In this document: one piece after another, positions 1 through 64,000 of the stretch
How positions within the stretch are numbered: position 1 is the first letter of the stretch
Layout of the letters: the number at the start of each line of letters is the position of its first letter
DNA from: Nitrospirales bacterium
Lineage (GTDB): Bacteria; Nitrospirota; Nitrospiria; Nitrospirales; UBA8639
Reading direction: 5' to 3'
Assembly (NCBI GenBank): GCA_963422365.1
Contig: OY729426.1
Coordinates: forward strand, 32,001 to 96,000
DNA length: 64,000 bases
Made by a program: the position numbers and the translations under genes
The notes under the pieces: generated by a model
The model's input: the letters and a program-made list of their open reading frames with translations, nothing else
The model's database searches: none
Told to the model about the DNA's origin: nothing

Positions 1-3000
1 GAGGCCCGTGCCCGTCACATCAATGTTACCCGTGGCCGTCACCGCGGCCAGCGACACCGCGCCACCCGTCACCGTGAGGCTCGCCACCGCGGTGGTGCCA
101 CCCACTGCCCCGGCCAGTGTGATCGTGCCGGTATCCGCATCCAGCACCAGCACCTGCCCGCCGTCGATCGTCGACGTGAACCGGATGTCGCCATCCGTGC
201 CGTCGGCGTTGGCGTCACTGTTGACCCACACGAAGTAGGCTAACGTCACCGGGCCGGTGAAGGTGATGTTGCCGTCGTCACTGCGGTACGCCCCTGCCAG
301 CGTGATGCCCGCGATACCCCTCACATCAACAGCCCCAGTCGCCGTCACCGCGGCCAGCTCCACCGCGCCACCCCTCACCGTGAGGCTCGCCACCGCGGTG
401 GTGCCACCCACCGCCCCGGCCAGCGTGATCGCGCCGGTATCCGCATCCAGCACCAGCGCATACCCGCCGTCGATCGTCGACGTGAACCGGATGTCGCCAT
501 CCGTGCCGTCGGCGTTGGCGTCACTGTTGACCGTCACGGCCCCGGCTAACGTCACCGGGCCGGTGAAGGTCACGTTGCCGTCGCTCGAGAGCACGTTTCC
601 CGCCAGCGTGATGCCCGTGCCCGTCACCGCAATGTCGCCCGTCGCCGTCACCGCGGCCAGCGCCACCGCGCCCGAGGTCGTCACCGTGAGGCTCGCCACC
701 TGGGTGGTGCCACCCACCGCCCCGGCCAGCGTGATCGCGCCGGTATCCGCGTCCAGGCTTAGCGCATACCCACCGTCGATGGTCGACGTGAACCGGATGT
801 CGCCGTCCGTGCCGTCGTAGTTGGCGTCACTGTTGACCGTCACGGCCCCGGCTAACGTCACCGGGCCGGTGAAGGTCACGTTGCCGTCGTTCGAGAGCAC
901 GTTTCCCGCCAGCGTGATGCCCGTGCCCGTCACCGCCACGGCACCCGTCGCCGTCACCGCGGCCAGCGCCACCGCGCCCGAGGTCGTCACCGTGAGGCTC
1001 GCCACCGCGGTGGTGCCACCCACCACCCCGGCCAGCGTGATCGCGCCGGTATCCGCATCCAGGCTCAACGCATACCCGCCGTCGATCGTCGACGTGAACC
1101 GGATGTCGCCGTCCGTGCCGTCGGCGTTGGCGTCACTGTTGACCGTCACGGCCCCGGCTAACGTCACCGGGCCGGTGAAGATGACGTTACCATCGTCACT
1201 GCGGTACGCCCCCGCCAGCGTGATGCCCGTGGTGCCCGTCACATCAATGTTGCCCGTCGCCGTCACCGCGGCCAGCGACACCGCGCCACCCGCCACCGTG
1301 AGGCTCGCCACCGGGGTAGTGCCACCCGCCGCCCCAGCCAGCGTGACCGCGCCGGTATCCGCGTCCAGCGTCAGCGCCTGCCCACCGTCGATCGTCGACG
1401 CAAACCGGATGTCGCCGTCCGTGCCGTCGCCGTTGGCGTCACTGTTGACCGTCACGGCCCCGGCTAACGTCACCGGGCCGGTGAAGATGACGTTGCCTTC
1501 GTCACTGCGGTACACCCCGGCCAGCGTGATGCCCGTGCCCGTCACCGCCACGGCGCCCGTCGCCGTCACCGCGGCCAGCGACACCGCGCCACCCGTCACC
1601 GTGAGGCTCGCCACCGGGGTGGTGCCACCCACCGCCCCGGCCAGCGTGATCGCGCCGGTATCCGCATCCAGCCTCAACGCATACCCACCGTCGATGGTCG
1701 ACGTAAACTCAATGTCGCCGTCCGTGCTGTCGTCGTCGGCGTCACTGTTGACCGTCACGGCCCCGGCTAACGTCACCGGGCCGGTGAAGGTGATATTGCC
1801 GTCGTCACTGCGGTACGCCCCCGCCAGCGTGATGCCCGTGGTGCCCGTCACATCAATGTTGCCCGTCGCCGTCACCTCGGCCAGCGACACCGCGCCACCC
1901 GCCACCGTGAGGCTCGTCACCTCTACCGCCCCGGCCAGCGTGATGCCCGTGCCCGTCACCTCCACGTCGCCCGTCGCCGTCACCGCGGCCAGCGACACCG
2001 CGCCACCCGCCACCGTGAGGCTCGTCACCGGGGTGGTGCCACCCACCGCCCCAGCCAATGTGATCGCGCCGGTATCCGCATCCAGGCTCAACGCATACCC
2101 CCCGTCGATGGTCGACGTGAACTCAATGTCGCCGTCCGTGCCGTCGTCGTTGGCGTCACTGTTGACCGTCACGGCCCCGGCTAACGTCACCGGGCCAGTG
2201 AAGGTGATAGTGCCGTCGTCACTGCGGTACATCCCCGCCAGCGTGATGCCCGTGGTGCCCGTCACCGCAATATCGCCCGTCGCTGTCACCGCGGCCAGCG
2301 ACACCGCGCCACCCGTCACCGTGAGGCTCGTTACCTCTACCGCCCCGGCCAGCGTGATGCCCGTGCCCGTCACCTCCATGTCGCCCGTCGCCGTCACCGC
2401 GGCCAGCGACACCGCGCCACCCGCCACCGTGAGGCTCGTCACCGGGGTAGTGTCACCCACCGCCCCGGCCAGCCGGATCGTGCCGGTATCCGCATCCAGC
2501 GTCAGCGCCTGCCCGCCATTGATCGACGACGTGAACTCAATGTCGCCGTCCGTGCCGTCGTCGTTGGCGTCACTGTTGACCGTCACGGCCCCGGCTAACG
2601 TCACCGGGCCGGTGAAGGTGATATTGCCGTCGTCACTGCGGTACGCCCCTTCCAGCGTGATGCCCGTGCCCGTCACATCAATGCTGCCCGTCGCCGTCAC
2701 CGCGGCCAGCGACACCGCGCCACCCGTCACCGTGAGGCTCACCACCGGGATGGTGCCACCCACCGCCCCGGCCAGCGTGATCTCACCGGTATCCGCATCC
2801 AGCGTCAGCGCCTGCCCGCCATTGATCGACGACGTAAACTCAATGTCGCCGTCCGTGCCGTCGTCGTCGGCGTCACTGTCCACCTGCACGGCCCCGGCTA
2901 ACGTCACCGGGCCAGTGAAGGTGATATTGCCATCGTCACTGTTGTACTGCCCTGCCAGCCGGATCGTGCTGCCCGTCACCGCCACGGCGCCCGTCGCCCT

Positions 3001-6000
3001 CACCCTGGCCAGCGACACCGCGCCACCCCTCACCGTGAGGCTCGTCACCGGGGTAGCGCCACCCACCGCCCCGGCCAGCGTGATCGCGCCGGTATCCGCG
3101 TCCAGCGTCAGCGCCTGCCCGCCTTCAATGGTCGACGTGAACCGGATGGCCCCGTCCGCACCGCTGTTGTTTTGGTCACTGTTGACCGTCACGGCCCCGG
3201 CTAACGTCACCGGGCCGTCGAAGGTGATGTTGCCGTCGTTCGAGAGCACGTCTCCTGCCAGCCTGATGCCCGCGATCCCCCTCACATCAACAGCCCCAGT
3301 CGCCGTCACCGCGGCCAGCGACACCGCGCGACCCGTCACCGTGAGGCTCGCCACCGCGGTAATGCCACCCACCGCCCCGGCCAGTGCGATCTCGCCGGTA
3401 TCCGCGTCCAGCGTCAGCGCATACCCCCCGTCGATCGTCGACGTGAACCGGACCCCGTCCGTGCTGTCCGGGGCGGCGGCGTCACTGTTGACCGTCACGG
3501 CCCCGGCTAACGTCACCGGGCCGGTGAAGGTGATATTGCCGTCGTCACTGCGGTACGCCCCCGCCAGCGTGAGGCCCGTGCCCGTCACCGCCATGTCGCC
3601 CGTCGCCGTCACCGCAGCCAGCGACACCGCGCCACCCGTCACCGTGAGGCTCACCACCGGGGTGGTGCCACCCACCGCCCCGCCCAGCGTGATCGCGCCG
3701 GTATCCGCGTCCAGCGTCAGCGCATACCCACCGTCGATCGTCGACGTGAACTCAATATCGCCGGCTGTGCCGTCGCCGTCGTCGTCACTGTTGACCGTCA
3801 CGTCCCCGGCTAAGGTCACCGGGCCGGTGAAGGTCACGTTGCCGTCGTCACTGCGGTACGCCCCGGCCAGCCTGATACCCGTGCCCGTCACATCAATGTC
3901 GCCCGTCGCCGTCACCGCGGCCAGCGACACCGCGCCACCCGCCACCGTGAGGCTCGTCACCGGGGTAGTGCCACCCACCGCCCCGGCCAGCCGGATCGCG
4001 CCGGTATCCGAGTCCAGGCCAAGCGCATACCCACCGTCGATCGTCGACGTGAACCGGATGACCCCGGCCGTGCTGTCGTCGTTGGCGTCACTGTTGACCG
4101 TCACGTCCCCGGCTAACGTCACCGGGCCGGTGAAGGTGATGTTGCCGTCGTTACTCTGGTACACACCCGCCAGGGTGATGCCTGTAGCCGTCACCGCCAC
4201 GTCGCCCATCGCCGTCACCGCGGGCAGCACCACCACCGCGCCAGAGGTCGTCACCGTGAGGCTCGCCACCGCGGTAATGCCACCCACCGCCCCGCCCAGC
4301 GTGATCGCGCCGGTATCCGCATCCAAGCTCAGCGCATGCCCGCCGTTGATCGACGACGTGAACTCAATGTCGCCGTCCGTGCCGTCGGCGTCGGCGTCAC
4401 TGTTGACCCGCACAGCCCCGGCTAACGTCACCATGAAGTAGCCGGTGAAGGTAATATTGCCGTCGTCACTCTGGTACACCCCCGCCAGCCTGATGCTCGT
4501 CCCCGTCACATCAATGTCGCCCGTCGCCGCCACCGCGGCCAGCGCCACCGTTTCCCTGGTCACCACTGTGAGGCTCGCCACCGCGGTGGTGCCACCCACC
4601 GCCCCGGCCAGCGTGATCGCGCCGGTATCCGCGTCCAGCGTCAGCGCATACCCACCGTCGATGGTCGATGTAAACTCAATGGCCCCGTCCGTGCTGTCGT
4701 CATTGGCGTCACTGTTGACCGTCACAGCCCCGGCTAACGTCACCGGGCCGGTGAAGGTGATATTGCCATCGTTCGAGAGCACGTCTCCCGCCAGCGTGAT
4801 GCCCGTCCCCGTCACCGCAATGTTGCCCGTCGCCGTCACCGCGACCAGCGACACCGCGCCACCCGCCAGCGTGAGGCTCGTCACAGGGGTAGTGCTACCC
4901 ACCGCCCCGGCCAGCGTGATCGCGCCGGTATCCGCATCCAGGCTCAGCACATACCCACCGTCGATGGTCGATGTAAACTCAATGTCGCCGTCCGTACTGT
5001 CGTCATTGGCGTCACTGTTGACCCGCACGGCCCCGGCTAACGTCACCGGGCCGGTGAAGGTAATAGTGCCGTCGCTCGAGAACACGTTTCCCGCCAGCGT
5101 GATGCCCGTGCCCGTCACCGCAATGTCGCCCGTCGCCGCCACCGCGGCCAGCGACACCGCACCACCCGTCACCGTGAGGCTCGTTACCGGGGTAGTGCCA
5201 CCCACCGCCCTGGCCAGCGTGATCGCGCCGGTATCCGCGTCCAGCGTCAGCGCATACCCACCGTCGATGGTCGACGTAAACTCAATGTCGCCGTCCGTGC
5301 TGTCGTCATTGGCGTCACTGTTGACCGTCACGGCCCCGGCTAACGTCACCGGGCCAGTGAAGGTGATGTGGCCGTCGTTCGAGAGCACGTCTCCCGCCAG
5401 CGTGATGCCCATGCCCCTCACATCAATGTTGCGCGTCGCCCTCACCGCCGCCAGCGACACCGCACCACCCCTCACCACCTTCAGGCTCGTCACCGGGGTC
5501 GTACCACCCACCGTCCCGGCCAGCGTGATCGCGCCGTCATCCGCGTCCAGGCCCAGCACATACCCGCCGTTGATGGTCGACGTGAACTCAATATCGCCGT
5601 CCGTGTCGTCGTTGTCGGCGTTACTGTCCACCCACACGAAGTTGGCTAACGTCACCGGGCCGGTGAAGGTGATGTTGCCGTCGTTCGAGAACACGTTTCC
5701 CGCCAGCGTGATGCCCGTGCCCGTCACCGCAATGTCGCCCGTCGCCGACACCGCGGGCAGCGACACCGCGCCCCGGGTCGCCACCTTCAGGCTCGTCACC
5801 GGGGTGGTGCCACCCACCGCGCCGACCAGCGTGATCGCGCCGGTATCCGCGTCCAGGCTTAGCGCATACCCGCCGTCGATGGTCGACGTGAACTCAATAT
5901 CGCCGTCCGTGCCGTCGTCGTCGGCGTCACTGTCCACCCGCACGTCCCCGGCTAACGTCACCGGGCCGGTGAAGGTGATGTCGTCGCCGTCGTCACTCTG

Positions 6001-9000
6001 GTACGCCCCCGCCAGCGTGATCGTGCCGCCCCTCACATCAATGTTGCCTATCACCGTCACCGCGGGCAGCGACACCGCGCCCCGGGTCGCCACCTTCAGG
6101 CTCGTCACCGGGGTGGTGCCACCCACCGCGCCGACCAGCGTGATCGCGCCGGTATCCGCATCCAAGCTCAGCGCATGCCCGCCGTTGATCGACGACGTGA
6201 ACTCAATGGCCCCGTCCGTGCCGTCGTTGTCGGCGTCACTGTCCACCCGCACGGCCCAGTCTAACGTCACCGGGCCGGTGAAGGTCACGTTGCCGTCATC
6301 ACTGCGGTAATTCCTGCCCAGCGTGATGCCCCTGCCCCTCACATCAATGTTGCCCGTCGCCTTCACCGAGGAGGACAGCGCCACCGCGCCACCTGTCACC
6401 GTGAGGCTCGTCACCGCGGTGGTGCCACCCACCGTCCTGTCCAGCGTGATCGCGCCGGTATCCGCATCCAGCGTCAGCGCCTGCCCGCCGTCAATGGTCG
6501 ACGTGAACCGGATGGCCCCGTCCGCACCGCTGTTGTTTTGGTCACTGTTGACCGTCACGGCCCCGGCTAACGTCACCGGGCCAGTGAAGGTGATGTTGCC
6601 GTCGTTCGAGAGCACGTTTCCTGCCAGCGTGATGCCCGTGCCGCCCTTCACCTCAATGTTGCCCGTGGCCGTCACCGCGGCCAGCGACACCGAGACACCC
6701 CTCACCGCCACGCCCCCCGTGGCCGTCACCGCGGCCAGCGACACCGAGACACCCCTCACCGTGAGGCTCGTCACCGGGGTGGTGCCACCCACCGCCCCGG
6801 CCAGTGTGATCGTGCCGTCATCCGCCTCCAGCGTCAGATCGCGCCCGCCGTCGATGGTCGACGTGAACCGGATGTTACCATCCGTGACGTCGTTGTCGGC
6901 GTCACTGTTCACCCACACGGACCAGTCTAACGTCACCGGGCCGGTGAAGGTGATAGTGCCGTCGTTACTGCGGTACACCCCTTCCAGCGTGATGCCCGTG
7001 GTGCCCGTCACATCAATGTTGCCCGTCGCCCTCACCGCGACCAGCGACACCACACCACCCCTCACCGTGAGGCTCGCCACCAGGGCGGTACTACCCACCA
7101 CCTCGTCCAGCGTGATCGCGCCGGTATCCGCGTCCAGCGTCAGCGCATACGCACCGTCGATGGTCGACGTGAACTCAATGTCGCCGGCCGTGCCGTCGGC
7201 GTCGGCGTCACTGTCCACCCGCACGGCCCCGGCTAACGTCACCGGGCCGGTAAAGGTGATGTTGCCGTCGTCACTGCGGTACGCCCCCGCCAGCGTGATG
7301 CCCGTGCCCGTCACCGCCACGGCCCCCGTCGCCGACACCGCGGCCAGCGCCACCGCGCCCGAGGTCGTCACCGTGAGGCTCGCCACCGGGGTGCCACCCA
7401 CCGCCCCGGCCAGTGTGATCGCGCCGGTATCCGCGTCCAGGCTCAGCGCATACGCACCGTTGATGGTCGACGTGAACCGGATGTTACCATCCGCACCGCT
7501 GTCGTTTTGGTCACTGTTGACCGTCACGGCCCCGGCTAACGTCACCGGGCCGGTAAAGGTGATGTTGCCGTCGTCACTGCGGTACGCCCCCGCCAGCGTG
7601 ATGCCCGTGCCCGTCACCGCAATGTCGCCCGTCGCCGTCACCGCGGCCAGCGACACCGCGCCACCCGTCACCGTGAGGCTCGCCACCGGGGTGCCACCCA
7701 CCGCCCCGGCCAGTGTGATCGCGCCGGTATCCGCGTCCAGGCTCAGCGCATACGCACCGTTGATGGTCGACGTGAACCGGATGGCCCCGGCTGTGCCGCT
7801 GTCGTTTTGGTCACTGTTGACCGTCACGGCCCCGGCTAACGTCACCGGGCCGGTAAAGGTGATGTTGCCGTCGTCACTGCGGTACGCCCCCGCCAGCGTG
7901 ATGCCCGCGCTAGCCGTCACCGCCACGGCCCCCGTCGCCGACACCTCGGGCAGCACCACCCCCGCCGAGCCCGAGGTCGTCACCGTGAGGCTCGCCACCG
8001 GGGTGCCACCCACCGCCCCGGCCAGTGTGATCGCGCCGGTATCCGCGTCCAGGCTCAGCGCATACGCACCGTTGATGGTCGACGTGAACCGGATGGCCCC
8101 GTCCGCACCGCTGTCGTTTTGGTCACTGTTGACCGTCACGGCCCCGGCTAACGTCACCGGGCCGGTAAAGGTGATGTTGCCGTCGTCACTGCGGTACGCC
8201 CCCGCCAGCGTGATGCCCGTGCCCGTCACCGCAATGTTGCCCGTCGCCGTCACCGCGGCCAGCGACACCGCGCCCGAGGTCGTCACCGTGAGGCTCGCCA
8301 CCGGGGTGCCACCCACCGCCCCGGCCAGTGTGATCGCGCCGGTATCCGCGTCCAGGCTCAGCGCATACGCACCGTTGATGGTCGACGTGAACCGGATGGC
8401 CCCGTCCGCACCGCTGTCGTTTTGGTCACTGTTGACCGTCACGGCCCCGGCTAACGTCACCGGGCCGGTAAAGGTGATGTTGCCGTCGTCACTGCGGTAC
8501 GCCCCCGCCAGCGTGATGCCCGTGCCCGTCACCGCAATGTTGCCCGTCGCCGTCACCGCGGCCAGCGACACCGCGCCCGAGGTCGTCACCGTGAGGCTCG
8601 CCACCGGGGTGCCACCCACCGCCCCGGCCAGTGTGATCGCGCCGGTATCCGCGTCCAGGCTCAGCGCATACGCACCGTTGATGGTCGACGTGAACCGGAT
8701 GTTACCATCCGCACCGCTGTCGTTTTGGTCACTGTTGACCGTCACGGCCCCGGCTAACGTCACCGGGCCGGTAAAGGTGATGTTGCCGTCGTCACTGCGG
8801 TACGCCCCCGCCAGCGTGATGCCCGTGCCCGTCACCGCAATGTCGCCCGTCGCCGTCACCGCGGCCAGCGACACCGCGCCACCCGTCACCGTGAGGCTCG
8901 CCACCGGGGTGCCACCCACCGCCCCGGCCAGTGTGATCGCGCCGGTATCCGCGTCCAGGCTCAGCGCATACGCACCGTTGATGGTCGACGTGAACCGGAT

Positions 9001-11830
9001 GGCCCCGGCTGTGCCGCTGTCGTTTTGGTCACTGTTGACCGTCACGGCCCCGGCTAACGTCACCGGGCCGGTAAAGGTGATGTTGCCGTCGTCACTGCGG
9101 TACGCCCCCGCCAGCGTGATGCCCGTGCCCGTCACCGCAATGTTGCCCGTCGCCGTCACCGCGGCCAGCGACACCGCGCCCGAGGTCGTCACCGTGAGGC
9201 TCGCCACCGGGGTACCACCCACCGCCCCGGCCAGTGTGATCGCGCCGGTATCCGCGTCCAGGCTCAGCGCATACGCACCGTTGATGGTCGACGTGAACCG
9301 GATGTTACCATCCGCACCGCTGTCGTTTTGGTCACTGTTGACCGTCACGGCCCCGGCTAACGTCACCGGGCCGGTAAAGGTGATGTTGCCGTCGTCACTG
9401 CGGTACGCCCCCGCCAGCGTGATGCCCGTGCCCGTCACCGCAATGTCGCCCGTCGCCGTCACCGCGGCCAGCGACACCGCGCCACCCGTGAGACCGTGAG
9501 GCTCGCCACCGGGGTGCCACCCACCGCCCCGGCCAGTGTGATCGCGCCGGTATCCGCGTCCAGGCTCAGCGCATACGCACCGTTGATGGTCGACGTGAAC
9601 CGGATGGCCCCGGCTGTGCCGCTGTCGTTTTGGTCACTGTTGACCGTCACGGCCCCGGCTAACGTCACCGGGCCGGTAAAGGTGATGTTGCCGTCGTCAC
9701 TGCGGTACGCCCCCGCCAGCGTGATGCCCGTGCCCGTCACCGCAATGTTGCCCGTCGCCGTCACCGCGGCCAGCGACACCGCGCCACCCGTCACCGTGAG
9801 GCTCGCCACCGGGGTACCACCCACCGCCCCGGCCAGTGTGATCGCGCCGGTATCCGCGTCCAGGCTCAGCGCATACGCACCGTTGATGGTCGACGTGAAC
9901 CGGATGTTACCATCCGCACCGCTGTCGTTTTGGTCACTGTTGACCGTCACGGCCCCGGCTAACGTCACCGGGCCGGTAAAGGTGATGTTGCCGTCGTCAC
10001 TGCGGTACGCCCCCGCCAGCGTGATGCCCGTGCCCGTCACCGCAATGTCGCCCGTCGCCGTCACCGCGGCCAGCGACACCGCGCCACCCGTCACCGTGAG
10101 GCTCGCCACCGGGGTGCCACCCACCGCCCCGGCCAGTGTGATCGCGCCGGTATCCGCGTCCAGGCTCAGCGTCTGCCCGCCGTCAATGGTCGACGTGAAC
10201 CGGATGGCCCCGGCTGTGCCGCTGTCGTTTTGGTCACTGTTGACCGTCACGGCCCCGGCTAACGTCACCGGGCCGGTAAAGGTGATGTTGCCGTCGTCAC
10301 TGCGGTACGCCCCCGCCAGCGTGATGCCCGTGCCCGTCACCGCAATGTTGCCCGTCGCCGTCACCGCGGCCAGCGACACCGCGCCACCCGTCACCGTGAG
10401 GCTCGCCACCGGGGTACCACCCACCGCCCCGGCCAGTGTGATCGCGCCGGTATCCGCGTCCAGGCTCAGCGCATACGCACCGTTGATGGTCGACGTGAAC
10501 CGGATGTTACCATCCGCACCGCTGTCGTTTTGGTCACTGTTGACCGTCACGGCCCCGGCTAACGTCACCGGGCCGGTAAAGGTGATGTTGCCGTCGTCAC
10601 TGCGGTACGCCCCCGCCAGCGTGATGCCCGTGCCCGTCACCGCAATGTCGCCCGTCGCCGTCACCGCGGCCAGCGACACCGCGCCACCCGTCACCGTGAG
10701 GCTCGCCACCGGGGTGCCACCCACCGCCCCGGCCAGTGTGATCGCGCCGGTATCCGCGTCCAGGCTCAGCGTCTGCCCGCCGTCAATGGTCGACGTGAAC
10801 CGGATGGCCCCGGCTGTGCCGCTGTCGTTTTGGTCACTGTTGACCGTCACGGCCCCGGCTAACGTCACCGGGCCGGTAAAGGTGATGTTGCCGTCGTTCG
10901 AGAGCACGTTTCCCGCCAGGGTGATGCCCGTGCCCCTCACATCAATGTTGCCCGTCGCCGCCACTGCGACCAGCGACACCGCGCCACCCAACACCGTGAG
11001 GCTCGTCACCGGGGTAGTGTCACCCACCGCCCCGTCCAGCGTGATCGCGCCGGTATCCGCGTCCAGGCTCAGCGCCTGCCCGCCGTCGATGGTCGACGTG
11101 AACTCAATGTCGCCGGCCGTGCCGTCGCCGTCGTCGTCACTACTGACGTACACTTCCCCAGCTAACGTCACCGGGCCGGTGAAGGTGATGTTACCATCGT
11201 CACTGCTGTATGCCCCTGCCAGCGTGATACCCCTAGCCGTCACCGCCACGGCCCCCGTCGCCGACACCGCGGGCAGCACCACCACCGCGCCCGAGGTTGT
11301 CACCGTGAGGCTCGCCACCGGGGTGGTGCCACCCACCTCCCCGCCCAGCGTGATCGCGCCGGTATCCGCGTCCAACTCCAGCGCCTGCCCGCCGTCGATG
11401 GTCGACGTGAACTCAATGGCCCCGTCCGTGTTGTCGTCGTCGGCGTCACTGTCCACCCGCACGTCCCAGCGTAACGTCACCGGGCCGGTGAAGGTCACGT
11501 TGCCGTCGTTCGAGAGCACGTCCCCTGCCAGCGTGATGCCCGTGCCCGTCACCGCCACGGCCCCCGTCGCCGACACCGCGACCAGCGACACCGCGCCACC
11601 CGTCACCGTGAGGCTCGTCACCTCTGTCGTCCTGACACCCACCGCCCCGTCCAGCGTGATCGCGCCGGTATCCGCGTCCAGCGTCAGCGCCTGCCCGCCG
11701 TCGATGGTCGACGTGAACTCAATGGCCCCGTCCGTGTTGTCGTCGTCGGCGTCACTGTCCACCCGCACGTCCCCGGTTAACGTCACCGGGCCGGTGAAGG
11801 TGATGTTGCCGTCGCTCGTTGCAATGTCTG
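1..11830. repeat. Intragenic tandem array of ~300-bp (~100-aa) repeats, about 38 units
   Basis: The anchor 'taacgtcaccgggcc' recurs about every 300 bp from 241 to ~11776. Consensus: ITFTGPVTLAGAVTVNSDxxDxGTDGDIxFTSTIDGGYALSLDADTGAITLAGAVGGTTPVASLTVTGGAVSLAAVTATGDIxVTGTGITLAGAYRSDDGN. Confidence 0.95.
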
Positions 11831-13868
11831 CGGCCAGCGTGATTGTGCCGCTGGAATTCACAACAAGTGATGCACTGCCGCCAATGCTCAGCGATTCGCC
11901 TACTGTGATAGCGGACGCCACAATCGAACTGCCGGCCTGGCCGGTACCGGTCGGGCCTGTGGTCGCTGTGCCGATGATGATGGACCCGGAAGTGACAAAC
12001 CTCCCTATTTCCGCATTGCTGAGATTGCCAGCCCCAGCAGAAATTGTCATCAGGACGGATTGGGACGGCGCCACATGTATGTCTCCCGTTCCGGCGTCTA
12101 TGCTACTGGCGAGGTCAATCGCGAACCCGGCGCCAATCAGCGTGACGTCGCCGTTGTTGGAGGTAATGGAACCACTGCTGCCAATCGTCAGTGTTCCGAT
12201 GCCGTCGTTATTACCTGACCTCGGCGAGTCCGCTTCAAATATAAAATTGTGTGCGCCGTTGGTGCCGGTAATGGCAGCATTGATTGTCAGATGACGCCCT
12301 GCCTGCAGGCTCAGGGTGCTGCTTGAACTACCGCTCCTGTCGATAGGAGAACTGACTGTCATGTCCCGCTGCGCTTGAAGGGTGACATCTCCATCGATGG
12401 CTTCGAATGCCACAGGCTGAATGTTATAATCGTTGCTATCGGAGCCGAAACTGATCTCGCCGTCGGCGGACACCTCATTGTTATTGGTTCCATCCCCATC
12501 GGAAATGGTGATATCCCTCGGGTCCAGGAGCAACTCGCCGGCTGAGCCGCCTGGCGCACGCAGATCGACCGCGGCTGCGGCAAATTGCAGATGACGCTTG
12601 CCCGATACTTCCGCAAAACCGCCATCGCCGGAATGGGTGCCACCGCGAGCGGAAATGCTCCCCAAAAAGCGAGTTACCCGTTCCGACCAAACGATGACTT
12701 TGCCCCCGTTGCCGGTGCCGGTGGCGTCGGCCCGGATTGTCACGTCGCCGCCAACCGTGGCGTATTCGGCGTTGCGCTCCGGTCCCTTGCCCTGGAAATT
12801 GCCGCCAATCAGGGTCGTGCCGCCGCCAGAATGCCCGGACGCATCGATCTTGGCCTGCTCAACGACGCCGACTTTCTCGCCCAGCACTTTCACGCTGCCA
12901 CCGGTCTCACCTCGCCCCTTGCCGGAAGCGTCCAGCTTGCCGGCGACCCGGACGATGCCCTCGCCATTGCCCAGCAGTTGAATGTGGCCGTTGCGCATTC
13001 CCACTGAGCGCGCTTCGACGATGCCGTCCATGTTGATGACGCGGTCAACCACGTCCTTCGCCGCACTGGCTGCCAGCCACACGGCTCCGCCGTCGGCATT
13101 GATCGTGCCGCTGTTGTCAACCAGCGCTGCCAGAGGGGCTCCATCGGGGGCCGTCAGGCGCTCGGCCACGCGGTCATCAACCCTGAGCCGGATCAAGCTG
13201 TCGCCGTGGAGATCAAACGTGAAGGCATTGCCCGAAGCCAGCGCAACACGACCGAGCCGGGCGCGAATCACCCCGCTGTTCTCGACGCCGGGTGCCACCA
13301 GCGCTACCAAGCCGCCTTCGGCTGCGGTGATCCTGCCGCGGTTGACGACCGTCCCGCCAGGATTATGGTTGATAGCAAAGTTGAAACGACCGGCCATGAA
13401 GTCTTCATTGCGGATATCGATCGTTGTCGCGACCAGGCCGGCGACGTCCACCACGGCGGTTTTGCCGAACAGGATGCCATTCGGGTTGAGCAGCATGACC
13501 CGGCCGTTGGCGGTCAGCTTCCCGAGAAGATTGGAGTACGAATCGCCCCTGACCCGGTTCAGCGTCATCGAAGAAGCGGACGGCTGCCGAAAGTGGGTAT
13601 GCTCGTCCACGTCAATCGAGAACGAACGCCAATCGATGACGGCGTTGGCGGAGCGCTGGTTGATATCAAGACGATTGGGCGTGGACTGTACGATGTCAGC
13701 CCCGCCGGCAATCACCTTGCCGTCCTTCGGCATTGCCTGCACCAGCCCGCCGGCCGTCAGCACCCCGCAAGACAGGGCCAACAGCAGTACGAGAAATGTC
13801 AATCGCCGACCAGAGATTCCATGATGGGCCTCGCTGATTCGCTCCGCAACATTAGGGAAAGCCGTCAT
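1..13868 (-). CDS. Giant filamentous haemagglutinin-family TpsA exoprotein/adhesin (signal peptide, TPS secretion domain, ~38 beta-helical repeats); apparent frameshift at ~9490; 3' end lies beyond the left edge
   Basis: ORF 9459..13868 has a signal peptide, the TPS-domain motifs 'IDWRSFSI' and 'LLNPNGILFG', then G/T/A/V/D-rich repeats. The same repeat continues in another minus frame from ~9490 to base 1 (bases 1-30 read ...GNIDVTGTGL). It lies 20 nt downstream of a TpsB gene. Confidence 0.9.
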
Positions 13869-13888
13869 AGACCAATCTCCCTCTTCAG

Positions 13889-15626
13889 CTAAAAGCGCGC
13901 CGTGAAGGTGAAGAATACGCGCCGCGAGTCGACATCAATCGTTCGCGAGTCAGTTTTTTTGATCAGCGGCCAGGCGATCTCAAATGACCCTGACAGGTGA
14001 TCAGTGAAATTCAAACGAACGCCACCGCCTGCCGACGCCAGCTGCGTGTTTTCATCCAGCACCAGCGCACCAGGGTCCTTCCGCCACACTCCGCCGATAT
14101 CGGAGAAGCCGTATAGCTGATACCCCTCCACCAGAGCCGAGGCGCCGAGATTGTGCCCGTAGCGCAGTTCCCCGAGAAGGCAGCCCCCCTGGTCGCCTGT
14201 CACTTCCGAGGGGTCGTACGCTCGGCCACAGCGCTCGCCCCCAATCCCGAATTCCTCCGACGCCAGCAGCTTGGACAACGCATACTGGGACGTGAAATTG
14301 GCAAACAGTGACCAGTGGCTGCTGATCCGTTGCAGGCGCGATAGAGTCAACTGGAACTTGGTGAAGTTTGTACGCCCTTTCTGGCGCGACAGTTCCGTCG
14401 AGCCGTTACTCGATGCACCCAAAATGCTCATCCCCTGGTTGAGGTCCAGCCCAAGCCGATTCACGCCGCCGAAACGGTCCACGGAATCATACAGCACGCC
14501 TACCCTGATAAAGCGCAGATGATCTCTTGACAGCCGCGCGCCGAAAATGGTGGTCTCGCTGTTGCGAGCCACAAATTCGGCATACAGCGAGACATTCTTT
14601 GCGCGCGAGCGGATGACAGGGGTGGTGCCCCCCACCCGAAAGGCGTGGGACTTGCTTTCGATGTGCAGCTTCTTCAGCGTATACCCAGGCTCCGACTCCG
14701 TGCGGGTCACTTGAAGGTACAGCTTCTCGCCGTCAGTGCCGATTTGACGCTCATGCCCGACCTCATAATACCTCAACTCATCCGGCTGCTGGGCGACGAC
14801 GACTCTTCCCGTTATTCGATCATAATAGCCGGACAGCGAGTTGACCCCCGCCCCCAGCCACGCCTGATAGGGACCGTTGAATTTGCTGCCACGGTTGTCA
14901 ACGCGCATAAAGCCATCCGCCAGAGTGTCCTTGATATCAATGATCAGTTCCGAGGCACCCGGCGTCTCCTTGGCCGCGCCTATCACTGCCTGCGACGTGA
15001 CGCCGGGCAGATCGTTGAAAAGCAGCAGATAGCGCTCCAGTACATCGATAGTCAGCGGACGTGCACTCTTGATCTTATTGGCGTAGGCATCGAGTAGCAA
15101 ACGCCGGCCACCATGTACCTCGCCTTCAATCCGTACCGCATTGATGTACCCTTCCACAACCCGGATCCGAACGACCCCCTCGGTAATCGTCTGCGGCGGC
15201 AACAGCGCCCGTGACAGGACATAGCCGTCGTTTCGGTACTTGGCCGTGATCGCCTCGGCAATATCGAACACGGAAGCGAGCGAAATTTCCTGGCCAAGCT
15301 GCTCTTCGTACAGAGATACTAACTCTGCTTCTGAATAAACAGTCGAGCCTTCCACAACCACCTCTGTCAGATCTACAGTGATCTCTCCCTCTTCCTCTGC
15401 CGATCTCCTGCGCTCGGCCTCGGGGATTAAGAACTCGGGAGTCGACCTTGGCACCGCAGGCATCTGCAAGTACTGCTCGATCTGACCGGGGGCTGTTTTA
15501 GGGGGGGGGGGGGGGGGGGGATTGTGCCTTCACTTTGCCTGCCGGAGATATCACGGCACAAAGCGCAACAGCGAAAAACGTAGACAGCCAGATGTAGAAA
15601 CGATGGGAGAGAACTAGAAAACCCAT
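13889..15626 (-). CDS. ShlB/FhaC/HecB family TpsB outer-membrane secretion/activation protein; N-terminus out of frame at a poly-C tract
   Basis: ORF 13889..15469 has POTRA motifs (YRNDGYVLSRALLPPQ; LLFNDLPGV), 'DNRGS', a VRGY-like 'GRAY' loop and C-terminal Phe. ATG 15626 encodes a signal peptide (MGFLVLSHRFYIWLSTFFAVALCAVISPAGKVKAQ) that joins this ORF if the tract has 19 C instead of 20. Confidence 0.9.
15501..15520. repeat. Homopolymer G20 (C20 on the coding strand) inside the 5' end of tpsB
   Basis: Directly visible; the longest homopolymer in the window. Confidence 0.95.
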
Positions 15627-15679
15627 AAGATCTTGACGGACACGTGTCGTACGACTACTCAATCAGATAATTATAAAAA

Positions 15680-15709
15680 AATATAAACGAAAAAGGAATG
15701 AATAGTCAA
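15680..15709 (-). promoter_or_regulatory. Putative sigma70 promoter for tpsB-tpsA
   Basis: TTGACT-18 nt-TATATT on the minus strand in an AT-rich patch, ~55 nt upstream of ATG 15626. Confidence 0.5.
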
Positions 15710-15858
15710 TCGTTTTGTAGACAATGGATGAGTCCCCTTTTTATGCAGGATGCGCTTTCTGGAATGATGCAAGCTGAAGCCACTGATTCATAAGTCAGCC
15801 TTCCGGTCCTGCTACCCGTATTTTCTTCGACAAGGCCCTCCCCCGATCACGGTTTTTT

Positions 15859-15888
15859 TTGACTCTCCTGATGCCGACGTTTTATAGT
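15859..15888 (+). promoter_or_regulatory. Putative sigma70 promoter
   Basis: TTGACT-18 nt-TATAGT ending 6 nt before ATG 15895. Confidence 0.5.
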
Positions 15889-15894
15889 CAATGA

Positions 15895-16476
15895 ATGGTT
15901 TCTCAGAATAGCCTACGCCAACTCAACATCCAAACGGCCAAAACGAGGGACTGTTTTGTGCGGCCCCACCTCCTCCTTCTCGTGCTGGGAGGAAGCCTTT
16001 GTGGCCTTTGGTCCGGACAGGCAATGGCCGAGCATCCCTCCACGACTCCCATGCCGTTTGAACGGGTCAAAAAATTAGTGGGAACCTGGCAGGGGCACAA
16101 GCAAGCACTCAATGGGCAGGAAGTCATCACCGTCGACTATTCATTAACGGCAAACGGCACGGCAGTGGTCGAACGAGTCTTCCCCGACACTCCTAAAGAA
16201 ATGGTGTCGATTTATACACAAGACGGGCACGAAATGGTCATGACACATTATTGCCTGTTGGGCAACCAGCCACGCATGCGAACCAGCAGCCCGATGAATG
16301 AACGTTCCATGACCCTGTCCTATATGGATGGGACGGGCATGCGTTCCTCTCGCGACATCCATATGCACGAGCTCACCGTTACCTTTGTCGACGACCGCCA
16401 TATGACGCATGAATGGACGTTATTCGAGAACGGCCAGAAAAAAGTCACCCATATGTTTGCCTTTGCTCGACAATAA
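15895..16476 (+). CDS. Hypothetical exported beta-barrel (lipocalin/DUF1579-like) protein
   Basis: Signal-like segment ending AMA, then 'LVGTWQG', 'MTHYCLLGNQPRM' and alternating beta-strands. Confidence 0.65.
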   Translation: MVSQNSLRQLNIQTAKTRDCFVRPHLLLLVLGGSLCGLWSGQAMAEHPSTTPMPFERVKKLVGTWQGHKQALNGQEVITVDYSLTANGTAVVERVFPDTPKEMVSIYTQDGHEMVMTHYCLLGNQPRMRTSSPMNERSMTLSYMDGTGMRSSRDIHMHELTVTFVDDRHMTHEWTLFENGQKKVTHMFAFARQ

Positions 16477-16607
16477 CTCAAGAACGACCATTACGTCTTT
16501 TTCTCGTCTCATCGCAAGACTCTCTTCCTTCGCCTTTCCCGGAGACCCCGTTGGGCCGAAGGTATCCCCCTTGATTCCCTCCCGATACGCTACGCTGCAG
16601 GCATAGG

Positions 16608-16668
16608 TCTTTGTCGCGGCACCATCTCATGGTGCCTTCTTCCAGGCCGCATGCGGTGCGGCTCCTGC
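16608..16668. repeat. Dispersed intergenic hairpin element, copy C
   Basis: ctttgtcgc-GGCACCAT-ctc-ATGGTGCC-ttcttcc; the downstream ggccgcatgcggtgcggctcctgca resembles 27636-27659. Confidence 0.6.
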
Positions 16669-16754
16669 AACTACAATAGCACGAGGCCCTGGCCGGGCCG
16701 TGACCCAAGATATGGCTTGACCATGAATTTCGCCGGATCGTGAAACGGGCACGT

Positions 16755-17261
16755 TCAAATGTCCAGAATCTCCACAGCCTGCCAGTCCTGCGAGTTCGTT
16801 GAATCGGCTCGAATGAGTTGGAGTTGTGAGACAAGAAAGGTGCGAGGAAGGTCCGTCGGCAAGGATTTGATAATATCTTGCTTCATTCTTGCGGGAAACA
16901 GCCCGTACAAGAGACTGACGTGCGGGTCAAAGAATCTCGTCGATTTTCTGCCGAAAATCTGCAGGGCCTGTTGATGAGCCTCTAGTATGGGCAGAGATGG
17001 CTTGACCGGAAGAAAGAGGCATCGAAAATATTGCGATTCATAACCCGGCTCCTTGATCTGAGCCTCAAAAGGACAAAGCACATGCGCTAATTGTTTCGTG
17101 AGGTCGGCAAGGGGTTCCTCTTCTCCTTCGAGTTTTCCAAGCAGGGTGAGATGGGGGTCGAACTTGGGGCCACGATACAGCGCACTCAACCCAGAGATAA
17201 CGCCGGCAAGTCGGTTGTAAGCCTCGCCTGTCGGGACAAGCCAGAGATGGAACGTACTCAC
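16755..17261 (-). CDS. 2H phosphoesterase / cyclic phosphodiesterase-like (CPDase) protein
   Basis: Two HxT/S motifs (PHLTL, PHVSL) about 80 aa apart; N-terminal 'HLWLVP'. Confidence 0.8.
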   Translation of the reverse strand: MSTFHLWLVPTGEAYNRLAGVISGLSALYRGPKFDPHLTLLGKLEGEEEPLADLTKQLAHVLCPFEAQIKEPGYESQYFRCLFLPVKPSLPILEAHQQALQIFGRKSTRFFDPHVSLLYGLFPARMKQDIIKSLPTDLPRTFLVSQLQLIRADSTNSQDWQAVEILDI

Positions 17262-17286
17262 AAACGGGGCTCGATGATCCGCGCGG

Positions 17287-19116
17287 TTACTCCACGGTCA
17301 CGCTTTTCGCCAGATTGCGCGGGTGGTCGACATCGATATTTCGGAGTATCGCAATATGATACGCGAATAATTGAAGCGCGACCGTAAAGGGAATCGGTGA
17401 GAGCAAGGCAGGGGCGTTGGGAATCCTGAAGACACAGTCGGCTAAGGCTTCAAGGTCTCGTTCCCCCTCACTCACAAACGCAATGACCGGTGCGTTGCGC
17501 GCTTTGACTTCCATAAGATTGCTCACGGTTTTTTCGTACAACCGGTCCCGCGGGGCCAGCACCACCACCGGCATGTCTTCGTCGATCAGAGCAATGGGGC
17601 CATGCTTCATTTCTCCCGCCGCATACCCTTCCGCGTGAATGTAGGAAATTTCTTTGAGCTTCAGTGCTCCTTCCAAAGCAATCGGATAATTGATCCCACG
17701 TCCAAGATAGAAAAAGTTGTTCTTTTGGTAAAACCGTTTCGCCAGTGACACGAATTCGGCTTCTCGTTTGATGACGTGTTCCACGTGCTTGGCCAGGGCC
17801 ATAAATTGATCCAGCCACCATTGACCATCTTCTACACTCAAGATTTGGCGAACTCTCCCTATGTGCAAGGCTAAGAGATACACGACCATGACCTGACCGA
17901 TGAAGGCCTTGGTCGATGCCACACTGATCTCCGGGCCACAACGGGTATAAATCACGCCGTCGGATTCCCTGGCCAGCGTGCTGCCGACGACGTTCACAAT
18001 CGACAGGACGTGCGCGCCCAATCGTTTGGCCTCTCTGGCAGCAGCCAGTGTATCCGCGGTTTCTCCTGATTGAGAAAGGGCAATAAAGACGTCCCCTTCC
18101 TGAACCATCGGGTTGCGATACCGGAATTCGGAGCCGATATCGACTTGGACCGGGTGGCGAACGAGTTCCTCGAATAAATATTTCCCGACCAGGCCGGAGT
18201 GCCAAGACGTTCCACACGCGACAATCCACATCGACCGGGCATTCCTCAGTTGATCCGGCGTTATCGCCAAATCCGGCAAATCCGCTTCACCCGAGTCATA
18301 ACTGAATCGACCCCGCAGCGTATCGAGAATGGCCTGTGGTTGCTCATGAATTTCTTTGAGCATAAAGTGAGGGTACCCGCCTTTTTCCACGGCTTCCGCA
18401 TTCCAGTCGATTTGGACCATTTCCCTGTGGGCGGGTTGTCCCTCCGCACCGGTCACCGTCATGCTAAGTGGCGTTAGCGTCCCGATATCCCCGTCTTCTA
18501 AAAATATCACATTGCGGGTATGGGCGAGTAACGGCGTCACGTCGGAGGCCAGAAAGAAGGCCTTTTTACTTTGCCCGAGAACCAAAGGACACCCCGATTT
18601 GGTCACGACCAGGGTATCGGGGTCGCTCACACACATACCGGCAATTGCGTAACTCCCATGTAATTGCCAAATCGTTGTTTGAAACGCCTGTTGGAGGGAT
18701 TGCCCCTCTTCCATATGAAATGCCAATAAATGGGCGATCACTTCGGTATCCGTCTCGGATTCGAAATGATACCCCGCGTTTTCCAGTCGCTGTTTGTGGG
18801 CCAGATAATTTTCAATAATGCCGTTGTGAACGATGATGACGTTCCCTGAACGATGGGGATGGGCGTTTTGTTCGGAAGGTCTGCCATGCGTGGCCCATCG
18901 CGTATGCCCGATCCCTGCCGTTCCAAAGAGGTGTTCTTGTTTCAGCGCTGCTTCCAAATGAAGTAATTTGCCGACGCTTCGGCGGATCTCAATCCGGCCG
19001 TGCTGCAACACGGCAATCCCTGCCGAATCGTATCCTCGATACTCCAGACGCTTCAGGCCCTCCAGGAGCACATTGGCGGCATTGTCATTCCCGATATATC
19101 CTATAATTCCACACAT
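17287..19116 (-). CDS. glmS: Glutamine--fructose-6-phosphate aminotransferase (isomerizing)
   Basis: MCGIIG start, LEYRGYDSAG, GHTRWATHG, C-terminal PRNLAKSVTVE. Confidence 0.98.
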   Translation of the reverse strand: MCGIIGYIGNDNAANVLLEGLKRLEYRGYDSAGIAVLQHGRIEIRRSVGKLLHLEAALKQEHLFGTAGIGHTRWATHGRPSEQNAHPHRSGNVIIVHNGIIENYLAHKQRLENAGYHFESETDTEVIAHLLAFHMEEGQSLQQAFQTTIWQLHGSYAIAGMCVSDPDTLVVTKSGCPLVLGQSKKAFFLASDVTPLLAHTRNVIFLEDGDIGTLTPLSMTVTGAEGQPAHREMVQIDWNAEAVEKGGYPHFMLKEIHEQPQAILDTLRGRFSYDSGEADLPDLAITPDQLRNARSMWIVACGTSWHSGLVGKYLFEELVRHPVQVDIGSEFRYRNPMVQEGDVFIALSQSGETADTLAAAREAKRLGAHVLSIVNVVGSTLARESDGVIYTRCGPEISVASTKAFIGQVMVVYLLALHIGRVRQILSVEDGQWWLDQFMALAKHVEHVIKREAEFVSLAKRFYQKNNFFYLGRGINYPIALEGALKLKEISYIHAEGYAAGEMKHGPIALIDEDMPVVVLAPRDRLYEKTVSNLMEVKARNAPVIAFVSEGERDLEALADCVFRIPNAPALLSPIPFTVALQLFAYHIAILRNIDVDHPRNLAKSVTVE

Positions 19117-19183
19117 AAGTTGTCAGTCTGAGCCCTTCTCAAAAATGGCATGCGCCCAAGCCCCACAGAACCAGCCAGCAAGG

Positions 19184-20659
19184 CTAATCATCCGGGGGGG
19201 TCTTCCCGGTACGAGAATGAGGTTTGGACTTTTTGACTGGTGACTTTACGTCTTGATAAGAGGCTCGTCGTCGGGACGCCCACTCTTCATGGGTGACCTG
19301 TTGGCTTCTTGATAACGCAAGCGCATTGGCAGGCACATCTTGCGTAATCGTCGATCCTGCCCCCACAACGGCCCCCTTCCCCATTTTGACGGGAGCGATC
19401 AGTTGCGTATCACTCCCAATGAACACCTCATCCTCGATAATCGTCCGTTCTTTTCGGTATCCGTCATAATTGCACGTGATCGTCCCCGCCCCGATATTGA
19501 CCTGTTTCCCCACGGAGGTATCACCCAAATACGTCAAATGATTCGCTTTGGATTCGGGACCCAGTTCCGTATTTTTTAATTCAACGAAATTCCCGACTTT
19601 AGCCTTTTTTCTCAGAATCGAGCCAGGACGAAGGTGCGCAAACGGCCCGACCGTGGCATGGTCCTCTATGACCGCACCGTCTACCAAAGAATTATCCGCA
19701 ATGGTGACGGCATTCCCAAGCACGCTATTCGTCACCCGAGAAGAGGATCGAATCAGGCATTCGGTCCCGATTTCCGTTTGACCTTCTAATGTCACCCCAG
19801 GGTATAACACGGTATCCGGACCAATCCTGACCCCATCATCGATAAACGTCGTCCGAGGATCGAGCATGGTCACGCCCTCCTCCAACCATCGCGTCCGAAT
19901 GCGTTGCCGCATCGCCTGTTCGACGAGAGCCAGATGCTCTCGGGTATTGACCCCAACACATTCCGAGGGATCAGCGATCTTCATGCCCACAACCCGACAC
20001 CCCTCGGTCACGGCCAGGCCCACGATATCGGTCAGATAATACTCTCCTTGAGCATTATGAGCGTGAATCACGGCCAACGTCTTAAATAAAAACTGCGTTT
20101 CAACCACATAGGTTCCGACGTTCACTTCGTGGATGGCGCACTCAGCTCGAGTGGCATCCTGATCCTCTACCACTTTGAGGACGTGCCCTTTTTTCCCTCT
20201 GACGACACGGCCATAGCCTCGGGGATCAGGCAAATCAGCACTCAAAATGGTCAAGGTGGCTTTTTCGTTTGCATGATGGTCCAATAACTGTTCGATGGTC
20301 TCTCGCCTCAGCAAAGGCGTATCCGCATTGACAATGAGGCAATGCTTGCACGCAGCCTTCCCGTTGGGCATCAAGGCTGCTTTGGCTTGTTGCACCGCAT
20401 GGCCAGTCCCCAACTGATCAGGTTGAAGGACTATATCGAAAGGATCGAGTGCTGATTTGGATTGTTCGAGAAAAGCCCGCACCCGTTCAGCTTGATGGCC
20501 AATGATCACCACCACGTGCGCATCCACGACTTGTCTGGCTAACGAGACCATATACCAGACCAGAGGTCTCCCTGCGACGGGGTGCAGAACTTTAGCCTTT
20601 TGGGACCGCATGCGTTTTCCTTGGCCCGCGGCGATGATAATCGCAGAACATTTCTTCAT
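19184..20659 (-). CDS. glmU: Bifunctional UDP-GlcNAc pyrophosphorylase / glucosamine-1-phosphate acetyltransferase
   Basis: AAGQGKRMRS..KVLH, QLGTGHAV, GYGRV, hexapeptide repeats, GAGTITCNYDG. Confidence 0.97.
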   Translation of the reverse strand: MKKCSAIIIAAGQGKRMRSQKAKVLHPVAGRPLVWYMVSLARQVVDAHVVVIIGHQAERVRAFLEQSKSALDPFDIVLQPDQLGTGHAVQQAKAALMPNGKAACKHCLIVNADTPLLRRETIEQLLDHHANEKATLTILSADLPDPRGYGRVVRGKKGHVLKVVEDQDATRAECAIHEVNVGTYVVETQFLFKTLAVIHAHNAQGEYYLTDIVGLAVTEGCRVVGMKIADPSECVGVNTREHLALVEQAMRQRIRTRWLEEGVTMLDPRTTFIDDGVRIGPDTVLYPGVTLEGQTEIGTECLIRSSSRVTNSVLGNAVTIADNSLVDGAVIEDHATVGPFAHLRPGSILRKKAKVGNFVELKNTELGPESKANHLTYLGDTSVGKQVNIGAGTITCNYDGYRKERTIIEDEVFIGSDTQLIAPVKMGKGAVVGAGSTITQDVPANALALSRSQQVTHEEWASRRRASYQDVKSPVKKSKPHSRTGKTPPDD

Positions 20660-21273
20660 CGATTGTTCTTCATAGTCTTACCGGAAGAATAGAGGCCCCC
20701 TGATACAATCAATTTCATGGCTTCTTCCACGCTCATGTCCACGGAGACCACTTCCCCTTCCGGGACCAACAAAAAGTACCCGGAAGTGGGATTGGGCGAG
20801 GTCGGGACATAAACATGGACCAAGGGTTCCGGCGCTAAGGTTTGAACCTCTTCTCTGGTCTCCCCGGTCACAAAGGCCAAGCAGTAGTTCCCGTCTTTCG
20901 GGAATTGAATCATCACCACTTTGTTGTATTTTTCCCGTTGTTTAAACGACAGGATATCCATCATCGATTTCAGGGTCGCATAAATCCCACGGACAAGAGG
21001 CACTCGTTCCAAAAATTCTTCCCATCGTTGAACCAAGCGACCTCCAATATAATTCGTCCCCATAAACCCTGCGAATACAATCAGAAAGAGGAGCGTCAAG
21101 ATCCCTAACCCCGGCACATAGTAGTCTTCGGTCACGACTTCGGCCAGCATATTCCCTAAAATACTGTCCACGGTGACAAAAAGGGTTTTGAGGATGAGGA
21201 CCGTTCCCCAAATAGGAGTGACCACTAACAGGCCCGTGAGAAAATATCGTTTCAATGCCGTGCTTGATATCAT
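20656..21273 (-). CDS. DUF502 domain membrane protein
   Basis: 'YFLTGLLVVTP', 'VYVPTSPNPTSG', 'EEAMKLIVSGG'. Confidence 0.9.
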   Translation of the reverse strand: MISSTALKRYFLTGLLVVTPIWGTVLILKTLFVTVDSILGNMLAEVVTEDYYVPGLGILTLLFLIVFAGFMGTNYIGGRLVQRWEEFLERVPLVRGIYATLKSMMDILSFKQREKYNKVVMIQFPKDGNYCLAFVTGETREEVQTLAPEPLVHVYVPTSPNPTSGYFLLVPEGEVVSVDMSVEEAMKLIVSGGLYSSGKTMKNNR

Positions 21274-21409
21274 AGTGCGTAAAAGTTCAGACGGCGAACA
21301 GACCCAACTGACGAGCGTTTCAACGGATTCAGGCTGAATGTTACAAACATGGGGGCTTTACTTCAACTCCTTTTCTTGCGAATATCAATAGGTTAGATTA
21401 CGATGCACC

Positions 21410-22135
21410 GTGGCAACCAGGAGATCGCAAGGAACACCATCCAGGGTAAACCGTTCCCGTCGGAAGGGCCTCTTTATCACGTTCGAGGGAATCGAAGGAA
21501 GTGGAAAATCAACCCAATCCCATGCCATCACCCAATACCTTCAGTCCAAAGGATTTTGGGTGATTGAAACACGGGAACCCGGCGGCACCCCCGTGGCGGA
21601 ACACATTCGAGAGGTGTTTCTTCGCCCCACCCGCAAACTTCACTCGACAGATCCTCTCATTCCGGAATGCGAAGTGGCCTTGATTTTGGCAGCCAGAAGC
21701 CAACACGTGGCCAAGCGGCTTCTGCCGGCCCTACAGCAAGGGGCCATTGTCGTCTGCGATCGGTTTTCCGACTCAACATTGGCGTACCAGGGGTTCGGCA
21801 GAGGATTACCCGTACGCGAGCTTCAGACGCTCACTCGTTGGGCCGCACGGGGCTTGACGCCCGACGTGACCTTTTTGTTTGATCTGACTGTGTCCCAAGG
21901 GTTGAGACGACGATTACAAAGCAAAGACGTGAATCGGCTGGATCAGGAAACAGCGGCCTTTCATCAGCGCGTTCGGAAAGGATTTCTGAGCTTGGCCCAA
22001 CAATCGTTCCGACGCATTCATACCATTAACGCCGGCCGATCGGCCCACACGATTGCCCGGCAACTCATCACGTTGGTCGACCCCCTGATCGAAGAAGGTC
22101 TGAAGACGCGACGCCTTACGTTCAAGCGTTCGTAA
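21410..22135 (+). CDS. tmk: Thymidylate kinase
   Basis: FITFEGIEGSGKSTQ, TREPGGT, CDRFSDSTLAYQG. Confidence 0.96.
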   Translation: MATRRSQGTPSRVNRSRRKGLFITFEGIEGSGKSTQSHAITQYLQSKGFWVIETREPGGTPVAEHIREVFLRPTRKLHSTDPLIPECEVALILAARSQHVAKRLLPALQQGAIVVCDRFSDSTLAYQGFGRGLPVRELQTLTRWAARGLTPDVTFLFDLTVSQGLRRRLQSKDVNRLDQETAAFHQRVRKGFLSLAQQSFRRIHTINAGRSAHTIARQLITLVDPLIEEGLKTRRLTFKRS

Positions 22136-22152
22136 CACGTTCGACTGCCCCT

Positions 22153-23169
22153 ATGCCATTTGCAGACGTCATCGGTCAGGAAGGACCGAAAAGGAAAATT
22201 CGGACGGCGCTGGCTCAGCAGACCATCGGCCACGCCTACCTCTTTTCAGGAGATGAAGGAATCGGCAAACGCCTCATGGCCTTGAGGTTTGCCCAAGCCC
22301 TCTCCTGCGAAACGCCTTCGTCATCGTCTCAACCGGATTCCTGCGGTCAGTGTCGAGCCTGTCAGCAAATTGCCGCTGCCACCTATCCCGATGTATTGGG
22401 CATCCAACCCGAGCAGGAGAAAGCCAACCCACAAATCAAAATCGAACAGGTCCGCGAGATCGAACGCCACATGATGTACCGGCCGCTGTTGAGCGCACGT
22501 AAAATCTGCGTCATTGACGATGCCGATCGGCTCACCGCCAATGCCGCCAATGCGTTTTTGAAAACGCTCGAAGATCCTCCTGAACACAGCCTCTTTATTT
22601 TGGTGACCAGTCAGCCCTTACGGCTGTTGGCCACCGTGCGGTCTCGCTGTTTGACGCTACGGTTTTTGCCCGCGACTGCTGAGCAATTCGAAGGGGCTCT
22701 TGCCCTGAAACAGGCCCTGGCGACTGAGGACTCCCGATTTCTTTCTCAGCTTTGTGGAAACCGTATTGGTGTGGCCCTGCGCACGGACCTTTCCCAACTT
22801 CGTCGGCAGCACGACCAGTTTTTTCAATTATGCCGAGACCAGACCCTCGCCCCTCTCACGGCCATTCTCCAACAGGCCGAAGAACTCTCGAAAACCCAAC
22901 AATTCTCAGACGTGATCGACTGGCTCTCCCATGGACTTCGTGACGTCCTGCTGATGACCCTGGGGGCTGAGAAAGACCTCCTCTTACACCAGTCTCAACT
23001 CTCTTTGCTTCAACAAGTTGCCGAATCGCTGACCCCAACGGGGGTTGTCGATCTCCTGGACTTCTTGCAAACCCTGGAGCAGGCGCCCACACAAAATTTG
23101 AATCTCCAACTCTGCCTGGAAAATTTCCTGTTTCGCTTTCATCACGTGATCCACCGTGACGCCACCTGA
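22153..23169 (+). CDS. holB: DNA polymerase III subunit delta'
   Basis: HAYLFSG..GIGK, Zn motif CGQCRAC, AANAFLKTLEDPP, TVRSRC; follows tmk. Confidence 0.93.
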   Translation: MPFADVIGQEGPKRKIRTALAQQTIGHAYLFSGDEGIGKRLMALRFAQALSCETPSSSSQPDSCGQCRACQQIAAATYPDVLGIQPEQEKANPQIKIEQVREIERHMMYRPLLSARKICVIDDADRLTANAANAFLKTLEDPPEHSLFILVTSQPLRLLATVRSRCLTLRFLPATAEQFEGALALKQALATEDSRFLSQLCGNRIGVALRTDLSQLRRQHDQFFQLCRDQTLAPLTAILQQAEELSKTQQFSDVIDWLSHGLRDVLLMTLGAEKDLLLHQSQLSLLQQVAESLTPTGVVDLLDFLQTLEQAPTQNLNLQLCLENFLFRFHHVIHRDAT

Positions 23170-23256
23170 ACAAAATGATAAGTCTGAGAGCCGTGGGAAC
23201 ACGGCTCTGGGATAGAAACGTGCCGTATCGCACCGCTTCTCGTCATTCCCGCATGG

Positions 23257-23505
23257 GTTCACTCATTCGTTGACAGAATACGAGGCTGGCTCCCTTCTCT
23301 TTCTACTTGTAACGGCGCCATCTATCTCATGGCGCTCTTTCCGGGTAGGTTTATGACGCCTGTTCTGTTTGATTGTAACGACGAGACTCCTGTGCAGGGG
23401 CAAAGACCTTGCCTTATCACGCCTTTCTCTTTATTGTCGCCCTTTTCCGGTTCACATGAAGAAAGCGCCATAGGATGGCGCGACGACAAAGAAAAATGAC
23501 CGGTT
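23257..23505. repeat. Dispersed intergenic element, copy A (two inverted GCGCCAT/ATGGCGC hairpins)
   Basis: 23257-23280 matches 27555-27578 at 23/24 nt; hairpins at 23315-23335 and 23465-23481; ends in aatgaccggtt like copy B. Confidence 0.65.
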
Positions 23506-23557
23506 TTATTTGAGTGTAGCGGTGCGATCTCCTCGCGGCTCAGAACATTGAATCAAC

Positions 23558-25501
23558 ATGCTTACCCCTTTCTATATCACCACCCCCATTTATTACGTGA
23601 ACGATGTTCCACACGTCGGCCATGCGTATACCACTATAGCGGCAGATGTTCTTGCACGATGGCATCGCCTGCTTGGGCAAGAGGTCTTTTTTCTGACCGG
23701 CCTCGATGAACACGGCCAAAAAGTCCAGCAGGCCGCGGCAAAAGCCGGGATTGCTCCGCAAGATCATTGCAATCGATTAACGACACAATTTCGAAACCTT
23801 TGGCAGAGACTCACGGTTTCCAACGATGGATTCATTCGCACGACCGACACCGCGCATCAAGTCATTGTCCAACGATTTTTGCAAAAATTGTATGACACGC
23901 AACTGATTTATCGTGCGGAATATACCGGCTGGTATTGCACATTCGATGAACGGTTTTGGACGGAGAAGGATGTCGAGAATGGGGTCTGCCCGGACTGTCA
24001 ACGGCCGGTTGAGCAACTCAGCGAAAGCAATTACTTCTTTCGCATGAGCCAATTTCAACAACGACTGCTGGATCATCTTGATGCCAATCCGACCTTCATT
24101 CGTCCGGAGTCCCGTCGCAACGAAGTGCTAGGGTTTTTACAAAAACCACTGGAAGATCTTTCGATTTCCCGTCCCAAATCCCGCTTGTCGTGGGGCATTG
24201 ACCTGCCCTTTGATCGTGACTATGTGACCTATGTGTGGTTCGACGCGCTGGTGAATTACATCTCGGGGCTGGAATACCTGCCTCCCCAGCCATCGGTTGA
24301 TCGTATTTGGCCGGCAACCGTTCATCTGGTCGGCAAAGATATTCTGACGACCCATGCGGTGTATTGGTCGACCATGCTGATGGCGTTGGAGATTCCTTTA
24401 CCTCACACCATTTTTGCGCATGGGTGGTGGACGGTGGATGGAGAAAAAATGTCCAAAAGTCGGGCCAACGTGCTTGACCCGTATGCCATGATCGACCAAT
24501 TTGGCACGGATGCATTTCGCTACTTTCTTCTCCGCGAAGTTCCCTTTGGCCAGGATGGGGATTTTACCCGTGAATCATTCATCGGACGTATCAATAGCGA
24601 CCTGGCCAATGGCCTAGGCAATTTACTCAGCCGGACAGTCACACTTATTCAGCGATTTTCAGACGGAAAAGTTCCTGAGCCCGTTGCGATAGCGTCAACT
24701 GAGCTAGACACAGAACTTCAATCCACGGCGAAAGCGTTGCTTCACGATCACCTTCCCAAGCACTTGAGTTCAGATCGAATAGAATTCAATCGTGCGCTCG
24801 AAGCTATTTGGGGATTCGTTCAACTCGGCAATCAATACATCGACAAAACCGCCCCTTGGTTTCTGGCCAAAAACCCCGCACACTCGGAACGACTCCATAC
24901 TGTGCTCTTTCATGCTGCAGAAACCCTCCGATTTCTCTGCCTGGCCACGTACCCCTTTATGCCGAATACGGCACACGAAATGGTTCGACAACTGGGGTTG
25001 CCCTATGATTTTTCCCAAGCGCTCCTTCAAAACCCAATCGCCTGGGCCGACGAGGGATCAGGAACCACCGTGGTCAAAGGCAAAGCCTTATTCCCGAGGA
25101 TCGACGCGTCCGTCGCGCAATCCGCTGCAAAGCCTCACCCTGAGGCATCCGATTCTTCCTCGAAAGATGAAGGCAACCTGATCAGCATACAAGACTTTCA
25201 AAAAGTTGAGTTGAAAGTCGCACAAATCCTCACGGCCGAACGCATACCCAAATCAAGCAAACTCCTGAAACTCCAAGTCGACCTTGGCACCGAACAAAGA
25301 CAGATCGTCGCGGGAATCGGGAAAAAATACAGCCCGGAGGACATTACTGGAAAGACCATTGTGGTCGTGGCGAATTTACAGCCGGCGAAACTGATGGGCG
25401 TGGAATCTCAAGGAATGGTCTTAGCAGCGGGGGATCGAGACGTTCAAGGGTTAGTCACGTTGGAGGATAGTGACATTCCTTCAGGCACGACGGTTCAATA
25501 A
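23558..25501 (+). CDS. metG: Methionine--tRNA ligase with C-terminal tRNA-binding domain
   Basis: YITTPIYYVND.PHVGH, YVWFDAL, KMSKS, C-terminal OB fold (NLQPAKLMGVESQGM). Confidence 0.97.
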   Translation: MLTPFYITTPIYYVNDVPHVGHAYTTIAADVLARWHRLLGQEVFFLTGLDEHGQKVQQAAAKAGIAPQDHCNRLTTQFRNLWQRLTVSNDGFIRTTDTAHQVIVQRFLQKLYDTQLIYRAEYTGWYCTFDERFWTEKDVENGVCPDCQRPVEQLSESNYFFRMSQFQQRLLDHLDANPTFIRPESRRNEVLGFLQKPLEDLSISRPKSRLSWGIDLPFDRDYVTYVWFDALVNYISGLEYLPPQPSVDRIWPATVHLVGKDILTTHAVYWSTMLMALEIPLPHTIFAHGWWTVDGEKMSKSRANVLDPYAMIDQFGTDAFRYFLLREVPFGQDGDFTRESFIGRINSDLANGLGNLLSRTVTLIQRFSDGKVPEPVAIASTELDTELQSTAKALLHDHLPKHLSSDRIEFNRALEAIWGFVQLGNQYIDKTAPWFLAKNPAHSERLHTVLFHAAETLRFLCLATYPFMPNTAHEMVRQLGLPYDFSQALLQNPIAWADEGSGTTVVKGKALFPRIDASVAQSAAKPHPEASDSSSKDEGNLISIQDFQKVELKVAQILTAERIPKSSKLLKLQVDLGTEQRQIVAGIGKKYSPEDITGKTIVVVANLQPAKLMGVESQGMVLAAGDRDVQGLVTLEDSDIPSGTTVQ

Positions 25502-25541
25502 TCATCAAACCGTCGACGCTCCAAGAGGAAACAATTCTATC

Positions 25542-25640
25542 ATGAAGAGCTCGAAAGGATTTCCTGTTTGGTTGACCAGCTTGCCAAGCACAGGGAAAAG
25601 CACGCTCGCCAAACTTCCAGAGACCAATCTCAGCGCAACT
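25542..25640 (+). pseudogene. N-terminal remnant of adenylyl-sulfate kinase (cysC-like)
   Basis: MKSSKGFPVWLTSLPSTGKSTLAK resembles the CysC start (KGFTxWxTGLxGxGKSTxA), with P-loop glycines lost and no continuation. Confidence 0.55.
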
Positions 25641-25678
25641 ACAGGAGTCCCTGCAGGTATTGTCTTGGACTCCTGTCC

Positions 25679-26644
25679 CTACAGGCCGCGGGCTACGAGG
25701 TCGTGGAGGTGAACTATCCCGACGACTTCTTTTTGACGATTCAAGACCGGCAACACTGAAATCGGTTTCGCTCGTTTTTCCATTTTTTCCAAGGCCGAGT
25801 ACGCATTTTCATCCTCAAGCACACACTCCGGAGTCGCATTCATGATTTCCTGAATCGTCAACCCGAACAAGTCTTTTTGTGTCTCCAACACTCGACGAAT
25901 ATCATAATCCGTCACCAAGCCCAGCAACCGTTGTTCATCATCAATGATAGAGACGGCTCCTGCCCGTTGTCGTGTCATCTCCATCAACATGAACCGCACG
26001 TCTCTTGCTCCATGCACGACCGGATTGGCCTCACCGGATCGCATGAGATCACCAACCGTCAGCAGCAACCGCTTCCCCAGTTGTCCTCCAGGATGATTGA
26101 TGGCAAAATCATCGGGTTGAAAATTGCGTAATTTCATGAGCGCCATGGCCAAGGCGTCGCCAACGACTAACGCCGCCGTCGTGCTGCACGTCGGTGCCAT
26201 ATTGAGCGGACACGCTTCTTCCTCTATCGGCGTATGCAGGATCAAATCGGAATGCCGGGCCATAGTCGAATTCGGTTGGGCGGTCATCGAAATGACCTTG
26301 GCGCCGACTTTTCTGGCGACGGGGAGAATCCCGAGTACTTCATCACTCTCACCCGATTTCCCGATGGCCAGCACAATGTCTTCTTTCTTGATGATCCCGA
26401 CGTCGCCGTGCATCCCATCGGCACTGTGCAGGAACAATGCCGGCGTGCCCGTCGAGACCATCGTTGCCGCAATTTTCTGCGCAATGATGCCGGATTTTCC
26501 AATACCCGTGACCACGACTTTCCCTTGACAGTCGAATATCCATCGCACGGCCTCTTCGTACGTCACGCCCAAGGTCGGCTTGAGCGCATTGATCATCCGG
26601 CCTTCCAGATCAATCACTCGCTGAATTTCAGCTAGGATGTCCAT
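25679..26644 (-). CDS. kdsD: Arabinose-5-phosphate isomerase, KpsF/GutQ family
   Basis: VTGIGKSG, HGDVG, EACPLNMAPTCST, HPGGQLG, two CBS domains. Confidence 0.95.
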   Translation of the reverse strand: MDILAEIQRVIDLEGRMINALKPTLGVTYEEAVRWIFDCQGKVVVTGIGKSGIIAQKIAATMVSTGTPALFLHSADGMHGDVGIIKKEDIVLAIGKSGESDEVLGILPVARKVGAKVISMTAQPNSTMARHSDLILHTPIEEEACPLNMAPTCSTTAALVVGDALAMALMKLRNFQPDDFAINHPGGQLGKRLLLTVGDLMRSGEANPVVHGARDVRFMLMEMTRQRAGAVSIIDDEQRLLGLVTDYDIRRVLETQKDLFGLTIQEIMNATPECVLEDENAYSALEKMEKRAKPISVLPVLNRQKEVVGIVHLHDLVARGL

Positions 26645-26818
26645 GAGATCTCTCGAAGGAAAGAATGATTGAAATTGTGCCTTCTCGATGGGGAACAGGA
26701 AAGTACTTTAAGCAGAGTCACTGAGTCAGAGTCAACGTTGCTTAGGCTGTTAAGACTAAGTTTTTATACGTTTTGTCCGATTCGGCTGATCTTGACGCCT
26801 GGAGGACAATCATCCACC

Positions 26819-27571
26819 ATGCCGTCGAACATGCGGAACACCAACAGACCCTCTCGTTCCCTCCGGGAACAAACTCAACACGTGCTCAGAGAAGTATTTT
26901 CCAAGCTGGACTATGCCGCTCTTGGCGCAATTTATTGCGAGGAAGGCGGCGAGGCATTCTGGAACGCACACCGGAAACAATGCCAAACGATGGGGATCAA
27001 GATCGCCGAGGCGCTCAAACAGCAACTCTCCCCACGCGGAAGAAGCCTCTACGTGGGCACGGGGGTGGCCGAAATTCCCATGCTGGTGATGGAAGCCCTT
27101 GAAATGAATCGGACCGTCGAAGCCTGTACCCTCCGAGAACAAGAAGTGAATATTCTCAATCAAGCGTGCCATGCCCTGCCCTTCACCATTCAAGCGACCG
27201 ATGCTCAAACGATCCAGGGCACGTTTAACCACCTTTGGATGGCCAGTGTGCTCAATGATCCTGAATGTTTTCCGGAAACCTCGGCGTTCTCGTATGGGCG
27301 AACGGATCCTGTGCGATTCGACCCCTCGGCGTTTCAACGAGAAAAAACACACATCCAGGGTCTCTTGGATGCGTGTTTACCCAAACTCTTACGTCCTGGG
27401 CTTCTCTCAACCTCGGTAGAAGAAGTCACGTGGATGACCGATTGGCTCACCCGTCATCAGATCCCGTTTGACGTCGAAGCAAAACTCTATCCTACGGCTA
27501 TCGTTGGCGATCCTCTTTGCTTCATCCACATCGAGCCATCCCAACAACGTCTGTGTTCACTCGTTCGTTGA
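26819..27571 (+). CDS. Hypothetical protein, possible class I SAM-dependent methyltransferase fold
   Basis: Long ORF with GGAGG upstream of ATG 26819; 'SLYVGTGVAE' resembles motif I and 'LLRPG' occurs later. Confidence 0.6.
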   Translation: MPSNMRNTNRPSRSLREQTQHVLREVFSKLDYAALGAIYCEEGGEAFWNAHRKQCQTMGIKIAEALKQQLSPRGRSLYVGTGVAEIPMLVMEALEMNRTVEACTLREQEVNILNQACHALPFTIQATDAQTIQGTFNHLWMASVLNDPECFPETSAFSYGRTDPVRFDPSAFQREKTHIQGLLDACLPKLLRPGLLSTSVEEVTWMTDWLTRHQIPFDVEAKLYPTAIVGDPLCFIHIEPSQQRLCSLVR

Positions 27572-27702
27572 CAGAATAAGGGGCGGTCTACCTTCTCTTT
27601 TTGTTGTAGCGGCGACATCTCATGCGCTTTCCGTTGGCGGCATACGATGCGGCCCTGCACATGGACTAGACTCCCGATGACAAACATCGGGAATGACCGG
27701 TT
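27555..27702. repeat. Dispersed intergenic element, copy B
   Basis: Shares the 5' 24-mer and 3' aatgaccggtt with copy A and a middle segment with copy C; extra hairpin tcccgatg/catcggga at 27672-27692. Confidence 0.65.
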
Positions 27703-27755
27703 CAAGGTTTCGTTAACTATTTTCATACCAATGCCAGCAGGCCTTCCCGCCTTTC

Positions 27756-28394
27756 TCAAGGGTTTTGGCGAACGCCCGGCATAGAGGCACGTTGTGCGGC
27801 AAACACCGAATGAACCTGCCGTCCTTGCTTGAGAAGCTGATCCTTCGTTTTTGTAAAAATCTGCTCAACGAGTTTCCAATCCGTCGTTGTGACGTTATAG
27901 CCGTGAAACACCTCTGCCAAAGGCGGTTCCACGGCCATCGACCGTTGTACGGAATAGTCTACTAGCGCTTCAAGCGTCTCTGAGGTCCAACCCGTCGAGG
28001 GAAAAGCCTTCGTCAACACAGCCACCTTCTTTGCGTCGAATTTCTCAGACAATGCGGATGAGAAAAATTCCTGCACGGCGGGATGAGGACTTGTGAGAAA
28101 CACTGACTGAGACTGGATCAGGGCATGGATGAGTTGATTGGCTTCAGGACTGGACTCCGGCGGCAACACACCAGCCTCATGAAAGGTGGCCAAGATCGCC
28201 ATGACCGATACAATATGAGAAGCTGGCGTCCGTCCGGACTGAATCGGGTGAGTTTCCCAGGCCGCAGGAGACATGTCCTGGGCCTTGACCGGAGATGCGG
28301 CCCTGCACGGTAAACAAGAAAGCAGCAAAATGATGGGGCACAGCCAAACAAGTCTTTGAGGTTTTTGGGGTCGATTATTTTTTCGAGTTGTCAT
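27756..28394 (-). CDS. Hypothetical exported, mostly helical protein
   Basis: GAGAGG upstream of ATG 28394; basic N-terminus plus hydrophobic signal-like segment. Confidence 0.65.
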   Translation of the reverse strand: MTTRKNNRPQKPQRLVWLCPIILLLSCLPCRAASPVKAQDMSPAAWETHPIQSGRTPASHIVSVMAILATFHEAGVLPPESSPEANQLIHALIQSQSVFLTSPHPAVQEFFSSALSEKFDAKKVAVLTKAFPSTGWTSETLEALVDYSVQRSMAVEPPLAEVFHGYNVTTTDWKLVEQIFTKTKDQLLKQGRQVHSVFAAQRASMPGVRQNP

Positions 28395-28506
28395 CACGGA
28401 CCTCTCAAACGCGTTGAAATAAACCGCTGCGTTGAAAACCCTCAAAACCCACCACTATAATCGCCGTACGCTCAACCTTTTGTTCAACCACCCCCACGAG
28501 GCATCC

Positions 28507-30033
28507 GTGCTCGCAAAAGTCTTTAGTGCCGGACTGCTCGGATTAGACGCCCATTTGATTGAGGTCGAAGTTGATATCGGTGGCGGTCTTCCTCAATTTT
28601 CCATCGTCGGCCTGCCTGATGCAACCGTACGGGAAAGCCGGGACCGAATCCGAGCGGCCCTTAAAAATACCGGGTTTTCCTTTCCCCCCAAAAAAATCAC
28701 GGTCAACCTAGCTCCCGCCGGCTTGAAAAAAGAGGGGGCAGGGCTCGAATTGAGCATGGCAATCGGCATATTGGTCGCCGAAGGCATCATTGCCCAAGAA
28801 ACGGCTCAGCCCTATGTGTTGGTGGGTGAACTGTCCTTGGATGGCCGAATCAAGCCTATCAGAGGGGGATTATCCATCGGTATGTTATGTCAAAACCAAC
28901 ATCCTTTAATGCTTCCGGCCGAGAATGCTCGTGAGGCTGCGGTTATTGACCATGTCGAAGTGTATGGTGTCCATACGCTTCCCGAAGTCGTGGAAGCCTT
29001 AAATGGAAAGCAGCCTCTGGCACCTGTGACTCTAGACCCTCAATCGTTTTTCCACGCATCCACGAAGCTCGAAGACGATTTCGCAGAAGTTCGTGGCCAG
29101 TTTCACGCCAAACGCGCGTTAGAAATCGCCGCAGCCGGCGGACACAACGTCCTTCTGATCGGACCACCCGGGTCAGGGAAGACCATGTTGGCCCAACGTC
29201 TTCCTGGAATCTTGCCTCACCTCAGCGTGCAAGAAGCCCTGGAAACCACCCGGGTCCATAGTGTGGCGGGCACCCTGCCAAAAGACCAATCGCTCATGAC
29301 GACCAGACCCTTTCGAGCCCCACATCATAATATCTCGGAAGCTGGCCTCATCGGAGGCGGCACCATTCCTAAACCCGGCGAAGTGTCGTTAGCGCATAAC
29401 GGCGTGTTATTTCTGGACGAACTTTTGGAATTTACGCGATCGGTCCTGGATGGATTACGACAACCGCTTGAAGAGGGCACCGTGACGGTCACACGGGTCA
29501 ATGCGTCGCTTCAATATCCGGCGCGATTCATGTTGGTCGTCGCCATGAACCCTTGCCCGTGCGGGCATTATGGTGACCGAACACGGGAATGTATCTGTAG
29601 CCCTCAGCAAATCCGACGGTATCGGGGTCGGCTTTCAGGCCCACTCCGCGATCGGCTCGACATTCACATGGAAGTCCCTGCGGTTCCTGTTTCGGACCTG
29701 GGGCACAATCAATTGGCTGAACGTTCAGCCTCCATTCAGAAACGCGTGGCCGATGCCCGTCATATCCAGACCAATCGGTATAAACCCGATCAGCTGTTTG
29801 CCAATGCCCAACTCAAACCCAGACATATGCGAACCTATTGTCGGATCGACCAAACCAGCAAGAACCTGTTGGATGAATCCGTTATACAATTAGGTCTCTC
29901 GGCAAGAGCCTATGGGCGAATACTTCGTGTTGCACGAACGATTGCAGATTTGGCAGACTCAGAGGCTATCGAATCGTCGCATCTCGCCGAGGCCATCCAA
30001 TATCGGAACTTGGACCGGACGCCCATTTTCTAG
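28507..30033 (+). CDS. comM: YifB/ComM family Mg-chelatase-like AAA+ ATPase
   Basis: IVGLPDATVRESRDR, NLAPA, GPPGSGKTMLA, PGEVSLAHNGVLFLDE, MNPCPCG; GTG start at 28507. Confidence 0.95.
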   Translation: MLAKVFSAGLLGLDAHLIEVEVDIGGGLPQFSIVGLPDATVRESRDRIRAALKNTGFSFPPKKITVNLAPAGLKKEGAGLELSMAIGILVAEGIIAQETAQPYVLVGELSLDGRIKPIRGGLSIGMLCQNQHPLMLPAENAREAAVIDHVEVYGVHTLPEVVEALNGKQPLAPVTLDPQSFFHASTKLEDDFAEVRGQFHAKRALEIAAAGGHNVLLIGPPGSGKTMLAQRLPGILPHLSVQEALETTRVHSVAGTLPKDQSLMTTRPFRAPHHNISEAGLIGGGTIPKPGEVSLAHNGVLFLDELLEFTRSVLDGLRQPLEEGTVTVTRVNASLQYPARFMLVVAMNPCPCGHYGDRTRECICSPQQIRRYRGRLSGPLRDRLDIHMEVPAVPVSDLGHNQLAERSASIQKRVADARHIQTNRYKPDQLFANAQLKPRHMRTYCRIDQTSKNLLDESVIQLGLSARAYGRILRVARTIADLADSEAIESSHLAEAIQYRNLDRTPIF

Positions 30034-30045
30034 CAAGGACTTGAA

Positions 30046-30264
30046 ATGAGGTCATTACGAATTTTCGGCTGGTGGTTCATGCTGGGTTCCCTTATGTCTC
30101 TCGCCGTGATCCTTATCCAAGGAGGGATTCGGGACATCATGCTGGCCGATGCCTCAATCTGGGATAGCACCATGATTGAATTGCTGACCCCTGTCCTTGG
30201 GGGTGGGATTCTAGGCGGATGTATTGCCCTGATTCTCAATCGTCTTCGACAACCCGATCAATAA
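30046..30264 (+). CDS. Small two-TM membrane protein, unknown function
   Basis: AAGGA RBS; two hydrophobic helices; directly follows comM. Confidence 0.65.
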   Translation: MRSLRIFGWWFMLGSLMSLAVILIQGGIRDIMLADASIWDSTMIELLTPVLGGGILGGCIALILNRLRQPDQ

Positions 30265-30289
30265 TCAACCACAAAAGTTAGAATAAGAC

Positions 30290-30715
30290 ATGGACATTCA
30301 AATTGGACCTCATCTGTACCGCAACAGCAACGGAATGATTGAAATCGAAGGTGTTCTGCAGATCGAAATTGAGCCGCGCGCCTCAGGCGGATTCCCAAAA
30401 GTCCATTTTGCTCTGTTTGATATGACGGGTAAAATGCCGGCAAAACTTACCAATAGCACGTTGACGATTAATGAAGGCCGAGCCTATTGCCTGGAAAAAA
30501 GCCCCACGAGTTTGGTGATGCGGCATCAAGAGAGCGGGACGGAAATCTTTCACATGGCCCTTCAGGAGCATGGCCGGCTTGTGATCTCAAACGGCGAGTT
30601 TTATACCTTGAAAGGACACACCATCACGATTACTCCCTCGGAATGGACCCTCGAAAAAACCACGATGAGGGACGGTGAAACCGACCTCGAAGGAAAAGCT
30701 GTTCCTTTGGAATAG
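30290..30715 (+). CDS. Hypothetical all-beta protein (141 aa)
   Basis: Co-directional ORF filling the gap; beta-strand-like composition. Confidence 0.65.
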   Translation: MDIQIGPHLYRNSNGMIEIEGVLQIEIEPRASGGFPKVHFALFDMTGKMPAKLTNSTLTINEGRAYCLEKSPTSLVMRHQESGTEIFHMALQEHGRLVISNGEFYTLKGHTITITPSEWTLEKTTMRDGETDLEGKAVPLE

Positions 30716-30746
30716 CGTGCCGTATCGCGGGCAATCGTACGGCTAC

Positions 30747-30953
30747 TCAAATCTCCGCAACAGGAGCCCTTTTCGACCCATCACAGTTCACACACATTTG
30801 ACCATGAATCGCTTCACTGGCTATAGCCGGCCCCAGGGCAAATTTCTGGTCCAAGGCGACGACATCCGCGCCTTGATACGTCCAGAGCCGCTTACAGCCA
30901 GGACAAACAAACCAAAGCGTATACCCTGGCCAATCTCGGTCACGTGTTCCCAT
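30747..30953 (-). CDS. Small CxxC...CxxC zinc-ribbon-like protein (true start may be 30975 across a 1-nt indel)
   Basis: CPGC and CVNC pairs; last gene of the minus-strand purH run. Confidence 0.6.
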   Translation of the reverse strand: MGTRDRDWPGYTLWFVCPGCKRLWTYQGADVVALDQKFALGPAIASEAIHGQMCVNCDGSKRAPVAEI

Positions 30954-31010
30954 AACAACTTTTCTGAAGAGCCATGAAATTTTTCTCCTCAGGACACAGT
31001 GAAAATGACG

Positions 31011-31238
31011 CTACGCCTCTTCCTCAGACACTTCCCTGATACGATACGCTAAAGAACCCAGCCACTCATCGAACGCCACGTCTGCATCAACGACAATTTC
31101 CAACTTGCCGTTTGATAATTTTCGCACAATCCCCGGAGACTCGGCCCCTAATGGAATTTCCACCCACTCGCGAGAAATTCCCAACCCGTCCGTTAATTCC
31201 AGGATTTGAGTAATTTGTGAAAAAGAAACGGCTTTCAT
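31011..31238 (-). CDS. Hypothetical protein (75 aa)
   Basis: GAGGA upstream; tightly follows ltaE. Confidence 0.65.
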   Translation of the reverse strand: MKAVSFSQITQILELTDGLGISREWVEIPLGAESPGIVRKLSNGKLEIVVDADVAFDEWLGSLAYRIREVSEEEA

Positions 31239-31255
31239 CAGATGCGATACAATCC

Positions 31256-32284
31256 TCAGGTTGCCAACACGTTACCGATATTGTGCGTCGCCTGTTCAAC
31301 ATCCGTATTCGATACATTCAAATGTGTGACCGCACGAAACAGATGAGCGCCGATGGCATTCAATAACACCCCACCTTCTTTAAACGCTTGCACTAATTCT
31401 TGAGTCGAGCGATCGTTTCGAACGACCTCAAACAGGACGATATTGGTCTCGACGCGGTCAGGGTCCACATACACCGTTGGAATCTGTTGAAGCTGCAGCG
31501 CGAAACTTTTGGCATTATCGTGGTCTTCTTGAAGCCGGGTCATATGGTGCTCTAAGGCGTAGAGGCCTGCGGCAGCGAGAATACCGGCTTGCCGCATACC
31601 CCCACCAAACATTTTTCGCAGCCGTCGAAGCTTGGCAATCTTGTCTTTGGTTGATACGATCAATGACCCGACAGGAGCCCCCAACCCCTTCGACAAACAG
31701 AATGACACGGTATCGAACGGCTTCGCAAACTCGGCGGCAGCGACCCCGGAGGCCACCACCGCGTTGAATAATCGTGCGCCGTCCAAATGCAACGCAAGGC
31801 CTTGCTCTCCCGCCAACTTTGTGATCTCTCGGACCGTGGACAGAGGATAGACCGAGCCCCCTCCAAAATTATGCGTTTGTTCTAGGCACAATAAGGTCGT
31901 CGGTGGATTATGAACATCTTGAGGCCGAATTGCCGACAGAATACCCTCCGCCGTCAGCAGGCCACGATCCCCCTCGACACAGCATAATTGAACTTGCGAC
32001 AAGGCAGAGGCCGATCCACCTTCATAATGAATAATATGAGCTGTTCCTTCCACAAGCACTTCATCTCCCGGACGGGTATGGAGACGAAGGCACAGTTGAT
32101 TCGCCATCACCCCGGTGGGCACAAAAAGGGCCGAATCTTTCCCCAACAATCGAGCAGCCTTGGCTTCCAAGGCATTGACCGTTGGATCCTCGCCATATAC
32201 GTCATCTCCTACCTCAGCTTGAACCATGGCCTCTCTCATGCCTGGAGTCGGCTTGGTGACGGTATCGCTTCGTAGGTCAATCAT
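31256..32284 (-). CDS. ltaE: Low-specificity L-threonine aldolase
   Basis: [42 protein letters not shown]. Confidence 0.96.
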
Positions 32285-32355
32285 CGTAGGGCCTCATTGG
32301 CAAACGAGCCATGCCATCGAGCACAACGTTCCTTGCTTTATTCTACGGCCGTCCC

Positions 32356-33009
32356 CTAATGGGAACAAGAAACCGTGCGCCCGATTTTCGATAAAACCAG
32401 TTGGATCTCTGTTGCAGAAACAGGTCCTTCACGAAGGATACGTGGCTCATCTACCACACTCAACAGGGTAGAAGGCTGATTTCCTGGAGACGATCCAGTA
32501 TCGAGAATCACGTCGACATGCTGGTCCAACGCTGCCTCCACCTCTTCGGCAGTCAAGCAAGGGACAGCCCCGGATCGATTGGCACTCGTTCCTGTTAACG
32601 GACCCGTGTGTTGTAATAAAGACCGCAAGAATGACGGCGCAGGTTCTCGAACCCCGATGGTGCCCGTCCCCGCTGTCAAAACAGGAGCGACCCAGGGTTG
32701 CGCCGAAAAAATCACGGTCAAAGGTCCAGGCCAAAATTCGTTCACCATCGTGTCGGCCCACGATGGAATGGAACTGGCCAAGGAATCGAGTTGGCTCCGT
32801 TCCCCAATCAGAACGAGAAGGGGTTTCCCTGAAGGCCGACTTTTAGCCCTGACAACACGGTCTAGAGCATGAGAAACCGAAACCAACGCAGCTAACGCAT
32901 ACGAGCTTTCCGTCCCAACCGCAAGAAGTCCGCCGCGACGAACGAGGTCCACAATCGGGCCAAAAAATGAAGGAGGGGGATCGGAAGGAACTGGAAGGAT
33001 CTTGGCCAT
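32356..33009 (-). CDS. tsaC: L-threonylcarbamoyladenylate synthase (Sua5/YrdC)
   Basis: TESSYAL, K.RPSGKPL, FWPGPLT, GTSANRSG. Confidence 0.92.
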   Translation of the reverse strand: MAKILPVPSDPPPSFFGPIVDLVRRGGLLAVGTESSYALAALVSVSHALDRVVRAKSRPSGKPLLVLIGERSQLDSLASSIPSWADTMVNEFWPGPLTVIFSAQPWVAPVLTAGTGTIGVREPAPSFLRSLLQHTGPLTGTSANRSGAVPCLTAEEVEAALDQHVDVILDTGSSPGNQPSTLLSVVDEPRILREGPVSATEIQLVLSKIGRTVSCSH

Positions 33010-33040
33010 GAGAGATGAGCTTTCACTCGACTGGAAGATT

Positions 33041-34309
33041 TTACGTCAACACTCGTTTGGCAATATCGGTTCGGAAATATTGCCCTTCAAACTTGATGTT
33101 TTTGCCAACTTCATAGGCACGATCATGCGCCGTTCTGAGGGAAGAACCCCAAGCGGTCACCCCTAACACCCGGCCACCAGCCGTCACGATGTCTTGGCCT
33201 TTCCAAGCCGTACCGGCATGAAAGACCGAGACGTGGTCCTGATCGGAAGAGTCAGGGAGCCCGGTAATCGGCAGGTGATGCCTGGACTGACCCGGATACC
33301 CCTCCGAAGCCAAGACCACACAAACCGCCGATTCCTCAGACCATTCGAGATGGACCTGGTCTAAACGATGTTCCACTACCGCTTCCAGGACCTCGGCGAG
33401 ATCTGTTTTCAACAAAGGCAACACCACTTGAGCCTCAGGGTCGCCAAACCTGGCATTAAATTCCAAGACATAGGGCGTCCCCTCTTTGACCATGAGTCCT
33501 GCATACAAGACCCCATAAAAAGGGCTTCCCACACGTGATAACCCTTCGATAGCAGGGTGCAACACGTTTCGCATAATTTCATCGCGTACAGCCAGCGCGG
33601 CCAACGGTGCCGGCGCGTAGGCACCCATGCCACCGGTATTGGGGCCGGTATCGCCTTCCCCCAAACGCTTATGATCCTGCACGGCCAACATAGGCACCAC
33701 GGTTTTCCCATCGGCAAAGGCCATCAAAGTGAACTCCTCCCCTTGAAGACATTCTTCGATAACCACGCGTTTGCCTGCCTTGCCAAAGGCTTGATGCTCG
33801 AGCAGATTGACCACCGCATCCTTGGCGTCCTGCATCGTCCCGGCAACCATTACGCCTTTCCCCTGCGCTAACCCATCCGCTTTGACCACGATGGGAAGCG
33901 AACACCGTTCTAGATATTTGAGTGCAGGCTGAGCACTCTCAAAAGTACACCCGTCCGCTGTGGGAATCTGTTGACGCATCATCAGATTCTTGGCAAACGC
34001 TTTACTCGATTCAATTTTCGCGGCGTTTTTGGTCGGACCAAAGACCTTGAGCTTGCTTTGTCGAAAAAGATCCGCGATGCCCAGCGCTAATGGCGCTTCA
34101 GGGCCTACCACGGTTAAATCGATGTCTTCCTCCTCAGCGAACTTTTTAAGGCCAGCCAAGTCTGTCGCCGAAATCGGCACACAAGTGGCCTGTTGGCTGA
34201 TTCCCGCATTCCCGGGAGCGCAATAGAGCTTGGTCACACGAGGACTCCAGGCGAGTTTCCAGACCAAGGCATGCTCACGCCCGCCACTGCCGATGACAAG
34301 GATCTTCAT
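33041..34309 (-). CDS. purD: Phosphoribosylamine--glycine ligase
   Basis: GSGGREHAL, KADGLAQGKGV, GPNTGGMGAY, EFNARFGDPE. Confidence 0.98.
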   Translation of the reverse strand: MKILVIGSGGREHALVWKLAWSPRVTKLYCAPGNAGISQQATCVPISATDLAGLKKFAEEEDIDLTVVGPEAPLALGIADLFRQSKLKVFGPTKNAAKIESSKAFAKNLMMRQQIPTADGCTFESAQPALKYLERCSLPIVVKADGLAQGKGVMVAGTMQDAKDAVVNLLEHQAFGKAGKRVVIEECLQGEEFTLMAFADGKTVVPMLAVQDHKRLGEGDTGPNTGGMGAYAPAPLAALAVRDEIMRNVLHPAIEGLSRVGSPFYGVLYAGLMVKEGTPYVLEFNARFGDPEAQVVLPLLKTDLAEVLEAVVEHRLDQVHLEWSEESAVCVVLASEGYPGQSRHHLPITGLPDSSDQDHVSVFHAGTAWKGQDIVTAGGRVLGVTAWGSSLRTAHDRAYEVGKNIKFEGQYFRTDIAKRVLT

Positions 34310-34336
34310 AAGTCTCTGACAATCGCGAAGAACGTC

Positions 34337-35893
34337 TTAATGCCGAAAATGCCGCATGCCCGTCATAATCATCGCCACATTCTGCTCATCGGCAGCCTTG
34401 ACAACCTCTTTGTCCCGGATACTGCCCCCTGGTTGGATCACCGCGGTCACGCCTGCCTGAACAGCCGCATCGAGTCCATCCCGGAACGGGAAAAAGGCGT
34501 CCGATGCCATGACGCAACCATTGAGTGGCAGATTGGCTTTCATCTTGGCCAATTTGACGGAATCGATACGACTCATCTGGCCGGCCCCGATTCCAACGGT
34601 CTGCGTGGTATTCGCAAACACAATAGCGTTGGACTTCACGTGTTTACACACCTTCCACGCAAAGGCACAGGCCGCGTATTCGGCATCCGTGGGTTTTCGT
34701 TTGGTCGGAACCGTTAAGGTTTTCAAATCCGTCAGAGCACCAAGATCGCGATCTTGTAAAATCAACCCACCGACAAGCTTTTTCAAATCATAGCCTTCGC
34801 GGGGATGGCGTTCGAGTGAACCGATCGTCAACAACCGTAAATCCTTTTTTCGTTGTAACTCAGCCAGTGCCTCGGCAGCAAATGCAGGAGCAATCAAGAC
34901 TTCGACAAACATGGCGGTCACTTCCTTCGCCATGGCCAGATCAACGGGTCGGTTACAGGCAATCACCCCTCCGAAGGCAGAGACCGGATCGGCTTCCCTA
35001 GCCTTCGTATAGGCTTCGATCAGGGTCGTACCAAGGGCGACCCCACACGGATTATTATGTTTGATGATGATCACGGCCATGTCGGCGAATTCTTTCGCCA
35101 ACTCCAAAGCCGAGTTGGCATCCAGATAATTGTTATAGGACATGGCCTTGCCATGAAGTTGGCAGCCCAGGGAAACCGACGGTTCCGTACTGCCGATTTC
35201 TCGATAAAACGCCCCTTCTTGATGAGGGTTTTCGCCGTATCGCAAAATTTCCGCTCGTTCATACGTCAACGATAATCGTGCCGGAAATTTGTCGGCTGTC
35301 CCACCGGCAGTCTGCTCAGCTAAATAATTGGCAATAAGGCCATCATACCGTGAGGTATGTTCAAACACTTTCTGAGCTAATTCCCGACGAAGCGATAAGG
35401 GGACTGCCCCGGACCCCAATGCCTCCAGCACACGACCATAGTCGCTCGGATCAACCACCACCACGACTTCTTCCTGATTCTTTGCAGCCGAACGAAGCAT
35501 GGCAGGACCCCCAATATCAATATATTCAATGGCATCCTCGAAGGTACATTCCGGTTTGGCGATAGTCGACTCAAACGGGTAGAGGTTGACGACCACCACG
35601 TCGATGGGCACAATCCCCTGTTGCTGCATTTGTCGGACATCATCAGGCCGACTACGCCGCCCCAACAACCCCCCGTGAATCTTGGGATGAAGGGTTTTGA
35701 CCCGCCCTCCCAGAATTTCTGGAGAACCGGTATGCGAAGAGACTTCCGTGACCGGCACTCCGGCCGTGCGTATTGCATTGGCCGTACCTCCTGTGGAAAG
35801 AATTGTGGCCCCAAGTTCGACCAGTCCCTTGGCAAACTCCACAACACCCGTCTTATCAGACACACTCATCAACGCATGGTTCAATTTGCCCAT
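34337..35893 (-). CDS. purH: Bifunctional AICAR transformylase / IMP cyclohydrolase
   Basis: [38 protein letters not shown]-terminal RHFRH. Confidence 0.98.
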
Positions 35894-36146
35894 TGTTCGC
35901 CCCTTGATGGTCAATTCAGTCAATGAAAGGAAAAGAGCATGTAAAGCCTACCAAATGCATCGTATCAGCATCAACGAAATGGCACCAGTGCCCCTGTCTC
36001 GGCGACATCCCTGCTTGGAGGCAGAAACGGGCATTATGGCATAGACCCTGATCTTGCTATGATGCACACCGGCGCAACGCCGGAACGAAACGATTCAAAT
36101 GAAGCAATGCGGAAAAGCCAAACACGGCGCCGACAAAGGAACGCTC

Positions 36147-38024
36147 ATGAGCACGAAGCCATCCCCATCCTGGGCTCTAGACCTAGGGGCCAGACTGACC
36201 TCACCAACAACCGTACATTTCAAAGTCTGGGCTCCCACGGCTGAAGCCATGAGCGTGAAAATTCATGCAGCAACTCCTCGAAACATTCCGTTGGCGCCGA
36301 CTCGGCACGGGTATTGGGAGGGAACCGTATCAGAGGCCTCGGCACATGCTCCCTACTCCTATGTGATTAACCAGAACCTGGAACGCCCGGACCCGGTCTC
36401 CCGGTTCCAACCCGACGGTGTGCATGGTCCATCCGTGGTGATCGATCCATTCGAGTTTACCTGGACCGATCACCATTGGAAGGGACTGCCGCTCGAACGG
36501 TTTATTATGTATGAACTCCACGTTGGCACCTTTACGCCGGAAGGAACCTTTGACGCGATCATCGACAAACTTCACTATCTTCGCGATACCGTCGGCGTCA
36601 CGGCCCTCGAATTGATGCCCGTTGCCCAATACCCTGGCGTTCGCAATTGGGGTTATGACGGGGCCTACCTCTTTGCTCCACAAACCAGTTATGGAGGGCC
36701 CGAGGGACTCAAGCGCTTGGTCAATGCCTGCCATACACAAGGCCTAGCCGTGATTCTGGACGTCGTGTACAATCATCTCGGACCGGAAGGCAATTACCTA
36801 GGAGACTACGGCCCTTACTTCACCCATCGCTATCCGACTCCTTGGGGACAAGCCATCAATTACGATGGGCCAGACAGTGATCCCGTTCGACATTTTATCA
36901 TCAGCAATGCCTTGTACTGGATCACCGAATTTCACATCGACGCGCTTCGACTCGATGCCATCCACGGGATATTCGATTTCAGCGCCAACCATATCCTGCA
37001 AGAGTTGGCGGAAGCGGTTCATACGCAGGCAGCGCAAGCAGGGCGAGCCGTTCATGTGATCGCGGAAAGCGACCGGAACGACGCACGGGTCATCACCCCG
37101 ATCACTCAAGGAGGATACGGGCTGGATGGCCAATGGAGCGACGACTTTCATCATGCCCTCCACTGTTTGTTGACCGGGGAAAAAAACGGGTATTACAAAG
37201 ACTTCGGGGACCTTGAACAGCTGGCAACGGCAATCACGGACCGATGTGGTTACTCAGGTCAATACTCGGCTGACAGAAACCATCGTCACGGCAATTTCGC
37301 TCGACACGCTGGCTCTTCTCAATTCGTCATTTTTTCACAGAATCACGATCAAGTCGGCAATCGAGCGCATGGCGATCGACTCTCGACCCTCGTGCCCTTT
37401 GCGGCGCTCAAGCTCGCGGCCGCCGCCGTTCTGCTTTCCCCAAACCTCCCGCTATTATTCATGGGCGAAGAATACGGAGAGACGGCACCGTTTCTCTATT
37501 TTATTGATCATGGGGATCCCGAACTTGTCGAAGCCGTGCGGGAAGGCCGTCAAGCAGAATTTGTCTCCTTCGGGTGGTCTGACGTGCCGGATCCACAGGC
37601 GCCGTCAACCTTCATGCGTTCACATTTACAATGGGATGGGCCACACACAGAAAAATCGCCATCTTTACTGCGGTGGTACCAAACACTCGCGCAATTGAGA
37701 AAATCAGTGCCGGCCCTGGGCCCGGCGCACGAAGCAGACATACTCAACATCCGGTCCGACCGAACGGCGAAGGTGCTCACGATCTATCGAACAGGCCGGT
37801 CGGGTCCGGAGGCGTTGATCATTCTGAGCCTCAACCCGAACACGACAAGTATTTCGTTGAATCAACCGGAAGGTCAATGGGCACTGCGACTCGATTCAGA
37901 CTCGCCGGCATTCGCTGGGAAGCAGGAAATTCTTGCTTTAAATAATCTGACTGTCCCCCATGAAGCACTCTTGCTTCCACTTCCGTCCTACGCTGTCTTG
38001 GTGTATACCAAGCAACCGGGATGA
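36147..38024 (+). CDS. treZ: Malto-oligosyltrehalose trehalohydrolase
   Basis: YELHVGTFTPEGTF, WGYDG, DVVYNHLGPEGNY, QNHDQVGNR, LFMGEEYG. Confidence 0.95.
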   Translation: MSTKPSPSWALDLGARLTSPTTVHFKVWAPTAEAMSVKIHAATPRNIPLAPTRHGYWEGTVSEASAHAPYSYVINQNLERPDPVSRFQPDGVHGPSVVIDPFEFTWTDHHWKGLPLERFIMYELHVGTFTPEGTFDAIIDKLHYLRDTVGVTALELMPVAQYPGVRNWGYDGAYLFAPQTSYGGPEGLKRLVNACHTQGLAVILDVVYNHLGPEGNYLGDYGPYFTHRYPTPWGQAINYDGPDSDPVRHFIISNALYWITEFHIDALRLDAIHGIFDFSANHILQELAEAVHTQAAQAGRAVHVIAESDRNDARVITPITQGGYGLDGQWSDDFHHALHCLLTGEKNGYYKDFGDLEQLATAITDRCGYSGQYSADRNHRHGNFARHAGSSQFVIFSQNHDQVGNRAHGDRLSTLVPFAALKLAAAAVLLSPNLPLLFMGEEYGETAPFLYFIDHGDPELVEAVREGRQAEFVSFGWSDVPDPQAPSTFMRSHLQWDGPHTEKSPSLLRWYQTLAQLRKSVPALGPAHEADILNIRSDRTAKVLTIYRTGRSGPEALIILSLNPNTTSISLNQPEGQWALRLDSDSPAFAGKQEILALNNLTVPHEALLLPLPSYAVLVYTKQPG

Positions 38025-38194
38025 TAAAGCGGCACCGCTCCTTCCCCTGCCGTGAATACCTGAGGCAACAGGTACGCCATCCCGAAACTCGGTTCCATTC
38101 GTCTTTCAATCGCCTCGGGGTGTACGGATACGACAGATTCGTTATATACTCTTAGAAAAGAGGAACGACTCACTACGGCTAAGGGTGTTGCCCA

Positions 38195-38494
38195 ATGCCA
38201 TTTACATTCATTGCGACCCTCATTATCGTTTTTTTTACCGTTGCCTTTTCTCTTCAGAATAACCAAACGGTTTCCATTCAGTTTTTCGGGTGGACGTTTG
38301 AAGGGTCACTCGTCTTGGTTTTACTCACCACCCTTTGCCTAGGCATCGTCATTCATATCTTGGCTTCTATGCCGTCTCGCATTCGGAAGTCACGGGAAAT
38401 TGCGGAACTCAACAAACGGATGATGGAACTGGAAGAGACGCAAACACCCGAGGGTTCACCTCTACAGCGTCAACATACACTGTATCCTGACTGA
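38195..38494 (+). CDS. LapA / DUF1049 family small membrane protein
   Basis: 'FSLQNNQTVSIQFFGW' plus a second TM and a coiled-coil tail. Confidence 0.8.
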   Translation: MPFTFIATLIIVFFTVAFSLQNNQTVSIQFFGWTFEGSLVLVLLTTLCLGIVIHILASMPSRIRKSREIAELNKRMMELEETQTPEGSPLQRQHTLYPD

Positions 38495-38525
38495 CCCCTG
38501 TAAGAAGGAACCGATAACATCGACT

Positions 38526-39812
38526 ATGGTTGAACAAATGCACCAACGTGTGCTGGCGATGATCATGGCCGGCGGCAAGGGCGAACGCCTGATGCCGCTG
38601 ACCGAACATCGCAGTAAACCGTCGGTCCCGTTTGCGGGCACCTACCGCATCGCCGATTTCGTTTTGAGCAATTTTCTCAACTCCGGTGTCCTCGCCATGT
38701 ATGTCTTGGTCCAATACCGGTCTCAATCGCTCATTGAACATCTTCGCCGGGCTTGGCGGACTGGCGGCCCGAATCGGCACACCTTCATGACGGTTGTCCC
38801 TCCTCAGATGAAGGGCCGTGGGAAATGGTATGAAGGCACAGCGGATGCGGTGTATCAGAACCTGAATATCGTACAAGACTTCGCACCCGATCTCGTGGCA
38901 GTGTTTGGCGCCGATCACATTTACCGCATGGACCTCAGGCAAATGATCCAATTCCATTTGGACCACCAAGCAGAGGTGACCGTGGCTGCACTGCCCGTCC
39001 CCATCCAATCGGCCAAAGGGTTTGGGATTATTCAATCGGAGGCCGAACAGCGAATCATCGGGTTTGAGGAAAAACCTAAAAACCCGAAGCCCATGCCCGG
39101 CAATCCACAAATGGCGTTCTCGTCAATGGGCAATTATCTCTTCAATGTGGATGTCCTGATGAAAGCGCTGAAACTCGATGCGAAGGAGACTGGCTCTCAT
39201 GATTTTGGCCGAGACATCATTCCTGCCCTCATCAAACCATACAAGGTCATGGCTTATAACTTCTTAGACAACGTCGTCCCAGGGATTCACCCCTATGAAG
39301 AATGGGGGTATTGGCGTGATGTCGGCACCCTGGAGGCCTACTGGCGTGCGAATATGGACATTTTGGGTGAACACCCGGTGTTTGACCTTCGCAACGTCAA
39401 TTGGCCTATTATGACGGATGCGTCAGGTGAACCCACAGCCAGTATCGTGCGATCCCAGTTAGATGACACCATGGTGGGCCAAGGGAGTTTAGTCGTGGAT
39501 GCTCGTATTCGACGATCCGTTATTGGCCGCAATGTCAGGATCGGCGAAGGAGCGGAAATCGACGAATCCGTCATTTTGGATGGCACCGTGGTCGGCTCAC
39601 AAGCCAGGCTCAAGGGGGTCATCTCCGATCGGTTTAACCTGATACCGCACGGAACGGTCCTCGGGTATGAGCATATAAAAGATCATGGTCTGCGATATAC
39701 GGTTGATAAGTCGGGACTCATCGTCCTTCCACGAGGACGTTCCTACGGCGGTCGGGCCGTCCCTCCCGCAACCCATAGCGAACCGACCGTCCCCAACCCG
39801 CCCCCATTATGA
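38526..39812 (+). CDS. glgC: Glucose-1-phosphate adenylyltransferase
   Basis: MAGGKGERLMPLT..RSKPSVPF, WYEGTADAVYQN, DHIYRMD, YWRDVGT. Confidence 0.96.
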   Translation: MVEQMHQRVLAMIMAGGKGERLMPLTEHRSKPSVPFAGTYRIADFVLSNFLNSGVLAMYVLVQYRSQSLIEHLRRAWRTGGPNRHTFMTVVPPQMKGRGKWYEGTADAVYQNLNIVQDFAPDLVAVFGADHIYRMDLRQMIQFHLDHQAEVTVAALPVPIQSAKGFGIIQSEAEQRIIGFEEKPKNPKPMPGNPQMAFSSMGNYLFNVDVLMKALKLDAKETGSHDFGRDIIPALIKPYKVMAYNFLDNVVPGIHPYEEWGYWRDVGTLEAYWRANMDILGEHPVFDLRNVNWPIMTDASGEPTASIVRSQLDDTMVGQGSLVVDARIRRSVIGRNVRIGEGAEIDESVILDGTVVGSQARLKGVISDRFNLIPHGTVLGYEHIKDHGLRYTVDKSGLIVLPRGRSYGGRAVPPATHSEPTVPNPPPL

Positions 39813-39900
39813 ATGCCCTGAGCCTCGACAAGCTAAACAACATTTGAGGTTGTTCCTAAATTGTTTCCTGAAGAACATTTCCTGGAGAAAGGCCATCCTG

Positions 39901-42798
39901 ATGCAGGGTTCTCGTTTTCCCCTTTCGACGTACCGACTCCAATTCAACCGGCATTTTACGTTCGCATATGCCGCCACGATGATTCCCTATTTAGCCGACC
40001 TCGGCATTTCGGATTGTTACGCCTCACCCTATCTGCAAGCCTGTCCCGGCAGCCTCCATGGATACGACATCGTGGACCCGACGAAGTTGAACGCTGAAAT
40101 CGGATCAGCCGCCGACTATCAAACCTTTGTCGATGCCTTACACGTTCACCAGATGGGGCAAATTCTTGATATCGTCCCCAATCATATGAACATCACGGGA
40201 TCCTGGAACCCTTGGTGGCAAGACGTGCTCGAAAACGGCCCAGGCTCCCGCTACGCGCATTTCTTTGATATCAACTGGGTCCCGGTCAAGCGTGAATTGA
40301 AGGGAAAAGTCTTACTCCCCATCTTGGAGGATCAATACGGCCTGGTGTTGGAAAACGGCGAAATCACCCTGTGCTACCAGGAAGGTCGGTTTTTTATTCG
40401 CTATTACGAGCATCAGTTGCCCATTGATCCGAGTGACTATGGGCTGATTCTCAAGCATCACTTGGACCCTCTGCTTGAACGGGAGAACGCAGAAACCCAT
40501 CCTGTTCAAGAACTGCAACGCATCATTACGGCGTTCTTGACTTTGCCTAGCCGAAACGATCCGGACCCTGAACGAATCACCATCCGATATCGGGAACAAG
40601 AAACCCTCAAACAGTGCCTGGCCGCGCTCACCGACGACTACCCACCCATAAAGGACTTCGTACAGGAAACCCTTCGGGCTTTTAACGGTACCAAAGGAGA
40701 CCCGCAAGGTTTCAACCTGCTGGATTTTCTCCTTCAAGACCAAGCGTATCGATTGGCATTTTGGCGTGTGGCTGGAGAAGAAATTAACTACCGTCGTTTT
40801 TTTGACATTAACGAACTCGCAGCCATTCGGATTGAAGATCCCGCCGTGTTTCAGCACGTCCACCAATCCATTTTCTCCCTGATTCAATCGGCGGCGGTGC
40901 ATGGTCTGCGGGTCGACCACGTCGATGGTCTCTACGAACCCAAACGATACCTCGAACATTGGCAGGAATGGGCACAACAGGAACTCGGGTTGCCGGCCGA
41001 CACCAAAGGCCGGGCGCTCTATCTCGTGGTCGAAAAAATTTTAGGAAAAGGGGAGCGCCTCTCTGAGGATTGGCCCGTTCACGGCACCACCGGGTACGAA
41101 TTTCTTCACCTACTCAACGCTCTGTTTGTGGATTCTCATAACAAACGAGCCATGGACGCCTTTTATACGAAATTTGCGAGAGATGCGACCACCTTTGAAA
41201 CCCTGGCCTACGAATGCAAAAACTTGATCATGGATACCTCCATGTCGAGTGAGTTAAATACCCTCGGACATCAATTGAATCTTGTATCGGAACAACATCG
41301 CCATTCCCGTGACTTCACCCTGAACAGCCTCACCCATGCCGTCAAAGAAATCATCGCATGTTTCCCCGTTTATCGCACCTACGTGTCTCCACACGGGCAC
41401 GAAGGCATTAACGACCGAGATCGAGCCTATCTGCGGTTGGCGGTGATTCAAGCAAAACGCAGAAATCCTGCGACCAACAGCCAAGTTTTTGATTTTGTCC
41501 AGGACTTCTTTCTCGGGACTCAGGCCAGTCACAGGACGCTTTCCTGGGAAGACGTTCAACCGTTCGTCATGAAATTTCAGCAGACGACCAGCCCTGTGAT
41601 GGCTAAGGGCCTTGAAGATACCGCCTTTTACCTCTATAACCGTTTGATCTCCCTCAATGAAGTAGGCGGAGAGCCCACGCAATTCGGCATCCCCGTTGCC
41701 ACGTTCCATGAACGAATGCGAGAGCGTCAACAACAGTGGCCCCTGAGCCTTTCTGCAACTTCGACTCACGATACCAAACGGAGTCAGGACGTCCGAGCGC
41801 GCATCACTGTTCTATCGGAGTTTCCACAGGAATGGAAAGCGCATGTCAGACGATGGCACCGGCTCAACAAAAACAAAAAACGGCGACTTGACGGCCAAGA
41901 CGTTCCCTCCCGCAATGAAGAATATCTCCTCTACCAGACATTGCTGGGAGCTTGGCCTTTTGCCAGCCTCGACTCCCCCACGTACCAAGATTTCCGCCAA
42001 CGCATTCAGGAGTACATGCTCAAAGCCCTCAAAGAAGCCAAAGTGCATACCAGTTGGATCAATCCACACGATGCCTATGAGCAAGCCGTGGGCCAGTTCA
42101 TTCAGAAACTACTGGAACCTGACCCCTCCAACCAATTTTTAGAATCATTTCTACCCTTTCAGAACACCGTTGCCCGCTATGGAATGTATAATGCTTTATC
42201 GCAAGTGGTCTTGAAAATTGGGTGCCCCGGCATTCCTGATTTTTATCAAGGATCTGAGATCTGGGACTTGACGCTGGTGGATCCAGACAATCGGCGGCCA
42301 GTTGATTATGCACATTTACAAGACCTGTCCAAGGCCATACCATCCGATTGGTCTGAGATTACCGAACCGTTTCTGCAAAACCTTCTAGAATCCTATGAAG
42401 ATGGACGCATTAAATTCTACGTCACCCGTACATTACTCAACTATCGCAAAGCCCACCCTGAGCTTTTTCTACGGGGAGCCTACGACCCCCTTGAAACAAA
42501 CGGCAAAAAACGTCGCTATCTTTGTGCATTTCAACGAACGTGGAAAACTCAAGCGGTGGTCGTGGTCGTACCACGGCTCATCCATGGTATTATTCCAGAT
42601 CCCAATACCCCGGCACTTGGCCACGCCGTGTGGGGAAATACCGGGGTGATACTCCCAAGCAACAGCCAGACCACCCAATACCGAAATGTACTCACAAACC
42701 AACGGATCTTGACACAGACCCGGGCGGCTGACACCATGTTGAGAGTTTCAGAAATTTTTCAACAGCTGCCTATAGCCATAATGGAGCGATTATCATGA
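39901..42798 (+). CDS. treY: Malto-oligosyltrehalose synthase
   Basis: STYRLQF, DIVPNHM, INYRRFFDIN, GLRVDHVDGL, STHDTKRS, LVDPDNRRPVD. Confidence 0.96.
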   Translation: MQGSRFPLSTYRLQFNRHFTFAYAATMIPYLADLGISDCYASPYLQACPGSLHGYDIVDPTKLNAEIGSAADYQTFVDALHVHQMGQILDIVPNHMNITGSWNPWWQDVLENGPGSRYAHFFDINWVPVKRELKGKVLLPILEDQYGLVLENGEITLCYQEGRFFIRYYEHQLPIDPSDYGLILKHHLDPLLERENAETHPVQELQRIITAFLTLPSRNDPDPERITIRYREQETLKQCLAALTDDYPPIKDFVQETLRAFNGTKGDPQGFNLLDFLLQDQAYRLAFWRVAGEEINYRRFFDINELAAIRIEDPAVFQHVHQSIFSLIQSAAVHGLRVDHVDGLYEPKRYLEHWQEWAQQELGLPADTKGRALYLVVEKILGKGERLSEDWPVHGTTGYEFLHLLNALFVDSHNKRAMDAFYTKFARDATTFETLAYECKNLIMDTSMSSELNTLGHQLNLVSEQHRHSRDFTLNSLTHAVKEIIACFPVYRTYVSPHGHEGINDRDRAYLRLAVIQAKRRNPATNSQVFDFVQDFFLGTQASHRTLSWEDVQPFVMKFQQTTSPVMAKGLEDTAFYLYNRLISLNEVGGEPTQFGIPVATFHERMRERQQQWPLSLSATSTHDTKRSQDVRARITVLSEFPQEWKAHVRRWHRLNKNKKRRLDGQDVPSRNEEYLLYQTLLGAWPFASLDSPTYQDFRQRIQEYMLKALKEAKVHTSWINPHDAYEQAVGQFIQKLLEPDPSNQFLESFLPFQNTVARYGMYNALSQVVLKIGCPGIPDFYQGSEIWDLTLVDPDNRRPVDYAHLQDLSKAIPSDWSEITEPFLQNLLESYEDGRIKFYVTRTLLNYRKAHPELFLRGAYDPLETNGKKRRYLCAFQRTWKTQAVVVVVPRLIHGIIPDPNTPALGHAVWGNTGVILPSNSQTTQYRNVLTNQRILTQTRAADTMLRVSEIFQQLPIAIMERLS

Positions 42799-43049
42799 CG
42801 GCGTTTCCTTCAGGAGCGATGCATCATATCGGACATCACTCATCTGCAGACAATCCCCTCGTTGATGAAGCCTTGGGCTGGGAAGGGCACGTCAACGTCC
42901 CCCCGTCTCCAATGTTAGCCAAATTGATGCGTAACTGGCCTGAACTGCGAACAGGTCTGGCTTTCAGTATGGTGTTTGTAGTGGGAGCTCTTGTTGGCGG
43001 GACCCTGTGTGCTGCATTAGGTTGCAATAAAAAACTCTCGAACCCGTAA
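42795..43049 (+). CDS. Small hypothetical membrane protein
   Basis: ATGA overlap with the treY stop; single C-terminal TM helix. Confidence 0.5.
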   Translation: MTAFPSGAMHHIGHHSSADNPLVDEALGWEGHVNVPPSPMLAKLMRNWPELRTGLAFSMVFVVGALVGGTLCAALGCNKKLSNP

Positions 43050-43170
43050 CCACGGCGAGAAGAGGTGCCATACATCACGGCGGCGACTCGTACGAGGGGA
43101 ACGAAGAATAGGACTCAGGATTTTTTCTTCGAAAGACGGAAGGATGAAACCCTTACAATGTGAAGTTTTA

Positions 43171-43245
43171 TGGAGCCGGCGAGTGGGATTGAACCACCGA
43201 CCTGCTGATTACGAATCAGCTGCTCTACCACTGAGCTACGCCGGC
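43171..43245 (-). tRNA. tRNA-Thr(CGT)
   Basis: GCCGGCG acceptor stem, anticodon arm gctga-tt-CGT-aa-tcagc, GGTTCAA T-loop, encoded CCA. Confidence 0.97.
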
Positions 43246-43301
43246 CTTGGAGAAAACATGTTGTGAGTTTGGTGAAAGACGGCTGCTTACGGTACGAGGC
43301 C

Positions 43302-43330
43302 ATCTTATTTTCTGAAATGAGTCGTGTCAA
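43302..43330 (-). promoter_or_regulatory. Sigma70 promoter for tRNA-Thr
   Basis: TTGACA-17 nt-TAAGAT. Confidence 0.7.
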
Positions 43331-43407
43331 CTAACGCGATTCAAGGCTGACATCGGGTACCGAGCACATGATTGACAGAATTTTTCCCTCTGCGCGACCG
43401 TGACCAG

Positions 43408-44307
43408 ATGTCCCCTCCTGCGAGTAGAGACCAGTCGACTCCGGCATCAATTCCCAATTTCTCGTTTACTCATTTGTTCTCGCTGATCAGGCTTTCGAAT
43501 CAAACAGGAACCCTCCTGCTCATGCTTCCGTCCTTATGGGCCTTGGTCTTGGCGTCAACGGGACAGCCCTCCGGTCTGCTGATTGTCATTTTCATCGTGG
43601 GATCATTCATCATGCGAAGTGCCGGTGTCATTATGAACGATCTGGCCGATCGTTCGTTTGACCGCCAAGTAACCCGCACCCAAACTCGTCCACTGGCCAA
43701 TGGATCCCTTCGCCCTTGGCATGCCGTCCTTTTACTCGGTGGGCTTCTTGTCGGAGCCGTGGGCCTTCTCGCCTTCCTCAATCCGCTGGCCATAGGGCTC
43801 AGCCCTATCGCATTAGGATTAGCCACGATCTACCCCTTCACAAAACGATTCTTTCGCGTCCCTCAACTATTTCTTGGTCTGGCATTTGGTTGGGGAGCCG
43901 TGATGGCCTGGGCCGCCGTTCGCAATCAACTCGATCCTGCGACGTGGCTGCTCTTTGCTGCCACGGTTTGCTGGGCCTTGGCTTACGATACCATTTATGC
44001 TCTTCAGGACCTTGAAGATGATCTTCGCATCGGGCTGAACTCATCAGCGATTTTCTGGGGCTCTCATATATGGATTACGGTGGGAACCATCGAGATGGGC
44101 TTGCTGGGTCTTTTAGCGACAGTGGGTTGGCTGGAGAATCTCAATGTGGCGTTTTATGGAGGACTCGCTGGGCTCGCAGGGTTCTTGAGCCAACAAGTCT
44201 GGCGTCTGCGAAGCGACGTCACCCCATCAGAGGCATTTGCCATGTTTAAACAACACGTCGGAGTCGGGCTTGTTATTTTGATCGGGATTTGGGTGGGAAC
44301 GCTCTAG
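43408..44307 (+). CDS. ubiA: 4-hydroxybenzoate polyprenyltransferase (UbiA family)
   Basis: RSAGVIMNDLADRSFDRQVTRT..RPLANG, YPFTKRF, YDTIYALQDLEDD; start could be 43372. Confidence 0.92.
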   Translation: MSPPASRDQSTPASIPNFSFTHLFSLIRLSNQTGTLLLMLPSLWALVLASTGQPSGLLIVIFIVGSFIMRSAGVIMNDLADRSFDRQVTRTQTRPLANGSLRPWHAVLLLGGLLVGAVGLLAFLNPLAIGLSPIALGLATIYPFTKRFFRVPQLFLGLAFGWGAVMAWAAVRNQLDPATWLLFAATVCWALAYDTIYALQDLEDDLRIGLNSSAIFWGSHIWITVGTIEMGLLGLLATVGWLENLNVAFYGGLAGLAGFLSQQVWRLRSDVTPSEAFAMFKQHVGVGLVILIGIWVGTL

Positions 44308-44363
44308 GCAAGCGCTGAACACCATGTCTTCCCTCTAGGACCAAAAAAGACCGCTTACGTCTG

Positions 44364-45434
44364 TTATTCGGGTGGAGGGATTGGCTTGTCAGGTTTTGGT
44401 GCCCGCAAGGTATCAAGATACGCTGTCAGGGCTCTAGCATCATGATCATCAAGGCCTAGGTTCGGCATCCGCGTGTGTTTTTTCATGCCTTGCGGGTACC
44501 GAATCCAGCGATAGACCCATGCGTCATTGAGACGGAATCCAGCACGGTCTAAGGCCGGTCCGACCAAACCACCCACATCCCTGATACTGTGACACCCGTT
44601 ACAACCATATTTATCGAAATACAGGGTTTTACCCTCTTCTTGCAGAGTGACCCTTTCTTGCTCAGCCATGGTTAAGGTCGGGCGTGTAATTTGAGCCATT
44701 TTCGGACGTTTCGAGAAATTTTCCAAAGCGGTCTTGGCAACTTCAAAGCGTTCCGCCACTTTTTCATAGGCTTCTTCTTCGGGAAGCACGAGTTCCTCTT
44801 CTTCCTCTTCGTCATCCTCTAAATCGTCCTCTTCATCTTCCATATCCATGTCTTCATCATCTTCTTCGACAGCAGCTCTGGCAGCCTCTTCAGCTTCATG
44901 TTTCGCCAGCACTTCATCCATGACCTGTTTGGCTTGATCATGTTCTGTCTTCGCAGCTTGAAATTGTGACTCCAACGCAGCTTTCCGTCCCTCAACATCA
45001 AACGTTAACGACCCGCCATGAAGCGTTCTGACATATCCGACAACAGCCCAAAGTTCCTCTTCAGAAAGGGTATATTTAAAGGTTGGCATCGTTGACACGG
45101 CGAAGTAATTTTCATCATCAAGCACCTCTTGTAATGAGGTGTCTCTCATGTCGCGAGAGATCGTATCGAAAATTTCCTTGTCGGAAAAGGTTGACATCGC
45201 CGCAGATTCCGACAGATCGCGAGGACGAGGGTCCGGCATTCGTCCCCAATTAAAGCCTTCCTGCTGTCTTCCATTTTCTCCATGACAGTGCATGCAGTAA
45301 TGACGATAGAGCTTTCGACCTTTGGTCGTCCTTTCATCTTCAAACAAGGCACATCCACTTGTCACCACCACCATGGCGACGACAACAATGGCGACGCTGA
45401 TCAGGACCCGCTGCATGCCTTGTTCTCCCTTCAT
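44364..45434 (-). CDS. Dihaem cytochrome c lipoprotein with acidic linker
   Basis: Lipobox-like TSGC, CMHCH and CNGCH, long D/E tract between the haem domains. Confidence 0.88.
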   Translation of the reverse strand: MKGEQGMQRVLISVAIVVVAMVVVTSGCALFEDERTTKGRKLYRHYCMHCHGENGRQQEGFNWGRMPDPRPRDLSESAAMSTFSDKEIFDTISRDMRDTSLQEVLDDENYFAVSTMPTFKYTLSEEELWAVVGYVRTLHGGSLTFDVEGRKAALESQFQAAKTEHDQAKQVMDEVLAKHEAEEAARAAVEEDDEDMDMEDEEDDLEDDEEEEEELVLPEEEAYEKVAERFEVAKTALENFSKRPKMAQITRPTLTMAEQERVTLQEEGKTLYFDKYGCNGCHSIRDVGGLVGPALDRAGFRLNDAWVYRWIRYPQGMKKHTRMPNLGLDDHDARALTAYLDTLRAPKPDKPIPPPE

Positions 45435-46267
45435 GCTTCGTTACCTCTCCGAATTTTTCTCACCAAGAAAAATTCAAACCCAGCGGCAAGCGCAATACCT
45501 AAGACGACATATCCATACATGGAATTGTCTGGTGGCGGCTCAGCCCGAAAATACCACCATGATGAAACCGCTTTCTGCGAACCTCTTTCTTTGACCGCGC
45601 CATCCACGACTTGCCCATCCCAAAATGCAAACGCCACATTTCTCCATTCACCGGGGGTGACTTGCACGTCATGTTCATCGCCCGTTTGTAATGGCCGCGA
45701 AAAAACGATGCGCCAAGCTCCTTCCTGCCAAACTCCTGTTGCCGAGACATTTTGACGCTCCTGGGCCCGAATCGTTTTGAACCCTTTTGCACTCAGATCA
45801 GTGGCTTTGCCATTTCCTTTTTTCCAGTACCAAATATTGACCGGTCCCCCTTCAACTTGAAGCATTTCTTGCCCATGAGCAAAGTGGGCCATTGTATCGC
45901 CAACCACAAACTCGATCGCGGCGGCATCGGCAGCATCTTCAGACGGATCGTCATATTCCAGCATGATGGCCATATCCTGTCCATTATGCATCCCGCGAAC
46001 CTTGACGGACTTCACCGTGACTTCCTGAATGCGATCTGGCCAATGGACCTGTGGAGACAATTTAAATTCTGCAGGCTGGATCATGTTCCACGCAGCGGCA
46101 TTCGGATCAGCAGCAGGAATCGATCCATCAGTCAAATGCAAACGAACGGCCACACTTCCGGCCTCACCTTCCAGAGGTGGTTCATTCGCGAAAACGCAGG
46201 AGACACTGAATCCTGTCACCATGAAGATGGTCACGAGCGCGACATTGAAGATCTTCTCACATCCCAT
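45431..46267 (-). CDS. Ethylbenzene-dehydrogenase/DMSO-reductase type II haem-b subunit-like protein (NxrC-like candidate) with C-terminal TM anchor
   Basis: Signal peptide, 'PVNIWYWK', 'WRIVFSRPL', 'VAFAFWDG...ERGSQK', C-terminal TM. Confidence 0.8.
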   Translation of the reverse strand: MGCEKIFNVALVTIFMVTGFSVSCVFANEPPLEGEAGSVAVRLHLTDGSIPAADPNAAAWNMIQPAEFKLSPQVHWPDRIQEVTVKSVKVRGMHNGQDMAIMLEYDDPSEDAADAAAIEFVVGDTMAHFAHGQEMLQVEGGPVNIWYWKKGNGKATDLSAKGFKTIRAQERQNVSATGVWQEGAWRIVFSRPLQTGDEHDVQVTPGEWRNVAFAFWDGQVVDGAVKERGSQKAVSSWWYFRAEPPPDNSMYGYVVLGIALAAGFEFFLVRKIRRGNEA

Positions 46268-46333
46268 TTTCCTGCTCCTTGGATTCTTGCCTTCGACAAG
46301 ATTCAGGACAACTCCCCCACTTGTTTCTGCTCC

Positions 46334-47059
46334 TTATTCTTCTTCTTCCCATGTCCGTGGAGACTGACCGGCGCCGTCATATTCACCCATGATAATTTTC
46401 CAAATCCACTCGTCTGGCAATTCCACTTCCCATCGCGGCATGGCTGATTTCCAGGGCATCGCTTCAACCGGAAGCCCAACGCCTCCTTTTTTGATTCGCC
46501 AGAAAAGATAGGCTTCTTGCAACTGGGCAATGGTTCCGGGATCGCTAAAATTCGCCGGAGGCGGATTAAAACCCACTGCCGCCGGACCTTTCCCGTCGAA
46601 ATTGGCTCCGTGACAAGGGGAACAAAACGCCGCATAAAGGCCTTTCCCCATCATAATATTTTCTTGTGTTTTCGGATAAGGATTGGCCAGCCCGACAAAC
46701 TCACCTGGAGGCGCAGGATGAATGGTTCGATTTTCTGCCGGCGGCAAATCACTTGGTGCGAGTCTCGTGTACGTTTGCCAACCCACTAATAAGGGGAACA
46801 ACACAAACACCAGAATACGTGCAGTCCTAGCAATGCCAGTCTGCTCCTTGCCAGTGAGAAACCTCCCAATGGGTCCCATGAATTCGTCAAGACTCCCCCC
46901 ACTCATGGTATAGAAAATCATCGAAGCCGCAACAGTGAGAGCCAAGTATAAGAAAATCAAACTTGCCGGGAGAGGTGCGGTGAATAACGGGAGTATGAAT
47001 TTGAGAAACACATACATTCCCGCTAACAAGATGACTGTTTTCGCAAGAGGGCCTTTCAT
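46334..47059 (-). CDS. Membrane-anchored monohaem cytochrome c
   Basis: Three TM helices, CSPCHG, 'SAMPRW'. Confidence 0.88.
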   Translation of the reverse strand: MKGPLAKTVILLAGMYVFLKFILPLFTAPLPASLIFLYLALTVAASMIFYTMSGGSLDEFMGPIGRFLTGKEQTGIARTARILVFVLFPLLVGWQTYTRLAPSDLPPAENRTIHPAPPGEFVGLANPYPKTQENIMMGKGLYAAFCSPCHGANFDGKGPAAVGFNPPPANFSDPGTIAQLQEAYLFWRIKKGGVGLPVEAMPWKSAMPRWEVELPDEWIWKIIMGEYDGAGQSPRTWEEEE

Positions 47060-47074
47060 AGTTCACCCTTCTGG

Positions 47075-47683
47075 TTAGTGTGCTCCATGGGCTGTGCGTG
47101 AAGCGACCTTCACGCCACCTTCTTGACTGATATTGATCACGTCTTCGACTTTGATGCTAATGGGTTCCCCGCTCATTTTCTGGAGAAACGAAATCACCGA
47201 ATAAATTTCTTGTTGCGACAAGGCAATGGGGTTTTTATGGATATAGGGCATGCGGGCCGGATATTCCTTGGGCAGGCCTTCATGTCTGAAATCCAAATAA
47301 ATATAGGCTTGAGGCTCGGTGAGACTTTCATAGATAAACTCCGGAGCGAGTTTGGCCCCAATTCCTTTTAAATCCGGACACCTGGCTGATTCACTGGGAC
47401 CAATGGAGTGACACAAGGCACACTGACCTTTGCTGAAAAAAATCTTTTGACCAATCGAGGCTAAGTCATCAGGGGTTTTGACTTCGGCGATATCAAAGGT
47501 CTCAATCGCTGGAGGCAGAGAGGGCATCTGCGGCACACCCAACGCAATTAAGGTAAACGCCCCCAATACGATCGCTACGAAGCCTACCACTCTGAGGAAT
47601 TTCGCCTTGATAAAGAGCAGGATGCAGATTCCGAATCCTACGACAATGAGACCAATTAATTGGAGTAATGCAACTTGACTCAT
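47075..47683 (-). CDS. Membrane-anchored monohaem cytochrome c
   Basis: Two TM helices, CALCH, 'ESLTEPQAY', distal 'RMP'. Confidence 0.88.
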   Translation of the reverse strand: MSQVALLQLIGLIVVGFGICILLFIKAKFLRVVGFVAIVLGAFTLIALGVPQMPSLPPAIETFDIAEVKTPDDLASIGQKIFFSKGQCALCHSIGPSESARCPDLKGIGAKLAPEFIYESLTEPQAYIYLDFRHEGLPKEYPARMPYIHKNPIALSQQEIYSVISFLQKMSGEPISIKVEDVINISQEGGVKVASRTAHGAH

Positions 47684-47766
47684 GTGTCCTCGCTCCAGTT
47701 CGGTAATGCCAACATCACTAGTTTCTCAAGCAAGATATCCAATCCCGGCTATGCGTTCAGAGTCGG

Positions 47767-49626
47767 TCAGCCCTCTCGTAGGGCCCCTCCGGCCATAACC
47801 GGCGTCACACTTGCAGGGATCTTGGCCGGTTCTCCTTCGGGTTTCCCCTGACCAGAACCTTTTTGCCCCTTCTCCCCCATCGTGGCGACCCAAAAGATAA
47901 ATGCCACCAGCAAACAAAACACAAAGGTATTGAGGGACATAAACGCGGCTGCATATCCCAACGCAGGAGAAAACGCATAGTCCGAGGTATCCCTCATCAC
48001 GCCATAAATATGCCAATGAACCCGAGACGATGATCGGGCATAGCCCATCAATGACATGAGCAGAATCACCATGACCGCGTTGGACACCAAAGAATAGGCA
48101 GCCCTGATCGGCATTTGCCCCCAGATCATTTCAGTCGTGGTTTTAGCGCTTTTCATCAGCAGGGCCGTTAAAGGCGTGAAGGTCACCATAATAAACAAGA
48201 CGATCAACACCTGAGCAACGGAAAAATAATTAATTCGAATAATAGCCGGCACGAAATACCCCCAGACCCCAAGAATGATGACCGCTAAACCTGCAATCAC
48301 CAATAAGCCCCCCATCACCGCTTTGGCAATCTTTGCCCAAGTGGCTGTTTCTTGCTTTCCAGCCCGCCAATACATGACGAAACTCATAAAGGTGACCAGA
48401 ATCATAAGATTGGCTACCGTCATTTTTGCGGACATCACCCCGAACACCCCAAGCAAGGGATGATGGGTCCCGCCCATCTTTCTGGCCTCCTCAAGACTGG
48501 CCACAAGGGAGTGGGGGGTCATCCAGACCCCTAGACACACCATGAGCACAATCAGCATGGCAAGGATCGGTCGTCTGTAGTTTCGCTCAGAGCCCGGAAT
48601 CCTGTAGGTAATGCCCATCCAAAAATAGTAATTGGCTCCGAGGAACAGCACCCCAATGAGCATCGCCTGCAAGATAAAGAGCCAAGCCAAAAATCCTCCC
48701 ATTAAGGTAATACCCATTTGCTGGTTATATTGGTAGATCTCCCGCATGAGCCAATACCCGGCGAAGGGAAGGGGGAGCATACCGAACACGCCGATGAAGT
48801 TTCCGACATAGCCCATCCAATCATAATGTTCTCGTTCCTGTTGACTGGCTGCAAGGAGATATCGGATTCCGGCATAGGCGCCGCAAATAAACCCGCCCAA
48901 GACAACGTTGGCAATAAGTCGATGAATATTGACCGGCCACCACGTAGGATTCCACGTGGCCGCCCATGCTCGCTCGATCGCCGTTCCCTCTCCCACCACG
49001 ACAGGGCTGGCCTGGAACGTCGCCCAGGCATTGGGAACGACCATGATAAAAAGGGCAAAGACATTCAGCAGGAATCCCAAAAAAAGATGGAACGTTTTTT
49101 TGTTTCCTTGCATGGAATCCCATCCGTACCAATACAGGTACAGCGTGACGGTTTCCAACAGAAATAACAGGCTATAGAGAATGAAGGAAGGGAAAAAGAC
49201 ATCTGACAAATACGCCATGAGCTTCGGGTACAGCCCAATCAGAAGAAAGAGAAGGATCCCCCCAAACAGTGCCGTTGTGGCATACGCGGACGTCAACAGC
49301 TTGGTAAATTCTTTTGCCAGTTTATCGTATCGGGCTTCTTTGGTCTTCCATCCGACAATTTCGCAAACCCAGGCAAAGATCGGCACACCCAACACGAACC
49401 CTGCAAGGAGTAAATGCTGCTGGGCCACAACCCAGACAACATTTCGGCTTCCGAGTCCTGGAATGTCTCGATACTCTATCGACATGGCTTGTGTCGCCGC
49501 ATCTTGGGCCCAGACAAATGCAGGGAGGAGCACGAGTGCCCACAAGACACTCCATCCGGAGAGGGACGATGGTTTCACCGTTGGCACCCAGGACTTCAGA
49601 TTTTCTATTATGCCGTGGTTTTTCAT
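47767..49626 (-). CDS. Cytochrome bd-like oxidase subunit I (CydA-like), copy 2
   Basis: AQQHLLLAGFVLG, FLLET, PVNIHRLIAN, WMTPHS, GGTHHP; many TMs; GAGGGG RBS before ATG 49626. Confidence 0.85.
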   Translation of the reverse strand: MKNHGIIENLKSWVPTVKPSSLSGWSVLWALVLLPAFVWAQDAATQAMSIEYRDIPGLGSRNVVWVVAQQHLLLAGFVLGVPIFAWVCEIVGWKTKEARYDKLAKEFTKLLTSAYATTALFGGILLFLLIGLYPKLMAYLSDVFFPSFILYSLLFLLETVTLYLYWYGWDSMQGNKKTFHLFLGFLLNVFALFIMVVPNAWATFQASPVVVGEGTAIERAWAATWNPTWWPVNIHRLIANVVLGGFICGAYAGIRYLLAASQQEREHYDWMGYVGNFIGVFGMLPLPFAGYWLMREIYQYNQQMGITLMGGFLAWLFILQAMLIGVLFLGANYYFWMGITYRIPGSERNYRRPILAMLIVLMVCLGVWMTPHSLVASLEEARKMGGTHHPLLGVFGVMSAKMTVANLMILVTFMSFVMYWRAGKQETATWAKIAKAVMGGLLVIAGLAVIILGVWGYFVPAIIRINYFSVAQVLIVLFIMVTFTPLTALLMKSAKTTTEMIWGQMPIRAAYSLVSNAVMVILLMSLMGYARSSSRVHWHIYGVMRDTSDYAFSPALGYAAAFMSLNTFVFCLLVAFIFWVATMGEKGQKGSGQGKPEGEPAKIPASVTPVMAGGALREG

Positions 49627-49654
49627 GTGGGATCCCCTCATCGGTGTATGATCG

Positions 49655-50557
49655 TTAATGCTCATGTTCACCATGTTCATGGTCATGACCAGGGGAATCG
49701 GGGTTGCCTGACGCCGTCGACTCCTCTGGGGCGACTGCGTTCTTCTCCGCTGGCGTTTCCCCCACGGGGTTATCTTTTTCTAACTCTTGTAACGTGGCTT
49801 CAGCACGAGCCAAGGTTTGCTCGGCGCTTTGAATGACCTTTTTAGGAACGATCTTTTTTTCTACTTTTTTTACATGCACAAATTCGTATTCTTCATGAGG
49901 ATGAGGGGTACTCACGGGGAGCAATCCCCAAAACAACATAATCAGAACGACGCCGACTCCCGTAAAGGCTGTCAGCAAAAGTGGTTGATCTTGAGGAATC
50001 CGAAGAAGATCCCATTTCGACACGATATCCTGGAATGCCCCATCAACGGGGGTAGACGCACGAACAACGCGTTGAGTGAAGGCACCCAAACCAAACAACC
50101 AGCCATAAATGAAGAGGAGTAAGACGATGGTGGTCGGTATCCCCCACATCACTAATTCCAGACTAATTTTTTCCGCAATGGGAATCACCATGATATGTTC
50201 TTCAACAAAATGTAGCATGCCCTCGACTGCGGATTGGGCAAGAGATTGTACCCCGCTCATCATAAAAAACAACAGCGGAAGATAGACGACGGAAAAGACC
50301 GCCCACTGCCCCCACAAGCGAAGCCCTGCACCTTTGGGAGGGTCAACGCTCAGTCTTTCAAGAAAAACAGTTCGAGCACATAAGCCAAGCGCCCAAATGT
50401 CAATAGGAATGGAGAGCAGCAGCAACGCTTGAAGACCGGCACCTTCCCATGGATGGACACCAGCCGCTAACAGCAGAAAAAAAATGACCAACTTTAGAGG
50501 AAAGCCCGTCCAAAAGGTTGGCCAAAAAACCAAGAGACCGAGTTTTGCGTTTGACAT
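49655..50557 (-). CDS. Polytopic membrane protein with His-rich C-terminus
   Basis: About 5 TMs, 'PHPHEEY', ends GHDHEHGEHEH; embedded in the operon. Confidence 0.8.
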   Translation of the reverse strand: MSNAKLGLLVFWPTFWTGFPLKLVIFFLLLAAGVHPWEGAGLQALLLLSIPIDIWALGLCARTVFLERLSVDPPKGAGLRLWGQWAVFSVVYLPLLFFMMSGVQSLAQSAVEGMLHFVEEHIMVIPIAEKISLELVMWGIPTTIVLLLFIYGWLFGLGAFTQRVVRASTPVDGAFQDIVSKWDLLRIPQDQPLLLTAFTGVGVVLIMLFWGLLPVSTPHPHEEYEFVHVKKVEKKIVPKKVIQSAEQTLARAEATLQELEKDNPVGETPAEKNAVAPEESTASGNPDSPGHDHEHGEHEH

Positions 50558-50563
50558 AATCGA

Positions 50564-51676
50564 TTAATCTAAAAATTCTCTATTAAGAATCGCAGAAATG
50601 GTGAAAATTAAAATCACCGACATAATGGCAATCCAGCCCATCAACGCAATCGGCCGCTTAAAAATATTCCGTTCCGGACTCTTATCAAGAAAAGGCAAGA
50701 CCGCCAAAAACGCCAGAAACGCTCCTGGAATCGCGACAGCTCCCAAAAACTGGCCAAATTCTCCGGCAAAGATTTTCAATCGCAACATCTGGAAGAGAAA
50801 CAGAAAATACCATTCAGGTTCCGGATGATAGTCCCCTGGATCCGGCGTCGCCTCTTCCAACAAGACCACCGGTTCAATGAACGCCAACGAACAAATAATA
50901 AGGAAGACCGTGGCCATGGCCACAATATCTTTCCAGACTTGTCTGGGAAAGAAATAATCCGTCTTTGCTTTGATTTGTTCGGGGGTGCCACGGAACGGAC
51001 CGGCAGGTCCGGCTTTGCGGAATAAGAAAATATGGAGACCGGCCAGACCCATTAACGCCGCCGGCAGAATCATGACGTGAATGACAAAGAACCGACTCAA
51101 GGTCATCTGACCAGGAGTGGGGCCCCCTTTCAAAAATCGACTCATGAAATCCCCGACGATCGGGGTTTTATCCATAATCTCGACGCCCACGACCGTGGCC
51201 CAATAAGCTCGTTGGTCCCACGGGAGCAAATAGCCCGTAAACCCAAAGGCCATGACCAGTCCGAAGAGGGCCAGCCCGACCAGCCAAATCAGTTCTCTAG
51301 GTTTTTTGTAGGCTCCCCATAAGAACACTTGAGACATATGGGCAAACACCATCACCACCATGGCTGAGGATCCCCAGAAATGGTAACTCAGCAGAAACCA
51401 TCCGTAATCCACTTCATGAATAATGTATTGCGTGCTCGCATATGCATGATCGGTGCTCGGAACATAGTAAAACATCAACAGAATCCCCGTCACCACCTGC
51501 ATGACAAAGATGAACAACAAACATGATCCGAACGCATACGCCCAACGAGACCCACCAGGAACAGGCTCATTCAACATTTTGGCCTGAATGGATTTCAGAC
51601 CGACTCGTTGATCGACGAAGTCGACAACTTTTTCAAACGCGTTGGGTTCGTTGGGGGTATCGGTTTGTCCGTTCAT
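50564..51676 (-). CDS. qcrB: Cytochrome b subunit of a bc-type complex
   Basis: TGILLMFYYVP, HFWGSS, GFTGYLLPWDQ, RFFVIHV, PEWY. Confidence 0.93.
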   Translation of the reverse strand: MNGQTDTPNEPNAFEKVVDFVDQRVGLKSIQAKMLNEPVPGGSRWAYAFGSCLLFIFVMQVVTGILLMFYYVPSTDHAYASTQYIIHEVDYGWFLLSYHFWGSSAMVVMVFAHMSQVFLWGAYKKPRELIWLVGLALFGLVMAFGFTGYLLPWDQRAYWATVVGVEIMDKTPIVGDFMSRFLKGGPTPGQMTLSRFFVIHVMILPAALMGLAGLHIFLFRKAGPAGPFRGTPEQIKAKTDYFFPRQVWKDIVAMATVFLIICSLAFIEPVVLLEEATPDPGDYHPEPEWYFLFLFQMLRLKIFAGEFGQFLGAVAIPGAFLAFLAVLPFLDKSPERNIFKRPIALMGWIAIMSVILIFTISAILNREFLD

Positions 51677-51697
51677 AACGACTGTCTAGCCAAAACT

Positions 51698-52645
51698 CTA
51701 CAGAAGTCGGATTTGGCCTTTCACGCCAGCTTTGTATTCGACATCAATAATTTGCACTTCCCCTGCAGCATTGACTTGCATCGGCAGCACGTCAAGCGGC
51801 CGGGGCGCCGGGCCATCCAGCACCTTGCCTGCCTCATCATAGATACTTAAATGGCAGGGACACAAAAAGACCCCGTCGGGGAAATTCTTTGTTCTGCGCC
51901 ACTTGTAGCCGCATCCCAAATGTGGACATTTTCCGGAATAGCTAATGTAGGGCAACTTGGCTTTATTCACCCACACCAGATTGCCCTTATGGTCATAGAA
52001 CTTTTTATCTTTCCCGCCGTAGACGGTTTTTTGGACTTCAGGGGTCGCCTTCACCACCCAGATATTTTTTTCGATTTGCTGTTCGGGCATAAACGCTTCT
52101 TGAAAGCCCCTCGTAAACTTAAACTGGTATCCAATGTTTTCTTTTCTTATTTTGCGGACATTGCCAACGGAAAACCACGAATTATCAAATGGCTTATACA
52201 TGGGCTTCATGAGATATTTTAAAATGGGGAACACCAGAGGAAGTGCCATCAATGTTCCAATGGCATGAGTCATATTCGTAAAAAAGCTACGGCGGGGCAC
52301 CCCATGTTCGAGCCGAGGATAGGGAACGAGAATTTCGCCAGGCTCCACATGGAGACGATCTTCCAAGTGGGCAATTTCCACCTCATGATTCGTGACATAG
52401 GCCTCACGATCCAGCACGGGAAAGGTTCTGAATTCTTCTAGCGAACCCCGCAGAACAATTTCTTCTTCATTGAGGATTTCTTGAACCTGACCAATCGGAA
52501 CTTGTCGATCCACATCTTGCCCGGTGGACTCCCTGACCACCACATGACTGATTTCAAGGGATAACGGATCAACAATGACCTTGGAAATACTACCGACGTC
52601 CCCGTCAGCACACCGTGCTTTTGCTTTTATTTTCGGTTGCATCAA
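51698..52645 (-). CDS. qcrA: Rieske 2Fe-2S protein with N-terminal PRC-barrel-like domain
   Basis: CPHLGC and CPCHLSIY, GPAPRPL; internal RRSFF plus TM; N-terminal 'DGDVGSISKVIVDP'. Confidence 0.9.
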   Translation of the reverse strand: MMQPKIKAKARCADGDVGSISKVIVDPLSLEISHVVVRESTGQDVDRQVPIGQVQEILNEEEIVLRGSLEEFRTFPVLDREAYVTNHEVEIAHLEDRLHVEPGEILVPYPRLEHGVPRRSFFTNMTHAIGTLMALPLVFPILKYLMKPMYKPFDNSWFSVGNVRKIRKENIGYQFKFTRGFQEAFMPEQQIEKNIWVVKATPEVQKTVYGGKDKKFYDHKGNLVWVNKAKLPYISYSGKCPHLGCGYKWRRTKNFPDGVFLCPCHLSIYDEAGKVLDGPAPRPLDVLPMQVNAAGEVQIIDVEYKAGVKGQIRLL

Positions 52646-52669
52646 CCGACCAATAATCCTGAAATCAGG

Positions 52670-53479
52670 TTATTTCATGTTGATAGGGTTTGGTGTCTTG
52701 ACCGAGGGATCTTTCAACGACGACAAAAAGGCCACCAGCGCATCAATCTCTTCATCAAACATCAAGTCTTTATATTTGTCTGGCATTTTGCCTTTCTTGT
52801 ACTGCTTGTCAAACCCTTCAGCCTTCCAGCTTTTAGGGTCAAGAATTTTCTCCCGGAGGGCTTCAGGCGTCATGAGATTACCGATATTATCTAACTCCGG
52901 CCCCCGCTTCTTTCCGCCTTTCCCAAAGAGTTTGTGACAGTTGTAACATTCTTGCAGCTCCCACTGCTCCTTACCAAGGGCAATCAGATCACCTGCTGCA
53001 GCCGGTGCCGTGAAAGTGTCTGTAGCTTCCCCCACGACCTGAACCCCACCGCCAAGGGTTTTTAATTGTTGCTCAATCGAGACGGCTCGCGCATTCAAGG
53101 CTTTTGCTCGTGCGATCAATTCTTCGGCTTTCCCCTGTTGGGTTCTCGCTCGACGGGCTTTCAAGACCTTTTCGATTTTTCCTTTTTCAACTTCTGGATC
53201 ATATTGCGGAAGATTGCTTGCTCCACCGACATACACTCCCGAAAGAATCAGGTAAAACAACACCAGTCCGATGATTGCCTTTGCTCCCTCAAGACGGTTC
53301 AAGGAGGGCGCATCAAGCAGGATAAACACGCAGGCGCCAAGCATCGCATAAATAAAGAACATCACCTGGAATACGAGGGGAAAGTGCGTGGCTTTTGCGA
53401 CCCCCACTAGAATAATCCCGACGAGGATTCCTAGTACGCCTTTTTTTATAATGGTTCGTGTCAAACGTTGCTCAGCCAT
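52670..53479 (-). CDS. Membrane-anchored monohaem cytochrome c
   Basis: Three TMs, coiled coil, CYNCH, GPELD, KMP; start could be 53491. Confidence 0.88.
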   Translation of the reverse strand: MAEQRLTRTIIKKGVLGILVGIILVGVAKATHFPLVFQVMFFIYAMLGACVFILLDAPSLNRLEGAKAIIGLVLFYLILSGVYVGGASNLPQYDPEVEKGKIEKVLKARRARTQQGKAEELIARAKALNARAVSIEQQLKTLGGGVQVVGEATDTFTAPAAAGDLIALGKEQWELQECYNCHKLFGKGGKKRGPELDNIGNLMTPEALREKILDPKSWKAEGFDKQYKKGKMPDKYKDLMFDEEIDALVAFLSSLKDPSVKTPNPINMK

Positions 53480-53497
53480 ACTCGCATCCAACCTCCG

Positions 53498-55255
53498 TTA
53501 CTTCGCACCGGCAGGCATCGGGGCCCCTTGCGGCGACTCTGTCTTTTGGCCAGTGGTTCTTAACGTCACCACAATGGCGAAACTCACGACCAGATAAAAA
53601 ATCAAGGTGACACCCGTAATCCACCAGGCGGAATAGGCCAACGTGGGCGTAAAGGATTCCGGCGTAAAGTCAGGTACGAGGTTATATACATGGTAATATT
53701 TTCTCGTGAGGGACCGAACCGTCCCCATCAAGCCCATCGTCCAGATTGCACTAAATGCCAGAAAGATCAGGACGAACTGGGACGTGAAGTCGATTTTCCC
53801 CCAAATAATGGTTCCGCTCCGAATGGCCCGGTTATAGAGAATATAGTTGACGATGGTCAGAAAGACCAACGTAAACGCGGCCGCATTTTTCGCCGGCATC
53901 AGCGCCAATTCACTTGCCCAGGAAGGCAGTTCCAATTCTTCAGTGGCCAACGCCTGAGTCGCCACAAATCCGTGTGGCGTCATCCAGATGGCATTGGCGA
54001 CCACAATCATCAAAAATCCGACCTTGATCATGGTGAAGGACGACACGGTAAATCGTAAACCCGGAAACCTGCTCAGAATCGGCGGAAGAATGATCAGTAA
54101 CGCCAAAAAGATCAGCGACTGCCATTCCGGTGGCGGGAACATTTTCCAAGCAACCCCCATGACCGCTGGAATGAGAATCACGGCAACCATGACCAGTCCA
54201 GACATACGGACCCGCTCCACACCTTGAATCCGCTTCATACTCAGCCAGATATAATAGTTGCTGGCTAAAAAGATCAGGCCGACCATGGCGCCTTGCATTT
54301 CAAAAAACATCGAAAGTTGGTCTGCCATCATGTACGGACAGATCGAAGCATCGTAATCACACAGTTCATAGGCCAAGAGATATCCCATGAAGGGGAGAAA
54401 CAAGAGGGCACCCACACCAATCAGATTTCCTACAAACCCCATCCAGTCATAGTACGAGCGCTCTTCATCCGTCTTGGCTCCCATATACATATACGCCGCC
54501 ACAAGTCCCGCTATGAACCCACCGAACGTCACGTTTCCAACCAACCGATGGAGATTCAAGGGCATCCAGCTATAATTGGCGACCTTGTCCCACAAGCCCG
54601 CCGTTTGGATAAATTCAATCAGGGAGATCCCTTCTACGGATTTGGCAGGCGTGTTCATAAACGCCGTGGGACCATCAATCACAAACAACGTGACCGTTCC
54701 TACCACGTTCAACAAGACCCCCAAGGCAATATGTCTGGCTTTCTTTGCGCCCTTCAGAGAATCCCAGGAGTAAAAATACGTGTACAGCACAATGGTTTCG
54801 AGAATAAACAGGAGTGGATACACCAGGGCAAAGATCAGGAAAAAATGCTTGATGAGCCACGTCGTGAAATCAGGATAGGTGGCAAGCAAGACGAAAATAA
54901 ACAGCCCGCCGGTCAAGGCTGTCATACTATATAAGATCACCGTGACTTTGGTGACTTCCTTGGCTAATCGATCATACTTCGGGTCTTGGTTTTTGTAACC
55001 CAGCCATTCCGAAACCACAGCAAATATTGGGGCTCCCAGAATAAAAGCCGCAAACAAAATGTGGAGTTGGGCCACGATCCACACCCCCGTCCGATTCCCG
55101 GTATACGGAAACTCCACAGCTGGGGGAGGCGGAACCTGGGCAGAGGCGATAGCAAGCCCCCCGAGCACAAGTCCTAGCAACACAACAAGACTGCGGGTGA
55201 AGGTTTTCAAGGGTGGTGGCCCTCCTTGGTTATGACTGAATTTGTAGGGCCGCAT
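53498..55255 (-). CDS. Cytochrome bd-like oxidase subunit I (CydA-like), copy 1
   Basis: AQLHILFAAFILG, FILET, PLNLHRLVGN, WMTPHG; clearly paralogous to 47767..49626. Confidence 0.85.
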   Translation of the reverse strand: MRPYKFSHNQGGPPPLKTFTRSLVVLLGLVLGGLAIASAQVPPPPAVEFPYTGNRTGVWIVAQLHILFAAFILGAPIFAVVSEWLGYKNQDPKYDRLAKEVTKVTVILYSMTALTGGLFIFVLLATYPDFTTWLIKHFFLIFALVYPLLFILETIVLYTYFYSWDSLKGAKKARHIALGVLLNVVGTVTLFVIDGPTAFMNTPAKSVEGISLIEFIQTAGLWDKVANYSWMPLNLHRLVGNVTFGGFIAGLVAAYMYMGAKTDEERSYYDWMGFVGNLIGVGALLFLPFMGYLLAYELCDYDASICPYMMADQLSMFFEMQGAMVGLIFLASNYYIWLSMKRIQGVERVRMSGLVMVAVILIPAVMGVAWKMFPPPEWQSLIFLALLIILPPILSRFPGLRFTVSSFTMIKVGFLMIVVANAIWMTPHGFVATQALATEELELPSWASELALMPAKNAAAFTLVFLTIVNYILYNRAIRSGTIIWGKIDFTSQFVLIFLAFSAIWTMGLMGTVRSLTRKYYHVYNLVPDFTPESFTPTLAYSAWWITGVTLIFYLVVSFAIVVTLRTTGQKTESPQGAPMPAGAK

Positions 55256-55300
55256 CTTATGCGGCCAATATGCCCCAATAGAATCTGGAAATGCCCCGCG

Positions 55301-55870
55301 TTACTGTGGAGCTTCCTCAGAAGTTCCCTCGCTTGGAGGTTTACTCCCATCAGCGCCAGAGACCGCTGGAGCATCGGCCATTCCTTCAGGAACCCATTTT
55401 TTTTGAGTAACACTATATTCCATGCCTTTCAAGCCGAACGTGGCTTCATAGGCAATCACTTTCCACCGATCCTCTTCAGAAAGCTTGGATTTCCAAGCTT
55501 TCATTTTAGTGCCTTTGACCCCTTCAGAGACGCGCCAGAACCATTGGGAATCAGAGAACAATTTCATATGCTCACCCTGACGAAAATCTCGGGCACCCGC
55601 CTTAACCGGTTTTCCATCTTTCCCATGACAACTGGCGCAATTGACGTCGATATTTTCCGCACCGATAAAGATGGCTCGGCCTTGCTCGATAATGTCTGGA
55701 TTATTCCAATGGCCTTCCGGCATATGCTTATCGGCATACTCCGGTGGCGCTGGGGGTGGTGGGGCCGGTGGCTTGGCTTCCCCACAGGCTGACAATGTTA
55801 ATCCCATCGACACGACAGCAACGGCACCCCACATCTTTCGGCTCGCATCTTTCTCCATAACCCCCCCCAT
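55301..55870 (-). CDS. Monohaem cytochrome c lipoprotein
   Basis: Lipobox LSAC, Pro-rich linker, CASCHG, 'KMKAW'. Confidence 0.88.
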   Translation of the reverse strand: MGGVMEKDASRKMWGAVAVVSMGLTLSACGEAKPPAPPPPAPPEYADKHMPEGHWNNPDIIEQGRAIFIGAENIDVNCASCHGKDGKPVKAGARDFRQGEHMKLFSDSQWFWRVSEGVKGTKMKAWKSKLSEEDRWKVIAYEATFGLKGMEYSVTQKKWVPEGMADAPAVSGADGSKPPSEGTSEEAPQ

Positions 55871-55940
55871 CTTCGCTTTTTCATATCAACAAATAGTCTG
55901 AGCGTCAAAAAGAGAACTCCTTCCTTTTTCTCTTCACCTC

Positions 55941-56026
55941 AAAAAAAATGACTGTCTCTCACACAACGGGCCACATAGCCACGGCTCTAGAACTGAACTC
56001 TTTTCAATTCGATGAGACAGTCATTT
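55941..56026 (-). promoter_or_regulatory. Attenuator/terminator-like stem in the leader of the respiratory operon
   Basis: 13-bp perfect inverted repeat AAATGACTGTCTC (55946-58) / GAGACAGTCATTT (56014-26), running into T8 on the minus strand. Confidence 0.5.
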
Positions 56027-56383
56027 CCAGGATGGAAGATTCTCTCAACCTAACAAGATGAAATCCTTTCTCAAAATATCAATTATGACAAACGCTTCCT
56101 AGACTCCCGTATCCTTCTTTCCCTCTATCTACCTATCCAGCAAGGATGACCGGACCGGGCATTTTCTTTTTTTAAGCGCGATGGCCCGCCTAGACGAGCC
56201 ATAACCTGGTCATGATGAGGGATAGCGTAAGATGGGCTGCCTAAAATCGAGTCCCGGACTTGCCACTTGGGAAAACCTATCCAGATAATTCGTTTTTCCT
56301 TTGGGAGCCAAACAAGCAGTACCACCTCAACGCTTAAGCAACCTTTTTACAGGAAGGAAAATCACAGTCAAAATATCCGTGAT

Positions 56384-56413
56384 CTTCTAGCACATGGGGC
56401 TTTCATCTGTCAA
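56384..56413 (-). promoter_or_regulatory. Putative sigma70 promoter for the respiratory operon
   Basis: TTGACA-18 nt-TAGAAG with a TG before the -10. Confidence 0.4.
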
Positions 56414-56562
56414 GAATCAGGCTCCTGAAAAGGTCTAAGGCTGATGAACCCTCTCATGTGTGAGGGGGTGGGCATCGGGCGTTGTCGAATGATGCACCCA
56501 TGACACGTTGCCGGCTGGTTTTCCAACAATCCAGGAATACGGGTGGGCGGAACATGGGCGCT

Positions 56563-56907
56563 CTACGGATTCCTGTCCGCCTGGTTTTTCTCAACCCAGG
56601 CTTCCCATGATTTTCCTGAAGCCGTATCTTGCCCTGTAAAATGAACGGCCTGAATCTCGCGATAGAAAATTTTTCGGGGATCGGGGTGATCCGGTTGGAA
56701 TATTTCCACGTAGGAATGAGGGTCGTCAAAAACCCGATTCAAAAGGTACCCGCTCATGGATTCTCGAGACTTCAGTTCCAGGGTAATATCGCCTCGGTAA
56801 TCAAAAGCCAATTCAATGACTTCTAGCAGTTCTTCGTGGGAGCCTGGACGAAAAACCGCTCCCTGGAGGCTTTTGGGGGAAGTACCATCAGGTACGTCCT
56901 GAGACAT
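56563..56907 (-). CDS. Conserved hypothetical protein (Sm-like small beta domain)
   Basis: 'ELAFDYRGDITL...FTGQDTASGKSWEAW'; follows hpnH. Confidence 0.7.
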   Translation of the reverse strand: MSQDVPDGTSPKSLQGAVFRPGSHEELLEVIELAFDYRGDITLELKSRESMSGYLLNRVFDDPHSYVEIFQPDHPDPRKIFYREIQAVHFTGQDTASGKSWEAWVEKNQADRNP

Positions 56908-56948
56908 AGACACCGTGGAATGGAACTGGAAAACCCGAAAACGGGCAG

Positions 56949-58007
56949 TCAGGTCACGTTGGGGAACAGCGTGGCCTTGACGGTTCCGGCAAACCCAGAC
57001 CACGAACTAAAGGTTTCTTCTACGGCTGAGGCTTCGTACCCGCAATGCACCATGCAGTCCTGACATTTCTCATTTCGCCCCACGCCATATTGCTCCCACG
57101 CCGTAGACTCGAGCAATTCTTTGAAACTCGACACATAGCCATCCTGCAAGAGGTAGCAGGGTTTTTGCCAACCAAAAACATTATAGGTTGGATTTCCCCA
57201 TGGGGTGCATTGATAATCACGCTTGCCCATGAGAAATTCTAAAAACAGGGGGGATTGGTTAAACCGCCACCGGCGTTTTCGCTTCGTGAGTACATGAGAA
57301 AACAGTTCCTGCGTCCGATGTCGTTTCAAGAAGCTATGTTGGTCCGGAGCCTTTTCGTAACTATAGCCAGGGGAGATCATCATCCCCTCCACCCCAAGAT
57401 CCATCATCTCATCAAAAAAGGCTCGTACGCGTTGCGGATTTGCATCGTTGAACAAGGTCGTGTTGGTGGTGACTCGGAACCCTTTTTTGAGAGCCGTTTT
57501 GATCGCTTGAATCGCCACATCGTAAACCCCATCACGACACACCGCGAAATCATGCTCATCTCGCAACCCATCCATATGGATACTAAAGGTCAAATAGTCG
57601 GAAGGTTCGTATTCCTCAATTTTTCGTTCTAAGAGAATGGCATTCGTGCACAAATACACATATTTTTTGCGCTGCACCAACCCTTGAACGATATCCGACA
57701 TCTCGGGATGAATGAGCGGCTCCCCGCCGGGGATGCTGATAACAGGGGCTCCACATTCTTCAGCCGCCGCCCAACATTGTTCAGGCGTTAACCGTCGATC
57801 CAACACATGATCAGGATATTGGATTTTCCCGCAACCGGCACAAGCCAGGTTGCACCGAAAGAGCGGCTCCAACATCAACACCAGTGGGTAACGTTTCACG
57901 CCCTTGAGTTTTTGCGAGACAACGTACCTGACAACAGTTGCCATCTGGGAAACAGGAACGGCCATGGTTTTCCCATGATCCTTTCTACTCGACGTACGCG
58001 ATGACAT
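56949..58007 (-). CDS. hpnH: Adenosyl-hopene transferase (radical SAM)
   Basis: LMLEPLFRCNLACAGCGKI, CTPWGNPT, CQDCMVHCGYE. Confidence 0.95.
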   Translation of the reverse strand: MSSRTSSRKDHGKTMAVPVSQMATVVRYVVSQKLKGVKRYPLVLMLEPLFRCNLACAGCGKIQYPDHVLDRRLTPEQCWAAAEECGAPVISIPGGEPLIHPEMSDIVQGLVQRKKYVYLCTNAILLERKIEEYEPSDYLTFSIHMDGLRDEHDFAVCRDGVYDVAIQAIKTALKKGFRVTTNTTLFNDANPQRVRAFFDEMMDLGVEGMMISPGYSYEKAPDQHSFLKRHRTQELFSHVLTKRKRRWRFNQSPLFLEFLMGKRDYQCTPWGNPTYNVFGWQKPCYLLQDGYVSSFKELLESTAWEQYGVGRNEKCQDCMVHCGYEASAVEETFSSWSGFAGTVKATLFPNVT

Positions 58008-58111
58008 TGTCCATCGATCGACATTACTCTGCCAGAGGGTAGAGACACTTACCTCTTCGACGATAAACAGCCCTCCCTCATGCGCGAACCTTCCACAGGG
58101 TGAAAGGGAAA

Positions 58112-58187
58112 TGGAGGCGCCGAGCGGGATCGAACCGCTGAATCGCAGTTTTGCAGACTGCTCCCTTAGCCACTTGGGTACGGCGCC
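58112..58187 (-). tRNA. tRNA-Cys(GCA)
   Basis: GGCGCCG acceptor stem, gcagt-ct-GCA-aa-actgc arm, GGTTCGA, encoded CCA. Confidence 0.97.
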
Positions 58188-58195
58188 CGCACGAT

Positions 58196-58224
58196 ATTAT
58201 AACAAGGCGCCAGAACCCTGACAA
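58196..58224 (-). promoter_or_regulatory. Sigma70 promoter for tRNA-Cys (possibly also hpnH)
   Basis: TTGTCA-17 nt-TATAAT ending 8 nt before the tRNA. Confidence 0.75.
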
Positions 58225-58288
58225 GAAGACGGCATAGAACCCCAACAACTCACCTTCAGCAGAGAAATCTTTCATTGGACTCCGTAAG

Positions 58289-59464
58289 CTAGCGTGAGGG
58301 CAAAACGGGAAGGTCACGACTCACGGATCCACCGTGAGAAGCGCTGGCAACGCGGGAAGCATTCGCAGTGAATGAGGCGGACGCCTCCTCATCCGAGTTG
58401 TCCTGTTCCAACGCCATCAACTCGACTTCATCAATGAGCACATCCATCAATGCTTCTGATGGCACTTTTTTAACAAGCTTCCCTTTTTTGAACAAAATTC
58501 CCATGCCCTGTCCGCCCGCAATGCCGATATCCGCCTCTTTTCCTTCACCAATGCCATTCACCACACATCCCAGGACGGACACATTCAAGGGCATGTGAAT
58601 GTGGCTTAACCGTTTTTCTAATTCATTGGCCATTCGCACCACGTCAATTTCGACCCGTCCACAGGTCGGACACGCAATGACATTCACTCCGCGATGGCGA
58701 AGTTCAAGGGACTTAAGAATTTCAAAACCGACCTTTACTTCTTCCACGGGATCAGCGGCCAGAGACACTCTCAAGGTATCGCCGATACCTTGGGACAATA
58801 ACCAACCTAATCCGACAGCGGATTTGACGGCACCGGTCATCACCGTCCCTGCCTCGGTGATACCGATATGAAGCGGATAATCCGATTGATGGGCAAATAA
58901 CCAATACGCGTCAACGGCCATGTGGACATCAGAAGCTTTTAACGACACCTTCATATTCGTGAAGCCCATATCCTCGATGGCATGGACAACATTCAACGCT
59001 GACTCTGCCAAGGCCTCTGCTGTGGGATACCCGTACTTATCCAAAAGTGGGCGCTCTAACGAACCGCCGTTGACTCCAACCCGAAGGGGAATGCCTCGGT
59101 CTTGCACCGCTTTGATGACTTCGGCCAATCTCCACCACGGCCCGATATTCCCGGGATTGATGCGAACACAATCCACCACTTCAGCCGCTTTGACCGCCAA
59201 CCGATGGTCAAAATGCACATCCGCAATCAAGGGAATCGATATGCGTGATTTGATTTCAGGAAGGGCCTCGGCGGCCTCTTGATCTGGCACGGCAACCCGT
59301 ACGAGTTCACACCCAACCTCTTCCAACTGATGAATTTGTTCGACGGTTCCTTGAACGTCACGCGGATGCGGGACGGTCATGGACTGGACGACAATGGGAG
59401 CCCCTCCCCCAATCTTGACGGAACCCACCTGGGTTTGTTTGGTTTTTTTTCGCGTAATCCGCAT
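58289..59464 (-). CDS. ispG: (E)-4-hydroxy-3-methylbut-2-enyl diphosphate synthase
   Basis: VQSMT, RINPGNIG, PLHIGITEAG, CPTCGR, GCVVNG.GE. Confidence 0.97.
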   Translation of the reverse strand: MRITRKKTKQTQVGSVKIGGGAPIVVQSMTVPHPRDVQGTVEQIHQLEEVGCELVRVAVPDQEAAEALPEIKSRISIPLIADVHFDHRLAVKAAEVVDCVRINPGNIGPWWRLAEVIKAVQDRGIPLRVGVNGGSLERPLLDKYGYPTAEALAESALNVVHAIEDMGFTNMKVSLKASDVHMAVDAYWLFAHQSDYPLHIGITEAGTVMTGAVKSAVGLGWLLSQGIGDTLRVSLAADPVEEVKVGFEILKSLELRHRGVNVIACPTCGRVEIDVVRMANELEKRLSHIHMPLNVSVLGCVVNGIGEGKEADIGIAGGQGMGILFKKGKLVKKVPSEALMDVLIDEVELMALEQDNSDEEASASFTANASRVASASHGGSVSRDLPVLPSR

Positions 59465-59482
59465 CCGGCAAGACTATTTTCT

Positions 59483-61375
59483 TCAGGTCAACACTGATTG
59501 AACGGAGACGTGAGCGAATAATTGTTTAGCTTGTTGATAAATGCCGTCCGCCGTCAAGCCATATTTCTCTCGAAGCAAATATTGAGGCCCTTGTTCAATG
59601 AACCAGTCCGGCAAGCCCACACACTTCGTCGGCACATGGATGCATGCCTCGGAGAGGAACTCGAGGACTGCGGATCCGAAGCCGCCCATTGTTGAAGATT
59701 CTTCTATTGTGAGCAGACACTTCACGTGCTTCGCCACGGTTCCAATCAAATGACCATCAAGAGGTTTGACGAATCGTGCGTTAATCACCGCAACGGAAAT
59801 TCCTTCTTGTTCCAACCGCTCGGCTGCTTCCATGCCCTTATGGACCATGACACCGATCGCCACCAACGCAATGTCCGTGCCTTCTCGTAACCATTCACCT
59901 TTGCCCAGGGGCAGCACTTCCGGCATCGGGTCCATTGCCACCCCTACACTTGAGCCCCGAGGATAGCGAACAGCGACAGGCCTGTTATAACTGATACACG
60001 ACTTGACCATATGCTGTAATTCATTTTCATCCTTGGGGGCCATAATCACCATGTTCGGCATATGCCGGAGGTAAGCAAAATCAAACGCCCCATGGTGTGT
60101 GGTCCCATCCTCAGCCACGAGTCCACCTCGATCAATACAGAACGTCACCGGAAGATTCTGCGTCGCCACATCATGAATCACTTGGTCATAAGCCCGTTGC
60201 AGGAAGGTCGAATAGATAGGAATCACCGGCCTCATGCCTTGTGCCGCCATTCCTGCAGCAAACGTGACGGCATGTTGCTCGGCGATCCCAACATCATAGA
60301 GACGATCGGGAAAGATTTTTTCAAAAGCGGTTAACCCTGTCCCTTCACACATCGCAGCCGTAATCGCCACAATGCGCGTATCTTCTTTGGCCAATTGAAT
60401 AAGCGTATTGATGGCGACGCCGCTATACGAGGGTCTCGTGGCTTTGGTCTTGGGTGTCCCTGTGTCGAGGTCAAAGGGCGCACTGGCATGAAACCACACC
60501 GGATTGTTCATGGCCGGTTCATAGCCCAATCCTTTTTTCGTGACCACATGCAATAACGTCGGGGCATCCAGCTTGAGTACATTCTCCAAGGTAGGCAACA
60601 AATGCCCAAATTCATGGCCATCAATGGGCCCGACATACCGAAACCCCAATTCCTCAAACAACAATCCGGGCAGCAGCAGCCCTTTGGCCAACTCTTGAGC
60701 CCGACGGGCCATTTTCTTCGCCGGTTCACCAATGCGAGGAATCGCGCCCAGCATGTGATTTGTCTCTTCTTTTATTCGAGCGCAAAACTCACCCGTAATC
60801 GTCCGGTTGAGATAGGCGGAAATCGCCCCGACGTTTTTCGAAATCGACATTTGATTATCGTTCAAAATCACCAACAGGTCTTTCTGTAAACTACCCGCTT
60901 GCTGAAGACCCTCCAGGGTTAACCCTGAAGTCAACGCGCCATCTCCAACAACACAGACGACCTTGTGCGATTGTGTTCGTTGCTCACGGGCTTCCACAAA
61001 TCCCACCGCAGCGGAGACACCCGTGCCGGCATGGCCAGCATTAAACGTGTCATACACACTTTCTTCTCGCTTGCCAAACCCACTTAATCCACCGAACTGC
61101 CGAATGGTATGAAACTGTTCTCGACGCCCGGTCAACAACTTATGGGCATAGGTCTGATTGCTGGTATCCCAGACAATCAGATCTTCGGGAGTGTTCAACA
61201 AATAATGAAGTGCGACGGTCAGTTCAACGACGCCAAGATTAGAAGCGAGATGCCCGCCCACATTCGATATGACGGAAAGAATATGCTCCCGAATTTCCTG
61301 GCAAAGTTGCGGAAACTGTTCAGGAGAAAATTTTTTGAGGTCAGCCGGGCTTTCGATCCTTTTCAGGATAAACAT
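59483..61375 (-). CDS. dxs: 1-deoxy-D-xylulose-5-phosphate synthase
   Basis: GGHLASNLGVVELT, GDGALTSG, DVGIAEQHA, YSTFLQRAYDQ. Confidence 0.97.
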   Translation of the reverse strand: MFILKRIESPADLKKFSPEQFPQLCQEIREHILSVISNVGGHLASNLGVVELTVALHYLLNTPEDLIVWDTSNQTYAHKLLTGRREQFHTIRQFGGLSGFGKREESVYDTFNAGHAGTGVSAAVGFVEAREQRTQSHKVVCVVGDGALTSGLTLEGLQQAGSLQKDLLVILNDNQMSISKNVGAISAYLNRTITGEFCARIKEETNHMLGAIPRIGEPAKKMARRAQELAKGLLLPGLLFEELGFRYVGPIDGHEFGHLLPTLENVLKLDAPTLLHVVTKKGLGYEPAMNNPVWFHASAPFDLDTGTPKTKATRPSYSGVAINTLIQLAKEDTRIVAITAAMCEGTGLTAFEKIFPDRLYDVGIAEQHAVTFAAGMAAQGMRPVIPIYSTFLQRAYDQVIHDVATQNLPVTFCIDRGGLVAEDGTTHHGAFDFAYLRHMPNMVIMAPKDENELQHMVKSCISYNRPVAVRYPRGSSVGVAMDPMPEVLPLGKGEWLREGTDIALVAIGVMVHKGMEAAERLEQEGISVAVINARFVKPLDGHLIGTVAKHVKCLLTIEESSTMGGFGSAVLEFLSEACIHVPTKCVGLPDWFIEQGPQYLLREKYGLTADGIYQQAKQLFAHVSVQSVLT

Positions 61376-61498
61376 AACTTTATCCTCTCATTGGCAATGC
61401 AGGAGAGAATTCCCAACTCTTTTATGGGAAAGTCAGAAAAGAGCCAAAGTCTCGCAAAGTTACTTGACGCTGTCAAGAAATCAACCTGGAGACCTTAC

Positions 61499-61530
61499 GA
61501 AAACCTTCTGATCCTGTTTCGATCAGAAGG
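61499..61530 (-). terminator. Probable intrinsic terminator after hpnM
   Basis: 10-bp stem ccttctgatc/gatcagaagg with a 7-nt loop, followed by TTTT on the minus strand. Confidence 0.55.
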
Positions 61531-61577
61531 CTGAAGGGGAACGCATCAACGAGGAACTCTATTGGCTACAGCACGCC

Positions 61578-62249
61578 CTAAGACGGAGACTGAGTGGTCT
61601 TGCTTCGCAATTTTTCAAGAAGACCTTCAACTGATTCAGCCTTGATGATCCGTCCGAATTGGCTTCGAAAATTTTTGACCAAACTGACGCCGTCAATGAC
61701 CACATCATACACCCTCCAAGTATTCAAGCGTTTCAGCAAACGATAATAGAGGGAAATGGCTACTTTTTTGGAGAGAACCGTCGTTTGAACCTCTGCAAAA
61801 TCTCCCTTTTTCCGTTCTTTGAGGTATTCAACTTGCTCGCCGGAATAGCCATCAACATTTCCAGCATATGTCTTAGAGAGAAATCGCTGAAACAGGCTCA
61901 CGAATTCTTCCCGTTCGGCTTCGTTTAATTTCTGCCAATGCCTTCCTAAGGTTCTTTTCCCTATTTCTTTATAGTCAAAACGCTTTTCGATGATTTTTTC
62001 CAAGGCATTCAACCGTTCCTGGGCTCGTTCCGGTGCTTTAAGCGATTCATCCCCCAGGACCTTCAAGACCTCCTCAATGGTCTCTTTCATCGCCTCCGTA
62101 GGGGATCCTGTCTCCGCTAACAGGGGCGAAGACAATCCAAAAGTCAGCAACCCAAGAATCAATGCGTCAATCAGGATTTGGATTGGTGTTGTAACCGTTC
62201 TCATGATTCTTGGGGGTATCTGTGGCATAACCATTTCCTTTCTTGCCAA
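61578..62249 (-). CDS. hpnM: MlaC/Ttg2D-family lipid-binding protein (HpnM-like by context)
   Basis: Signal peptide, 'TLGRHW', 'WRVYDVVIDGVSLVKNFRSQF'; inside the hopanoid cluster. Confidence 0.8.
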   Translation of the reverse strand: MARKEMVMPQIPPRIMRTVTTPIQILIDALILGLLTFGLSSPLLAETGSPTEAMKETIEEVLKVLGDESLKAPERAQERLNALEKIIEKRFDYKEIGKRTLGRHWQKLNEAEREEFVSLFQRFLSKTYAGNVDGYSGEQVEYLKERKKGDFAEVQTTVLSKKVAISLYYRLLKRLNTWRVYDVVIDGVSLVKNFRSQFGRIIKAESVEGLLEKLRSKTTQSPS

Positions 62250-62316
62250 CGCATCAGGCTACAGGTGACACCGTCTTTTCTTCACCTTTACACAAATAAA
62301 GGAACTGATCAATGGG

Positions 62317-63078
62317 TCAAGCGCTCTTTCTTGCCATCGAGAAGAAGGTTTTAAAAAATCGAGTCAGTTGGGCCGAAGCCACATTTTTTTGCCGACGCAG
62401 TCGATTCAACGCCAGCCATATCCCGGGGGTTTTAGCAACAGCCCACACCCCTTGTAAAAACGTGCTGGGTTGGCAAAAAAGATTAAGGTCAAGGGGCAAA
62501 TCTTCCTCCACACCATCTGAAACCGATCGGACCACCAAGAATGGGATGCCCAGTTGGGCAGCCGACATCCCGATCGCCGCACTTTCCATGTCCAGACTAC
62601 TCGCTTCATTGGCCCTGCCAATGGCCCGCTTGTCTTGGGCCAACCACACAATATTCCTGACCGTGACCAACCGTCCGGATAAAACCGTGTTCTCTGATAA
62701 TTCTGCCGTGTTTTGAGCTTTTTGTCTATAGAAGGCGCTACAGAAAATCAAGGTGTTGAGAAAAGAACCCGTGCTGTTCGAATCCCGACAGACCACCTGC
62801 TCAGGAATGACCAAATCACCAATTTGTGAGGGAACCAGTGCCCCGGCAAACCCTGACGCAATCAACACAGTCCAAGGTCTTTTGTCCAAAACCGCCCGGC
62901 ATGCGACCTGAGCTTTAGCCAGCCCGACCCCGGTTTGGATGACAGCAACAAAACAAGAAGCATTCGCCCATCGACGCCATTTGACCCCGTCTACCAGTTC
63001 GACACGGCTCGCAGGCAACGCGTGCCCAATGGCCTTAAACTCCCAAGGGGTCGCAGCAAAGACGGCGATATTCTCCAG
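62317..63078 (-). CDS. hpnG: Nucleoside phosphorylase family protein (adenosylhopane nucleosidase HpnG-like); probable CTG start
   Basis: IAVFAATPWE, TGVG, SGFAGAL, LDMESAA, VVRSVSD; directly after shc. Confidence 0.8.
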   Translation of the reverse strand: MENIAVFAATPWEFKAIGHALPASRVELVDGVKWRRWANASCFVAVIQTGVGLAKAQVACRAVLDKRPWTVLIASGFAGALVPSQIGDLVIPEQVVCRDSNSTGSFLNTLIFCSAFYRQKAQNTAELSENTVLSGRLVTVRNIVWLAQDKRAIGRANEASSLDMESAAIGMSAAQLGIPFLVVRSVSDGVEEDLPLDLNLFCQPSTFLQGVWAVAKTPGIWLALNRLRRQKNVASAQLTRFFKTFFSMARKSA

Positions 63079-63132
63079 GAAGCACTCCGGAAACTGTTGA
63101 AGTAAGAAAGGGCGACGGCCAATCGCCGGAGG

Positions 63133-64000
63133 CTATTGCCGTTGCCTAGCTAATTGCGCGACTTGTCGCAATTCTTCAGCCTTTGTCTGCCCGTGCATCC
63201 GAATGTTGCGATACATGGCCAGGGCCCACATCGGGAAGTATTTACTATAGCCATGATATCGAAGATAGAAGACTCGAGGAAATCCGGTGCCGGTATGGAA
63301 TGGTTCGAACCACGTCCCATTATCCAGTTGCTGGCGGAGTAAAAAATTCATGCCTCGCACAACACTCAAGGAATCAGAGAGGCCTGCGGTCAATAAGGCC
63401 ATGAGAGCCCACGCCGTTTGTGAGGGGGTACTTTCTTCACCCTCTCCAGCCCATGCCTGATCGGCATACGACAAGCAAGATTCTCCCCATCCGCCATCCA
63501 CGTTTTGTTTGGATTCAAGCCACGCGACAGCGCGTTGAATCCATGGAGCGGACATGTCCTCTCCAATGGCCTGAAGGCCAGCCATGACACACCATGTCCC
63601 ATAGAGGTAATTGACTCCCCATCGCCCGTACCAACTACCATCAGCTTCTTGCTCTCGTCGAAGAAATTCAAGAGCCGGGGGCACGGCAGGGTGGGATCGG
63701 TCATATCCGAGGGTGCCCAGCATTTCCAGACACCGCCCCGTCAAGTCCGCCGTAGGAGGATCGAGCAAAGATTGATGATCTGCAAAGGGAATTTTGTTCA
63801 AAATCAGTTGATCATTATCTCGATCATAGGCTCCCCACCCTCCCGTCGAGCTTTGCATGTCCAACGTCCATTGCAGACCTCGCCGAATGGCCTCATCTTG
63901 GTCAGCGGGATGAAGAGATGAGAGTTTCGTTAAGGCGGTCACGACGGCGGCCGTATCATCGACATCGGGATACCACTCATTTTCAAATTGAAAATACCAT
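63133..64000 (-). CDS. shc: Squalene--hopene cyclase, C-terminal part (start beyond the right edge)
   Basis: FENEWYPDVDDTA, QW repeats (QEADGSWYGRWG, QNVDGGWGE), GTGFPRVFYLRY. Confidence 0.96.
   Translation of the reverse strand, partial: WYFQFENEWYPDVDDTAAVVTALTKLSSLHPADQDEAIRRGLQWTLDMQSSTGGWGAYDRDNDQLILNKIPFADHQSLLDPPTADLTGRCLEMLGTLGYDRSHPAVPPALEFLRREQEADGSWYGRWGVNYLYGTWCVMAGLQAIGEDMSAPWIQRAVAWLESKQNVDGGWGESCLSYADQAWAGEGEESTPSQTAWALMALLTAGLSDSLSVVRGMNFLLRQQLDNGTWFEPFHTGTGFPRVFYLRYHGYSKYFPMWALAMYRNIRMHGQTKAEELRQVAQLARQRQ

Follow-up and report, generated by a model that had tools for sequence, protein, structure and literature searches.

Phase variation that arises from slipped-strand mispairing at simple sequence repeats (SSRs) is a classic, textbook class of mechanism. 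Among surface adhesins of the TpsA type, HMW1/2 of Haemophilus influenzae are said to be controlled through promoter repeats and reportedly undergo phase-variable glycosylation as well, and fhaB of Bordetella pertussis is reportedly subject to a homopolymer frameshift. The locus described here resembles these systems in that a repeat would alter the surface display of a TpsA adhesin, but their repeats are said to work through the passenger or its promoter, or else through a modifying enzyme, whereas here the repeat lies in a duplicated transporter gene. Surface and glycan genes in both Neisseria meningitidis and Campylobacter jejuni contain intragenic G/C tracts of variable length that are predicted to toggle the frame, according to the main texts of the studies concerned (PMC5084427; PMC4202330; reviewed in PMC11868660). 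In the main text of one of these, G/C tracts are the commonest strong candidates and those of at least 8 are usually variable (PMC5084427), and the main text of the review puts repeat mutation rates at 100–10,000 times basal (PMC11868660). As in these two species, a whole-genome repertoire of G/C contingency loci is found here; it differs in that the tracts are longer (13–53) and nearly always C on the coding strand, in its Nitrospirales host, and in that a TpsB transporter is the gene switched. The main text of PMC5084427 contains no match for "tpsB" or "two-partner", that of PMC5422565 contains none for "phase vari", and that of PMC11812461, on Ca. Nitrosymbion, does not mention phase variation. 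No report of a tract-switched tpsB, or of phase variation in Nitrospirota or sponge symbionts, was found in searches of largely open-access literature or in the main texts covered, PMC4202330, PMC6211672, PMC11656744 and PMC3711429 among them. The preliminary description of this DNA, made from sequence alone, likewise knew of no such switch described in Nitrospirota.

The locus lies in a 64-kb window, the whole stretch of DNA that was analysed, within a genome assembled as one contig (2.50 Mb, 53.4% GC, no N). This contig ends in an untrimmed terminal overlap of 58.3 kb (G000:C1:1–58333 and 2437343–2495695), within which copy counts are doubled; the last 10 kb of the second overlap copy carries 36 single-base indels relative to the first. 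The features of the locus are collected in Table 1. Both PF08479 and PF03865 score above the Pfam cut-off in tpsB copy B, the TpsB profile matches CdiB (6wim, both POTRA regions) and FhaC (4qky, over 47–538), and identity to the closest homolog, P0002, is 68%. The system is built like FhaC, CdiB and ShlB (4qky, 6wim; PMC5422565, main text), with a POTRA domain and ShlB barrel, tpsB–tpsA gene order, and a TpsA with a signal peptide, a TPS domain and long imperfect repeats. The tpsA gene starts 21 nt downstream of tpsB, and its TPS domain is matched by PF05860 (E 4.5e-35) and also by TIGR01901. In copy A, tpsA is open over 4658 residues, with repeats of about 100 aa rich in G, T, A, V and D. The signal peptide, TPS domain and repeat build suggest an adhesin role for TpsA. 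Neither tpsA showed a toxin domain or VENN-type Pfam match in a Pfam scan, features that a CdiBAI system would combine with an immunity gene, and the 238-codon ORF downstream of tpsA has no Pfam match; the locus is not assigned to CDI. Each tpsA is followed by such a frame of about 238 codons (L001:4558–5271, L002:4503–5216), with a hydrophobic N terminus and look-alikes in unnamed clusters at 0.96–0.97. In tpsA copy B the frame is broken near 9490 in the contig-overlap copy described here, but at a 7-base insertion near 2480 in the other. Because the break is not reproduced, it probably reflects misassembly or a variant of the repeat array.

Table 1. Features of the tpsB–tpsA locus (copy B, window coordinates) and genes holding the long poly-C tracts of the genome; X1–X3 are sequencing runs.
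Feature	Position	Strand	Remarks
tpsB copy B (ShlB/FhaC family transporter)	13889..15626	-	578 aa at 19 C
ATG and predicted Sec signal peptide	15525..15626	-	34 aa, V-K-A end before Q; sequence inspection; hydrophobic 10-mer 3.0
Poly-C tract	15501..15520	-	C20 in assembly; 19 in X2/X3; 19, 20 and longer in X1; starts at codon 36
Premature TAA reached at 20 C	15498..15500	-	product 42 aa
POTRA domain PF08479	15149..15373	-	Pfam POTRA_2, E 1e-21
ShlB/FhaC barrel region PF03865	14015..14920	-	Pfam ShlB, E 3e-21
Sigma70-like promoter match TTGACT-18-TATATT	15680..15709	-	upstream of tpsB copy B; consensus match
tpsA copy B	1..13868	-	signal peptide, TPS domain (~12960-13700), ~100-aa G/T/A/V/D-rich repeats; continues beyond window start
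Long tracts: two tpsB genes			
Long tracts: three large FN3/Ig secreted-protein paralogs			C28, C19-T-C12, C17-T-C10
Long tract: family-2 glycosyltransferase (GT2)			C15
Long tract: UbiA-family membrane protein			C22
Long tract: YidC-sulfatase fusion			C16

The G20 run on the + strand, which is C20 on the coding strand, is the sole homopolymer of more than 8 bases anywhere in the window. Read from ATG 15626 with 20 C, the frame runs MGFLVLSHRFYIWLSTFFAVALCAVISPAGKVKAQ-S-P6 and then meets TAA. It is a simple repeat with a unit that is not a multiple of three, placed early in the tpsB coding sequence, so that its length sets the frame. By frame arithmetic the in-frame lengths are 13, 16, 19, 22 and so on, the proline count over in-frame lengths runs from 6 to 13, and 19 C gives the full 578-aa TpsB. 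This reading of the frames confirms the preliminary description, which had placed a C20 frameshift of tpsB right after the signal peptide and had given 578 aa for the 19-C product. The called ORF, which starts at TTG 15469 (526 aa), begins downstream of the signal peptide; it and the database protein P0001 (524 aa) both lack the signal-peptide part, and possible restarts at 15469 or 15463 carry no export signal. Consensus matching gave two sigma70-like sites against 0.4 expected, one of them the match upstream of tpsB copy B (Table 1).

Homologs support the upstream start and place the tract in a linker. A GQ(I/L)E-type motif is present in 41 of the 46 close homologs examined, and in 35 of these 41 it is preceded by a hydrophobic segment, usually ending in AQ. 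This layout confirms ATG 15626 as the start, and with it the earlier statement that the 15469 ORF lacks a signal peptide; the cleavage site was placed from the sequence and from the same homolog layout. The homolog linker at the site of the tract is Pro-rich, is 9–27 aa long and precedes the N-terminal helix, and in P0002 it has 11 residues between AQ and GQ, equal to the 19-C allele. No C/G run of more than 8 was found near the site in any of 75 scorable homolog loci (80 metagenome loci were taken, 75 with enough upstream DNA), from which it follows that the tract is not a trait of the family; it likely arose in this lineage, within the Pro-rich linker. At this linker site the homolog P0037 carries seven prolines where its relative P0040 has SPPP, which may represent a tract that arose independently in a different lineage. 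Searching genome contigs for tpsB turned up no relative; 24 congeners yielded no TpsB protein, and 37 other genomes of the genus no PF03865. The 14 control genomes were likewise negative for PF03865, leaving this genome as the sole positive. One cluster of close homologs is named Gammaproteobacteria, which, together with the failure to find the TpsB family in the 37 genus genomes, makes horizontal acquisition of the TPS locus likely. The preliminary description had proposed to look in homologous tpsB genes of related genomes for the same tract at other lengths. In the searches above tpsB was not found in related genomes, and all 75 scorable homolog loci were free of a run above 8; paralogous tracts within this genome differ in length.

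These paralogs result from a tandem duplication in which tpsB-tpsA-orf is present twice, 21.6 kb apart. Copies A and B encode mature TpsB proteins that are identical over the 534 residues compared and TpsA proteins that agree in all of their first 330 residues, and over about 3.75 kb (15611 to 11858, tract excluded) the copies differ by one substitution; further upstream, differences between A and B begin at 15612, 92 bases from the tract. Copy B has 20 C in its tract, whereas the copy-A tract is 41 C long (next to one A fewer in the flank) in one overlap copy and 38 C long in the other. A difference of this size between near-identical paralogs cannot be accounted for by a one-base read error, and it is the strongest sign that the tract is hypermutable. 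Both tpsB copies are out of frame in the assembly. The preliminary description had envisaged a single gate on export of the whole TpsA, a view not supported in that form, given the second tpsB, which has an identical mature protein and its own tract; the choice between attachment and dispersal that it also proposed is a hypothetical outcome. Given the identical mature TpsB and the shared first 330 residues of TpsA, either transporter would likely export either giant protein. A second tract, C11 on the coding strand (L002:4094–4104; G000:C1:26093–26103), was located upstream of tpsB copy A, with TTGACA and TAAACT on its two sides at a 22-base spacing that, with the tract at its present length, is too long for sigma70; it is possibly a promoter-type switch. 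The depths of the upstream branches of copies A and B (window 15582–15627) are 62.7 and 133.2 in sequencing run X1 and 34.6 and 71.5 in X2, and are similar in X3 and X5, a weak hint of a mixture of one-copy and two-copy chromosomes, contig depth being no copy number.

Runs of this kind are not expected by chance. Extrapolating the decay of G/C run lengths in the genome, with the duplicated contig end removed, gives 0.012 expected runs of at least 13, against 9 observed, and about 1e-6 expected runs of at least 19; there is no A/T run of more than 9. An origin of the run in sequencing or assembly, as a two-colour dark-cycle G tail, a gap-fill or an inflated homopolymer, might be suggested by the raw Illumina reads and the many contigs of run X5 that match the tract and prove to be unrelated poly-G sequence. 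We give this origin practically no credence. Single contigs of X2 and X3 with both unique flanks bridge the tract, which excludes a dark-cycle tail; the genome contains no N and G20 is present in both terminal-overlap copies, which excludes gap-fill; inflation is not seen in A/T runs, four congeners assembled as single contigs are free of such tracts, and placement is gene specific. An artefact is thus refuted as to the existence of the tract, the exact count being a separate matter. Mixed proline codons, which like the artefacts just discussed had been named at the outset as what would speak against a switch, are likewise rejected, the tract consisting of pure CCC codons.

The length of the tract was followed in 8 of 17 listed sequencing runs, three of which (X1–X3) come from one study with samples S1–S3, and one of the datasets may be the source of the assembly; the listed runs include no RNA dataset, which has no bearing on expression. 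Alleles were resolved in assembled contigs only, where rare alleles are dropped and contig cleaning may remove others. In X2 (S2) and X3 (S3) a single 3.8-kb contig spans the tract and both flanks with G19, in frame, at depths of 128.6 and 8.3, respectively. In X1 (S1) separate contig paths carry G19 at a depth of 48.8 and G20 at 39, a mix that could be read error, as the platform of X1–X3 is not on record; 31-mers common to alleles of at least 20 stand at 70, leaving by subtraction about 31 for longer alleles. Contigs of X5 end at the tract, one side retaining at least 18 G; neither X6 nor X7 covers it (X7 ends at 15498), and raw reads of X10 and X11, sampled at about 1 in 100, gave only unrelated poly-G matches. 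The upstream branch of copy A at 15627 is present in X1, X2, X3 and X5, and in X2 and X3 the branches of both copies join the single G19 contig, meaning either that both copies have 19 or that a longer path was cleaned away. The description of the gene as currently OFF therefore holds for this assembly only, since, of the three samples in which the tract is resolved, two have G19 as the bridging allele and the third has it as its deeper path. Hypermutability, the other part of that proposal, is upheld by the paralog lengths (20 against 38/41), by the G19, G20 and longer alleles among samples, and by the enrichment at 5' ends of surface genes described below.

The same sample data raise the alternative that the tract is real but fixed at 19 C as a poly-proline linker, with the gene always ON and the 20 of the assembly a +1 consensus error. 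Long-read consensus is often off by one base in long homopolymers, and the 36 indels over the final 10 kb of the contig's duplicated end fit such error; X2 and X3 bridge the tract with G19 alone, the G19 path of X1 is the deeper of its two, the 19-C linker has the length of that in the closest homolog, and homolog linkers are Pro-rich. We nevertheless consider a fixed tract unlikely, for it leaves unexplained the 38 or 41 C of paralog A and the words longer than 20 in X1, the pure CCC codons where homologs have no run above 8, and the pattern across the genome and the genus, and it must also contend with the 20 found in both overlap copies for copy B. A real, length-variable tract in codons 36–42 of tpsB that acts as a slipped-strand phase-variation switch is the reading that we hold with good confidence. 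We observe its position and frame effects, lengths that differ between paralogs as well as between samples, and a 19-C allele that is in frame and has the linker length of the closest homolog.

The tpsB tracts are not isolated in this genome. All eight tracts of at least 15 are C on the coding strand and lie in envelope-related genes (Table 1), seven of them within the first ~40 codons; three are in frame and five out of frame. A mutator background was considered and rejected, as the MutS and MutL mismatch-repair frames are open. Several shorter or otherwise imperfect cases accompany these tracts. Two FN3/Ig paralogs with out-of-frame 5' tracts (L003 and L010; G000:C1:891249 and 1777124) have further frame breaks downstream, one of them at a C9 run. 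An MFS transporter gene has an in-frame C13 mid-gene (L007:2952–2964; G000:C1:1428451), with a stop 79 codons on, short of the family length. A C10 run lies directly ahead of a TraT-family frame (L014:3660–3669; G000:C1:2070659), the two nearest upstream ATGs of which read through into stops, and in G034, which belongs to another family, a TraT-containing frame has a C13 run ahead of it (L196:2056). Orthologs of the UbiA-family gene that carries C22 have 6–8 C right after the ATG (L283–L285; G023, G052 and G048), and such short C-rich starts are likely the seed of the long tract.

Tracts of at least 13 are widespread in the genus, numbering 161 in 18 of 24 congeners, with up to 46, 27, 19, 17 and 13 per genome; none was found in the other 6 of the 24, and outside the genus 5 were found in 3 of 16 genomes of other families of the order. 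Four single-contig congeners have no tract at all. Of the congener tracts 157 were fetched, 5 at contig ends or N gaps were set aside and 152 were scored by a crude open-frame rule, under which a tract counts as 5' when it lies at the 5' end of a frame of at least 250 codons. This rule places 115 of 152 (76%) at the 5' end; in 89 of the 152 (59%) a hydrophobic segment follows as well. The background, taken from one genome (this one), gave 75 of 300 random positions (25%) at 5' ends, 22 of the 300 also with a hydrophobic segment, and 69 of 250 6-base runs, 18 of the 250 also with such a segment. Coding-strand C accounts for 96 of the 115 5'-end tracts, compared with 25 of the 75 random positions. 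Kin and paralogs are not independent, and counts are given without a P value. Most of 86 congener tract frames had no Pfam match in their first 400 residues; the matches obtained behind tracts include He_PIG, LRR, Calx-beta, cadherin, glycosyltransferase and the type I restriction specificity subunit. Near-identical paralogs inside one congener differ in tract length (13/51/17, 21/23 and 16/13), and many congener tracts are located upstream of the apparent ATG.

Such counts bear on the possibility that the tracts are unselected hotspots, which expand by drift in a host-restricted lineage and persist where genes are dispensable, as in early pseudogene decay. The TPS locus is accessory, none having been found in 37 other genus genomes, tpsA copy B and several FN3/Ig paralogs have further frame breaks, and five of the eight long tracts are out of frame, all of which would suit decay. 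Drift, however, would not concentrate tracts at 5' ends (76% against 25%) or on one strand (96/115 against 25/75), and it accords poorly with the lack of any A/T run above 9, with the intact frames of mature tpsB and of tpsA copy A (4658 aa), and with a tpsA-B break that differs between the overlap copies. Unselected expansion is, on this balance, quite improbable. The tpsB tract is instead likely one of a genus-wide set of poly-C tracts on surface-protein and envelope-modifying genes that serves bet-hedging at the interface with host, phage or neighbours.

Under the switch model favoured here, polymerase slippage would add or remove one C at a time. At 16, 19 or 22 C the signal peptide would be in frame with the transporter, the extra prolines presumably being tolerated in the linker before the N-terminal helix; at other lengths translation would stop after about 42 residues, that copy would give no exportable TpsB, and TpsA would be unable to use its transporter. 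Export would then cease only when both tpsB copies are out of frame, unless the frameshift exerts polarity on the adjacent tpsA. We infer in this model that slippage is the cause, that switching is reversible, that out-of-frame cells lose the protein, that added prolines are tolerated and that cross-export occurs. The tract might alternatively act as a graded dial, the level of export being set by +1 slippage of ribosomes on CCC-C, by transcript slippage, by pausing at poly-proline or through polarity on tpsA. Ribosomes are slowed by poly-proline, and CCC-C runs are known as +1 frameshift sites; the 20-C allele is a single base away from frame, the proline count varies over in-frame lengths, and the location of many congener tracts upstream of the apparent ATG also counts in favour. 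G/C runs, on the other hand, are poorer sites of transcript slippage than A/T runs. As a replacement for the switch a dial seems very improbable to us; it is compatible with the switch as a second layer.

A sponge habitat and assignment to Ca. Nitrosymbion (GTDB bin75), a genus of sponge symbionts, are suggested in part by the main text of PMC11812461, which gives a mean of 2.36 Mb and 56.9% GC for Ca. Nitrosymbion; the present genome, at 2.50 Mb and 53.4% GC, lies below that mean GC. Phase variation has been studied almost wholly in vertebrate pathogens and commensals, where antibodies and phages select. If nitrifiers of sponges, which have no adaptive immunity, hold a large repertoire, phage, phagocytosis or transmission bottlenecks would be indicated as the selective force. 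Beyond the classic mechanism, this locus contributes an exporter as the target, a gate present in duplicate, alleles of other samples that are in frame, and a count at the level of the genus. A bolder proposal, to which we give somewhat less than an even chance, is that sponge-type Nitrospirales carry poly-C phasomes of pathogen scale (up to 46 loci per genome) that randomise the cell surface in the host, and that in this species a recently acquired, tandemly duplicated two-partner system has brought two interchangeable exporters under the switch, so that the display of surface fibres of 4,700–6,200 residues is subject to a two-input OR gate, to which copy-number change may be added. Histograms of tract length across adults, larvae and tissues would offer a cheap, countable readout of the surface proteins for which selection favours ON or OFF in an uncultured symbiont.

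Tracts of this kind break fragmented assemblies and cause starts to be mis-called, as in P0001 without its signal peptide, so that tract genes are likely undercounted or mistaken for pseudogenes. Long tracts stand at contig ends or N gaps in fragmented congener assemblies (L135, L136, L154, L156 and L157), and in such genomes these loci are likely undercounted. A TA dinucleotide directly precedes 35 of 84 congener poly-C tracts (loci L118–L193). In one congener (G005) tracts of 29, 45 and 38 lie in or adjoin type I restriction-modification genes (L182:2097, L343:2068 and L345:2076); the first of these genes has a PF01420 match, the other two may be methyltransferase subunits, and the three tracts are candidates for switchable methylation.
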